From positions 806,001 through 870,000 of the forward strand of contig OX337230.1 of the NCBI GenBank assembly GCA_946965045.2: a DNA stretch of 64,000 nucleotides, read 5' to 3'. The translations under genes and the position numbers were made by a program. The stretch comes from Epithemia pelagica. Taxonomy: Eukaryota; Protista; Bacillariophyta. The notes beneath the pieces are model-generated. The model did no database searches. It worked only from the letters and a program-made list of their open reading frames with translations, and was not told the origin of the DNA. Below, piece by piece: positions 1-64,000 of the stretch. Numbering within the stretch: the first letter of the stretch is position 1; every line of letters begins with the position of its first letter.

Positions 1-1309
1 CCAACAAATTGGTTGGGATTTGCCATTGCCCGAAGAGGCAGTATTGGCAGCTTTCTTGGCATCTTCTTGGGCATTGAACACGGAGTTCTTTCCCTTCGTT
101 TTAGAACCGTGCCAGTCATTACTGCTGCATAATTCATTATACTTAGTTTCGGCTAAGCGAAGCAAAACATCAACTTCCAATCCACCAGTGTCATCAGGAT
201 CACCTTGAAGTTTACCGATGTCCCGTGCCATTGTGTAAGTTTGCTCGATATAGCGGAAATAGGAGTTAAATTTGCCAACGGATGAAGTTTGCATGACCTT
301 TAGCGCTTGCTGATTAAAACGCTCTGGAACTTTCTTGACCCATTTCAAGTTTCAAGCGCTTGTGTGCACCACGGATTAAACTTACAACACGAAGAACATT
401 TTCACCTTGAAACTCATTGATCTTCAAATTCTTAACCAAGTCTTTCAAATGATCAATAGCGGCTTCCGAACTTGAAACTAGAATGTTCATCATAATGACG
501 AAGAGCAGCGGACCCCCTTGTTGAATGGTAGGGTAAGTCTCAAACTGTTCGTAGCATTTTTCAAACAGACTTTGAGTCATGTTATTTTCCAGATGCTTGT
601 AGGTCAGTACCAAATTCTCCCGGTACCAATCCTTCTTGGTCCAGCGGCGATACCATTCACAACTGGCTGCAACTTCATCGGGAGTAACTTCCTCATAATT
701 TAAATATAGATCTACAGTACGAGACTCAATACTCCGGGATCCCTTCGACTTGGGGAACACAATTGTGAACACGTCATGCATATCGTAAACCATATGCGTG
801 TCCTTGGTCTTGGAAATCATGATGGCAGTGTTATAACACTCATCCAACTTCTTTTCATCGGTCAAACTCATACTCGTGAAAGTATATTTCGTTTGCGATG
901 TCTTCACGGCTTCCTTGAAGAGATCTTGTTTCTTCTCCGAGGACATCTTCTCCCTGTTCTCTTTCTAATGTAGAGGTCCTTGATCCGCGACACCATATCC
1001 CCTTGAACCTGGTTCCACCAGCTCAACTGCCAGTCCCCCAACCATGAATTGGGTATCTGTATCTAACGGGTAGTCATCGCTCTTTGAACTCTTATCCGAA
1101 TTGTTTTCATCGCTTGTTCTTCTTTGTCTTCTCTCATTAGGACCCTGAAGCGTTTCGTCGAGTGTTCAGAATCCAAAGTCGGATTCCCGATAGCCGGTTC
1201 CAGTCTGGTCTTCCGCTGAGGCGTCTTGATAGTCCTCATCGTCTCCCGTGTTAGCCGGTGCAGCACCTGAAGCGGGTGAAACATTTGCCGAGTCTTCTGC
1301 TCGCGCCAT
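1..1309 (-). mobile_element. Degenerate Ty1/Copia (diatom CoDi-like) LTR retrotransposon, gag region; continues off the left edge
   Basis: One frame from ATG 1309 (MARAEDS...) runs into ORF 314-946 (GGPLLFVIMM...LKINEFQGENVLRVVSLIRGAHKRL, typical of diatom Copia gag). It has in-frame stops at 1166-1168 (TGA) and 965-967 (TAG) and a frameshift near 340, after which ...VMQTSSVGKF...KYNELCSSNDWHG continues. Confidence 0.75.
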
Positions 1310-1491
1310 TGTTCTCACCTTCTCTCTGTCCTATCTTGCCAGAGCACTCACTTCCTTGACACCGTACGACCTTGGGAAACCTTCTACAGCGTAATACTTG
1401 GGCTCAGAACCTGCGAGTAGTGGAAAAGAACGGCGGTCTCTTTCCCATGGAGCAATCCGTAAAAGGATACTTATTCTGATAATCACTATTA

Positions 1492-1652
1492 TGTTAGTCC
1501 TAAATTCTCACTAAATTCACTTGGATCTTTTCTTCAATATCTTTTGGATGAGTCATTCCATCCATTCGTTCACATCTACGTCGCTCATCATTCGTGATTG
1601 ATGAGTCTTGTTGCCGAGTATAAGCTTGCTACCCCAGCTATACTCGCAAACA
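1492..1652 (-). repeat. Candidate 5' LTR of the Copia element (161 bp, TG...CA)
   Basis: TG...CA bounded segment about 180 bp upstream of the gag ATG. The second LTR is outside the window and no clear PBS was found, so this is tentative. Confidence 0.4.
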
Positions 1653-2223
1653 AGAAAAAACAAATGATTCCTCTCTAGAGATCGCGAAATAAAGATACGG
1701 GAACCGCTTCAAAGAACCTAGGCTTTCGAGCTTGTGGCGTGGTAAGTGGAACGAAACTGAATGTAAAAGATCCAAGGAAACACATGAATCTTTCGGCATT
1801 CAAGACATCGATCGGGGACTTTTACAGCTTCCGAATTTCTCCGTGTTCGCGACTTGTTTGTACATCCAAGCGCTGGAATAGGTCTACTACCAGGGAGTAT
1901 TGCAAATTGCAATCTTAGCACTATCCACAATGCTCTGCTTCATGGTAAAATTACCTCTAAGGAGTAATCTGACATTTCGATATCTCGTTGTTTGGACAGC
2001 TATTACGGATATTTGGAATTTGGAGTCGCTTTCCCATATTTCGATTCAATAGATACGAATTCGAGGGGGAGTAGCTAGAGGGAAGGAAATAATATTCCGT
2101 TCCCGTAGTAGCATCACCTTTCACCGATGGCCTCTAGAGGAAACGATGTTTCTGGACTAAAAACAGCGCCTGCTTCACAAACTCAGAAGCCGTATGCCAT
2201 GGATATCTTGATCATGTCCATCT

Positions 2224-4181
2224 TCATGTACAATCGGTTCGCAGAGGGGACATGCTTGTTGCCGCCGCCGCATGTTCCAACTCAATGATGGGACTCTTCT
2301 CCCATCCACCTCGGTTCCCCACGCTGTATCGACCCCCATAGGCAAAGTAGTACGCCGCCGAAACGGCCAGAAACACGACGAGCATGGCAAGGCCAACGAG
2401 ATCGAGTTGGACAATGAGATACCAATTGGAGAAAATGGCCAAGCAAGGTAAGAGTGGAACAAACGGCGTGGCAAAGTAGCCTTCTTCCTTTTGCAATTGT
2501 TCTTCGTGATAATGATGTCGATTTCCCCCAAAGACTGTGGATCGTGGACACCATCGGTATACAGCAAAACAGGTCAAGGAAACGGCAGCAATCGACAAGA
2601 CACCCAGCAATGGTCCAACCAAGGATCCCACTAATCTGGTGAGCACCAGACTGCAGACCACGCACAAGACATGAAACAGAAACATGAGTTGGCTGGGAAG
2701 ATGGGGGAGGGATGCCGTGCCCTCATGCCAGAGCAAGACCACGGAAGTATCCGTCAGTGCCAAAACCAAGAGCACCGCCCCACTAATCATATCGTTCAAT
2801 TTGTCAAAGGGTACCAAGGCCGAAACCACAATCATAATGCCACCCGCGAACAATGTCCCCTTCCACAAGTTTCCGTACTCATCAATTTCGCCAAAGAACG
2901 ATGGCAGCAAACCATCCACGGCCAAGGCATATTGTAGTCGAGGTTGCGCCATGATGGTGACCAAGACCACAATGGGAAGCGTCACAATCTCACCCAGACT
3001 GATAAACTCCGCCAGAGCATTGGCACCAACAGAACGAAACGCGTTGGGAAAGGCCGAGACGGGAGAAATTTCCAAATAGGGTTGCATTCCCGTAAGAAAC
3101 AAACTTGCCCCGCTGTAAATGGCCATTACAAAGACCAGGACACAAAAGAGGGCCAGCGGGAGATTGCGTTTGGCGTTCTGGGCCTCACCTGCCATGGCCG
3201 TGACCTGATCATATCCCAAGTAGCCAAAAAATGTTCCCGTGGCTTGAGCGAGAGAACACATCCATAAGCGTCAGAAGTGAGAGTAGCTCGGTTCCTACTT
3301 TGCAATGACCATGTTGGCGACTTACCACCTCGAACAATGCCACCAACACCATAGGGAGCAAACGGTGTCCAATTGGAGGGTTTCACGTAACAAAGAGCTC
3401 CAAACACCATGACAGTGACTACCACGACCTTGAGGCCTGTAAACCAGTTGGTCGCAGCCTTGCTTTCCTTCACTCCACAAAGCAACAATCCAACAGTGGC
3501 TGTCGAAAGGACCAACGCTAGTGGATTAAAAGATGCGTGAATGTCAAACGAGTTGAGCCAAGGAGTGTCTGGCAGCTCTTCGGTAAGCCACAAAACACAT
3601 TTGTCTCCCCAACTTCGGGACACTGCTGCTGCAGCGGCAACATACTCAATTGAGAGGCAGGCGGCTGTCAGGACAGCACATAATTCGCCCATGGCCACGT
3701 AATTGTAGGCATAGGCTCCTCCCGCCAAGGGAATTCGACCCGACAGTTCGGCATAGCAGCAAGCGGACAACAAAGCTGTAAATCCGGAAATCAACCAGCT
3801 CACAACCGTGGCAGGTCCTGCATATTGATTGGCTACCAGGCCAGCCAACACAAAAATGCCGGAACCCACTGTGCTCCCAATGCCAAGAGCGATCAGGTCG
3901 CCCAGTGTCAAGTGACGTTCCAGAGTATTCGAAACTCCAGAAGACTGTCTCGTCAAGACATCGTGACTGTTTTCATCGGTGGGAATGGCATCGTAATGGA
4001 TTCGAGATGAGTTCTTTCGAGGTACGCCCTTGTTGCTTCCGCCACTATCATCATCCTCCGATGGCCCGTCTCCTAGTTCGGCCCGAAAATCGGGTAGAGG
4101 TTTTCTCAAGAAAGGACTGGAGGTCTTTGTTCGCGACGAATCACCTGTCGATGGAGAAACCACCGACCATACATTCGTCAT
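2224..4181 (-). CDS. APC-superfamily cationic amino-acid permease (CAT-like), 2 exons (4181-3326, 3242-2224)
   Basis: GIGSTVGSGIFVLAG, YAELSGRIP, GTFFGYLGYD, QPRL and C-terminal FATPFVPLLPC motifs; many TM segments; the GT-AG intron 3325-3243 restores RGATGTFF in frame. Confidence 0.92.
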
Positions 4182-4414
4182 AATGTTGTTGTTGTTGTTG
4201 CTGCTGCTGATGATGATGATGGCTATTGTCCTTGTTCGCTTTTGCAATGTCGTTCATGGTACTTTTTCGGTTGACATTCGCATGTGATTGGCGATGTCTC
4301 GACCCTGTCATCGTCCGCGAGTCCAAAGGCGACTGTAAGTGCGATCGGAATTCGGAATATTCGGTCGCGCTACCTCTCTGCCACACATGTGAGCATTTTG
4401 TCGACGCCATTACC

Positions 4415-5964
4415 ATGGTGCAAGCAAGCAATCACATGGACGTTCTCTTGTTTGCGTCGATTTCTGCATTGTTCTATACGTTCCAGCGGATCAAGGATGC
4501 AGAGGGAAGAAGAGTTTTGGATGCGGATGAGTTGATCTGCCTGGTTACTCCCGAAAATCGAGTGCTTCCGAGTGGAGGACATCGGGCCACCATGCGCCGT
4601 CAGAATTTATGGCATAGAGCCACCTACGTTGCGATACGGCACGAACCGGAGCATCTAGAACAGCACGGTAGCCATCCATCCGATGTTTTCCTTCTTGTGC
4701 AGAAGCGGTCGAGTAGAAAAGACTACTGTCCCGGACGATTCGATGCGACTCCGGGAGGCGTGGTTGGCTTTGAAGAATCCTACTTGGAGAATGCACAACG
4801 AGAGATGGAAGAGGAGATGGGTATCAAGGTGGGCAATAGTCTTGAGCGACTCTTGACATTTTCATTTGAAGACGACCGAGTTCGTGTTTGGGGAGAATTT
4901 TTTGAATTCACGTATCGGGGAGCGCTCAAAGATCTGCGCATTCAGAGAGAAGAGGTTGAATCCATTGAGCGTATGTCCTTACAGGATCTCATGGAAAGAA
5001 TGGAGTCCGAGCCTGATCAATTCATGCCTGATTCTCTTACGCGATCAAGCTGTATCTCCAAAGACGCTTGGATATGTCGGTGAATAGGCGTTTACTTAAA
5101 GGTCACTCATCGTCCGATTTGGATGCTTACGAGCTTCGGCCGAAACCTTCTGCGATATTCTTTGACTGCGACGATTGCCTTTACTTTGATGGGTGGAAAA
5201 CGGCCAACCTTCTGAGAGACAGGATTGAACAATGGTGTTTAAAACATCATGGTTTGCGACTTTGTCAGGCTTATGAAATGAACAACAAATACGGCACTGG
5301 GTTACGCGGCTTGCTTGCTGAGGGGAACTTGGAGGATACAGACAAATCAATTGACAGGTTCCTTGCAGAAGTACATGACATTCCAGTGAAGGATCTCTTG
5401 CCACGCGATGACAATCCTCGGTCCATTCTTCTTAGGATGGACCCTTCCATTCCCAAGTTTGTCTTTACTGCAAGTGTCAGAGATCACGCCTTGCGCTGCT
5501 TGCAAGCCCTGGGTATTGACGATGGTCTCTTTGTTGACATCATTGACTGCAAGTCGTGCAAACTCGAAACCAAGCACAGTCGATTTTCATTCGAAACTGC
5601 GATGAAAGTCGCTGGGTAAGTACGAAAGGATCTTGTGTGTGTGTCGAAACTTGAACTAGGCCATTAAACCCTTCTTGGTTTTCGGCAGGGTGGAGAATCC
5701 AGAAGAGTGTCTATTTTTTGATGATAATGTAAAGAACATACGTGCTGTACGGGAAGTAGGATGGCGTAGTGTGCTCGTGGGTCGGTAAGTTGTCCCCAAA
5801 TCTGGTACACCAATTACCGTTTCCCTGCTGATTTCTTATGGTATTCGTTCTATTCTGAAAGGATTGGCCGAGATTCAGGACTTCCATTGTCCTCAGAACG
5901 TGCAGAACTGGAAATTGACAGAATTCACGACATTGAACGTGTCTTCCCTGATCTTTTTGTGTGA
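4415..5964 (+). pseudogene. NUDIX hydrolase + HAD pyrimidine 5'-nucleotidase-like fusion gene with a 1-nt frameshift near 5038 (real lesion or assembly error)
   Basis: NUDIX box GGVVGFEESYLENAQREMEEEMG; HAD motifs FFDCDDCLY and FFDDNVKN; introns 5616-5688 and 5785-5861. Adding one base at ctt^ac gives DSLHAIKLYLQRRLDMSVN and joins the two ORFs. Confidence 0.8.
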
Positions 5965-8104
5965 TAGAATGTTGGATTCATTTCAATCAATGCCATGGTG
6001 TAAGGAGTGGACAAAGTGAATGAAGGTGCTTGGGAAAAGAGTGCTCATTCGTATTACTTCAGTTCACTGTGGAGGTACCGGTGGGTCTTGTCGTTGAGGC
6101 TAAAAATGACAAAATTTCACATCGTGGATGCAGGTCTGATGTCGGGAATAGATCCCCCAGTTACGAGAATGAGAATGAGTGTCTTTGGTGAGTGCTTTCG
6201 CTGCATCGTGGAAAACAGGACAAGTCGATCACGAAGACACGGAACCATTGGAGACGCGTAATGTGTATTCGATGACAAGATCAATATATGGATGATTGAT
6301 TCTAATAGTGAACGAGTCCAATGGACGCGTGCAGGAGTTGATTACCAGAAATATTAGAGTCTCTCTTGTCATACACTCGACTGTTGCAAAATGTCAAGTC
6401 ACCCACAAAGACGAACGATGGGCCATCACAGGATCATTTTCTTACAATCATACTTGGAGTGTAAACTCGTGATCATTCTTTCTTTCTCGACGGTTCCCAT
6501 TCTCGGTTGGTTTTGAATAGCAAACTCACATGCAAGACACATCACGGTGTACATGAACATGGTTTGCACTTTGAACCCGCTGTGAATGAACATGGTTTGC
6601 ACTTTGAATGTTCCACGCCATAGACACCCATAGTACCACTCTCGGAACTTTTCGAGACCTCCTCCGTTATGATCCGTAGCCCAGAATCGTCGGATCCATG
6701 CCCCACAATCACGGGTCCGCTTGGGGAGGCGTGACAATGGCGTTGTTTACATCTTCACACGATTTCTCCACAGAAACTCGGATGTACGGAGCAGGAGTTC
6801 AGTTCTCATTCTTCCCTTGAGTGATTGCCCTCTAGAAAGCGTCCAAGAAAAAGGAGGTCCATTGCACAGACATGTCATGCCGAGTTGCATTCGAGACATG
6901 CAAGGATGAAGTTGGAGTTCTCGTCGTCTCTCCATGTCCTTGACATTCTATGTTCACCGAGGTCTACAATACCTTCCTAGAGAAAAGGATGTGTCTTGTG
7001 TCTTGCAGTAAACCACGACAATTCTTGTCTGAGACTTGCTTTTGGTCGCCAAATTTTTGCATTGAGGTGGACACTAAAACCAACACCAAGCTTTCCTTCT
7101 TTCAAACATTGCTGTCAGCTTCGAGCAATGACCTCGTTTCGGAGAGTGAAGAAGGGCAAGGAAACAAGAAAAGGGAGACAAGAGACAATGTCTTGGTTCT
7201 TGGTGTCTGAGGTGTGAGTAGGGAGCGTCCTTGTTTGTAGTGGATTGTTGAGACACGCAAAACAGAAAAAGTGAGAGAAGAAGCCTTTCTTTCTTCTGAA
7301 CTGTAGACTACCATAGCACCTAAGTCCCACAGTACATTCGGAAGAAAGAAAATTCTAAAGATACTTTCTTAAGCAAATGTTATGTATCACATATAAGCCC
7401 CTGTCCCTTTCATGTGTCGTATCTCTGTCTCAGACTCAGACATCGGTCCAAAGTTGAACTCTTCAGCACACGTCTGTAAGAGGTTTCTGTCATTGTTGAG
7501 CGATGGGAAGTGGAATGAGAAAGGTGCATGACGTCACCACTTTATGTCGCATAACCGTCACAATACCCTTTTCGAGGAGAGAGATCGTTATAAAACAAGT
7601 CTCACTTCATGTCTTATCAGCAATATTATGAAACTCTCTAGCGCTTCACATGATAATTGAAGAAGAAGACTGAGAATGGTGAAAGGAAAAGGACAGAAAG
7701 CAGACCTCATAGCACAAGTACTTGTACACTAGGTAGGACGTATCCTTCTCATGTCTGAGGTGCACAAAGAAAGCAGAAAGGAAATTCCTTGTTTACCTTG
7801 TCTTTTTACGCAAAGATATGGAGGAGCGGAAATCAAGATTACACTCTATCGGTACAAATGAGGAAACTCCGTAAAAAGTTATACGATAAAAAACACAAGG
7901 CGTGCTGAGACATACATGCTGACATCATGAAAATCTTTCTCCTTTCTCTTTTTCCCTTTTTGCGTTCGATGGTTGCTAGAATTTAACGTGCAAACCGACA
8001 AATGCCAGGAGTGCAAAAGCCACACTTGTTTCGCTCACAATTTTTCGACGAGTGCAAGTCAAAAGCGAACATCAAGAGAAACAACATTTGACAAAACTCT
8101 CATC

Positions 8105-10074
8105 ATGGCTCCCCGCAATCAAGACGAAACGATTCAAGAGATGGACGAGGTGGATCAGCAAAAGGTTGCCAACAACCTCCCTGCCTCCCAGTTGAGCAAC
8201 TCTGAACTTGTCCCTGACGCTGGAAAGGTTCACATGGACGAAGGTCAGCCATGGGGTGCTGGTATCATCAACGACTTTAAGCGCACCGTCGGAACGCACT
8301 GGGTCACCGAGTTCACCAACTTTAACCAAAAGACCGTTGCTGTGACACTTTTGGTGTTCATTTCCGTCATTGCCCCCACCTTGACCTTTGGAGCCGTGTA
8401 CGGAAAAGAAACCGACAACAAGATTGGAGCGGTCGAAACCATTTTGGCCACGTCGTGGGTCGGAGTGACTTACAGTCTCATTGGTGGTATGCCTCTCGTA
8501 AGTAAAGACGAAACGGTTCATGATTGATCGACGTGATTGTTCCATACTTTCTAACAGCATCTGGTCAACTTTGCAGTGTGTTATTGGCTCCACTGGTCCA
8601 GTGCTTGCCTTTACCAAGGCCGTCGTCCGAATTGCCGATAACATTGGTGTCCCTTTCTTGACTTTCAGCGCATGGTGTCCCTTTCTTGACTTTCAACGCA
8701 TGGATTTCCTGCTGGTTGTTGTTCTACTGTGTCACTGCCGCCTTCTTCGACTTGACTCGCGTCGTTCGTCTCGCCACTGGTTTCACGGATGAAATCTTTG
8801 CCTTTTTGATTGTGACAATCTTTGTGTTTGACGCCGTCGGTGATCCGTTCTCGGATGTCGGTATCCTTCGATACTTTGACCCCAATCACCCTTCGCATGA
8901 AGACTTTGAAGACGACCCAGACTACGACTACATGGAAGTTGCTTTTCTCAGTACCTTGCTTGGTTTCGGAACTACCGCCCTCATCTTCTTCTTCCGAAGC
9001 TTCAAGAACTCGTCCTTCTTTTGCAACGATGGTGTTCGTAACTCGGTCCATGACTTTGCCGTCACCATGTCTGTGTTGATTGCCACTGTGATCAAGGAAA
9101 TCCTCTTCAGCGATGTTGAAACTGAACAATTGAACGTTCCTGACAAGTTCGAACCTTCCTTCAAGTGCTGCGACGACTCCTGTAGCACATTTTTCCCTGA
9201 TGACTGTCCTGATCAAGCCGAAGCTGCCAGAACTCGTGACTGGTTTGTCGACTTTTCTGACTTGAACGGCAAGGGATGGGTACCCATTGTTGCTGCTTGT
9301 CCTGCCATCCTTGCCTTCTTGCTTTGCTTCCTCGACAACGGTATCACATGGCATTTGATCAACCACCCCAACCACAAATTGAAGCACGGTGAAGCTTACA
9401 ACTACGATCTCTGCTTGAATGGTTTGTTCAACTTTGTCAATGGTATCCTTGGTCTTCCCTGGTTGGTCGCCACCACGTTTCCTTGCATTATCCATCTTAA
9501 CAGTTTGGCTGACAAGGACAAGGATGGTAACATTATTGACGTGCAGGAGACTCGTTTGACCTTGTTCTTTTCGCACTTGATGGTTGGATTGTCCTTGCTT
9601 GTTCTGGAACTTCTTCAATTGTTGCCCATGCCTGTCTTGTACGGTGTGTTCTTGTTTATGGGTCTCTCTGCCTTGCCCGCCATGCAATTCTGGAACCGCA
9701 TCTTGCTTTGGTTGCAACAACCCAGCCGATACCCCGACACGGTCTTCAACCGGTACATGGAAAAGCCCAAGGTGCACTTGTACACCATCCTTCAAATCTT
9801 CTTTTTCGGATTGGTCTTTTTGGTGCAAAACATGTCGGCCATTTCCATTATTTTCCCCCTCATGACCTTGTTGTGTATCCCGGCTTGTTTGTTCTTCTTG
9901 CCGCGATTCTTTGAAGGTTGGGAATTGTGCTTGTTGGATGGTGATGACTTTGAAATCAAGGCATGGGTTGACAAGAAGCGCCATGCCCAACATTCTCTGA
10001 GATTTGCCGACGCCGAAGTTGCCGATTTGGAAGCGGACGACGGCGAAGGAGAAATTGTGGAGAATGCCCATTAA
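8105..10074 (+). CDS. SLC4: SLC4-family bicarbonate/anion transporter, frame disrupted by a 28-bp tandem duplication at 8646-8701
   Basis: FISVIAPTLTFGAVYG, GSTGP, FTDEIFA, LPWLVATT, VQETR and VLYGVFLFMG motifs of HCO3- cotransporters; intron 8498-8576. Confidence 0.9.
8646..8701 (+). repeat. 28-bp tandem duplication inside the SLC4 exon
   Basis: ggtgtccctttcttgactttcaGcgcat followed by ggtgtccctttcttgactttcaAcgcat (one mismatch). Confidence 0.97.
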
Positions 10075-10467
10075 ATTCAAGTGTTTCCGGTTCCTGTTTC
10101 AAGATATGCTATTGACTATTAGATAAGTGTTTTGTGCTTTCAACTCCCATCTTCTTGTACAATGTAGATTAGTGCTGTGATCACTTCCAGAATGCTGGAC
10201 ATGCCCGGTCCACGGCGTTAATCATTGACCAGATGGTCACCGCTGGGTTGACACTGTGCACGTTCAGCAAGCTCCATCGTCTTTCTCTCACTACGCACCC
10301 AAGAGCCAAGTGAAGCCACCCATGAACCCAATTGGTTACTAACTTTCATGTTCAAATAATGACTGGTCAATTAACCTGGCAGCAGAAACAACGAGAACCA
10401 CCATGTTCGACCATGACAGTAACAGTCAGTCCAAAAAACCAAAAGCGCTGTCGACAGCGCTTCAGTC

Positions 10468-12720
10468 TCATTTCTTTTTGCCCTTCTTTTTACCCTTTTG
10501 TTTTCCTTTCTTGTGATTCTTGTTGTTGTTGTTGTTGTTGGGTCGATTCTTTGTTGCTGAGGATGGAATTGGCACGGCCATGGTGTCATTAGTACTGTTG
10601 GTCGTTGTGGGACGTGAAATGGCATCCAACAAGGACTGTTCCAAATCGGCCACGAGTTCGGCATTTTCGGCATGACCCACGAGCGCGTGACGCAATCCTT
10701 GTTGGACTTGTGCCATGGATAGTTTGGAAAGATCTTGTCGAACCGACGCAAAAATGACGACATTGACATCCTTTTCGTCGTTGTCGTCGTCGTCCTGGTC
10801 CTGGTCGTCTTGCAAGTGTGGATCGGCAATGACCATGGAAGGAAACACTTTGGAAATATTGTCACAGACCAATCCCAACATGGCTGGATCTCGGGCTGCC
10901 ACATTCATGGCCAAAATGCCGCCCGGTTCTTCCGCGACATTTGTGGTTGTGGTATCGGGTGGGTCGGTGCTCGTCGTGGTCGTTCTTCCGCCGAGCAATC
11001 GGTACAAGCGACGAAGATACTCCAATTGTATAAAGGCAATGGGAGGACACGACATGCCTGTCGTGTGATTTGGTCGCATCACGCAATCAACAAAAACAGC
11101 AACACAAAAGGTACACAAGGAAAATGCCAGAGCAACCAGAGTCAGTCCAGTGAGTGAAAGCTGTTTCATCCACAACATTCCAGAAACGCCCACGTTCTTT
11201 TGTGTCGTGCCTGCAGGTTTGCTCTCTGGAACTGTTTTTGTCGAGTGTGAGACAAGTCTCTCGTAACGGCCGTACGTACCAACGGTGGAATCTTTGGAAT
11301 CGACATCCACGACAATACAGGAAAAGTGACCGGCTGGATAGGTGAGAAGGAGCTTGGACCGGTCGTGGTTGTCGTCGGAAACCGAGGGAGCAGCAGCCGA
11401 AGCAACCAGGGGTATAGTCGTGTCTGTGTTCGCGTCGGAATTCGTAGTGGTAGGCTTGTCGTCGTCGTCGTTGTCGTCGTCGTCGGAATTCGTTTCGGTT
11501 GGCTTGTCGTCGTTGTCCTTGTCCTTGTCGTCATTGTCAGTTTGGTCCGCCGTGTCGCGGACTTGCAGGTCCAATCCATTGCCAATGGCAATGTGGACCA
11601 ACGAAGAGTGAGAGGGGAGACCAAAATAGTCCGTGGCCACGCGAGCCACGACGGCATCCAATTCGACCGCCGTCCAGTCCCAGTGGCATGATAAGTACTG
11701 CAAATGCGTCAACAAGCCGCCTCCCCCCAATCCCACAATCAAACCACGACGTTTGGGAGGTGATGGAGGAGACAAGGACGACGAGGACGGCGACGTTTCC
11801 TCTATGACTGTAGAGGTCGACGTCAAGGCCAAGAGTCCAGCCGCCATGATGCGATGATACTCAAAGGAAACTTGACTGGCATCGACCGTCCATTCCTCCA
11901 TTGGCTGGTCGTTGTCGTCGTTGTTGTTGTGGTTGTTGCTCTTCGTGGTTCGCGTGAGCACGACTTCGGATTGAATGACAAAGGGATTGGACAGGAAATA
12001 CAAGCGTCGCACACGTTCCTGTTCGTGTTCGACCAAGACTTGTTCAATCAAATACGGACCGGAACAGGCCGTCTCCCCTTGATGCAAGATATTTCGTTGT
12101 CCAATCCCATTCAAGGCCATAAAGGGAATGGTATTCGTTTGGGACGACGACGACGACGATCGACGATGGGCGGGTGGCAAAAAGGTGCCTTGTCGTCCCA
12201 GAATTTGCACGACAAAGGTTAATTCGTCTTGAATGGTTTGCGGTGTTTGATAATCACTGTAGGATCGTCCCAGGGCCACGGCAATCAACCGACCGGCTTG
12301 GGCCGATTGACACACTTGCTGCAATCCGCGTCGGGTTCGAAACAAGTATTCCGATTCTCGACCGGCGGGAATCAAAAAGACGGCCGTCGCACAGTGGAGG
12401 GAAACGGTGGTGGTGGTGCTTGTCGTGGTGGTGGAGCGTGTCGAACCACGGTGCAATCCGGGATGGTCGACCACGGTCAATCGATACCGATACGACTCGG
12501 TTCCAGTTCTCCTCGTCGTCGTCGTTGTGGTGGTTTCTTCGTCTTCTGTTTTGGTAGCAGCAGCACCCTGTGGTGGTGATTCGGGATACAACAGGACATG
12601 ATCGAATCGTGTGGCATTCCAGTGATCAAACGAGGCTGGATGCAAGGCCGGTCGGGCCACCAAGGAAATACCATCCTCTTCCTTCTTGTAAGACGACGAC
12701 GACTGTTCCGAGAGACTCAT
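10468..12720 (-). CDS. SAM-dependent methyltransferase resembling the C-terminal (spermidine-synthase-like) domain of METTL13/eEF1A-KNMT; probable intron 11279-11058
   Basis: AVFLIPAGRESEYLF, LIVGLGGGGL, VELDAVVARVATDYFG, VVDVDSKD, and G|MSCPP after splicing. Confidence 0.75.
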   Translation of the reverse strand: MSLSEQSSSSYKKEEDGISLVARPALHPASFDHWNATRFDHVLLYPESPPQGAAATKTEDEETTTTTTTRRTGTESYRYRLTVVDHPGLHRGSTRSTTTTSTTTTVSLHCATAVFLIPAGRESEYLFRTRRGLQQVCQSAQAGRLIAVALGRSYSDYQTPQTIQDELTFVVQILGRQGTFLPPAHRRSSSSSSQTNTIPFMALNGIGQRNILHQGETACSGPYLIEQVLVEHEQERVRRLYFLSNPFVIQSEVVLTRTTKSNNHNNNDDNDQPMEEWTVDASQVSFEYHRIMAAGLLALTSTSTVIEETSPSSSSLSPPSPPKRRGLIVGLGGGGLLTHLQYLSCHWDWTAVELDAVVARVATDYFGLPSHSSLVHIAIGNGLDLQVRDTADQTDNDDKDKDNDDKPTETNSDDDDNDDDDKPTTTNSDANTDTTIPLVASAAAPSVSDDNHDRSKLLLTYPAGHFSCIVVDVDSKDSTVGTYGRYERLVSHSTKTVPESKPAGTTQKNVGVSGMLWMKQLSLTGLTLVALAFSLCTFCVAVFVDCVMRPNHTTGMSCPPIAFIQLEYLRRLYRLLGGRTTTTSTDPPDTTTTNVAEEPGGILAMNVAARDPAMLGLVCDNISKVFPSMVIADPHLQDDQDQDDDDNDEKDVNVVIFASVRQDLSKLSMAQVQQGLRHALVGHAENAELVADLEQSLLDAISRPTTTNSTNDTMAVPIPSSATKNRPNNNNNNKNHKKGKQKGKKKGKKK

Positions 12721-13338
12721 TCTTCTCCACTTACAGGTAGTCTACGATTATTGTCGAAGTGGTTTATCCACAAACAATACTTGTTGATTGGATCTTTGGG
12801 AGGCAAAATGAGACAAAATCGAAAAAGATCATTCCCGTAACGAATGCACTATGGTAGCTGCGTGCTCTCGACTTTCTGTCTGTCGGCACGCGCCGGCGCT
12901 ACATTTACACGCAGGCCCACTATTGTGCCGGCGTGATTCGGCTCACTTGTCGTGTCATTTTTTCTCGCGTCGTTGGAATCATGTCGTGGCAATGAGATGG
13001 TGGTGGTGCTGTTGCGTCCATCACTGCTACTGTTCTCGTGAACCAGAACCTCTCTCTCCAACAACAGCAGTGCCGTGAACGCAACGAGAAAGTCTTGTGT
13101 CCACGTTCTCGGGGTCCATTATTGTTTGTACTCAAGGACACAAGACTTGCCAATCGTTTTTGTGGTGTAATAAATTAGAAACAAGCTTTTCTGCACAAGA
13201 GAAGGTCATCGCCCACAAACAAACTCGATTCCGTTCCGTACCCTCATTCACAGTTCCTTCGACAACCGAGATTGATCCCTTTCGTGCATCTTTTTGCTGC
13301 ACATACAACAACAACTACAAGTACTACGACACAAGAAG

Positions 13339-15739
13339 ATGATTTCGTTGGAACCCTCTCGTCTCATGCCCAATATTTATTTTTTGGGCTTCAAGACCGG
13401 TCAAGCCTTGCATTATTTGACCAGTTCGGCTCTTTCCACCTCGTCCCAATTGCCGTCCTTGGATCAAGTGGGACATGCCATTTGGGAATTTCCCACGAGT
13501 ACGTACACCTCACACACCGCGTTTGTCCCTGATTGGTTCCTGGACAAGCAATGGACCCACGGTCGTTTGTGCTCATACGACAACAACTCACCAACCTGCG
13601 TCGTATGAATTCCTGTCTTTCCTTTTCGTGTGCTTTTTTCATTTGGATTGTCAAAACCAATTTCGTTTCCCGCTGTTGTCAACAGCCTACGGCCATTGGT
13701 GGTGGAATTTGGTCCGCAACGATCCCATTCATGTCTTGGTGGAAACCACGTTGATTGTCTCGATTTTGTACATTTTGGTGGCCCGATCTCAGGATTGGAA
13801 AGAAACCGAAGAGCATTTGAGTGTCAAGGAAGAAGAAGAATTGTTGCGCGAATGGAAAATGCATGGACGGGCTTCCTTGACACCCTCCTTGGAGGGAGCT
13901 CCCAGTACCACCACAACGACAACGACCACCAAAGGCGGTACGATCAGCAACAGTGCTGCGGCTGCTACCAACGCCACGGTGCCGGGTGCGAATCGTGGCA
14001 GCAGCAGCAAAGACACGAGCACGTCCAGTACGAGTACGACACCGCGCAGTGCTCCGTATTCGTTGGTCGTTCACAAAGTGCACGGTGCGTATATGGATAT
14101 TACCATGGATCGAGACGCCGAGGACGCCCATTCCACACCAACTAGTACTTCGGCAACAACAACAACGGCATTGTCCAACAGCAAAGGAACCAAGACGGGA
14201 GGACCAAGTTCCACGCGGTCCAAATTCTTGTCGCACAAACAACAACAACAACAACAATCGCAACAACCACCTTCCAACAATACCAACAATCACAAGGAAC
14301 ATCTCTTGACTGTGTTGAATTTTTCCACCTTTGATTATTTGGGCATGTCCAGCAATCAACCCAGTGTCCGACAAGCCGCCGATCGGGCGCTCAACATTTA
14401 TGGGTGTGGTTCCTGTGGACCTCGCGGTTTTTATGGAACTATTGATGCTCATTTGCAATTGGAACAAGAATTCTCGCAGTTTTTGGGTGTCGATGGTGCC
14501 ATTTTGTATTCCGATGGAGCCAGTACCTGTGCCTCTACCATTGCCGCCTTTTGCAAACGCGGTGATTTGATTGTCTGCGACGAAGGTATTTACGAACCCC
14601 TCCGGACCGGTGTGACGCTCAGTCGAGCCCATTTGAAATGGTTCAAACACAATGATATGCAGGATTTGCGTCGGGTCTTGACCAGTATTCAAGAACACGA
14701 TGCGCAAGTGAAACGACCCATCAATGCGCAGCGACGATTCTTGGTTGTGGAAGGCTTGTATCGGACGACGGGCAGTATTGTGCCGCTCAAGGAATTGGTG
14801 GCCTTGAAACACGAATTTAGTTATCGACTTATTTTGGACGAATCCAATAGTTTTGGAACCTTGGGTGCGACCGGACGGGGTGTCCACGAATTGTTTCAAT
14901 GTCGACTCATGCACGATGTTGAAATTACGACCATTGCCTTGGAAAATAGCATGGGGGCCATTGGTGGCATTACGGTCGGCAGCGAAGAAGTGGTGGAACA
15001 TCAACGCTTGTCCGGATCCGGTTATTGCTTTTCGGCCTCGTCGCCACCCTTTACCGCCACGGCTGCCATGCAATCCTTGAAATTGTTGCGAGAGTCGCCC
15101 GATACAACGCTTCATCCGTTGCAAGATAACATTGCCTACATGTATTACAAGTTGACACAATTGTGTCAAGAACAATTGGACGACGTCTTGTTGGTTACTT
15201 CGGCCCCCAATTCTCCCATTTTACTCTTGCAAGTGGCCGATATTCCCGAAACGCGCGATTTGGAGGAAGTCTTGTTTTTGCAAGAAGTCGTTCAAGAATG
15301 TTTGTGGTTGCAACCTCGACCAGCTTCGACTTCGGCATGGACGGCCACACTTACGACACCACCCTCCAGTGCCGGTGCGGCGTCGACCACGACGAGTGCT
15401 TCGGGGGGTGGAGCCGGAGCCAACACGTCCAATCCGTCCTCCCTGACGACAGCGTCATCGAACAATACGGCCAACAACCTGAACACTACGGCCGGTTCTT
15501 CCACATTGGCCTCATCGGATGCCTTGGCCTCATCGGCGGCCGCATCCTTGTCATCTTCCTCATCTTCCACGACAACGGCCGTGGCACGCATGGGAGGCAT
15601 GGTCGTCATGGCGGTCCAATCCCCTCCCGGTATCCGCATTACCGTTTCCGCTGCGCATTCCCACGAACAATTGGATCAATGTTTGCATCTCTTGACCGAA
15701 TCGGTCGAAATTGTCTTGGGTCGCATGTCACAATGTTAA
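13339..15739 (+). CDS. LCB1: Serine palmitoyltransferase subunit LCB1 (SPTLC1-like); exon 1 about 13339-13498, exon 2 13686-15739
   Basis: N-terminal TM (HVLVETTLIVSILYIL), YGCGSCGPRGFYGTIDAHL, FLVVEGLY, LILDES and SGYCFSASSPP. The intron GTACG...AACAG gives EFPT-T-YGHWWW. The start codon is uncertain. Confidence 0.92.
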
Positions 15740-15942
15740 TAAAAACCAAACATAATACTCCAACTCGCCTTTTTTTCGAATCGACAGGAGGAACGAGATC
15801 TTCAAGATGCCCACGGAAGGTGGAACGCTTGCATAAGGCTGAGAAAGTTTTCAGAATAGGCAAGATGGAACTATGGATTACGATAATTTCGTACAGTAAA
15901 AACGAAGACCTCCTCAGACTAGTATTCCCTATTTAGAAAAGA

Positions 15943-16740
15943 TCACGGCGTCCAGTTGGTACCCAGCACAGCATTGAGGCCATTCACGATTTCGTTCCAA
16001 TCGTACGAGGTTCCCAAGACAAAGTTAGTCAGTTCAATCCACTTGTCCCAGCGATTAATGGTTTCGAGGAGAATGATGACCACCAAACCATGAATGGCTT
16101 GAATGACGTAGAGTGGTGTTTGTTTGGGCAACCAGTGGGGGACCGAAAAGCCACTAGGAGTCACATCCTGAACCGTGCAACAATCGCCCAGTTCGTTTTG
16201 AATTTTGGTCGTGGCATAACAATAAAAGGCCGCCCACGATGCAAGACAATCCTTGAGCACTTCGAGGGACGAACGATCCGGGTACAGCCAGACCGACAGG
16301 GCCACAATCCCAGTCAACCCCAGTCCCAAGGTCGCATACATGGTCTTCCACTGGACTTCGGCCGTTCGACCCGTGGCATCGTCTGCGTACACTTGACGAA
16401 AGAGATTCAAGAGAGGATTTTCGACCAACGTTTTGTTTTGAAACGTCAAGTCGTTGGGAACAAAGGTTGTCAGGTAGTAGGGCAGCAGAGCTCCCGCTAC
16501 AGTCACGAGACCGTAAAAGACTTTCTCCTCTTCACTCACTGAAGCGGGGAGGAAAAGTCCGAGTTTCGTTGTGCTCACGTCTCGTGGACAAGCAGGGGGA
16601 TGGTACAAGTTTGTCAGAGAGGGACTCAGCATCCTTGCAGCACTTCTCTTCGGGGCGGGAAATGGCTGGTGAAAGCTCAAGGCAAGATCTGCACCGGCAA
16701 GGAGAACAAGAGGGAACGCGAGAAATGTTGTTTGTACCAT
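15943..16740 (-). CDS. Uncharacterised 265-aa membrane protein with predicted bipartite plastid-targeting presequence
   Basis: Signal peptide ending LALS-F (ASAF-like, Phe at +1), then an S/R/P-rich transit-like segment and several hydrophobic helices. Confidence 0.65.
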   Translation of the reverse strand: MVQTTFLAFPLVLLAGADLALSFHQPFPAPKRSAARMLSPSLTNLYHPPACPRDVSTTKLGLFLPASVSEEEKVFYGLVTVAGALLPYYLTTFVPNDLTFQNKTLVENPLLNLFRQVYADDATGRTAEVQWKTMYATLGLGLTGIVALSVWLYPDRSSLEVLKDCLASWAAFYCYATTKIQNELGDCCTVQDVTPSGFSVPHWLPKQTPLYVIQAIHGLVVIILLETINRWDKWIELTNFVLGTSYDWNEIVNGLNAVLGTNWTP

Positions 16741-16947
16741 CGTTCAAGGGGATCAGGAATCAGGTTTTCTTTTGTGCGTTTTGCTTGTCTCTTTTTTGCT
16801 TGTTGCGTGTGTTTGCACCATGATGACGAGGAGGACTCGACCACTGGGTTGTGGTGACCAGTCATTATTCAATCCATAATAATCCAGATATCTCTAGCGG
16901 TGCTATTGATTTTTCGAGGACCGCACTCACGATTTCCGCGAGATGGT

Positions 16948-16992
16948 GTAAGTTGGAGCGAGCCCGAAGAGAGCAAGGCGCGCGTGACTCTT
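16948..16992 (+). repeat. Left copy of a ~45-bp direct repeat bounding the CDPK cassette
   Basis: gtaagttggagcgagcccgaagagagcaaggcgcgcgtgactctt; near-identical copy at 20397-20442 and a single reverse-complement copy near 33800-33845. Confidence 0.9.
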
Positions 16993-17569
16993 GTTCCTTG
17001 TTCGTCCCCCCCACCTTACTGGTACTCCTACGACATCATAATTAATAGGAGTAGGTAGTACTCTGACTGGTTATTGGGGGGTTTAATAGAAGCACCCTGT
17101 TCCCTGTTGCACCCAGTCCTTCCCACTTGCCAGGTCGTTTATATTTCGCTGATCCGCCCACACAAATTCACAAATCCAAACTACGAGAACTTTGCGGGTC
17201 GCTGTCCTTTGTCCTTGTCCTGGGGGCTTTCGGGAGAGGGAGAAACACAAACCTCTGCACAGCACAACGCCAATTCCGATGAATTCCGATTGAGAGAAAT
17301 CATGGACAAAACTAGAAAGATTGCACAGAAGCGCATACTCTTGACAACCAGCGAGCTTAAGCGCATGGAACACTGCATCCACCAAGGAGTGCACCAGAGA
17401 AAAGGATGTCATCCTCGTCTCATAATATCGGTTCCGTGTCCTAGGAACCAAAGATAGTTCCAGAGCACCGGTCCAACACTAATGCAAGACAGTTCCATTC
17501 AGTCTTGTTGTTGTTGGAGCAAATCAATCTAGTTTGGAGTGTGAGTTTGTCTTTCGCTGGTTCCTCATC

Positions 17570-19481
17570 ATGGGTTGTACTGCCTCAACCGAACGGGAGG
17601 CTTTGCCGTCGCACCACAACCGGAATAAGAACCATTCATTGACTCCAGAACAAGCCGTCGTAGCTTTGGCCTTGCCGCCGCCAAACGAGCCTACCCATGG
17701 TCGGATCGTGGAGTTTTCCAGCAATGTGACGGATTGTTATGCCGTCCAAAAACAAATTGGAGAAGGATCTATTAGCAACATTTACCTTGTCCAACGAAGA
17801 ATGGCAGCCCACGTGACAACGACAAGTGTGGAACAAGACGCACCATCAGCCCTTGAACAAGCAACACCACCTGCCACAAGTTTGTTGGGTAGCAATATGT
17901 ATGCCCTCAAAGAAATTGATATGGAGTTGGTCGAGCCACAATTTCTCGACGAAATGCGCAATGAAATCAACTTGCTCAAAATCATTGATCATCCCAACAT
18001 TCTCAAGGCCTTTGAAGTCTACGACACGCAAAAGAAGAGCAACCAGGTGAGCAACAACAAGACCGGGGCATCATCCACCAAACCACAACAACTACCACCA
18101 GAAGGACCCGTGATTAGTATTGTAATGGAATATTGCAGTGGTGGTGATCTTCACACACGATCCCCCTGTTCTTCGGAACACCAAGCCAAGGCGATTGTGG
18201 CCAAACTTGTGGGAGCCGTAAATTACCTGCATTTGTTGGGCATTATTGTACGTATTGTGATTAACTCTTGTTTCCTTGTTGGAAGAACAACAATCCATCC
18301 CTTCTTCTGCGTCTTACCGGAACATTTCCTTTTTCTTGATATGACAGCATCGCGACATTTAACACGAAAACATCATGTTTGAAAGTACTGCACCCGACGC
18401 CGAAGTGAAGTTAATTGATTTTGGATTGGCCCAACGCTATGGCAAGAATCAGCGATTCACCGACAAGGTTGGCACCGTCTATACCATGAGCCCCCAAGTC
18501 ATCAAGGGGGACTATGACAACCAGGCCGACATGTGGTCCATTGGGGTCGTCACATACATGTTACTGGTGGGTGACATGCCCTTTAAGGGTAGAACCCGCA
18601 AGGAAATGGCTCGAAAGATTGTGGCTGGCAAATACAATCTAAAAGGCAAACAATGGAAACACATTTCCAGAGAAGCCAAGGAATTTATCACGAATTGTTT
18701 GCAAATGGAACCCCAATTACGGTATACGGCCGATCAAGCCATGAAATCACCGTGGTTGTCGGAAATTACCATAAAACAATCATTTGACTTGAGACGTCAA
18801 AGTACGCTCTGTCTCTTGGACCATATTGCCTCCTCCCATAGGGGACAATTACTTGAAGATGGTGATGAGGACAGCAGCAGCAGTGATGCTGGAAGCGACG
18901 AGAACGGCATTGTGGAATCCTCCGATTTTCGCAAAATGGTTTTGTTGACCATTGCCCACAAGAGTTCGTCGCAACGAGAAATTCTCAAACTTCGTCAAGT
19001 TTTTCATTCCCTGGATTCCAATCACGATGGAACCCTGTCCGTCGAAGAATTGCAAACCGGTATGGAACGGGCTGGCTTTGGTCCAAACATGTGTGTTGAT
19101 GCATGGTTTCAAAAGGCCGCTGTGAATACGACAGGAGAAGTTCGTTATACCGAATTCATTGCCGCCTTGCTCGAAACACAGGGTGAATTGCAACCGGACA
19201 AGGTCTTGGAGGCCTTTCATAGCTTGGATATGGATCGAAGCGGGTACATTACTCGAAATAACTTGAAGAATGCCCTGGACATGTCCAATAGTGACAGCGA
19301 TTACCTGGGCCGCTTAGTGGAGCAAGCCGACACCGATGGGGATGGGAAGATCTCGTTCGAAGACTTTCAATCCGCGATCCATCGAGAAAGGTTCCAGAAC
19401 AAGCAATGTCATCCTTTCCTGAAGAGGGCAGGAACCTCTGACATTACCGTAGTAGAAGAAGAGAAGAAGAACGATGAATAG
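17570..19481 (+). pseudogene. Calcium-dependent protein kinase (kinase + EF-hands) with premature TAA at 18360-18362
   Basis: MGCTAS N-terminus (myristoylation/palmitoylation-like), IGEGSISNIY, YALKEI, intron 18248-18347, HRDI*HENIMF, DFG, and EF-hands DSNHDGTLSVEE, DMDRSGYITRNN, DTDGDGKISFED. Confidence 0.88.
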
Positions 19482-20396
19482 AACGTGACAGGCATACCAT
19501 CTTTCGTTTATGGTGGTTATGCATAGTTGTTGGGAGATGTGGCGAATGCACGGCGTGTTTGTCTCGTCTATAGTGTAACAATAGAGAGTGACAGAACTCA
19601 ACCCGGAAAACCGTTTTGCAAGTGCTGCCATCACCAGAGACAAGTCGTATCGTGTTAAGTACTAGGTCCACATGGCACACAGTAGTTGGGATGCATAAGG
19701 TTTGTGTATGATATTGCATCATGCATTCTCCTTCTTTCAATGTTGAGTACTCCCCTTCCACCAGAGTCAATGAATAGAGAGGGTAGAAATAGCTTCATTT
19801 CCTCGATGTCTTGGACTTGCTCTCTCAGCTTGCATTTCGGAATTGTGCCCGCATCGTTCTTCATTTTCTTTGTCTTGTTGAGGAGCGGTGGTTGCGTATA
19901 TGGATACAAGGCTTTGGAAATATCTGGTGTTTGGTACTGTTTGATACTACTCTACATCCAGAATATTCATCTCTTCTACTATGCTTAGGGCTTGTTGTGC
20001 TGCTCGATCTACTTAGAAGGGTATGCCTACCTTTGGCAAGTCTCTGGTCCATCTGGAGGTTGTTGTCGTTTGTAATTCTCAATTTGAGAGAATAGTCTTA
20101 CGACACTCGTAGAAAGCTCGTCCAACTTGTGTGTGGAATGTGGATGTGTGTAGAGTGTAGACTCGCATGTCCGACGAATACGAGTACCTTACTATTTCTG
20201 CGCTCACTACTCTCCCTCGTCCAATTTCAGCTGGGCTTACTACTCTCCCTCGTCCAATTTCGAGCGTCTGTCCTACTCCTACTCTTACTTGTACTCCTCT
20301 ATTTCATGTCATGCAGTCTCCTGGTAGCTAGGTATTATTTCGATGTCTTCTAGGAGTAGGTAGTAGAGCTACTGTCGTCGGGGAGTAGGAGTATCC

Positions 20397-20442
20397 GTAA
20401 GTTAGAGCGAGCCCGAGGAGAGCAAGGCGCGCGTTGACTCTT
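20397..20442 (+). repeat. Right copy of the ~45-bp direct repeat bounding the CDPK cassette
   Basis: gtaagttagagcgagcccgaggagagcaaggcgcgcgttgactctt: 2 substitutions and 1 indel relative to 16948-16992. Confidence 0.9.
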
Positions 20443-20957
20443 ACGCATCGAACGCAAGCCAACAATCAATGACAAGAACAGACACCGAAATGGGTTTCAT
20501 AACGTAGGTCTGGTGAGACTACCGTAGACCGTAGACACCGATAGAGCATGGGACGGATTGACGCCGATACAACGAGGAGAAGATGCCTTCTCGATGTCCC
20601 AGTCACTTCATGGAGTTTTGGTACCTTCGATGATGGATCCTGTTCCACGAATAAGAGTGTTTTTGTATGTTGTATGTTGTTGATCAAGCGTGAAACTTGA
20701 GGAGTGGTTTCGACTTCAACAGATAAATGAATGAATGGCATCGGAGCATCAACGTGTGGTCGATACACCAAGAGAGTGCAAGCCCGTGGTTTCAGTCGTG
20801 GATATTAACAGTCAACAAATGATAGAAAACCCAACTCAGCAGGATATGCGCTTTCGTGGGAAACGTTGCTGTAGTGGCAAACGTCTTTCGGATTGGGAAA
20901 AGATACAAAACAGGGCTTGCCACAACCTCTTAAGGAACATCTAATTGAGTTGCCACC

Positions 20958-22109
20958 ATGATGAAAGTCCACGAACTAGCGGTTTTATACGGGCTGACCT
21001 TTCCAGAGTGCAAAGACAAAACAAGCACACCGCAATGGCAGTCATCTGATTTGCCTCCACTTAGGGGTGGTTGGCCTCGGTTCTATGCGTCTGTGGTTGT
21101 GAAACACCCCGACAACGACCAAGAGGAGATTGTTGTGATACTAGGCGGAACAGAGTGGAGAAGCCACAAAGGACTGAATTCGGTTCATCTTTTGATGATT
21201 GGAAAAGAGGACAAAGAGTGTCATGAGGGACCCGTCATGAACGAGGTTCGACAGGACCCTGCCGCAGTAGTCTGCAATGGCTCTGTGTATGCCCTCGGAG
21301 GATGGAATGACTTGTCTTCGCTGGATACTATAGAACGTATTCCTGTCAGAGACTTGATTCGTCCATCCTCGACAAGTAACAGCACGACCGCATGGACTAC
21401 ATTGGACTGCCGTTTGTCTACTGAGCGAGAAGGATGTGGCGCTGTCGTCGTGCATGACAGATTTATTGTGGTGGCGGGTGGATGGAATGTCGATAAAGTT
21501 GTATTATCTGTGGACATTGTTGACACTGCATCCAACAGTCAATGCTCTGTCTCAGTCGGACCATCGTTGAGCGAAGGTCGGGTGAGCTTTGGAATGGCTG
21601 TGATTGGTCAACGCATTTATGTCGTTGGTGGGAAACAATATGGCATTCCTCTGAGCTCTGTGGAATACCTGGAGTTTGATGACCGGTTGAACGATACCTC
21701 AACAAGTGAGCCATCTGTTTTCCAAACGGCCATGTCCTGGCAAACAGACAAGGATATCTTTCTCGACATGAACCGGCGTGATCATGCTGTGGTCAATGTG
21801 GGATCTTGTCTTGTTATTGTAGGAGGCCGGAAACAAGGAAGCGCCTACTGGGTGAAGGTCGTGCATACTCAACATTCCATTTCATGGAAGCTTCCAGACA
21901 TTACAAGGGGAACAACGAGTCCTTTTAAAGTGCTTGCCTTGTCAGATGGCATTCTTGTGATTGGAGGTGACAACGAGAAAGCGTTTAGTGAAAAACTCTC
22001 ACTTATTGACAAAAACTCGGCAGTGTTTACTCGGATGTTGGAAATGGGCTGGTCGCGGCGCGCGGCTCACCTTCCAACCAAAGACGATGAGAAACAAGAT
22101 TTCTCTTGA
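20958..22109 (+). CDS. Kelch-repeat beta-propeller protein (copy A)
   Basis: Repeated Kelch signatures VYALGG, FIVVAGG, IYVVGG, LVIVGG, LVIGG with downstream Trp; no BTB domain seen. Confidence 0.88.
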   Translation: MMKVHELAVLYGLTFPECKDKTSTPQWQSSDLPPLRGGWPRFYASVVVKHPDNDQEEIVVILGGTEWRSHKGLNSVHLLMIGKEDKECHEGPVMNEVRQDPAAVVCNGSVYALGGWNDLSSLDTIERIPVRDLIRPSSTSNSTTAWTTLDCRLSTEREGCGAVVVHDRFIVVAGGWNVDKVVLSVDIVDTASNSQCSVSVGPSLSEGRVSFGMAVIGQRIYVVGGKQYGIPLSSVEYLEFDDRLNDTSTSEPSVFQTAMSWQTDKDIFLDMNRRDHAVVNVGSCLVIVGGRKQGSAYWVKVVHTQHSISWKLPDITRGTTSPFKVLALSDGILVIGGDNEKAFSEKLSLIDKNSAVFTRMLEMGWSRRAAHLPTKDDEKQDFS

Positions 22110-22663
22110 TGCAGTGAACAACGACGAGCTTCGATTTTTGGAATCGTGTACAGAAAAAGGGTCACCTCAAGAATGGAGGGGTCTTTCATGGAGAAACGAG
22201 CATTGGCCGCGAAAAATAATGATTTCTATTCTTTATTTTAAATTGTTGATGAGTGCGTTTTGTATAAATTGCGCCTCATTCACCTAGGTAGTCATGTACA
22301 GAGTTTGTAGCGGCTATCATCAAGGATCCGCATGTTTCGGACTCGAAAAAACAGAGTTTCAATTGCATTTACAGTCCAGCTCTCAAAGCTTGCATCGTAC
22401 CGTTTGTCATCCTATCGGTACCCTCTGCGATTTGTTTGATTGGCCATTGTTCCAACATAATGAGAGATGAGAGCAATCCCAGATCCAATTTAGATATTAG
22501 GGCCATCGTCCTCTCTGTGTTGTTCCTCGATTTTGTGTGGGAAGTGGCAGGAGCAATTTTTGGAAGGCGCGTCCGGCGCATTCTCAAAGGCATGCGCGCT
22601 TCATTCCTAGCCTTCCCGCCCGGACGAGATTCAGCTCGCACCCAAAAAACCACACATCATACC

Positions 22664-23743
22664 ATGGAAGACGGCCTAACGGTCGTAGACTTGGCGTTCA
22701 GATTACAATGGGACGTGGCGTCGCAACGGGCGAGGCGCTTCCCCCAAGAACTAGTGGAGAAGAACCAGGACGGACAAAATGTCGTGCATCTAGCGGTGGT
22801 GAACGCAGCTCCTCTGCCTCCTTTCTCTTCCGTGCTCCGAATTGAAAGTGAATACATCAAAGAAGCCTGCATGGCAAAAGATAACCGTGGATGGACGCCC
22901 TTAATGTATGCATCTTTCTACTTCGTCTTTGTCGGTTTGGAGAGGCTCCAGGCGCTCGTTGAAGCCTGCCCTGAGGCTGTCGGTATCAAAGACAGTTTGG
23001 GGTCCTCCTGCCTTCACCATTTGTGCTATTCTGCAAGGTCAACTGGAGGGTTTAGCGGTTTGCGACGTGCTCTTGCACGAGCGGAAATTTTAGTCCAAGT
23101 GGAGCCGTCTCTCTGCAGACACGAAGACGATTCAGGGAAAACTCCCATTCATGTTCTCTTTGAGGAATTCGAGGATCAAATCATCACATGCTGGTTATCC
23201 GATGAACCGGACGTCCAACTTGGCATAAATCGCTTTGATGTTGACGGTTTGTGGCTATTCTTTTCCATGCTCCTTCGATGCGCCGACTACTCCAGCCAAG
23301 GCTGCATTCTGCATCAGATTCTTTGTATGCCTTCTCCTCCTCATGCCGTGGTCGTGTTCGCCTGCAGTCGTACGCAGGAACCGCTCATGGTACAAGACGC
23401 CGCCGGAAACACGCCTCTTCATTTGGCCATGCAGAAACAACTCTCGCAGATTGCGTGCTTTTTTATCCAGCGCTTTCCCGAAAGCCTACCCATTCTCAAC
23501 AATGCCGGAGACTCGGCGTTCTCTATAGCGACTCGATCATTTCCCTCGTTCGATCCATGTCTTCGTCTGATGATGACAACATGTCCATACCTGGTGGAAA
23601 CCGTCACGGAAGACTATCAGCTTTACGCGCAACTTTTTGAGAATTTGTTACGTGTGGGAGACTCTGATGACGGCCACTCCGCTGTCTTTGAAATGCTAAG
23701 ACGGCAACCGAGAATTATGGGCGCCGATCGACAAACGGAGTGA
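22664..23743 (+). CDS. Ankyrin-repeat protein (copy A)
   Basis: DGQNVVHLAV, RGWTPLMYA, SGKTPIHVL, AGNTPLHLAM and AGDSAFSIA repeats; probable start MEDGLTVV at 22664. Confidence 0.85.
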   Translation: MEDGLTVVDLAFRLQWDVASQRARRFPQELVEKNQDGQNVVHLAVVNAAPLPPFSSVLRIESEYIKEACMAKDNRGWTPLMYASFYFVFVGLERLQALVEACPEAVGIKDSLGSSCLHHLCYSARSTGGFSGLRRALARAEILVQVEPSLCRHEDDSGKTPIHVLFEEFEDQIITCWLSDEPDVQLGINRFDVDGLWLFFSMLLRCADYSSQGCILHQILCMPSPPHAVVVFACSRTQEPLMVQDAAGNTPLHLAMQKQLSQIACFFIQRFPESLPILNNAGDSAFSIATRSFPSFDPCLRLMMTTCPYLVETVTEDYQLYAQLFENLLRVGDSDDGHSAVFEMLRRQPRIMGADRQTE

Positions 23744-24204
23744 ACTGCTTGTCTTTGGTTCTCATTGCGAGCGTGGTTACTTACCAACAAAAACCTCCCT
23801 TTATACGATCGCCATTCATAGAAGACGATCGGTATCGGATGATGTGTGGTTGTTTCTCTTTGACCTGGAAGCCCATCGCACAAGACGTAAACGGAAGATT
23901 CCTGGACTCGGAGGAGGAACGACCTTCCAAAACCCGTACCTTGTGCTGGGAGCGAAACCACCGGGGTCATTCGACGTTTCTCGATATAATGATACCTTTT
24001 GGGGAAGGTCAGATCCCCAACCTTGTTTCGTTTCATAAGCCACCAAGGTCTGCCTGTCCACGGTATCATGTGCATGAAAGCTTCTTGCTACAATAGAAGA
24101 GTACTACCAAACATTTCATTGCTCGATTTTTTACAACGAAGTCAGAGAACACGGTTTCTAAACTAGTGCTTCCATTTCTCTTTTTTTGTATAGGATTTAT
24201 CTTT

Positions 24205-26277
24205 CTATTCGACCAGATAGGGACTGGAGAGTGTGGCAAATCCGGCCGCGACACCTCCTTCATCGACATGACTGAATTTGGTCCGCAACAAGAATCCGGC
24301 ATACTCATTGTGGACAACGGTACCATCGTGGGAGGTTACAATGGTACCAAAACAACCCAATTCCGAAATACTGGGTCCACTTCCCTCGACTTGTCCACTG
24401 CGCAACAAGACGGCTCGTTGTTCCGGCGGAAAGAGTCGTTCCATGAGAATAAATTCTCCCAAGACGGAATGATCGACCGTGGGAGATGGCTTGTCCAAAT
24501 CGGTAATGTGCAATCGCAAGCGTTCTTCCATTTGTTTGCCATAAAAATTGTATCCTCCACCTTCTCGTTGAGGTTTCAACACGTACTTGGAATCTTGTCC
24601 GTGGACCAAAATATCCTGAACAGCCCGGTAATCGTCCTCCACCATGTCCGGTCCCAAGGTATACAAGCCCGCAAAGACGGCTCGCAGTGCCGGAATGGCC
24701 TCGTTGGTAATTTGGTCCGCCGTCACCGTGGCCGTGGGTTGCAAGAGCGATTCCAAGACACCGGGTCGAGCCAAGGCTTGCTGCACTTTTTTGGTGCCCA
24801 CCAAATGATAGCCCAAACTGGGTGATTTGGTGGCCACGGATTGTTCCAAAATCGTTCGTGCCTTCCATTCCGACTCCCCAAAGTAGTCTGTGGGAGCATA
24901 GCCCGCTCGGTAATACACCACTGCCACCGTTTGAGAAGTTGTCTTACTGTTGTTGTTGTTGGTTTCCACCAAGGTCAAGAGGCCCGTTTCCGAATCCACC
25001 TTGGCAATCTGCGCCAATTCCGAAAGAGATTTCCGCACCACGGTCCATCCATGGGCTTGGGTCAATTGAAATTCCAACAATCGTTGATCGACCGTATTGG
25101 TTTCTCCGGGTTGTACCACAAACAAGACGATCGGTTTTTGCAGTGGTTGAAATCGGGTTTCAAACTGTTGTGCGGCCACATGCAAGGCGTGGGCCAATCG
25201 TTCCAAGGCGGGATTTTCGGGAACACCATCTGCCGACGCCGTCGTCGTGGTAGTGGTGCCCGTGTGTTTCAGGACGGCTTGTTTGTTGTGTTGCAAAAAG
25301 GTTTGAACGGCTTCGTCCGTCGCCGACGTGGTGGTCAAGTGTCGATGCAGGGCAGCGACGCGAGTCGACAAGGCTCCAAAGGAGGCAGCAATCGTATTCA
25401 ATTCCACTTGTTTCAAACCACCCGCCGATGGATGCAACATGTAATCGGATCGAAACAAACCCAATCGATCCGCTTGACGGGCAAACTTGTTGTTGTCGTT
25501 GTCGTTGTCATTAAAATAAATTTGCTTGTAGAGTTTCAACAATTGCGCGGTAAAGGGATCCGCTTCCAAGACGGGTTGCAAGGTCCGTTCCAAAAAGTCG
25601 AGATTGTGACTGGTTTGTTCCACCAAGATATTAAACCAGGGTGCCACCGTTTGGGCTTGGACAAAGGCCGATTTGGGAAAGGCATTGGGCAAGAGGGAAA
25701 TGGGGGCACATTCAAAATACGACGTCGACTGTTTCTTGTTGTTCTTGCTGCTGTCGTCGTCGTGTTCATTCGAATGATCGGTTTGTCGACGTTCCACCAA
25801 AATACCACTGACCGACGCAAAACTACTGGCCGTGGCCGCCAACGAGTCCAAGGGCAACTCCATGGTCATGATACGAGCGTCGTCCTTGTCGTGGGCGTCC
25901 AATGCTTGTTGTTCCAAGCGACGTTCTTCCTCTTCGTTTTCTTCGTTTTCTTCTTGTTGATGTTGGTCGGCCGACGGCATGGCACACAGACTCGTTCTGG
26001 GTGCGTGGAATTGGCTGCGATGCACTCCAAAGGGCTGTCGTAGATGACAGTCAACGGCGTGGTTGTTGTTACTGGAAGAGTCGGTTGGAATGGCCGCAAT
26101 GGAAAAGGACGAAACGTGCAATCCCCCAAAACAAAGGAAACAGAGGAGCACAAATCCAAAACGTTGTCCAAGAGGCGAGAAACTGCAACTGATACTGAGA
26201 GCAAACGGCGACGAAAACAATGACAAACGCCAATCCAATGATGCAAGGTTCATGGAACGGTCACACCCTTTCGTCAA
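24205..26277 (-). CDS. GSS: Glutathione synthetase (eukaryotic type) with N-terminal signal/transit-like extension
   Basis: GLFRSDYMLH, KQVELNTIAASFG, YYRAGYAP, GTKKVQQAL, VLKPQREGGG, SELG and RTK...EGGVAAG. Confidence 0.95.
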   Translation of the reverse strand: MTKGCDRSMNLASLDWRLSLFSSPFALSISCSFSPLGQRFGFVLLCFLCFGGLHVSSFSIAAIPTDSSSNNNHAVDCHLRQPFGVHRSQFHAPRTSLCAMPSADQHQQEENEENEEEERRLEQQALDAHDKDDARIMTMELPLDSLAATASSFASVSGILVERRQTDHSNEHDDDSSKNNKKQSTSYFECAPISLLPNAFPKSAFVQAQTVAPWFNILVEQTSHNLDFLERTLQPVLEADPFTAQLLKLYKQIYFNDNDNDNNKFARQADRLGLFRSDYMLHPSAGGLKQVELNTIAASFGALSTRVAALHRHLTTTSATDEAVQTFLQHNKQAVLKHTGTTTTTTASADGVPENPALERLAHALHVAAQQFETRFQPLQKPIVLFVVQPGETNTVDQRLLEFQLTQAHGWTVVRKSLSELAQIAKVDSETGLLTLVETNNNNSKTTSQTVAVVYYRAGYAPTDYFGESEWKARTILEQSVATKSPSLGYHLVGTKKVQQALARPGVLESLLQPTATVTADQITNEAIPALRAVFAGLYTLGPDMVEDDYRAVQDILVHGQDSKYVLKPQREGGGYNFYGKQMEERLRLHITDLDKPSPTVDHSVLGEFILMERLFPPEQRAVLLRSGQVEGSGPSISELGCFGTIVTSHDGTVVHNEYAGFLLRTKFSHVDEGGVAAGFATLSSPYLVE

Positions 26278-27424
26278 TCAGAGATTTTTATGCACCCGCT
26301 GTATCTATTAGAGTCAGTAGAGCTTCTCGTTGTGTTGTTTTGTATCTCTCGTATTGTTTGGTGGTCGTCGATCTTGTTCTTCCTGCTTGGGTGCGTGTGC
26401 GGATTGCGGATGCGGAGCGAGATTATTCCAATCGGGATCTTGGAGAATCTTTTGTGATCCAGAGAAATGGATGACGTAGTACTCCTTATGAGAGACAAAT
26501 TCTAGTATTGACCAAAATGTAGAAAGGCCCTTTGGGAATCGCGCCGGTACGCCCTCCCCCCAAAACGCGGGGCGGTGGCCGTCGGTGTTGGGGATCTGAG
26601 GAAGCCTGGATTGTCGGTTGGACTTCTACAAGGTACGAGTATGACCCATAGGTAGATAGACTACCTAGTTATGACAACTACGAACGAATAGCATGATCCA
26701 TTAGAAGTAGTTGCGCCGTCGCTATTCGCTATCCGCCTATCTTGGTTTCGCTCCAACAATATTATTTTTAGTTCCAGAGGAAGATACCAACAACGAATCT
26801 ATCCAAAGAAACTTTTTCATCTATATTCGAATCATAGATATGAGTTAAGTCGGCCTCATGTCGTACGAGCCGAGTCCGCACAGGAGAGATGAGCGCCTGG
26901 ACACCGTTGCGACCTACGGAGCACTCCGTAGCAGCAATCGCACTCCAAAGAGAAGGACATGTGAATCACGCTCTTGAATCTCCACAGACGATGTGCAAAA
27001 GAATAAGACTTCCCCCAGCACAAACAGCGATCCGTAGTATACTTCTATATCTTCTAGACCATCACATTCTTGAATTTCCAAAGAGTTCCCCCAGACAGAA
27101 TGTCTCCGTAGTATTTCCGTATAGAAGTAGTCTCTAGTATAGATCTCTCGATCTTGGACAGCCCTGTGGCTGGCCGCGCCGTACACGTCTACTTGGGGGA
27201 GAAAATCGATCTAATCATTTTTCCTCGTAGTGGTTGCAGGAGGGCGACTGTAGATCGTTCGGACAATCCAGACACTGACGAACTACGCCTATCACGCTGC
27301 CCAAGGTATAATCAAAGCGGTCCATAAAAAACGAAACACCGACTCAAGTCGACTGTCTCGTATCGCAAAACTCCTGAAACTGAAAGGAGTAGGTGAAACT
27401 CTTTGTTCCTCAACGTCCTTCACC

Positions 27425-29718
27425 ATGATGCGACGTTTGCCCCTCCTACTCCATTCAAACTGCAAGAGTATCCTCAGTTTGTGTCTGTTCTTACAGTCTG
27501 TGGTACTCATTCATGCCTTTGACACGGTCGCATTCGATTTGGTCGTTGAAAAACTCAAATCCGATATCCACGAGTTTGCCGACCAGGTAGAGTTCTTGTT
27601 TGAGTCTCGGTGCGCCCCGGAAACCATGAATTCGTGTCTTTTGGCAAACTTTGGAGAGTGTCAAAGCGAGCCCTATCCACAACAAGAATGCGTGGGAGGG
27701 CCCAACTATGGCATTGCCGCGTGTGGGTACTCGGAAGAAACACCCTCCTGTTCCGGTTACCAAGACTTTTATTCCTCGTAAGTCATTGCTATGCATCCAG
27801 CAAGACTATCTTGTATTGTCTCCTTCATCTGTTCTAACCCTCTTCGTCCATCCACGCCGTTTTCTCTACCACATTCCTTTTCTCCATGAACAAAGGACCG
27901 TCCGCATTCGGGGCAAAGATGCCAATGGTTTGGAAGGCAACCCAACCGATCCCCAGCTAATCGAATCTATTTGCTTTACCCGCACCTTGGATGAGTGGTT
28001 CGTCCAGAAACGTCAGCAAGATGAGGTGTATTACAAGAAGCTAGGTGTTGAGCCTCGATCCATGTACTTTGGGAGCCGCCACGGATCCTTTCGGATCTTT
28101 CCGGCCCGACAATCCAAAACCTGCGGCGACTACGATCCAACCATCCGTCCGTGGTATGTCGCCGGGAGCAGCGGACCCAAGACTGTAGTGCTCATTTTAG
28201 ATACCTCGGGATCCATGCAAACCGGAGGCCGGATGAACCTTCTCAAGCAGGCAGCGAAAAGGATTGTGTGGACCTTGACAATCTCAGACCGTGTCTTGAT
28301 TGTCCCTTTTTCAAATGCTTCCCACCCGATCACGGACCCCGAAGGTTTCATGTTCCGAGCCACTAAGTATAACAAAGAACTGCTTGTATCCAAAATTGAC
28401 CGGCTCGAAGCAGGAGGATCCACCAACTTCTATTCTGCCTTTTCACAAGCCTTTGAAGCCCTAGAGCTGTCTCGGCAAGAGGAAGAAACTGCCAACTGCA
28501 ACACGGCTATTCTCTTCTTGACAGGTAGGTTTCCGCACTGTTCTTGTACTGGTAATTTTGGTGACGCTTCTGACATCCCTTGCTCCATTTTCCATACCTT
28601 TCTGGTTGTACGTAGACGGAGTGAACACCGATGGACCCGGCGTGGATCAAGTCTCGGCTCTGGTCGAAGAACGCCTATCTTATTTTTCCCAAGAGATGGG
28701 TCGACCACCCTTACTTTTCACGTACAGTGTGAGCGAGGAAAGCCAGGTGCATGTCTTTCCCAAACAACTCGCATGTCAGGTGGAATTCGGCCTGTGGTCC
28801 AAGATTGTCAATGACGCCGACATTGTGGATTCCTTATCCAGTTACTACCAATTGTTTGCCTTGGGTCTGGGAACGGAACGGAATCGAAATTTCGCAAGTT
28901 GGGTTCAGCCCTATCAATTCTTTACTGGAAATGCTCTGGGAACAACCATTTCGGTACCAGTGTTTGATCGTCGTCATCCGGTTCCACTTTTCTTGGGAGT
29001 TGTGGGAATGGATTTCCCCATTGCGGCGTTGGATGCGGCCTTGGCAACCGATACGACTGCGGATTCCCAGGCGGTACGAGCCGAGAGTATTAAACGCATT
29101 GTCGAGTCTTCCCAAGCAAGCTGTCCCGTAGAACTGGGCTTAAGCCAGTGCGAATTGGAAGAATACCGCCGGCTGAGTGCACCGGACCAAGAAGCAGTGT
29201 GCGGCATTGAAAACTGCACCGGTGTACCAAAGGTTCAAGAAGAAGCCTGTCCGACCGTGTCGGATTATCCCCAGCAGGTCTTTGTATCCAGTGCAACTGT
29301 GAGAGCCACCAACAACCCGGACTATAACGAGCAAGTCTGCTGCAACACCGCGGACCCTCAAGACTATACGGAACTTGGTGGTGATGGAGAACTTGACGAC
29401 ACGTGTACAGTGGCTCTCACTACTCCACGAGAGAATGACGAGAGGAGCAGCTCCAAATCCAATCATGGCATGATTGTTGGCATTGTGGTGGGCGGTGTGG
29501 GCTTTGGTCTTTTGGTGGCCGCTTTCCTTCTCATCCGCAAGAGGCGCAAGGCCAAAGGGAACCACGATACTACAGCAACGAGCCGATCCAGTACCATACG
29601 GGTGAAAGCACACCCCACCGCGACGGATCCTGGTTCCGCGGAATCACCTGCCGTGAAAATGGCCATGGCACCTGTCGCGATTGTGTGGTCCACCGACGTT
29701 CCCCACACTGCACAGTAG
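27425..29718 (+). CDS. Type I membrane protein with VWA and Cache-like domains (alpha2-delta-like architecture), 3 exons
   Basis: Signal peptide; YDPTIRPWY...VLILDTSGSM (MIDAS-like); GSTNFYSAF; ILFLT-DG across intron 28525-28615; LGVVGMD; C-terminal TM. Intron 27778-27895. Confidence 0.82.
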
Positions 29719-30484
29719 AAATATCGTGTGTGCAGGACATGACAGCAATCGTCACGCGAAGGTACTACACCATGTGTGTGTATGATTCCAAAGACCAATT
29801 CCATGTTGTAAGAAAGACACAGCCATCTCCGAGTCAGATCGATTCAAACAGGACCGCGAAAAAACAAAATTAGTTTCATTTGATGTATTCTCGTATGGCT
29901 TTCGTATAGGTCTCTGTCTTATGAGGGTGGAGGTGGGAATCTCACCGTACGCCCTGCAATTTTCAGTCCCCAAACCGCAAGGCTCTTCCAAAGGGACAAT
30001 CCCAGTTCGGTCAACGAAATTGCCATAATGGTCATCAAAAGCTGTTGCTGTCTCGCTGTCCCTCTCCATGGTCCAAATGTCCTCTACATCATCAACCGGT
30101 AGATCCCTTTTCAGTTGTTGTTGTTGTTGCTGCGGAGGATAAGGCACGGGATCCTGGAAATAAAATCGAGTACCGCTGATTTCCATTGAGAAATCTTGAC
30201 ACATACATGTCGAGAAAGAATGGCATGACCGTCTGGGTCGCGCAACGTCATCTACCGACCACATTTCGATCCGCTGGAAAACCCCTGTTTGCTGCAATGA
30301 GAGAATTGTCACTCGCCTCGATCGAGAGTATCACGCGATCCCAACAGAACCAGAGAAGCTTTGCGAAGAGACACAACCAAACATCGTCCGATACCGATGG
30401 TCCTCTTTCACTGGCGATAGCAGTATGGAGGGACTTTGTCGTTGGTAATAACCACGCTCGTAATGAGAACAGAACACAAGCAGT

Positions 30485-31576
30485 TCACTCCGTTTGTCGA
30501 TCGGTGCCCATAATTCTCGGTCGCCGTCTTAGCATTTCAAAGACAGCGGAGTGGCCGTCATCATAGTCTCCTGCACGCAACAAATTCTCAAAAAGTTGCG
30601 CGTAAAGCTGATAGTCTTCCGTGACGGTTTCCACCAGGTATGGACATGTTGTCATCATCAGACGAAGACATAGATCGAACGAGGGAAATGATCGAGTCGC
30701 TATAGAGAACGCCGATTCTCCAGCATTGTTGAGAATGGGTACGCTTTGGGGAAAGCGTTTGATCAAAAAACAGGCAATCTTCGAGAGATGTTTCTGCATG
30801 GCCAAATGAAGAGGCGTGTTTCCGGCGGCGTCTTGTACCATGAGCGGTTCCTGCGTACGACTGCAGGCGAGCACGACCAAGGCACGAGGAGGAGAAGGCA
30901 TACAAAGAATTTGGTGCAGAATGCAGCCATGGCTGGAATATTCGGCACATCGAAGGAGCATGGAAGATAATAGCCACAAACCGTCAGTATCATGGCTAAG
31001 TATGAAAAGACAGATGTCCGGTTCATCGGGTTCCCAGAATTCGTTGATTTGATCCTCGAATTCCTCAAAGAGAACATGAATGGGAGTTTTCCCTGAATGA
31101 TCTTGGTGTCTGCAGAGAGACGGCTCCACTTGGACAAACATTTCCGCTCGTTCATGAGCAAGTTCCCAACCAATCCCTCCTGTTGAAATTGCATAATTAC
31201 AAAGATGATGAAGGCAGGAGGACCCCGCATCATCTTTGATACCGACAGCCTCGGGGCAGGCGTCAACGAGCGCCTGGAACCTCTCCAAACGGAATCGGAA
31301 AGTGTCGAAGTAGAAAGATGCATACATTAAGGGCGTCCATCCACGGTTATCTTTTGCCATGCAGGCTTCCTTAACGTGTTCACTGTCATTTTGGAGCAAG
31401 GAAGAGAAGAGAGGCAGAGGAGGTTCGATCGCCACCGCCAGATGCACGGCATTTCTTCCATCCTGGTTCTTCTCCACTAGTTCTTGGGGGAAGCGCCTCG
31501 CCCGTTGCGACGCCACGTCCCATCGACATCTGAACATCAAGTCTACGACCGTCAGACCGTCAAATTCGTCTTCCAT
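30485..31576 (-). CDS. Ankyrin-repeat protein (copy B)
   Basis: Paralog of 22664-23743; C-terminal part nearly identical, variable clusters in the middle. Confidence 0.85.
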   Translation of the reverse strand: MEDEFDGLTVVDLMFRCRWDVASQRARRFPQELVEKNQDGRNAVHLAVAIEPPLPLFSSLLQNDSEHVKEACMAKDNRGWTPLMYASFYFDTFRFRLERFQALVDACPEAVGIKDDAGSSCLHHLCNYAISTGGIGWELAHERAEMFVQVEPSLCRHQDHSGKTPIHVLFEEFEDQINEFWEPDEPDICLFILSHDTDGLWLLSSMLLRCAEYSSHGCILHQILCMPSPPRALVVLACSRTQEPLMVQDAAGNTPLHLAMQKHLSKIACFLIKRFPQSVPILNNAGESAFSIATRSFPSFDLCLRLMMTTCPYLVETVTEDYQLYAQLFENLLRAGDYDDGHSAVFEMLRRRPRIMGTDRQTE

Positions 31577-32156
31577 GGTGGTTTGGGTGCGACGATGATT
31601 GCGCCGCTGTGAATCACGTCCGGGAAAAGGCTCGTTTGCACGCATGCCTTTGAGAATGCGCCGGACGCGCCTTCCAAAAATGTTTCTTCCACACAAAATC
31701 GAGGAACAACACAGCGAGCAGCGAGGACGATGGTCCATGGCTATCCCTAATATCTAAATTGGATCGAGGATTGCTCTCATTTTGTTGGAACAATGGCCAC
31801 TCAAACAATCACAGAGGGTACTGATAGGATGACAAACGGTACGATGCAAGCTTTGATAGCTGGACTGTAAGTACAATTGAAAATAAGGTTTTCATTGAGT
31901 CCGAAACATGCGGATCCTTGATGATAGCCGCTTCAAACTGACTACCTAGATGAATGAGGCGCAATTTATACAAAACGCACTCATCTACAATTTAAAAGAA
32001 GGAATAGCAATCATATTTTTCGCGGCCAATGCTCGTTTCTCCATGAAACACCCCTCCATTCTTGAGATGACCCTTTTTCTGTACACGATTCCAAAAATCG
32101 AAGCTCGTCGTTGTTCACTGCATCCAAAGAAATATTGTTTCTCAGCGTCTTTGGTT

Positions 32157-33281
32157 TTAGGGTGAGTCGCGCGCCGGGACCCTGTCCAATTCCAACATCC
32201 GAGTAAACACTCCCGAGTTTTTGTCAACAAGTGACAGTTTTTCACTAAACGCTTTCTCGTTGTCACCTCCAATCACAAGAATGCCATCTGACAAGGCAAG
32301 TATTTTAAAAGGACAAGTTGTTCCCCTTGTGATGTCTTGAAGCTTCCATATCATGGTATGTTGAGTATCCACGACCTCCACAGACCATCCGTACACACCT
32401 CCTTGGCAGCAACCTCCTACAATAACAAGACAAGATCCCACTTTGACCATAGCATGATCACGCCGGTTCATGTCGAGAAAGAGATCCTTGTCTGTTTGCC
32501 AGGACATGGCCGTTTGGAAAACAGATGGCTCACTTGTTGAGGTATCGTTCAACCGGTCATCAAACTCCAGGTATTCCACAGAGCTCAGAGGAATGCCATA
32601 TTGTTTCCCACCAACGACATAAATGCGTTGACCAATCACAGCCATTCCAAACTTCATCCGACCTTCGCTCAACGATGGTCCGACTGAGACAGAGCATTGA
32701 CTGTTGGATGCAGTGTCAACAATGTCCACAGATAATACAACTTTATCGACATTCCATCCACCCGCCACCACAATAAATCTCTCGTAAACAACGACAGCGG
32801 CACACCCTTCTCGCTCAGCAGACAAACGACAGTCCAATGTAGTCCATGCGGTCGTGCTGTTACTTGTCGAGGATGGACGAATCAAGTCTGTGATAGAAAT
32901 ACGTTCCATTGTATCCAGCGCAGACGAGCCATTCCATCCTCCATTGGCATAAACAGAGCCATTGCAGACTACTGCGGCAGGGTCCTGTCGAACCTCGTTC
33001 ATGACGGGTCCTTCAAGCCACTCTTTGTCCTCTTTTCCAATCATCAAAAGATGAACCGAATTCAATCCATTGGGGATTCTCCATTCTATTCCGCCTAGTA
33101 TCACTACAATCTCCTCTTGGTCGTTGTCGGGGTGTTTCACAACCACAGACGCATAGAAACGAGGCCAACCACCCCTAAGTGGAGGCAAATCAGATGACTG
33201 CCATTGCGGTGTGCTTGTTTTGTCTTTGCACTCTGCAAAAATCAGCCCGGATACAAGCGCTTGTTCTTGGATTTTCATCAT
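32157..33281 (-). CDS. Kelch-repeat protein (copy B)
   Basis: Paralog of 20958-22109; start MMKIQEQ at 33281; shorter C-terminus caused by a 1-nt indel relative to copy A. Confidence 0.88.
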   Translation of the reverse strand: MMKIQEQALVSGLIFAECKDKTSTPQWQSSDLPPLRGGWPRFYASVVVKHPDNDQEEIVVILGGIEWRIPNGLNSVHLLMIGKEDKEWLEGPVMNEVRQDPAAVVCNGSVYANGGWNGSSALDTMERISITDLIRPSSTSNSTTAWTTLDCRLSAEREGCAAVVVYERFIVVAGGWNVDKVVLSVDIVDTASNSQCSVSVGPSLSEGRMKFGMAVIGQRIYVVGGKQYGIPLSSVEYLEFDDRLNDTSTSEPSVFQTAMSWQTDKDLFLDMNRRDHAMVKVGSCLVIVGGCCQGGVYGWSVEVVDTQHTMIWKLQDITRGTTCPFKILALSDGILVIGGDNEKAFSEKLSLVDKNSGVFTRMLELDRVPARDSP

Positions 33282-34047
33282 GGAGGCAACTGAATTCGAG
33301 GTTCCTTCGGATGTTGTGGCACGGATGTTGTGGCAAGCCCTGTTTTGTGTCTTTTCCCAAACCGAAAGACGTTTGCCACTACAGCAACGTTTCCCACGAA
33401 AACGCATATCCTGCATTGGGTTTTCTATCATTTGTTGACTGTTGAATATCCACGAGTGAAACCACGGGCTTGCACTCTCTTGGTGCATCGACCATATATT
33501 GATGTTTCGATGCCATTCATTCCTCTGTGGAAGTCGAAACCACTCCTCAAGTTTCATCCTTGATCAACAACATACAAAAACACTTTTTTTCGTGGATCAG
33601 GATCCATCATCGAAGGTACCAAAACTCCATGAAGTGACTGGGACATCGAGAAGGCTTCTTCTGCTCGTTGTATCGGCGTCAATCCGTTCCATGCTCTTTC
33701 GGTGTCCACGGTAGTCTCACCAGACCTGCGTTGAAAGGACGTTATGAAACCACTTCTTCTCCATGGTCTGTTCTTGTCATTGTTGGCTCTTGGTTTTCTG
33801 CGTTCGATGGAGTCACGCGCGCCTTGCTCTCTTTTGGCTCGCTTCACCATCTCGCGGACGAAATCGTGAGTGCGGTCCTCGAAAAATCACCAGTACCGCT
33901 AGAGATGGATCATTACGGATCGACTTGTAATCGCTGACCACAACCCAGACCCAGTGGTCGGAGTCCTCCTCTTCACCATGGTGAGAAGTGAGAACCACAA
34001 AAAAGCAAAAGCAGAAGCAAAAGCAATTTAATTCCTGATTCCTGATC

Positions 34048-34147
34048 TACCCCCAGGCGGGGGTGAGTCATGAGGATTAGTGATAGAAATTTGATGCCAA
34101 AAGCACGACACACATGCGACCCGACTACTCACCCCTGCTTGGGGGTA
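34048..34147. mobile_element. 100-bp MITE, 21-bp imperfect TIRs, 10-bp TSD ATTCCTGATC (Mutator-like TSD length)
   Basis: Left tacccccaggcgggggtgagt vs reverse complement of right end tacccccaagcaggggtgagt (19/21). TSD at 34038-34047 and 34148-34157; empty site in the paralogous arm at about 16751-16760. Confidence 0.85.
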
Positions 34148-34663
34148 ATTCCTGATCCCCTTGAACGATGGTACAAACAACATTCTACTGTTTACTGTTT
34201 GCTTTCCTCTCCGTCCGGAGGAAAGGAGAGAAGGTTGCCTTCAACAAGAGACGATTGCTGATTTTTCTTTTGCAACCTCTAACCGCGATTCCGGTTCGAT
34301 GAGTCGCGTGTAACCGCTTCTGAGTCGTGTTTAATCGGTGGACAGACAGACAGTTTGGTGGCAACCATCACTGATTTTTCTGTGTCTTGTCCGAAAAGAT
34401 CCTTATCCATTCTACTAAGGTATCAATGGACTTTTGTATCGAAGGGTTTGTGGCGTACTGAGGCGGGCTCATTCGTACCGTAGTAGCAATCGTTTCTCGT
34501 GTGTTCTAGAGAGAATGACGTGAATTGCGACAACGTTGACAAGGTGATTTTCGGTTGGATCCAAACTACCTACACAAGAATCGAAAAACCTGAAAGGAGA
34601 GGGAACCACGAAAAGTCTGATTCCTTCGTCTTGGTGTGAATTCTGGATTGGACAAGGCTCACA

Positions 34664-37600
34664 ATGTTACCGCTTGCAAGCAAGCTGTTGCATTCTCTGA
34701 AACGGAATCGGTTGCGTCATGTTCCCTCGGACAATGTTCGGCGTTCGTTTCTCCCAAGAAAATGGTCTCCTCTCTCGGCACAGCTAAGAACAACTGTTGT
34801 TCCGAGGCAGGGACACTGTCGTTGCTGGAGTACCAGAGCAAATTCCATGGACATGACAATGGATCGTCACGAATCATTGGATCGATCGTCGTCTCCCCAA
34901 CGACGCAACAGCAACAACAACAACAACAAGAAAACGCAGTACCAGCAAAAGCATTTTCCACAGTATTACAGTCCGGAACAATGGTCCGACTGTGTCGAAT
35001 CCACTCAATGGTTGTTGCATCATACCAGTAGTTGGAATACCTCTCGATTGCATTGGCGAGAAGCGCAACAATTGACCTTGTGGTGGCTCAAGCATGCCAA
35101 ACCATCACCATCCGTACCACCAGCACCAACCTCCAACCACCACAGTGTTGTTCCTCCACCCACCACCAACACACTCCACCATCCAGACGCGGCCGTCCAT
35201 CCATCACACCACCATGGCCCTCCACAGTCGTCGTCGTCATCGTCGTCGCCTCCAGTAGAAATGACTCAAGTGGTGAGTCCTTTGCGAATGGCCTTGCAAC
35301 TTTTGGAACGTGGATTTTACGAACAACAACAACAACAAATTCAACAGCAACAACACTACGGACAACCACCCACTACTCCGACACTACCACAGTACCAACA
35401 ACACCAACAACAACCACCACCATCCGCCTCCATGAATCAGAAGCACGAAAAGAATGGTTTGTTTTGGGAAGATCCCGCGGTGGTCGCTCGCATCATGACG
35501 GAATGTTGGAGACGAGAAGCGCGTCTTGCTGCCGCAACCAAACAGAATGGGGAAACCACCACTGACAACAACAACAACAACAACAATGAGAGCAATCCGG
35601 TGACAACTCCTGAAATTTCGGCCTCGACCGTGTCTTCTTCTGCCATGTCCGTGACGGAAGTTCAAGAATGGTTGGATCGGAACCAACCACATTTGCCCGA
35701 GGCGGTCCGAACCACATGGACCGACTTTTGGACCCACCACCAACAACGACACGACGACACAGGATTCTCCACGTCGTGGGAACGTGTCCGTTGGACACCT
35801 ACGACCAATATTTCGGGAACACGTCTGGTACAAGCTTTGGAACGTCTTGTGGCGGCGGCTAGTACGACACGAGACAACACTAACAATGACAGTGACGACG
35901 AGAAACAACAGGGCGTGACACGATCCCTGCATGTCTTGAACAATGCCTTGAAAGATGTCAAGTGTCGTGACAAGGGACGGACACACTTGCAAATTCTGGA
36001 TTTGCTATGGAAAATTCCACACCTTCAACCAACGCGTGAAACATACCATCTCGTCTTTGAGGGAATTGTTCGAGCCAATTTGCAACATGGTGTTTATAGC
36101 AAAACCTTTAACAAGGCTCGCCCCATGGATGGGACAGCCCATGAATTGGTCCGCTTGTATTACGAAATGTGGGACAAACAAGAACTGTTGAAACAAGAAG
36201 CTCTGGACAATAATGAAACGGTCTCCAAAACGTCATTGACCAAACTGTCGCCGAGCCAGTCACACTTGTATTTTGTCTTGGATACCATGGAACAAGAAGA
36301 AAGCGCAGCGTATGGAGACGATGCCTGGGATTTGTGGATGCACAATCTCAAACGACGTTCCAACGGAGAATTTTCAGTGGTACCCACGGGTGCCTTGGCG
36401 GAAAAAGTCTTGTGCATTCTCGCCCGCACCAATGTCCATGATGATTCAAATGACGACGACAGCAACGACAAGGAGGATGAGTTGGCCCGCCGAGCCGAAT
36501 CCATTCGACAATTCTTGTTGGAGGAACGTGAACGAGAGGAATTCCAAGACTACGAGGAATCCTCGTCGTCGTATGGCGAATTTGGAGTCGACGAGGACGA
36601 CAACCCACAAGGAGGGTCCTCCAAGGATGGCAATCCGACGCCAAACCAATGGGATCCACGAACACCGCGATTCTGGGATGCCTACATCAAATGCTTGACC
36701 AAGAATGGGAATCCCGCCTATTTGGAGTTGGCTGGAACAATTCTGGAAAAGGATGAAGGCACAATGATGACCCAAGAGGAGGGTCTGATTCGTCCTACCA
36801 ACAAGCTGTACGGATATGTTTTACGGGGATGGGCGCGAGCGGGAAATACCGATCGTATCCAATCTCTCTTTTTGTCCATGATGGATTCTGACCACCTACA
36901 ACCCGATACAAAGACCATTCTGGACGCTGTGATTGCCATGGTCGATGACGAAGCTTTGAGTGTGGCGGAAAAGGGTCAACGTATATCAGTTATATTGACC
37001 AAGGCGGCAGAAAGGACAAGTGTAGAGCCAGGCAAAGGGGAGGATTCCAGTTCCACCGAACGAAGCCTGGCGTCCCATCTTCTTCGAATGTTGTCGACAG
37101 CCAAACAATCCAAGGACGCCAAAAGGGCTGAGATTATTCTTCAGTGTCTCCTTCACCAACAAGAGGTTTCCGATGCATTGGAGCTGTCGGTTGAGGATTA
37201 TAGCTCTGTTATTACGGCACTATCTCGTTCCAGTAATGGCATTCCCAATGCACCACAACGAGCCGAATCAATACTCATGGAACTGATTCGACGGTCGGAT
37301 CAAGATGTTGAGAATCAAAGCCTGCAACCACCCGAGCATGCATTCACGTCTACCATTGCTTGTTGGGGTCGTACCAAGAGCAAGGACGACTCCTCGGCCA
37401 CGCGAGCGCAGAACATTTTTGATCTCTTGGTGAATCGGTATCACAAGGGCAAATCCCATGTACAACCTTCCTGTCGAGCATACACCGCCTTGATTCACGC
37501 CTGGGGAAATGCGGGCAAACCCAGTCGGGCCGAACATAGCCTGAACCAAATGTTGAGCGATTACGACAGTGGCAATGAATCGGCCAAACCCGATTTAGTG

Positions 37601-38368
37601 GCCTTTAACAGTGTCTTGAGCGCTTGGGAAAGGGCTTCGCGACAATCCAGTAAACATTCGGAGGGTGCGGAGGCAAACCGAAACGACCCCTACACACGAT
37701 CCTGTGCCATTGTCCAGCTCATGAACGATTTAAAAGACTCATCGTCCTTTGAAGTGGTTCCCGATGCCACAAGCTATGCCACGGTCATTGGTACGCTGAT
37801 TCATTCGGACCGATCCGACCGAGACGTGTTGGCACGGCAATGGCTCCAGGAAAGCATGGACCGCCACAAAGCAGGTTTGAAACAATGTCGACCGACACCG
37901 TACATGTATGGCGCCATGATCCAGGTCCTGGCCAAAACGCTTACTCCACATGCCCCAGGGTCCGTGGACCTTGCACTCGAGATGGAGCATTACTTGGATC
38001 AACTTTTGATGCACCCTGACTTTGATGGCCGTCAAGTGATGTTTGCCTATGATGCCGTTCTTCTAGCTTGGATGAAGTTAGCGGCTCAAGTTCCGGAAGC
38101 CGTTGACCACGCTCAAGCCTTGTTTGAACGTCTTGACGAAGTATCCGCCGGTCGACGGAAACGCCAGTCCAATGCCGGTACCAATCAGCAACATGTTCAA
38201 CCCGATGGGCACATGATATTCAAGCTGTTAATGACGTATGTTAATAGTTGCAATCTTGAGCCAGAAGATCGGCAAGGTAGAGCTCGCTGGGTGCAAGAAA
38301 AGATGAGCACCTATCGGATTCGAATGAGTCCCACTTTGCAGCGTCTCTTGGCGGAATGCAACGTGTGA
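34664..38368 (+). CDS. Pentatricopeptide-repeat (PPR)-like protein, probably organelle-targeted
   Basis: Arg/Ser-rich N-terminus; repeats such as LYGYVLRGWARAG, AYTALIHAWGNAG, PDLVAFNSVLSAW, PDATSYATVIG and PTPYMYGAMI. Confidence 0.85.
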   Translation: MLPLASKLLHSLKRNRLRHVPSDNVRRSFLPRKWSPLSAQLRTTVVPRQGHCRCWSTRANSMDMTMDRHESLDRSSSPQRRNSNNNNNKKTQYQQKHFPQYYSPEQWSDCVESTQWLLHHTSSWNTSRLHWREAQQLTLWWLKHAKPSPSVPPAPTSNHHSVVPPPTTNTLHHPDAAVHPSHHHGPPQSSSSSSSPPVEMTQVVSPLRMALQLLERGFYEQQQQQIQQQQHYGQPPTTPTLPQYQQHQQQPPPSASMNQKHEKNGLFWEDPAVVARIMTECWRREARLAAATKQNGETTTDNNNNNNNESNPVTTPEISASTVSSSAMSVTEVQEWLDRNQPHLPEAVRTTWTDFWTHHQQRHDDTGFSTSWERVRWTPTTNISGTRLVQALERLVAAASTTRDNTNNDSDDEKQQGVTRSLHVLNNALKDVKCRDKGRTHLQILDLLWKIPHLQPTRETYHLVFEGIVRANLQHGVYSKTFNKARPMDGTAHELVRLYYEMWDKQELLKQEALDNNETVSKTSLTKLSPSQSHLYFVLDTMEQEESAAYGDDAWDLWMHNLKRRSNGEFSVVPTGALAEKVLCILARTNVHDDSNDDDSNDKEDELARRAESIRQFLLEEREREEFQDYEESSSSYGEFGVDEDDNPQGGSSKDGNPTPNQWDPRTPRFWDAYIKCLTKNGNPAYLELAGTILEKDEGTMMTQEEGLIRPTNKLYGYVLRGWARAGNTDRIQSLFLSMMDSDHLQPDTKTILDAVIAMVDDEALSVAEKGQRISVILTKAAERTSVEPGKGEDSSSTERSLASHLLRMLSTAKQSKDAKRAEIILQCLLHQQEVSDALELSVEDYSSVITALSRSSNGIPNAPQRAESILMELIRRSDQDVENQSLQPPEHAFTSTIACWGRTKSKDDSSATRAQNIFDLLVNRYHKGKSHVQPSCRAYTALIHAWGNAGKPSRAEHSLNQMLSDYDSGNESAKPDLVAFNSVLSAWERASRQSSKHSEGAEANRNDPYTRSCAIVQLMNDLKDSSSFEVVPDATSYATVIGTLIHSDRSDRDVLARQWLQESMDRHKAGLKQCRPTPYMYGAMIQVLAKTLTPHAPGSVDLALEMEHYLDQLLMHPDFDGRQVMFAYDAVLLAWMKLAAQVPEAVDHAQALFERLDEVSAGRRKRQSNAGTNQQHVQPDGHMIFKLLMTYVNSCNLEPEDRQGRARWVQEKMSTYRIRMSPTLQRLLAECNV

Positions 38369-38901
38369 GTGACGTCACATGTCGAGGTTAAAAGGATGAA
38401 TGGGAACACTTTTGAAGATGTTTACGAACCATAGTCCGTGGGCTCTCAAGAAGATGCAAAATAGACACAGGTACGGTTCAAGAAGAGCGACTCGGGAAAG
38501 GTTTCTTTGTTCTTTTCTCCTCCCTTCTGGCAACCTTATAGGGGTACCTACTAAATCAACCACATCCCTTTGTAAGCAGTAGGATAACGAGCGGCTGAAT
38601 CATCTGAAGTTGTCTCTGGCTTCTCGAAACGATCTCTTTCATCGTTACTAAGCTGGATTAACCATGGTCTTTGCTTTCACCGTTGCGCGGAGTTCGTAAG
38701 CCGAGGTAGTAAAGGTAGCTCTCTCTCGCCGCGGTGAGTCCCGTCGTGATTTCCACTCTCTCTTTCTTCGTCATTTCTGCATGACACAATTGTCACGTGT
38801 TGGACGATTGCCGAGATAAGACGTCAGACTCTTTGGACACATCCTCTTGAGTGATTGGAAAGAAAGAGAATTGGTTGTGGCCTAGTTGGAAGCGCAACAG
38901 A

Positions 38902-40152
38902 ATGTCGAATCCATCCGTCTTTGAAAATTCGGCGGCGGCCTCCTCTGCCGATTCCACCCTGATGGCGGCATCGTCGTCCTTCAAGCTTTTGGATACGATT
39001 ACAATATGGATGTTCCGCTTTGGAGCCGTGATTGTATCCTTGGTCGCCATGGCTGGGGGATTGCTCTATGCCAATCAGGAATCGCTCTTGTATTTACCAA
39101 CCGTGCAAGGACAAATCCCCCGTTACACACGAGACAATCCACAAGGCTTTCGTACTCCGTCCGAAAGGGGCGTCCAACATTGGTTCAATGTACGCATTCC
39201 CACGACAGATGGGATTAAGATTCATGCCTGGTATTTGGTCCATCCAGTAGCCCTGCAACCGTCTCAATCTACAAAATTGCCCACGATTGTCTTTTTTCAT
39301 GGCAACGCTGGAAACATTGGACTTCGACTGCCGAATGCCATTCAAATGATGCAGCACTTGACGTGCAATGTCATGTTGGTGGAATATCGTGGATATGGCG
39401 ATAGTGATACAAAATCGCCAACAGAAGAAGGGCTCAAGAAAGATGCACAAGCAGCCTACGATTGGGTTGCTTCCGTGGCCAACGGATCGTCCTCCGAAGC
39501 AGAAGTCAAGGCTTCGACTCCCGAATTGGAACAGCTCCAAACGGCTCATTTTATTGATTCGACAAAGCTTTACTTGTTTGGAAGATCTCTCGGTGGTGCT
39601 GTGGCATTTTCGTTGGCCGAACATGCGTCCAAACACAGCCACAAGCTACCTGCACTGGCTGGATTGATTGTCGAGAATACCTTTCTTAACATTTCGGCCA
39701 TGGTGGACCGGATCTTTCCCTTCCTCAAGGCTATTAAACCCTACGTGTTGCGCATGGATTGGAATTCCCAAAAAATTGCTTCCAGTTTGATGCAGACGCC
39801 CATTTTGTACTTGGCGGGAGAAAAGGACGAACTTGTGCCCTTTCAACACATGCAAATTCTCTATCAGACCAGTCTCGTCGTGGCTGGCAATCCCAACACG
39901 CACATGCACACCATTCCCAATGGTACACACAACGAATCGTGGCATCAAGGAGGGAGTGAATATTGGAAGGCCATTCGACACTTTTTGTCTCAATCTCCCG
40001 TAGCAGTACCCACTAAACCTGCAACTACCATTGGCTCTTCCCAATCACAATCGGACGATGCAAATTCCATCCCTATCATGAGCCAAAACATGGCCGACAT
40101 GGCCCGAGGAGCCTTTTCGGCGTCCTCCAGTAGTGATAAAAAGAAATCTTAG
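38902..40152 (+). CDS. Alpha/beta-hydrolase, ABHD13/BEM46-like
   Basis: N-terminal TM then QESLLYLP; FFHGNAGNIG, YRGYGDS, GRSLGG nucleophile elbow, DELVP and HNE catalytic His. Confidence 0.9.
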   Translation: MSNPSVFENSAAASSADSTLMAASSSFKLLDTITIWMFRFGAVIVSLVAMAGGLLYANQESLLYLPTVQGQIPRYTRDNPQGFRTPSERGVQHWFNVRIPTTDGIKIHAWYLVHPVALQPSQSTKLPTIVFFHGNAGNIGLRLPNAIQMMQHLTCNVMLVEYRGYGDSDTKSPTEEGLKKDAQAAYDWVASVANGSSSEAEVKASTPELEQLQTAHFIDSTKLYLFGRSLGGAVAFSLAEHASKHSHKLPALAGLIVENTFLNISAMVDRIFPFLKAIKPYVLRMDWNSQKIASSLMQTPILYLAGEKDELVPFQHMQILYQTSLVVAGNPNTHMHTIPNGTHNESWHQGGSEYWKAIRHFLSQSPVAVPTKPATTIGSSQSQSDDANSIPIMSQNMADMARGAFSASSSSDKKKS

Positions 40153-40504
40153 GGCTTTTTGTAAACGGGAGTAACACAGTTTGTGCTTTGAGCAAACGGT
40201 CGCAGTCCACTTTATGTAAGACTCATATTCAGCCGATATGTGCGAAGGGGCATTCTTGATTGACTGCGAAGGAGCACTCTTGATTGACTAACATCCTCTC
40301 TCCTCTCACAGAATACGCAAGAAAAGGTCGACACACATTTCCACAGAAGACATTCTGTCCCAGAGAGAATTTCCAGAAAAAGGTCTGGTTTTGCGGTGGT
40401 CCCTGTTCTTGGTTTCTATCATTGTCGATGAAAAGCTCCACCCTGGGGGTTCAAAAATTTGTTTTTCCACATGCAGCTCTTGGTTGAGCAACCAGCTCAT
40501 AGAC

Positions 40505-41158
40505 CTACCCCTCTAGTATGCTTTTGCTACTTTCCATATACGCAGCAGCCCCTCCCAGTGTCATCCAGGGTGGTGGTCTTTCTCGAATTTGTTCCAGTGC
40601 CCTAAATGTTGCATACGGCAATCCACTTTTGGGTTCGGTATACAAGGCCTCCATGCCCGTCACGGGGCAAAACTTGCGACGGGGAACTTGTTCTCGCTCG
40701 TCCAGGGTTGCTTCTGCTTGCAAAAATTCTTTTGCAACCGAATCCTCTCGTCCTGCCTCTTCGATTAAAATGGATGCCAATGTCCGGGGCAAGAATTTCT
40801 TGGGCAGTGTTCCAGCCTTGGCCTTGGAGCTGGTGCGTCGCTTGGGACCCTTTTTGGCACCACGACCTTGCTCAAGCTCATTCAACTCATTGTACTCTTC
40901 TTCGTCGTCTACAGCCACGACGGGATCCACACCCTCCAGAGCATCCATCCATACCGCATATCGGTATTCTTCGTTCTCACCACCAGATGCCGAGAGATGG
41001 TCCACCTTACGTGCCTTGGCACGACGTTCATTCTTCTTGTGACGATCCGACCGGCGTTTCAAGGGTCGATTTTGTAAGGCGGGAGGGAGAGCCGCACTTC
41101 CGGCAGTTGCCTTCATGGCCTCATTCCAGGCCTTTCGTGCTGCACTCTGAGTTGCCAT
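40505..41158 (-). CDS. SWC6/Vps71 (ZNHIT1)-like or Ies6-like chromatin-remodeller subunit with a YL1_C-type C-terminus
   Basis: RRKFCPVTGMEALYTEPKSGLPY (YL1_C-like), preceded by a basic/acidic DALE...IEE...FLQAEA region resembling SWC6. Confidence 0.6.
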   Translation of the reverse strand: MATQSAARKAWNEAMKATAGSAALPPALQNRPLKRRSDRHKKNERRAKARKVDHLSASGGENEEYRYAVWMDALEGVDPVVAVDDEEEYNELNELEQGRGAKKGPKRRTSSKAKAGTLPKKFLPRTLASILIEEAGREDSVAKEFLQAEATLDEREQVPRRKFCPVTGMEALYTEPKSGLPYATFRALEQIRERPPPWMTLGGAAAYMESSKSILEG

Positions 41159-41526
41159 CGTCTTTTCGATTGTCGTTCTTGGTTAGTGTCGAAATTTGGA
41201 TCTATCTGTTGCCTTCCAGTCGCGTATAACTAGTGTGACTGGAAGCCACTGATTTGGTTCGTGCGTCGTGGGACCCGAGTGACACCCGCCAACCGCGCCA
41301 AAATTTGGAGGGATGATGTACGCGCCGGCCGATCCACAATGTCACATAGAATCTGTTTCGGAACCGGGCGAGAGAGTTGACCATGGGCTTTGCATGAACG
41401 CAGAGAGAAAGGACATTCCGAAAACCCAGGAAACGTAACAAGCTCCAGTGAAATTCAATCTATTGTAGCTGAGAAAACAAGACAACTTGTCTCCTTGATT
41501 GTTCACCACCGACACAAAAGTTCAAC

Positions 41527-44500
41527 ATGGCGGAAGAAGCTGAAAACAACGTCATGGAATCTCCATCGCCACCACCAAAGTCTACACCGCGACTTATGAT
41601 CACCAAAATGGTACGTTTTTGATCAGGAGATGATATTATATACGCTTCTAGTTGGGCATTTCCTCAACCATAGAAATTTCTTCCACACTTCCAGGTGTTG
41701 GAGAATTTCAAGTCGTATGCTGGGAAGCAAGAGATTGGACCATTCCATCACTGTTTCAGCTCAGTGATCGGCCCCAATGGATCCGGAAAGTCCAATGTTA
41801 TTGATGCCATGCTCTTTGTATTTGGAAAACGGGCCAAGCAATTGCGTCTCAACAAAGTTTCCGAGCTTATTCACAAAAGTGATCAATGCTCACCCACTGC
41901 AGCCACTGTCACTGTGTACATGGAGGAAATTATCGATCTCCCACCGCCCTCCACCACAGAGACTGGGAGAGAGTCATACACCTCACAATCCGTGGACCCT
42001 CTCCCATACGAGATTGTTCCGAATTCGCAGGTAATCTTGTCTCGTACCGCCAAAAGCGACAACTCGTCCGTATACAAACTCAATGGGAAGACCACACAAT
42101 TCCGGGACATTAACGCCTTTCTGAATACCAAAGGAATCGATCTCGAACACAATCGATTCCTTATTCTTCAGGGGGAAGTTGAACTCATTGCAATGATGCC
42201 TCCAAAGGCCAAGAACGAAGGGGACAATGACGGTTTGTTGGAATACCTCGAAGACATTATTGGATCTCACACATTTGTGCCGGCCACACAAGAGGCCGCA
42301 GAAAAAATCGAAGCATTGGGAGTGACACGCCAGGAGAGGTTAAATCGAGTCAAGGCGGCGCAAAACGAAACGAAATCCCTGGAGGGGGCCAAGAAAGAAG
42401 CGCAGCAGCTCCTGAGGAAAGAACGAGCCATTCGTCAGGAACAAAGCAAGCTCTATCAACGAGAACGTTTGATCGTTCAACGCAAATCCGCTTCCCTCGC
42501 AACAAAGAAAGAAGAGCTTGACACTGAAATAGAACAATATCGTGAAAAAACAAGCGGTGCATCAAGTGAACTAGAAGAATTGATGGAACGACATGAAGAG
42601 TTTCGTGTCGAATACAATAAAGCCAATGACGAACTTGAGAAGACACAACAAGAATTTTCGGCCTTTGAACGTAGGGATATTAAACTCCGCGAAGCCGTCA
42701 AACACACGAAACAAACAATTAAAGATTGGGAGAAAAAAGTGGCGGAACACGAGAAAAAGCAAAACACTGCACAGCGAAAACACGATTCCGCGGTGGAACG
42801 AATTCCGGAACTCGAGAAGCAGATTGAGGATTTAAAAGCAAGCAAGCTGGAAGAGGAAGCTATTCTGGAAGAAATCCAGGAAGAAACGCGGCATGCCACT
42901 CATAAGCTCCGAAGTGAGCTAGAAGCCAAGACCGAAGCCCTGGCCCCTTTGATGCAAGATCGAACAGCCCGTCAAACAGCTTTGGACACGGCCCAGACAG
43001 AACTCAACTTGATTCAAGATGCCACCCGTGAGGCACAAAAACGTCTGGAAGACGCGACACAGGAACTTGCCAATCTAGAAGACAATCATGAGAAAAAGAA
43101 AGAAGCACTTCGAGAACACCAGACAACAATTGACGAGAGTAAAAAGCAACTAGATTCGCTTCAAACTGAAGACCACAATTTAGCCGATGAAGAAGCCCAG
43201 TTGTCACGAAAGCATAAATCGCAACTGGTAAGTTTCATCATTTCAAATTTAAGGTTATGTTATGAGTCCTCACGTTTTTTCGTTTGTTTGTCAACTTCAA
43301 GGCTCGGACTGAAGACGCGAAAGCTGCACTGCAGTCGAAAGGAGGTCCAAAGTCATCACCGTCAGTCCAGGCTATACTCAAAGCGGCAAGATCGGGAGGA
43401 CCACTTGCAAAGGTTGGGGTACTGGGTCGTCTTGGGGACATGGCAACCATCGACGCCAAGTATGATGTCGCAGTATCAACCGCTTGCGGGTGTCTCGACT
43501 ACGTTGTTGTCCAAACTACGGCTGGTGCACAAAGATGCATTGAGTTTCTCCGGCATCACAACATTGGCCGCGCCAATTTTATCCCTTTGGACAAAATGAA
43601 GAAAGGGGCCCATGATCGAGTTGTTGAAACACCGGAAAGAGCTCCCCGTCTACTGGAATTAATTCAGCCTCTTCAAAAGCACAACTACGCAAGCGTCATG
43701 TCGGCTGTCTTTCTTGGCGTCAGCGATACCCTTGTTGCACCTGACCTGGAAACGGCGACACGGTGGGCTTATGACTTTGGCAAGCGATGGCGTGTTGTTA
43801 CTCTTGACGGAAAACTGCTCGAGACAGCGGGTACTATGACGGGTGGCGGAAAACACGTCAGGAAAGGCGGTATGAAGCTCTCAGTAAGTTTCTCATTGTT
43901 CACTATCGTATATCAATCGTTCTATCTCTGACATATGCTTGTGTATCAGAATTCTCGTGCCACCGCCAGTGCCATCGATGAAGACGACAGCTTCGATATG
44001 GACGTAAAAACCTTGGAGATAGAATTGGGAAAAACCGAGAATCGACTTCGTGAAATACGTCAACAACGCAAAGATCTTACTGATCAGATTAACAAATTGA
44101 AGCGCCAAATCAAGGATGTCGAGAAGCGTCTTCCCAAGTTGACAATGGAGATCGAATCGTTTCATACAACAAGAGAGAACCTAACGAATCTCATTCCGCA
44201 GCTGAAGGAACGGTCAATGATGTCGTCAGAGCAAAAACAGAAAGAAGAAGAAATGGCTGAAAAGATCGAACTTTTGCAAGGGGAACTGGACGACTGCATT
44301 AACCAGGCGTCCGAGCTCGAATCTGAAGTACATAAGCTACAAAAGTCAATTCTAGATGCCGGGGGAAAGCGGCTGAAAACACAATCCACAAAATGTGAAG
44401 ATATATCGACTGAATTGAAAGAAAGCGAGAAAGAGCTCTCGTCCTCAAAGGTCGCCATTACATCCTCTCAAAAGGCTATGAAAAAGGCAAGTGAAGCGAA

Positions 44501-45957
44501 AGCAAACGCCGAAAAGGAACTAGAGGAAGCGCGATCGTTGCTCGAAGAGAAGCAACAGGAACTGAAATCGCTGGAAGATGATGCTTTTGCAGTGACTGAG
44601 GCATTCGAAAAGGTCAAAGAACTTGCGGCAGAGAAGAAATCGGAGCTGGATAGTATTGCCAATTCCGTTGAGAAGGCCAAGAAGTCCCTCGCGGGTCTTC
44701 AAGGAAAGGAAGTCGAATTGGTAAGCCAAGTGGACGCTATCACCGAAAAGCTCTCGCAGTATTCCGACAGTATCACGGCGTGGGATCGATCCTTAGACGA
44801 GCTTATTGAGACTGCAAAGAAGACCGAACGTGATCTCTGGGAAGACGAAGAGGAAGAAGCCAGTGGCGGAGAGGACGAACCAGACAACACAGCAGATGAT
44901 GTCGAGATGAAGGATGTAGAAATTGACGATAAGGAAGACGAAGAGTTGAAAGATGTTGATATGGATGACAACGAAGAGGAAGAAAATGACGAACAACAGT
45001 CTTATGAGGCCAGTATAACGGCATTCTATCCAACATACAATGAACGTGCTCTTGATCGATATGATTCTGAAGAGCTCCGGAACAAAATTTCAAAGCTCGA
45101 GGCGGAGCGTAAATCGTTAGCGAATGATGTCCATTTGGGAGCCATAGCGGAGTATCGTAAGAAGGAGAAAGAATATATGGCAAGGTAAGATCCCAGTATC
45201 GTTGATGCTCCTCGTTAATGTTTTCTCTTCTTACTTCTAACATTCTTGCCATCGTAGGATTAAAGAACTTGACGAAGTTACAGAGGAGCGAAACCTTGTG
45301 CGCCGAGAATTTGAAGAGTTGAGGCGAAAGCGTCTCGAAATGTTCATGGAAGGGTTCAACCAGATTTCTTATAAATTGAAAGAAATGTATCAAATGATTA
45401 CTTTGGGTGGCGATGCAGAACTTGAGCTCGTTGATTCACTGGACCCATTTGCTGAAGGCATTGTCTTCTCGGTGCGCCCTCCGAAGAAAAGTTGGAAGAA
45501 CATCAGTAACTTATCGGGTGGCGAGAAAACGCTGTCATCTCTGGCACTTGTTTTTGCACTTCATCATTACAAGCCTACACCCCTGTATGTTATGGATGAG
45601 GTCGACGCAGCGCTTGACTATAAGAATGTCTCCATTGTCGGAAACTACATCAAAGAACGGACTCGAGATGCACAATTCATTATCATTTCGCTTCGCAACA
45701 ACATGTTTGAACTGGCCGATCGGCTAGTGGGAGTTTACAAGACCTTTAATTGCTCGAAATCCATCGCCGTGAATCCGGCTTCCTTCGGCATCGAATGTCA
45801 GCAAAATGGGATTAGTGCCACTCCAGCTCTTCGAAATCGATCCAATTCCATGGCCCCAAACCAGAGTACATCGAAGATGGGTGGAGGTAGGCCAAGTGTG
45901 CCTTCCACACCAATGGTCATTGCTCCTTCCAACCATCCGTCTCCAAAGGAAAACTAA
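41527..45957 (+). CDS. SMC4: Structural maintenance of chromosomes protein 4 (condensin), 5 exons
   Basis: LENFKSYAG, Walker A GPNGSGKSN, hinge GRLGDM...VTLDG, LSGGEKT and DEVDAALD. Introns 41611-41694, 43228-43301, 43884-43949 and 45185-45257 all keep frame. Confidence 0.96.
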
Positions 45958-46177
45958 GCAGGTGTCTTTGAGACTGGCACTGTTTGGATTTGGCGGTGGT
46001 TTGAACTGAGAATTCATTTCTAGTGCGTCAATCGCGTAACTTCGCTTTAATTCCCTTTGTGTCATACTGACAGATCCAGACTTTAGTCTTCTGGTAGGTA
46101 CTTCTATGTAAAAGGCAGGAAGCATTGAAATCATATGGGAGCATAGAATTGCCTGGACTAAAAACCCGAGTTACCTA

Positions 46178-47524
46178 CTAGTCATCAATGCTCATTCGAC
46201 TATCGTCCTGGCTACTACTGCACGGGAGGAGTGACGCTCCTCCTCCCCCCAATGCAGGAATGAGCGCGGTCCGGTCCTGGTCTTGGGACACGCAGTCATA
46301 ACAGACATGTCCCTCGTCATTGTTGTTGTTGTCGTCGTGTTGGTACGGGTGGTTTCCAATGATCTGCTGGACCTGATCCCGACTTCGACAACAAAACGTA
46401 CAAAAGGTTTCGTGACAGAGAACACACGTCAAGGTACAGGAGGAACACAGAGCATGGTGACAAAACTGACACGTGGCTGGACCACCACCACCACCATTCT
46501 TCTCACCACGACGACGTGGTGGGACCCGCTCGTGCCGTACTGTGCCAGGATCGACAAGAGACGTTTGAACCCACCCACGAGTCGTCGATTGGGCGGCTGG
46601 AGCACGACGACGGGCCTTGGGTTTGCCGTCGGGGGGTGATGGGCCCGTCCTTGGTTTGGTGCGGGAGGCAAAGTAACGATCCAACGTGTTGGTTTGCGGT
46701 ACTAGGGCTTGGCAAGGAGGAACAGCCGCTGCGGCTGCTGCTGCAGCTGTGGAAGGACATGTACGACGACAAGACGGCACATCCTGGTTGTTCGGACAAG
46801 TTTCAATCGACAGAGGCTGACGACAAATAAAACAACACTCGTTGTTGCTGCTGCTGGTTTTGGGAGGTTTCCGAGTCGTAGAGCTTGATTGTGCTTTGGT
46901 ATTAGTCGATGGTTGCTTCCACCAATCCCACGATGAGGACAATGAGGCAGTCGTTGTTGCTTTGGAAGACTGTGATGGAGGTGCTTCCGACTGGTGGATT
47001 GGCATCGGGGCACTGGTCGCCGCCACGGATTGGGACGACAAGGAGGACTGCCAACCAGAACAAGGGTGGATCGTAGTGGCAGTATTCGTGGAGAATGATG
47101 GATCCATGGAGATTGTGGTTGGATCGTGGTGATGGGCATAGCAGGGACGCTTGCGAGCAGGTGGTTGTGAGATGCCGTCGAGTGCATGTAGGGGCGCCGT
47201 TGGTCTTTCGTGTGGTTGTGGACCGGACAGATTGAGGGAACGGCCATCCTCCATTGGTTGTTGTTGTTGTTGTTGTTGTTGTTCCCCAAACTGGATAGTT
47301 GTGGACACTGTTGCGCGCTTTCGAGTTTTACTTGGATTCCAGTGATTTGTAGCCCATGGAGGCCAGAGAAGGGTTGCATTGGGGTTGTCATCGGGCAGGA
47401 TGTGGTCGTTGATGTTGTTGTTGTTGTTGGTAGGAGTAGTATTGTTGGAGGACAATGGTTGCTGCAAGAATGTCCAACCAGGAGCCCGAGTGTCATTCTG
47501 TGGAAACGTCATGATATCTTCCAT
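46178..47524 (-). CDS. Low-complexity protein with C-terminal Cys-rich zinc-finger cluster (Siva-like pattern)
   Basis: CQFCHHALCSSCTLTCVLCHETFCTFCC...VCYDC plus an upstream CFIC; long disordered N-terminus. Confidence 0.6.
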   Translation of the reverse strand: MEDIMTFPQNDTRAPGWTFLQQPLSSNNTTPTNNNNNINDHILPDDNPNATLLWPPWATNHWNPSKTRKRATVSTTIQFGEQQQQQQQQPMEDGRSLNLSGPQPHERPTAPLHALDGISQPPARKRPCYAHHHDPTTISMDPSFSTNTATTIHPCSGWQSSLSSQSVAATSAPMPIHQSEAPPSQSSKATTTASLSSSWDWWKQPSTNTKAQSSSTTRKPPKTSSSNNECCFICRQPLSIETCPNNQDVPSCRRTCPSTAAAAAAAAVPPCQALVPQTNTLDRYFASRTKPRTGPSPPDGKPKARRRAPAAQSTTRGWVQTSLVDPGTVRHERVPPRRRGEKNGGGGGPATCQFCHHALCSSCTLTCVLCHETFCTFCCRSRDQVQQIIGNHPYQHDDNNNNDEGHVCYDCVSQDQDRTALIPALGGGGASLLPCSSSQDDSRMSIDD

Positions 47525-47935
47525 GTTTCTTTGGCACACAAGCACTGGAGCAACAGAGACCACGAAAACGAGGTGAGATAAATCGCCTTTTCTTCCGGTT
47601 GAATGTTCATTGTCCAGAGACAACTGAGAAACAAAAGGAGAATGAATGAATGGAGGGAAAAGCGAGGTGCGCGTGCGGACGCGAGCGAGCACCATCCGCG
47701 GTTGCGCGTGCAAAATCCACCACAAAAAGACGGCACATCACCATGGACAATGGGCCCAACCACCAACCACCCACAGTTCCAAACAAACAGCGAACGGCAA
47801 TGACATCGGACGGCATTCGTTCCTTCTCCTTTTTGCAATGATTTGGTTGGAGGTAGGCTAGTGTTTATTAGCTAGCGTAGGTGTTACAGGGAATGTACAA
47901 GGAGACTGCTACCTACTAGATCCAACTGGTGCTAC

Positions 47936-48955
47936 TTACAAATGGTACAGTTTTCTCCGAGAGGAAGCGATTCGAGACATTTTCCTTTGACTTGTCTTCC
48001 AAGATGGAGCCGTTCGTCGTCGTAGTGTCAAGGGACCATCCGGGAGTGGGGCATCCCGTCTCTTGTCTTGTTGCCGTTCCGGGAGTTGCGGTGGGTGCTC
48101 TTGTGGTCGTTGTTGTCGTTGGTATGCGTCGTTGGGCTCCTGGTTGGGCGGCAACTGCAAGTGGGGAGGGACAAGGTCCTGGAGCAAGAGGCGTAAATCA
48201 AGGCGCCCGTTCATGGAGTGTTCCAAGTTGGTCATGTAGGAACGAAACCCAGTCGTTTGCAACAAGTGAGCGACATAGGAAAAGACTTGTTCTTGGTGTG
48301 GTCGGTTCGAATGGGAGCCTGGATCTCCTCCTTGTGGTGGTGGTACAGAATGATGCTTCTCCTCACGCAACCTAGTCCTTGGTGGTTGTGGCATTCCCCT
48401 GCTGGAGCCCGGGGGAGCAGCCATCCTCCGTGGGATCGGTAGGGCAGCCGGATTGTGTCGGCCAAAGCTCTGCGAAAAGGCTCGAACATCTGCCATGCTG
48501 GAAAAGACGAGAATCATTTTCGAGTCACCCTTCGCCGCCGCAGTTTCATGTTCCTGAACCACGACGACTTGAAGGCGATTGCGTCGTCGCGTCACGACGG
48601 TGGACGTGGGTGGAAGGCGGAGGCAAAAGCATAGTTGGGGAATGAGAATCGCCTCCCTTTGCGCACGTACTCGAAACCAGGTGGAAACCACTGGTCGTTG
48701 TGGTTGTGGTTGTGGGTGGTGTAGTGGTGGGTGTTGTGGTTGGGGTTGTCCTTGCAACGACGCTGCTTGTTGAGTGGCTGCTGGTTGTCGTACTTGAATT
48801 CGGTGCCATCCATGACTGGTTTCGCGATAGAGTTGGACCATCCATTCCTCCTTGTTGTCGGCGTTGTCGTCCTTTTCGGGAGACGTATTTCTGTGGTGGT
48901 TGGAATGAGTTCGTTTCTTCAATGGTCGCTGGCTGTGGCTGGTTGGGTTCACCAT
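47936..48955 (-). CDS. Uncharacterised 339-aa protein, possibly REC114-like
   Basis: Open ORF divergent from SmD1; beta-rich N-terminal block and helical motif [22 protein letters not shown]. Confidence 0.5.
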
Positions 48956-49250
48956 GGTGGTCGAACGGTCTTGTTGGCATCAAAAACCCAAGCAACAGGA
49001 GAATGACAATGACGCGGAGAAAGTTGCACAAAAGACACGCTGTCCGGACATGCGGGCGGGCGTCTTGTCGGAGCCGGCCGGCGTGAAAGAAGTAAACCCG
49101 CAAACAGAAATACCCGCAGCACCACAGGACTCCCTCCAACAGACAACCCACGACGGACACGGACGACACCAACCACGCAACAACAACCAAACCACAACCA
49201 TATATCTTGTTGCAGGTTCGAGAAACAAACAACAACCACAGCAAACAATC

Positions 49251-49742
49251 ATGAAATTGGTCAAATTTTTGCAAAAATTGAACCGGGAACAAGTGACCAT
49301 TGAGCTCAAAAATGGAACTGTCATTCAAGGTACTGTCGTCGGTGTCGATGCCACCATGAATTGCCATTTGAAAAAAGCCAAGGTGACCGTGTACGTCCTC
49401 TGAACGAATGCGTTTCGTGAGTTTGAGCGTCGTTGAGAGGGGTCTCACGTTCTTGTGTCATTTCATGGTTGCTGTTCTCGTTTTTCCAACAGTCGCGGCA
49501 AGAATCCAGTGTCGCATGCCACCTTGTCGGTGCGAGGATCGACGGTCCGATCCTGGATTTTGCCCGAAGCCTTGAATGTGGATGCCTTGTTGGTCGATGA
49601 CACTCCCAAAAAATCGCAGTCGGCGGCCGCCATCAAAAGCATGGGACGTGGCGGTGGTGGTGGTTTGGCCCCAGGGAGTAGTGGAGGACGAGGTCGGGGA
49701 CGAGGCCGGGGACGGGGAAGCATGGGAGGGGGACGACGGTAA
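49251..49742 (+). CDS. SmD1: Small nuclear ribonucleoprotein Sm D1, 2 exons (intron 49391-49492)
   Basis: [23 protein letters not shown]...[15 protein letters not shown]...[15 protein letters not shown] and a GRG-repeat tail. Confidence 0.95.
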
Positions 49743-50323
49743 TCACCACCAACACGTATGTACCATGTGGTCGTCCGCACCAACAATTCAAAAATTGGAA
49801 CGATGGACGACCCATTCCACGGAAATGCATTCGTCCATTCCAAACCAGGTACATTCTCGATGATCGACTCCACATCCGGATGGAGCCCCTCAGCACATGA
49901 CTACCGAGGTGAATGGAGGGAACGTTGAGAATGGAGAGAAAATTCGCTTTCTATATGTAAAGACAAAAAGAATAGAAATCATGTCAACCCTCGCTTCTCG
50001 TTGATTGCTGGGCCAGAAAAAGAGACTGAAGGCTACTAATTTCTAAAATCTAGAATTGTGTGTGTGTGTGTGTAACTACGAAAACAGAACATTCCAAGAC
50101 AATCGGAACGTTCGCATAAAGTTTGTCAAGAGGATAAAAGAATGCATGTTCCATTCCAAATGCTTGGTCCAACAGGAACGACAACACACGAGCCATTGCT
50201 CCTTTCCCCCAAACGAGAATGGCACGCAAGCCATCCACTCAGTGGTTTTCCCTAGAATCGCACCCATGGAGACCCAGACACTTGGAAGACGGATGCAGTG
50301 GTAGTTTTCTCTTTCGCTCGCTT

Positions 50324-52603
50324 TTACAGCGCCACAGGGGCTTTGACCAAAGCACCTTGACGCTCGGCCATGGCATGACGGAGGGCTTGGAACTTGGCCC
50401 GAAGAAACAAGAGGAATGGGACCACCAATGCTACCATCCATCGCGTGACTCGGACCGGACCCAAGAACAAAAATTCTCCAATGCACCACTTGATTACCTT
50501 GGCCGTTGTTTCCATTTGGGGATTCACCATGCATTGCAAAAAGACACCTGGTAAAATGTAACGAGGAAAGAATCCGGGTGGATTCAATACCCCCGTTTCT
50601 TCGTGAAACTCGCCCGTAAAGAAACTAATAAAGACATCCAAAAAGAATATAATGGCCATAAAGACATCAAATTTGCGAATCACCAATTCCATGACCGACA
50701 CGGCCGCTCCTTGCCATAGCATGTGGGTGGGTGAACAATGCCAGGGCAGTTCCGTTGTCACAGCCTCGGCGGTTGTGGTGGTGGAAGTGGCATTGTTGCC
50801 CATCCACCGACCGACACCTTGAAAGAGGGAATCGTAGAATTGTACCTTGGCCGGTTTGGGATTGCATTCGGGCAAGGTCGCCCAGCGTTGAGGAAGCATG
50901 TTTCGCTCCACCATGTTGTTGTAACTCTTGTACTTGTTCTTCATTTTGGGTTCCAAGGCCTTGCCGGCAATCTCAAAGAGGACGGCAAAGACAAAGGCAG
51001 CCTTCCACCAAACAATAAAGGGTGTATTGGGACGCAAGAGCATCTTGTTAATGACATAGTCGGTATGTTTTTGCAATTCTTGATGCAATTCGTACATGCG
51101 GGCTCGATCTCGTTCGCCCATGGATTGCGATTTGGCTTTCAATTCCTTTTGTTTTTGTTGCAAATCGGCCAATTCTTGACGCTTTTGTCGAATGCGTTCT
51201 CGTGCTCGTTCCAAAGCGGCCCGCAACTGCTTTTGCAGTTTCATGACCGCAATCGTTTCCTTGTCGCCCTGAAACAATTTGAGTGCCTTGGCCAAACGCC
51301 GCGCCTTTTTGGCTCGATACACTTTTTGCATACACAGGGCCGCATGTTCACGAATCTCCTCCGGGGTCCGTTTCCGCATGAGCCGTTCTCGAATCTTGCG
51401 GGCAATCCGGGCTTGGCGTTTTTGTTGTTGCTTTTTCAACAAATCTTTGAGATTTTGCAAAAACTTGTTGGACGTGGCCACAATGGGCATGAGGTACTTG
51501 AGCCATCGGAGGTAGGCCAAAATCTTTTTGGCTCGTCGCGAAAAGGAAATGGGATTTCTCAAGGCCTTGCGAGCAACTTGAACGGCGACATCCTTGGCCT
51601 GTCGAGTTCCCTCCTTTTGAATCATGCGTCCCACCGAAATCATGCCCATGCGAAGAATGGCAAACAACAAGGTATAACTGGTGTAATCTTCAAAATAATC
51701 GTCCAATTCTGCAACTGGATCCGATGATCCCCCCTTTTTGTGGGACGACGACACGTGGTTGCTGTAATAGTGTTGCACTTGTTGCTCCAAATCGTCCCGG
51801 GTATTCCATTGAAAAGTGGCCGAGGGATTTTCTCCTCGAGCAAGCATGGCCAAGACATTGTAGACGAGAAAATAAAATCCCACGGGTAAGAGGACCACTT
51901 GAAAGACAATGGTTTGCACATAGACCACGGTAGGCTTGTCCCAGCCGAACCAGGTGGTGGTCTCCACCGTCGGTGGTGGTGGTTCCTGGCCGGTTTTGTT
52001 GGATGCCGCCGCTAAGAGTCGACGTCGATCCAATTCCCGGACTGTATTGATCCAATTGTCTCGGGCCGTGACAAAGGCATCACAGAACCACAAGAGAGAA
52101 AACACGAGACCCAAAAGTGTGTGATTGGCTGCCAAGGTGGCCCAAAACGCTGGCAAAGGTGTCGGCACAGCAGCTCGTTTCTTGGACGTGGCATAATAGG
52201 GTTCCCAACGATCGACTTCAATTTGATGCGTCCATGCCGCGGCAAAATCCAACAAGGCCGCTACGGCCAAGGCATTGTGCCAGATACGAGATACCATGGA
52301 AGTGTCATGCAACGGACTCACTTTGTAATCCAGTTTGGGTGTGTTTGTGTTGTTGGAAGTGGTAGGAACCGAAGTATTACCCGAGGACAAGGACGATTCA
52401 TCGGCTGCAATGTCTGGCTGTGGCTGCAAAGACGACGACGATGATGACATGGATTTGGTAGTCATGCTGGTGGAGGAGGATCGTTGGAGGGTGGCATTGG
52501 CGGCGGCCGAGGAGTTCAACGTCTTGGTGGCGTCGAGAGGAGACGCGGGGGGTGTCGCCGGTGTCAAGTTGGGTGGCTGGTCCTCCACCAAATGGGACGG
52601 CAT
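50324..52603 (-). CDS. Multi-pass membrane protein with IQ-like calmodulin-binding motifs and coiled coil
   Basis: TM clusters at both ends; AALCMQKVYRAKKAR and VMKLQKQLRAALER IQ-like motifs; FDVFMAIIFFLDVFISFFTG resembles a channel S2-type helix. Confidence 0.65.
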   Translation of the reverse strand: MPSHLVEDQPPNLTPATPPASPLDATKTLNSSAAANATLQRSSSTSMTTKSMSSSSSSLQPQPDIAADESSLSSGNTSVPTTSNNTNTPKLDYKVSPLHDTSMVSRIWHNALAVAALLDFAAAWTHQIEVDRWEPYYATSKKRAAVPTPLPAFWATLAANHTLLGLVFSLLWFCDAFVTARDNWINTVRELDRRRLLAAASNKTGQEPPPPTVETTTWFGWDKPTVVYVQTIVFQVVLLPVGFYFLVYNVLAMLARGENPSATFQWNTRDDLEQQVQHYYSNHVSSSHKKGGSSDPVAELDDYFEDYTSYTLLFAILRMGMISVGRMIQKEGTRQAKDVAVQVARKALRNPISFSRRAKKILAYLRWLKYLMPIVATSNKFLQNLKDLLKKQQQKRQARIARKIRERLMRKRTPEEIREHAALCMQKVYRAKKARRLAKALKLFQGDKETIAVMKLQKQLRAALERARERIRQKRQELADLQQKQKELKAKSQSMGERDRARMYELHQELQKHTDYVINKMLLRPNTPFIVWWKAAFVFAVLFEIAGKALEPKMKNKYKSYNNMVERNMLPQRWATLPECNPKPAKVQFYDSLFQGVGRWMGNNATSTTTTAEAVTTELPWHCSPTHMLWQGAAVSVMELVIRKFDVFMAIIFFLDVFISFFTGEFHEETGVLNPPGFFPRYILPGVFLQCMVNPQMETTAKVIKWCIGEFLFLGPVRVTRWMVALVVPFLLFLRAKFQALRHAMAERQGALVKAPVAL

Positions 52604-53370
52604 GAGACAGGAGAGGTGAATCGAATGGAAGGAAACGATGGACCAAACAAGGAGATCTTTGTTGTGGTCCACAACGAAAGAAGGTATCCTCTCGAGATCG
52701 TCGTCGTCTTCCCAAGAGATTGTTTCTTCGCCAAAAATGAGGAATGACGAGACTTGGTGCCCAATGGAAGCAAAGACTCCCCCCAGTCTCAGTCGCGGAT
52801 CTCGAGAATAGGACGCCTTTGCGACATGATGTGGCGTTTCGGAGTACTTGTATGACGACTTGCACCTCACACATACAAGAAGCAAGATCCAACCACATCT
52901 TTTCGAATGTCGCACTGCAAGTTGTCGGGGAGCCAAGCGCGACCAACGAATGAGCGGAAGAGGCCGGCGTGGTTCCCTATCACATCATGGCACAAACAAT
53001 GGTGCATCCAGCAAAGACGGATGATTCACAGCTTCTCAGTCTAATAGCGGTAGTCAGTGGTGAGAAAGAAATGACACTACCATCAGGTACAACGACTGCC
53101 TCGTACCTTCCATGAATTGAACTCTGTGGATGCCCCGGACTACTTGGCGACCAACCATCCGTTGTGTAGGAGCGACAACCTGTTGCACGGATCTGTGGAA
53201 TACCACACATCCGGGCTGATTTTTCAATATCCTCTCCTCCCGATTTTTAGTCCTCGCTTTGGGTGCTATCCTAAGCCGGGCGCGTCGGTCGGCGTCACAG
53301 CGTTCACGCTATATTGTACTCTGCGCCCTCGTTTCTGACGAAGGAATCATCAACGACGACACCAAAAAAT

Positions 53371-55689
53371 ATGAAACAACTCATCAGGGAAGAGGAGACG
53401 CCTCTGCCTAACAACTACAGCAATGATGGTCTGACTTTCTCTTCTGTATTTACGGTTCGTCGTCGAGAATCGCCCAAGGAAGAATGGGACGCTACCCTGT
53501 TCATTCGAAAGAAGTTGGTGCATCTGGAGAAGCGCGTCATGATGGAGTTTTGGACCAAGCCCAATAAAACGACGCTCTATGTGCGGGGCCCGCCGGGTGC
53601 TGGGACAACGTGCTTCTTCTATTTATGGGCGCGGCTTCGCTCTGTCCAAGACCGGAAGAGCGTCCTCATCATCCAATTCCGGGAAGACTCCAGCTTTGTT
53701 TGGATCAGAGAAGCCGATGGGTCTCTCTGGCGGACGGAGGAGGCAATAGAACAAGATGCATTGCGAAGCCGTGTCGACCAAGTCCTGGAACAAAGAAAGG
53801 AGAATGGCATGCCTTTTGGTCTGTGCATCCATGATGGCGTCCTGCAAGGCAAACCAATCTGCACCAGCATGTTGAGCAAGCTCAACACGGCGGTTGCCAA
53901 TGGACTAATCGAGAAAGTCGCTCATATCACCTCGCTTGTCTTTTCACTCTCAACCGGTGGACAGCGTCTTGATCAGGGTGGTGCCATTGTGAGGCTTTCT
54001 CTCGACTCGTGGACCGAACAGGATTATGGCGAAGCGGTGGCTTGCCACGAGTTTTTCAATCGAATGAAAACGGGGCTGGACGAAGATTTGGCCCATCTCT
54101 CGAACAAGGTCGACGAAAGCAGAGCCGTAGCTATCCCGGATACATCCAACGTTGAGGAATCTATGGCTGCCGACAGCGACGAAAAAGTATCGGTTACGGA
54201 GGATTCTGATCAAAGTGTGCGAGCCGTTGAGGATGACGGGCAAGAGGAAGGTGAAGACGAGGCGATGTAGCACAGATTACATACGCTGACGTTCTCGAAA
54301 AAAAGTTCTTTTATGCGGGTGGAAGCGCCAGATTTATGTTTGAATACCGTCTCTCGGAATTGAAAGAAGTGCTGGACGATTGCTGCAGGTGGGTTCTAGA
54401 TGACGAGTGGAAGCATTTTTCTCAAGGATCTGTAACCCATCGTACTCCTTCGTCGGTTAACACTCTGATGCAACAGTTCGACCTGATTGCATCTCCAGTC
54501 AGCAAATATGTACTCTTTCAGGCTTACCGCAAATGCAAAACGAAGCTTGTGAGCGCAGTACGAGCTGCGGCACAAGAGAGCCGTAATCCGGCTTTGACGG
54601 GATGGGCGTTTGAGCTTGAGCAGATTGACTTGATTCGCTTGCGCCTCGAATCGCCCCAAGAAAAATTCCCGAATATATCACAAATAATAACGACGGTCTG
54701 ATATTTTCCCCAGACTCGTCATTTGCATATGACGAGAAGACGCTGCAAGAGGAAAGAGTCGGAGGGGAGGGCGCTTTCATCATCTGGTGCATGAAATGGA
54801 ACCAGGAATGCTATGATGTCGCATTTCTTCAAGGAGGAACGTTAGTCACAATGCAGTTCACTGTCTCGGAGAAGCAGTCCTTGAAACCCAACTTTATCCG
54901 GAAGCTTCGAGCCGCGCTCAGGCCGTTCCTTGATATTCTGCAAAAACAAAAGTTGGAGCCTGACACGTCACGAAAAACCCGGAAATATGGCGTCAAATCC
55001 GGGTTCGACGCTGTTTCAGCTTTTGAGGCTGCAAAAGTTGGGTCCAACTTTTGCAGGCCGGCAAAAGCTGAACAGACATTAGGGATAGTGCTTTCTTCTT
55101 GCTAGTGTACATTGGGCCCTACAGAAACAAAAATGACGGTTAAGGATTTGAACGGCGCGCGTTCGACTCCAACGGTCCCCCTAACCTCAATGAAGAGGAA
55201 GCTCCCAATGTCCTACTTTGATAATTTTAGTCCTTAAATAATCAAAGTGAATATGGGGACTATTGGGGGCCTTGGGGGAAAAAGTGCGGTTATAGGTTTT
55301 GGTTTTGTAAATGCCAAAGGAGGGCGTGTCGCGCAATTGTCTACAAAAAGGTGATGTCATGTGTCGATTTTTGTTTTTGCAGAATATCAAGGAACGGCCT
55401 CAAATCGCACGGCCTCGCGGTAGACACGTGTTTACACCTCGGCGTCACGAAAAGTTCGAACGTTGAGTTTACATTGGATACTGCCGGCACAGGTCGACAA
55501 CGCAACAAAGGCGAGGCACCAGAGTTCACAATCTACGCTTATCGCTCTCCATGCTTACAAAAGAAGTCAGGTATAGCAGCCTTCCAAGCTGCGCTCTCGT
55601 CACCTGTCTTGGAGGAAGCCCGCATGTGGGAATTGAACAAGAGCCGGAGAAAGAAATCGGGAGCAAGGAAAAAACGCAAAACGGGATAA
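53371..55689 (+). pseudogene. Crinkler-type (CRN-like) P-loop NTPase + restriction-endonuclease-fold gene, two 1-nt frameshifts and a MITE insertion
   Basis: LFIR, YVRGPPGAGTT P-loop variant, KFFYAGGSARFMF, GWAFELEQI, NQECYDVAF...MQFTVS. Frameshifts near 54262 and 54663; coding resumes (LKSHG) after the MITE. Confidence 0.7.
54921..55399. mobile_element. 479-bp MITE with 31-bp perfect TIRs and 3-bp TSD (TCA), PIF/Harbinger-like
   Basis: TIR ggccgttccttgatattctgcaaaaacaaaa at both ends; TCA at 54918-54920 and 55400-55402. Removing the element plus one TSD restores GCC GCG CTC AAA TCG. Confidence 0.9.
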
Positions 55690-56254
55690 TTCGTAGTCGG
55701 TCGACAAGTCAAGACTTGAGCCCCAACCTCTATGGCAAGCCTGTCCTTGGAAAGCACGATTTGTAGGAGTTTTTTTTTGAAATTGATGTCAGCCGATGAC
55801 GAACAATTGTATTATATGCCCGCCTACCCGAGAAGAGTTTGGAATAGACGATAGAATTTAGGCAAAGTGGGTCAAAGAAGAAAGCCACAACAACGTACAA
55901 CTCCCAGTCAACGCATCACGTTTTACAACGACATGCAAGAATGGACACGTTGAAGGTGTTCTAGCTGGAACCGGCTTTCAACAGTCCACGCATCCCCCGA
56001 AGACCAGGCCCGGTGCGGCACAAAGCGATGAAAGACATTGTACAATGAGGCATTGGTAGATGCATTGTCAGCCCTTAACCAAGACGAGCTGATACACGCA
56101 CTTGGTTGACATGATGCGGACCCAATGGGTATGGCATTTCCGAACCGCCTGGGAGATTCTGGACTTCGGATCATCGCGAAAGAGATCTCTGAAAGTTCCG
56201 AGAGTACTATTATTGGTGTATATGGCGTGGAACACTCAAAGTGCAAATCACGTT

Positions 56255-56680
56255 GAATTTTTGTTCTTGGGTCCGGTCCGTGTCAGTAGCATTGGTGGCT
56301 CCATTCCGCTTGTTTCTTCGGGCCAAGTTCCATGCCCTCCGTGATGCCATGGCCGAGTGTCAAGGTGCTTTGGTGAAAGCCCCTGTGGCGCTTTAAAAGC
56401 GAGCGAGAGAGAAAACTACCACTGCATCCGTCTTCCAACTGTCTTGGACTCCATGGTTGAGATTCTAGAGAGAACCTCTGAGTGGATGGCTTGTGTGCCA
56501 TTCTCATTTGGGGAAAGGAGCTATGACTCTTGTGTTGTCTTTCCTGTTGGACCAAGCTTTTTGAATGGAACATTCTTTTATCCGTTTGAAGAACTTCATG
56601 CGAACGTTCAGATTGTCTTTGAATGCCAATTCTAGATTTAAGAAATTAGCCCTTAGTCTCTTTTTCTGGCACAGCAATCA
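56255..56680 (+). pseudogene. Inverted partial copy of the 3' end and 3' flank of the 50324-52603 gene (partner 50002-50476)
   Basis: Reverse-complement similarity (EFLFLGPVRV...LVKAPVAL) with an ~11-nt frameshifting deletion. Confidence 0.88.
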
Positions 56681-57013
56681 TTGTCTCTACAGGATTACGA
56701 GCTAAGCACAAGATGGTCGAACATGGAAGACAACGAAACACGATGCATGGTTTGCGCACTCCATTGGGAATCAGAGCCCTGGGATGCCCCCTCAGATGCG
56801 GCCAGAACGAACAATAAACAAACGAAGATCAGCTTTTTAGGTTCGAAAACAAAAAGTAAAGCTGAATGTTTCGTGGGGCGCTAGTTTTGACACTCTCCAA
56901 AGGTTGTTGCTGGAATTTGGCCTATTTCAATTGCAGTATCATAGTACTGATTCTCCATTATTTTCAAAGTGAATACGGCTAAAATGATGGAACTGGCACA
57001 TTTTAAAGGAAGC

Positions 57014-58543
57014 TCAGTTCTTTTTCCTTGGAGCTCGTAGGTTGGGCTGCAAGTCAATGACGGTGGTTGAGAAGTGCTGTTCCACAATGAATCGTCGAAG
57101 GTCATTCATGAGTCGACTCCAATTGCTTGCGGTAGTCAGGACAAAGTCGTTGGCCTCCATGGCAATCAAGAGTGAGGCCAATCCGGCCAGTGCAGGTGTT
57201 CCCCTTTCCGCTTTGATCATTTGGGCTCGGGATCTCCAATGTAACATCACTTGACTATAATTGGAAAACTCGTTGACAAAGGGATCTACGTACAAGTTCC
57301 AATGCGATGGCATGTTCTCACGCATGGCTTGAACTGCACTTGGATCTTCAGTGGCCAAATATATGTGCACCGGATCTTCGTCCGGACTGTTGCTGCTGCT
57401 GTTGGTGTGAATTGGCGTGCTGTCCGTCAAGCTTGTGCCCTGAGACTCTTGGACTTTGTCTCTTCGTCGTTGTAGAATTTGATGACAAGCATCAATGTAG
57501 GAGTGAATGCCCACTAAATCCATTTCGCCTTTTTTGTCTCCCCACCGAATGTGTAGGGTGATCAAGTTGGGTGGGACAATGCCATGAGGTGGAAAGACAA
57601 GTGGGAGCCTCTCAACGGCAGAATCTACGACTCGGGAAGAAACGCTTGAAAACAAAAACTCGGTGGCCGATCCAACAAATTCTTTTATGGTGAGGTTTGC
57701 TTTTTGTAGCGTAGATAGGCATTCATTGCGAACACGTAAATCCATCTGTTTAATCCTGAGTTGAGAGCTTGGAGGATGGCTCGTGTTGTCCTTCTTGGCG
57801 ACAACCTGCACCTTGGGTGTGGGGCACAAATTCTCAGATCGTGGAAAGTAGCACGTCATGGAAGAAGTGTCGTTGTTGGGACAACTGAGCTGGCTCCAAT
57901 AGTTCCACGGTCGAGGCGAAATGAGACGCTGACCGAGCTGCATGCCTCGGCACATGGCAAGGGACCACAGGTGCAAATCACTGCCCATTCCACAACAGTT
58001 TCGCCATGGAAAAAGTGCCTCCGGGATGTCACAGGAACTTTGATGAGCGGCGATTTGTTTGGCCATGGGAGAGTGCAAGTCCAAGTGTGTCCAATCCAGT
58101 CGCAAACGAGCCATAGGAACTGGCAACGACTTTTGTTCCTCCCCATCAATGGGTGGTGGTGTATCATTCTCCGCCATGTTGGCCGAAGCACGCGAAGGAC
58201 TCAAAGTCCCGTTGCCGTCATTCAGGATGGACGGCTCCAAGCTTGCGGGCGGATCTGCGGCGAAGGAAGAAGATTGATTGTGAATGGCAATCGCGCCCGA
58301 GAGGGACGAGACCCGGATGGATCGAGAAAGATTGGTCACCTGACGGATCTCACCTAGGAACGCCCACACACCAACAACGACGACGGCCATCCGCATCAAC
58401 CAAGTCTTGTTACAAACGGTAGGAAACTCATTGAGGTTGGTTGGACGTGTCCTCATGGGATCTACTTCCAGTGGCGAGCTGGAAAGAAACGAGTGCACAA
58501 ATTCACAACACAAGTATCCGGAATCCGGAAAAATGAGTGTCAT
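57014..58543 (-). CDS. Type II membrane glycosyltransferase, FUT8/NodZ (GT23)-like fucosyltransferase
   Basis: N-terminal TM, CGMGSDLH, LHIRWGDKKGE, IYLATEDP and FVLTTASNWSRL. The start could be at a downstream Met. Confidence 0.75.
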   Translation of the reverse strand: MTLIFPDSGYLCCEFVHSFLSSSPLEVDPMRTRPTNLNEFPTVCNKTWLMRMAVVVVGVWAFLGEIRQVTNLSRSIRVSSLSGAIAIHNQSSSFAADPPASLEPSILNDGNGTLSPSRASANMAENDTPPPIDGEEQKSLPVPMARLRLDWTHLDLHSPMAKQIAAHQSSCDIPEALFPWRNCCGMGSDLHLWSLAMCRGMQLGQRLISPRPWNYWSQLSCPNNDTSSMTCYFPRSENLCPTPKVQVVAKKDNTSHPPSSQLRIKQMDLRVRNECLSTLQKANLTIKEFVGSATEFLFSSVSSRVVDSAVERLPLVFPPHGIVPPNLITLHIRWGDKKGEMDLVGIHSYIDACHQILQRRRDKVQESQGTSLTDSTPIHTNSSSNSPDEDPVHIYLATEDPSAVQAMRENMPSHWNLYVDPFVNEFSNYSQVMLHWRSRAQMIKAERGTPALAGLASLLIAMEANDFVLTTASNWSRLMNDLRRFIVEQHFSTTVIDLQPNLRAPRKKN

Positions 58544-58812
58544 TCGCGATGAATGATGTATCGCCGATGTGGTTGATCGTCCTGCGCGCGGTCCGCGCGG
58601 GATTATGAATTATCGCGACTGGATTTTATTCACGAACCCGATGAGTCGTGAAGAATACGACCATGACACAGACACCAGACACGTCATCTCCGGAGCTCGT
58701 CGACAAAACTCCGTCAAAAGATACGATTGGGACACGTGTCGAACCAGGAGCAAAGATATTAATCTGGCTTCTGATTTCATGTATATCTCAGCGTTCTATT
58801 GCAAATTTTTAG

Positions 58813-59010
58813 ATCGGTAGTGATTTGTAGCTTTTTTCATTGTGAAAAGTCGCGATTGATTACTGCTAAGTTCGCGATAGGAATTAGGATGTTCATGATG
58901 TCCATTGTCCATGATGTGTCAGACACGCATCATACTTGTACTTGTACATGGAGAAAATTGACCGATGAGAAATGAGAATGCAAAAGGGACAAACGGAAAA
59001 CGGAACACCA
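58813..59010 (+). repeat. Direct repeat, copy 1 (copy 2 at 60099-60275, the ALDH upstream region)
   Basis: Shared blocks atcggtagtgat, gattactgcta, ccatgatgtgtcagacac, ggagaaaattgaccgatgag and gagaaatgagaatgcaaaag. Confidence 0.85.
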
Positions 59011-59473
59011 ATCAACCAAAGATTGCAAGAAGGATTCACGATCTTGCATTCGATTCTGCGTTGCAATTCCGATCCTCGTGGCGTCGTCGGAACACCGCGA
59101 AATTGCGTTTTGCGTTCTGGGTCGAGAATTGGATGGCAAATGGCAAACCAAAATCCCAAATCATCCAACCCACCGTGATGTGGAACCAAACTGCTAAGCT
59201 AGCTAGAATAAGATAATAGAAACTATCAAGATTACGATTGATTGTGATCCATGTTCATTGATTTAGGGCAATGTTATTCTTTATCTACGTAACTAATTGT
59301 GATCGGTGTGCATCCTCAATCCTCAGCCTTTCGTGTGCTATGCACTGCTATGTGACACAACAAACCAATGCACTGATAGAATGAAAAAATGAGATGGAGA
59401 CAAACGACACACACACGACATAGGATTAGCTACGATGAAGCTAGCCAAATAATGAGGATAAGCTGAAAACTCA

Positions 59474-59729
59474 AAACGGCAGATTGGAGCTAAGCGGCAG
59501 ATCGGAGCTAAACGGCAGATCGGAGCTAAACGGAAGAAAGGCGCTACACGGAAGGAGCGACGAGAAAACACGTAGGATTTTGTACTAGGAGGCGTTAAAC
59601 GGCAGAAAGGCGCTAAACGGCAGAAAGGCGCTAAACGGCAGATCGGAGCTAAACGGCAGATCGGAGCTAAACGGCAGATCGGAGCTAAGCGGCAGATCGG
59701 AGCTAATCGGCAGATCAGAGCTAAACGGT
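59474..59729 (+). repeat. 18-bp minisatellite (gctaaacggcagatcgga)n, about 12 copies in two blocks
   Basis: Directly visible tandem array with variants (aaaggc/atcgga) and a ~45-bp interruption. Confidence 0.95.
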
Positions 59730-60098
59730 AGAGCACGTAGTAAGTAGGACTGATCCATGACCATTTAATATCCCGGTTTGAATTTTTAGCTTGAGCCTTC
59801 TTAGCAATGATTCTGTCTTCTTTATGTGCTGATCCCCGAGTCGCTCACACCAACTCTATGTTTTGGGTCTTGGACAAATTTTTAAACTCTGTAGCTACTA
59901 GTTCTGCGACTCAATCTTATTCGGTTGCTAATGAATGTTCTAGTTGTCTATTTGGATGCTAATTGATTGTATCTATAGAGGTCAACAGTTTAAGCTACAG
60001 TTCTATCTGTTACGAGCCACTGCTACGAGTGTCATCTTGTCGACGTTGCGGACCATCAGGCGCAAAAGGCAATTTCGCGATGTTCCGTAAGATATAAT

Positions 60099-60275
60099 AT
60101 CGGTAGTGATATAAGTCGCGATCGATTACTGCTATAGGAATTGGGAGCTTCATGATCCATGGGACCAGGGACGGTCAATGATCCATGATGTGTCAGACAC
60201 ACCGGCCACCGGCCACGGAGAAAATTGACCGATGAGCGATGAGAAATGAGAATGCAAAAGACAAACGGAACACCA
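60099..60275 (+). repeat. Direct repeat, copy 2, upstream of ALDH
   Basis: Matches 58813-59010 with indels. Confidence 0.85.
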
Positions 60276-60367
60276 GCTTCTCATTCTTATTCGCCTCATA
60301 AAACAATAAGATCCATCTCGTAGAACGAGTCGTAAAACGAGAAGTCAGAAAAGATATATCATTCACC

Positions 60368-62056
60368 ATGGTTGCGTCGTGTGGCATTGATACCTCCAAA
60401 TTGGAGACCCGTTTGTTCATCAACAATGAATTTGTCAATTCCAAATCCGGCAAAACCTTTGAGACAGTCGATCCAGCCACGGAAGAAGTCATTTGTTCTG
60501 TTCAAGAAGCTGGCCCCGAAGAAGTGACGGCTGCGGTACGAAAGATCCAACCAGTCTTGCGCGTCGTCATTCTTGTCTCGTTCTTGCCTTGTATCTCACC
60601 CTTGTGTTGGTTGTCTTTTGCTCTTCTTGGTTCGACAGGTGGAAGCCGCAACGGCAGCCTTTGCCTTGGGTTCGCCATGGCGTACCATGGACGGCAGTGC
60701 TCGTCGTGACATGATGCTGCGCTTTGCCGACTTGTTGGAACGTGACCGTGATTATTTGGAACGCGTCGAAGCCTTGGACAATGGCAAGCCCTTGGGACAT
60801 CAAGGTCAGTACGGTACGGCCGTCGACATTACCCTCGTCATCAAAACCTTTCGGTACTATGCGGGCTGGGCCGACAAATTGTCGGGACAAACCGTCCCCG
60901 TCGATGGATCCCACTTTTGTTACACACGTCGAGAAGCCATTGGAGTCTGTGCCTGCATCATTCCGTGGAATTTCCCCTTGACCATGTTGTCCTGGAAATT
61001 GGCTCCCGCCTTGGCCTGTGGCAACACGGTCATTCTCAAAACGTCGGAAAAGACACCTCTCTCGGCCTTGCATGCCGCCAAGTTGTTTCAAGAAGCCCAA
61101 TTTCCACCCGGTGTCGTCAACATTTTGTCCGGCTATGGCAGTACGGGCGAACTCTTGGCCCGTCATCCCAGTGTGGACAAGGTGGCCTTTACCGGTAGTA
61201 CGGCCGTCGGACACAAGATTCAACAGTATGCGGCCGAATCCAATCTCAAAAATGTGTCGCTGGAATTGGGTGGCAAATCTCCCATGATTGTCTTGGACGA
61301 TTGCGATTTGGATCAGGCCGTGACCGTGGCGCATGTGTCGCTCTTTTTGAATCATGGACAATGCTGCTGCGCCGGATCGCGCCTCTATGTCCAGGAATCC
61401 ATTTACGATGCCTTTGTGGCCAAGGCGGTGGCCATGGCCCAAGCCATCAAGGTGGGAGGACCCTTTGAAGGAGATGGTTCCGTGGAACAAGGACCACAAG
61501 TCGATGATATTCAATTCAAGCGAGTCATGGGTTACATTCAAAAGGGCAAGGACGAAGGAGCCACTGTTGCTACGGGAGGAGATCGCCATGGAAGCAAGGG
61601 ATACTTTATTCAACCCACTGTCTTTACTGGTACGTTGCAGCAGTTTTGGTTGTTGTTGTTGTTGGTATACACATTCTGACACTGACTTTTTTCATTATCG
61701 TTGTTGTTTTGTTAGATGTGACGGATGGCATGACGATTGCGCAAGAAGAAATCTTTGGCCCGGTCATGTCCATTCTCAAGTTCCAAACGGATGCCGAAGT
61801 CATTGAACGAGCCAACTTGAGCAAGTACGGATTGGCCGCCGGCATTGCCTCGCAAAATACCGCCCGAGCCTTGTCCATGGCTCATCAATTGCGAGCCGGT
61901 ACTGTCTGGATCAACACCTACAACAACTTTGATCCTGCTGCTCCCTTTGGTGGATTCAAGGAATCTGGTATTGGACGAGACAAGGGTGAAGCGGGACTTG
62001 AATGCTGGCTCGAAACCAAGTGTGTCTTGATGCCCATTAACGAACCAAAGGCCTAA
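60368..62056 (+). CDS. NAD-dependent aldehyde dehydrogenase (ALDH1/2-like), 3 exons
   Basis: [20 protein letters not shown] (catalytic Glu), GQCCCAGSR (catalytic Cys), [18 protein letters not shown]; introns 60536-60638 and 61630-61715. Confidence 0.96.
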
Positions 62057-62678
62057 GTGCAGCTCAAGGAGAGCAAGAGAGACAGACGTTTGTACGCATG
62101 AGCTTTTTGCATTGCATGTGTCATTGTTATCCATTTCAAGAAAGAACATTCACTCGATGAGATACGCACCAACAGGGGGTACTCCCTTTAATTTAGGTAA
62201 ATAGCCGACTGAAAGTAGCAAACGAAGGAACCTAACTGTAGCTCCCATATGATAAAGTTCAGAACTGTTAGCCATACTGCCCATCCGATGGGATGCACGT
62301 ACAAATTCCAAACACAAAGTTCCATTCAGTGAACCATGGAGGATTCGCATGTATCGAATCAGATACCAGTCCTTGATAATAGAGTACGTAGGGTCCATTG
62401 GTTCCCCTGTCCCAAATCCCATCCAAACGATACGACGCAATTATTGATCGATTTTCAAGCTGTCTCGTCAAGAGATTCATTGAAGAAGGCAAAGGTCTAT
62501 TCTCTGTGCTCCTCCGCTAACTAAAGAATCAATAGTTACCTATACCTCCGAAGATGGAACAAAGGGAGATACGGACAACTAACCTCCCTACCGGATAGCA
62601 AAGTAGGAGTACCTAGCAAAAACGCCCCACCAACGCGATTCATCTTCCAAAGTCGATCATTCAAAAACGGAAGAGACG

Positions 62679-64000
62679 ATGGCGGAGACAAATGCCGTGG
62701 TATCATCCGCAAAAGAAGGATCCAAAGAATCTCTTACCATTGAAACGAAACATGATGAGTGTGCAGAAGCTAGCTGCATGAGCTCACCAGTGCAGAGAGA
62801 CCCACAATCCTCCAATGCGGACGACAACAATGATCCAAGTGCAAAACCGGATTTCCCGGAAACGGTAAATTCGGATTCCATCACATCCGCCGTCGCCATT
62901 CCATTGAGTGAACAAGAAACAACCTTGGTTCCGGAACAAGCAGTATCAAAGGGCAACAGCAAATCAAAATCTCCCAAACGAAAGTCTAGACTGGTAACAA
63001 GGAGTTCCAAACGCGTTCGTCCAAAGCATTCGGATCAACCAGCCGCAGAGAAGAAAGTAACGCTCCACGACATCACCGCTGCAGGATCCACTGCAGCAAC
63101 ACTACAAGCCATATCTTCTCAAGACACTTCTTCTCTGTCACTGTTGCGTTATGTTTCCGGTACCCAAGGCGATGGCACATCGGAGGGCGTGAACGGCTCC
63201 GCGTTGGCGGTGGGAGAGAAAACCCTGGTGGCACAAGACAGATTAACAGAAGCCACGGTGGGTCTTGAGGCGAATTCAGAAACTGAAAAGGATGGTTTCG
63301 GAAACTCGGATACGGTTCCTTTACAACAGTCATTCAAAGACCCTGTATCCTCAGACAACGATGTTGAAGGTCCAGCAGCTGCACCAAAACATGATCTGGC
63401 CGAAGGGAAGGATTCGTTAATAGAAGAAATGCCACCTCTGTCTCAAAGTGGCGAAGAAGAATCAGAAACTCCTGGTCGGAAAGGCGTTTCAGACTCGCTG
63501 AAGCATCATCATCATGCGAGCAGCAAGATAAAATCACCCGATACTTCGGATGAGAAGCCTGAGAAAGAAGAGCAGAAGATCGACGACAGTGAGGGGAAAG
63601 AGGTGAAGGAAACTGAACAATCAGCAGATAATAAGTCTTCCATCAATCTTTCTGGTGAGAAAGGAAGGCAGCTTGTTGCTTCTTCGCAGGACAAGGGTCA
63701 AATAAATGAGCGCCATTACATTGCCGGCTCACATTTCTTTTTGTACCGTTCCATGGAGGATTATCGAATAGCGGAATGCCAGTACTGCGGTCACTTGTTC
63801 CGATTCTGTACCGAGGAATCTTTGTTGAAAAGTATCTCTCGTCTGCCTCTTCATCTAACAAGAGACTGTACATGCTGCCCTGATTCTCTGAAGATGAAAT
63901 TGTTGAGGCTTGATAAACAGAAGAGGCATCAGTATCCTATCAGTGTCACTGAATTTACGAGCCAAGTTTGGAATCTTCCGGCACCTGTCCTTTCTTTAGA
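62679..64000 (+). CDS. Partial ORF running off the right edge: long disordered S/E/K-rich region then a C2HC-type zinc-finger-like block
   Basis: Stop-free from ATG 62679 to 64000 (read by hand; absent from the ORF track because it has no stop); CQYCGHLF...HLTRDCTCCPDSLK...QVW. Confidence 0.7.
   Translation, partial: MAETNAVVSSAKEGSKESLTIETKHDECAEASCMSSPVQRDPQSSNADDNNDPSAKPDFPETVNSDSITSAVAIPLSEQETTLVPEQAVSKGNSKSKSPKRKSRLVTRSSKRVRPKHSDQPAAEKKVTLHDITAAGSTAATLQAISSQDTSSLSLLRYVSGTQGDGTSEGVNGSALAVGEKTLVAQDRLTEATVGLEANSETEKDGFGNSDTVPLQQSFKDPVSSDNDVEGPAAAPKHDLAEGKDSLIEEMPPLSQSGEEESETPGRKGVSDSLKHHHHASSKIKSPDTSDEKPEKEEQKIDDSEGKEVKETEQSADNKSSINLSGEKGRQLVASSQDKGQINERHYIAGSHFFLYRSMEDYRIAECQYCGHLFRFCTEESLLKSISRLPLHLTRDCTCCPDSLKMKLLRLDKQKRHQYPISVTEFTSQVWNLPAPVLSL

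Follow-up and report, generated by a model that had tools for sequence, protein, structure and literature searches.

One SLC4 gene copy of the diatom Epithemia pelagica is probably a young frameshift allele, either a null allele or a nascent pseudogene, that arose by a microhomology-mediated tandem duplication of 28 nt within an expanded diatom SLC4 family. The copy lies in the window that we analyzed, a stretch of 64,000 nt (G000:C3:806001-870000) of an assembly of 60.5 Mb in 23 contigs (G000). All features are described on its forward strand and, unless stated otherwise, in its coordinates.

Gene Model and Family Membership

Exon 1 (8105..8497) begins with the ATG at 8105 and comprises 131 codons in an open frame. 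It is followed by the sole ordinary intron of the gene (8498..8576), which measures 79 nt, reads GTAAGT...CTAAC...TTGCAG and is inserted in phase 0 at a position common to all nine paralogs compared, in which the intron has a length of 79-120 nt. Exon 2 (8577..10074) is broken by the duplication and ends with the natural stop codon TAA at 10072-10074. The gene model was searched piece by piece, that is exon by exon, and not as a joined protein. Exon 1 matches the PF00955 profile at positions 3-83 (E=2.8e-15, 56.5 bits) and the segment 8701-10071 matches it with E=4.7e-89 and 300 bits, both above the gathering cut-off of 27 bits, whereas the piece of 32 amino acids before the second copy of the duplicated unit reaches 17.9 bits and falls under the cut-off only through its shortness. 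The profile positions are collinear over the three pieces (3-83, 85-114, then on to 549), so that the gene would be collinear with the SLC4 family if the extra 28 nt were removed. The C-terminal piece furthermore matches the solved AE1, AE2 and NDCBE structures by sequence homology, its residues 1-420 giving E=5e-55 for AE (8d9n) and E=2e-50 for band 3 (4yzf). Judged by these profile and homology matches, the gene is a member of the SLC4/HCO3- transporter family (PF00955), in line with its assignment to SLC4 in the first-pass annotation. An uninterrupted frame for the whole SLC4 membrane domain is nevertheless missing, owing to the 28-nt duplication.

The best relatives carrying a name all come from pennate diatoms (Amphiprora MMETSP1065 82%, Epithemia 77-78%, Phaeodactylum 72%), the Phaeodactylum SLC4 protein (P0015) showing its 72% identity to the C-terminal 457 residues of the gene. 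With the diatom SLC4 transporters described so far, the gene has in common the PF00955 domain and its membership in a family with several copies in the genome of a pennate diatom. The literature on diatom carbon uptake describes PtSLC4-2 and diatom SLC4 proteins as bicarbonate transporters of the CO2-concentrating mechanism (Nakajima et al. 2013, via PMC5853789; PMC5853954). The window copy differs from PtSLC4-2 by its frameshift, and its own transport role is a prediction from sequence. About 1.5 kb upstream of the start codon, at 6540-6610, the window also contains an imperfect direct repeat (…GAACATGGTTTGCACTTTGAA… twice).

SLC4 Paralogs in the Genome

About ten SLC4 paralogs were detected in the assembly, eight of which were aligned at the duplication site, and nine paralogous introns were compared. 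At least four paralogs have open exons, namely C3_423k and three copies on C8, and the copies on C6 and C18 are open too if a second intron is assumed. This second intron (~2142-2224 of L019 on C6, 83 nt; ~1412-1507 of L020 on C18, 95 nt) is inserted in phase 2 after ...FLDNG and is absent from the C3 and C8 copies, a presence/absence difference that reflects either gain or loss. The redundancy of the family is thus directly visible in the assembly.

The chromosome-3 subfamily is partly decayed, as three copies other than the window copy are broken as well. In C3_565k (L010, G000:C3:562485-566858), codon 123 in exon 1 is changed from TAC to TAA, and exon 2 is fully open. C3_419k (L015, G000:C3:417395-421159), which has a first intron of 120 nt, carries a frameshift near residue 255 of its C-terminal piece, and C3_566k (L016, G000:C3:564819-568484) is an inverted partial fragment that covers residues 211-432, contains a TAA and adjoins C3_565k. 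An ORF on an ENA contig of 1,612,201 nt (P0131) is 98% identical to exon 1 of C3_565k and is free of the stop codon. The stop in C3_565k may mark a further null allele of the SLC4 family that is confined to one haplotype or assembly.

A 28-nt Tandem Duplication Shifts the Reading Frame

Positions 8640-8705 read AACAT-[TGGTGTCCCTTTCTTGACTTTCAGCGCA]-[TGGTGTCCCTTTCTTGACTTTCAACGCA]-TGGATT. The repeat search returned two copies of a 28-nt unit (8645..8672 and 8673..8700) that stand head-to-tail without a spacer and are identical at 27 of 28 positions (96%); Tandem Repeats Finder reports an array at 8645-8703 with a period of 28, 2.1 copies and a score of 111. The single mismatch sets G8668 in copy 1 against A8696 in copy 2, the latter being part of an Asn codon (AAC) that reads AAY in all aligned paralogs. 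Past the duplication, the shifted frame runs ...FLTFSAW-CPFLDFQRMDF... up to a premature TGA at 8790..8792. The first-pass annotation had already described a 28-bp duplication with one mismatch, a frameshift leading to this stop and a lone A-to-G difference at 8668 that makes an AG, and all three observations stand.

The trinucleotide TGG opens each copy (8645-8647 and 8673-8675) and occurs a third time directly behind the second copy (8701..8703), the period of 28 nt extending into this putative slippage or repair junction, which indicates that the ancestor had TGG...TGG spaced 28 nt apart. Short spaced repeats of this type are the usual substrate for microhomology-mediated tandem duplication. 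Both the 28 nt and the G are absent from 8/8 aligned paralogs of the same genome, in which the site reads TTCAAY-GCN-TGG, and this makes both the duplication and G8668 derived. By this alignment, the duplication is specific to the window copy, A8696 represents the ancestral base and G8668 the derived one. From the adjacent copies, the TGG borders and the single-copy TGG...GCN-TGG ancestor preserved in the paralogs, we infer microhomology-mediated tandem duplication as the mutational mechanism.

This kind of event is already known. Short microhomology-mediated tandem duplications with a frameshift show the same spacerless copies and 3-nt microhomology at the borders of the unit, and frameshift pseudogenes of such origin in multigene families likewise combine a length that is not a multiple of three, a premature stop and broken sister copies in the cluster. 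Nothing material differs in the present case, in which the mismatch between the copies happens to make an AG. Within the 64-kb window we found eight further tandem duplications, each made of two copies of a unit of 14-48 nt; such mutations are therefore frequent here, and it is to be expected that one of them will occasionally strike an exon of a redundant gene out of frame. Two-copy duplications are located, among other places, at 11433-11532, 16768-16810, 20198-20261, 33308-33335, 40241-40289 and 44904-44983 of the window, and most units are multiples of three.

Other Records of the Locus

The protein collection holds the frameshifted ORF (P0129) and the exon-1 ORF (P0130), both located on an ENA contig 772,197 nt long. 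This contig matches G000 exactly at four ORFs, among them ORFs that are 100% identical to G000 paralogs, and as the only second record of the duplication it probably represents the same assembly and not an independent one. On the ENA contig of 1,612,201 nt, P0121 is 97% identical to the C-terminal part of the window gene; it starts at the equivalent of the GTG at 8812 and its tail is frameshifted. The exon-1 ORFs of that contig match C3_565k and C3_423k and not the window gene. The C-terminal ORF of the window (8812-10071) is missing from the protein collection although P0129 and P0130 are present, P0121 being its nearest entry.

The origin of the second record leaves some room for the duplication being unrepresentative, either as an assembly or consensus artefact or as a variant of one haplotype or of the sequenced culture next to a working intact allele. 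C3_565k offers a precedent, as exon 1 is intact in its counterpart on the 1,612,201-nt contig and carries the stop in G000 (P0131 vs P0132), so that assembly or haplotype differences of such a kind do exist. We nevertheless regard this explanation as unlikely. Typical long-read consensus errors are 1-nt indels, and a second tandem copy of 28 nt that differs at one base would be atypical of them, whereas the abundance of similar two-copy duplications in the window speaks for a real mutational process. A real heterozygous duplication, moreover, already falls under the explanation as a null allele.

The Proposed 22-nt Micro-Intron

The one derived base, G8668, completes a GT...AG stretch of 22 nt (8647..8668) that reads GTGTCCCTTTCTTGACTTTCAG and also contains a pyrimidine run and a branch-like TTGAC motif. 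Excising it turns the protein into ...RIADNI-AH-GVPFLTFNAWIS..., which is open down to the natural stop and contains two extra residues (Ala-His), just as had been claimed before. The stretch thus combines the GT-AG ends of a U2-type intron with an open frame upon removal, and could be read as a newborn intron that was created by the duplication plus one point change and is removed, at least partly, by the diatom spliceosome. The product would be a working transporter in which Ala-His follows the Ile of ...RIADNI|GVPF.... In the alignment to NDCBE, the duplication site comes directly behind the GSTGP motif (TM3), and an Ala-His insert at this position, beside a loop-like stretch aligning to 'KEYGLSYL' of NDCBE, might be tolerated. 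We consider such a birth of an intron very unlikely, for the reasons given below.

For the range 8577-8900, every possible GT/GC-AG excision was enumerated. Four of them restore the frame, all four by using the AG at 8667-8668, and only the 22-nt excision spares the invariant TM3 block; it is the sole one that leaves the conserved residues in place. The same enumeration yields no frame-restoring excision for the pristine duplication. Joining the natural donor at 8498 to any later acceptor in this range also fails to restore the frame.

The other three excisions (73, 82 and 91 nt) bear on a further explanation, according to which the gene would be rescued by a larger alternative intron, by +1 ribosomal frameshifting or by reinitiation giving two half-proteins. 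On paper they do restore the frame, but they cost 15-21 residues, among them the invariant GSTGPVLAFTKA block of TM3, and depend on the poor donors GTCCAG, GCTCCA and GTGTTA. A canonical slippery site in the right phase for +1 frameshifting is absent, and the first downstream in-frame ATG available for reinitiation stands at 8935, past ~240 transporter codons. Such a rescue is the least probable of the explanations considered and can almost be dismissed.

With respect to the 22-nt stretch, its length is the most obvious difficulty. The nine paralog introns measure 79-120 nt and the credible introns in 244 kb of the genome 66-120 nt, which, albeit for a small sample, places 22 nt far outside the local range. 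The 244-kb figure comes from a strict scan that asked for a GTAAGT donor, 70 or more open codons on each side and a blocked read-through; it returned no credible intron below 52 nt, just trivial AAG/GAG artefacts. A scan of 277 kb with relaxed donors was noisy and showed enrichment only at 61-100 nt. Taken together, the two scans and the nine paralog introns give no short intron class in this genome. Any credible intron found exceeds the candidate 3- to 5-fold in length, and this is evidence toward a null allele. The range of about 66-222 nt given for local introns by the first-pass annotation holds roughly: besides the 79 nt of the ordinary intron of this gene, strong-donor candidates elsewhere in the window measure 66, 68/82 and 118 nt.

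The nine paralog introns have GTAAGT (seven introns), GTAAGC and GTACGT as donors, with G at +5 in 9/9, whereas the donor of the candidate reads GTGTCC and is devoid of the A at +4, the G at +5 and the T at +6 of the local consensus. In its branch-like TTGAC motif, the A is separated from the 5' end by 14 nt and from the 3' end by only 7 nt; in a crude motif scan, local CTAAC/CTGAC motifs are mostly found ~18-36 nt upstream of the acceptor.

Comparison with short introns of other lineages leads in the same direction. Spliceosomal introns of 15-25 nt are documented, with 15 nt in Stentor, 18 nt in Bigelowiella, 23 nt in Trichomonas and ~25 nt in ciliates, and such introns are reported only where short introns are typical of the lineage (PMC12316389, PMC5014332). 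Among NCBI Gene records, a survey gives 30 nt as the shortest validated GT-AG intron (PMC4675715), and the mean intron of Phaeodactylum has 142 nt (PMC5859163). The candidate resembles the ultra-short introns of Stentor, the Bigelowiella nucleomorph, Trichomonas and Paramecium (about 25 nt) in its length class and its GT-AG ends. In those lineages, however, ultra-short introns form a regular class with conserved motifs of its own, whereas the introns of the present genome measure 66-120 nt.

Intron gain by tandem duplication has been documented for units that contain AGGT, from which exactly one unit is removed (PMC3265369, PMC4974935). As in these cases of the Rogers model (ATP2A1, Hellsten et al. 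2011, PMC3265369; potato RdRp, PMC4974935), an intragenic duplication here supplies a removable sequence that rescues the frame. The model cases, however, use the GT of one copy together with the AG of the other and leave the mRNA unchanged, whereas here AGGT is absent from the unit, the AG stems from a later point change, and 22/28 nt are removed so that 6 nt stay behind. The classical excision of one 28-nt unit was considered as well and had to be rejected, as no GT-AG pair of this spacing exists.

To judge how easily such a rescue arises by coincidence, all 168 single substitutions of the pristine duplication were tried. An open, frame-restoring GT-AG excision results from 19/168 of them (11%), 11 of the 19 acting through a new AG; among the transitions, 4/56 (7%) do so. 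With a chance of 7-11% for a rescue on paper, the 'perfect' intron is not statistically surprising.

Searches for products of the locus gave no additional support to splicing. The protein of the spliced junction was not found among the 485 homologs in the protein collection, nor did this collection contain the transcript-type N-terminal product of ~202 aa. The JGI metagenome contigs, too, contained no match to a gapped DNA pattern that allowed for the site with the duplication, without it and after splicing.

The first-pass annotation had held intron gain and a null allele to be equally plausible. While the mechanics that it described are correct, the balance does not hold, as the short length, the off-consensus donor and the branch-like A 7 nt from the acceptor favor a null allele over the birth of an intron, and the 7-11% chance of coincidence adds to this. 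On present evidence the micro-intron is a coincidence, and most likely it is not spliced. If the 22 nt were spliced after all, this would be a rare direct snapshot of the birth of an intron; among the spliceosomal introns known from lineages with normal introns of at least 60 nt, it would be the shortest by a wide margin, and it would break the lower limit of intron size assumed outside a few specialized lineages.

Age and Selection

Pairwise dN/dS values between the window copy and its paralogs range from 0.09 to 0.13 at a dS of ~0.5. Polarized with three sister copies, the terminal branch of the window copy shows an N/S of 6/36, compared with 5/29 for C3_565k and 10/16 for C3_423k; a replacement excess on this branch was not detected, the ratio being the same as for C3_565k and below that for C3_423k. 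These substitution patterns suggest that the gene was under purifying selection through almost all of its history. Given such strong purifying selection on the lineage, the break is very recent.

The purifying selection on the lineage and the lack of any sign of decay also count in favor of the birth of an intron, because the missing replacement excess is equally compatible with a still-functional or rescued gene and with a very young break. Three changes in the window copy (R190G, V423F and R559C) affect columns in which conservation among 79 outside homologs reaches 97% or more, and five sister copies have 0-2 such changes. At most, they hint weakly at relaxed constraint.

Proposed Course of Events and Implications

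For the preferred reading as a young frameshift allele, we propose that 28 nt of exon 2 were copied in tandem in one SLC4 paralog, with the TGG microhomology priming the copying through replication slippage or end joining of the polymerase-theta type. The A-to-G difference would have arisen during error-prone copying or shortly after, and the resulting GT...AG pair would be coincidental. The message would encode ~200 residues, with exon 1 followed by 32 codons from the start of exon 2 and then by a nonsense tail of 39 codons. With the stop at 8790-8792, a functional transporter would presumably not be made from this copy, a loss that could be tolerated owing to the several intact paralogs in the genome.

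For the annotation of the genome this means that a frameshift should be noted for the gene and that no 22-nt intron should be inserted to force an open frame. Read in this way, the window copy matters little in itself and would add a further young loss-of-function allele to a family of carbon-uptake transporters that has expanded and is partly decaying, while providing one data point on the frequency of short tandem duplications in the coding sequence of this diatom.
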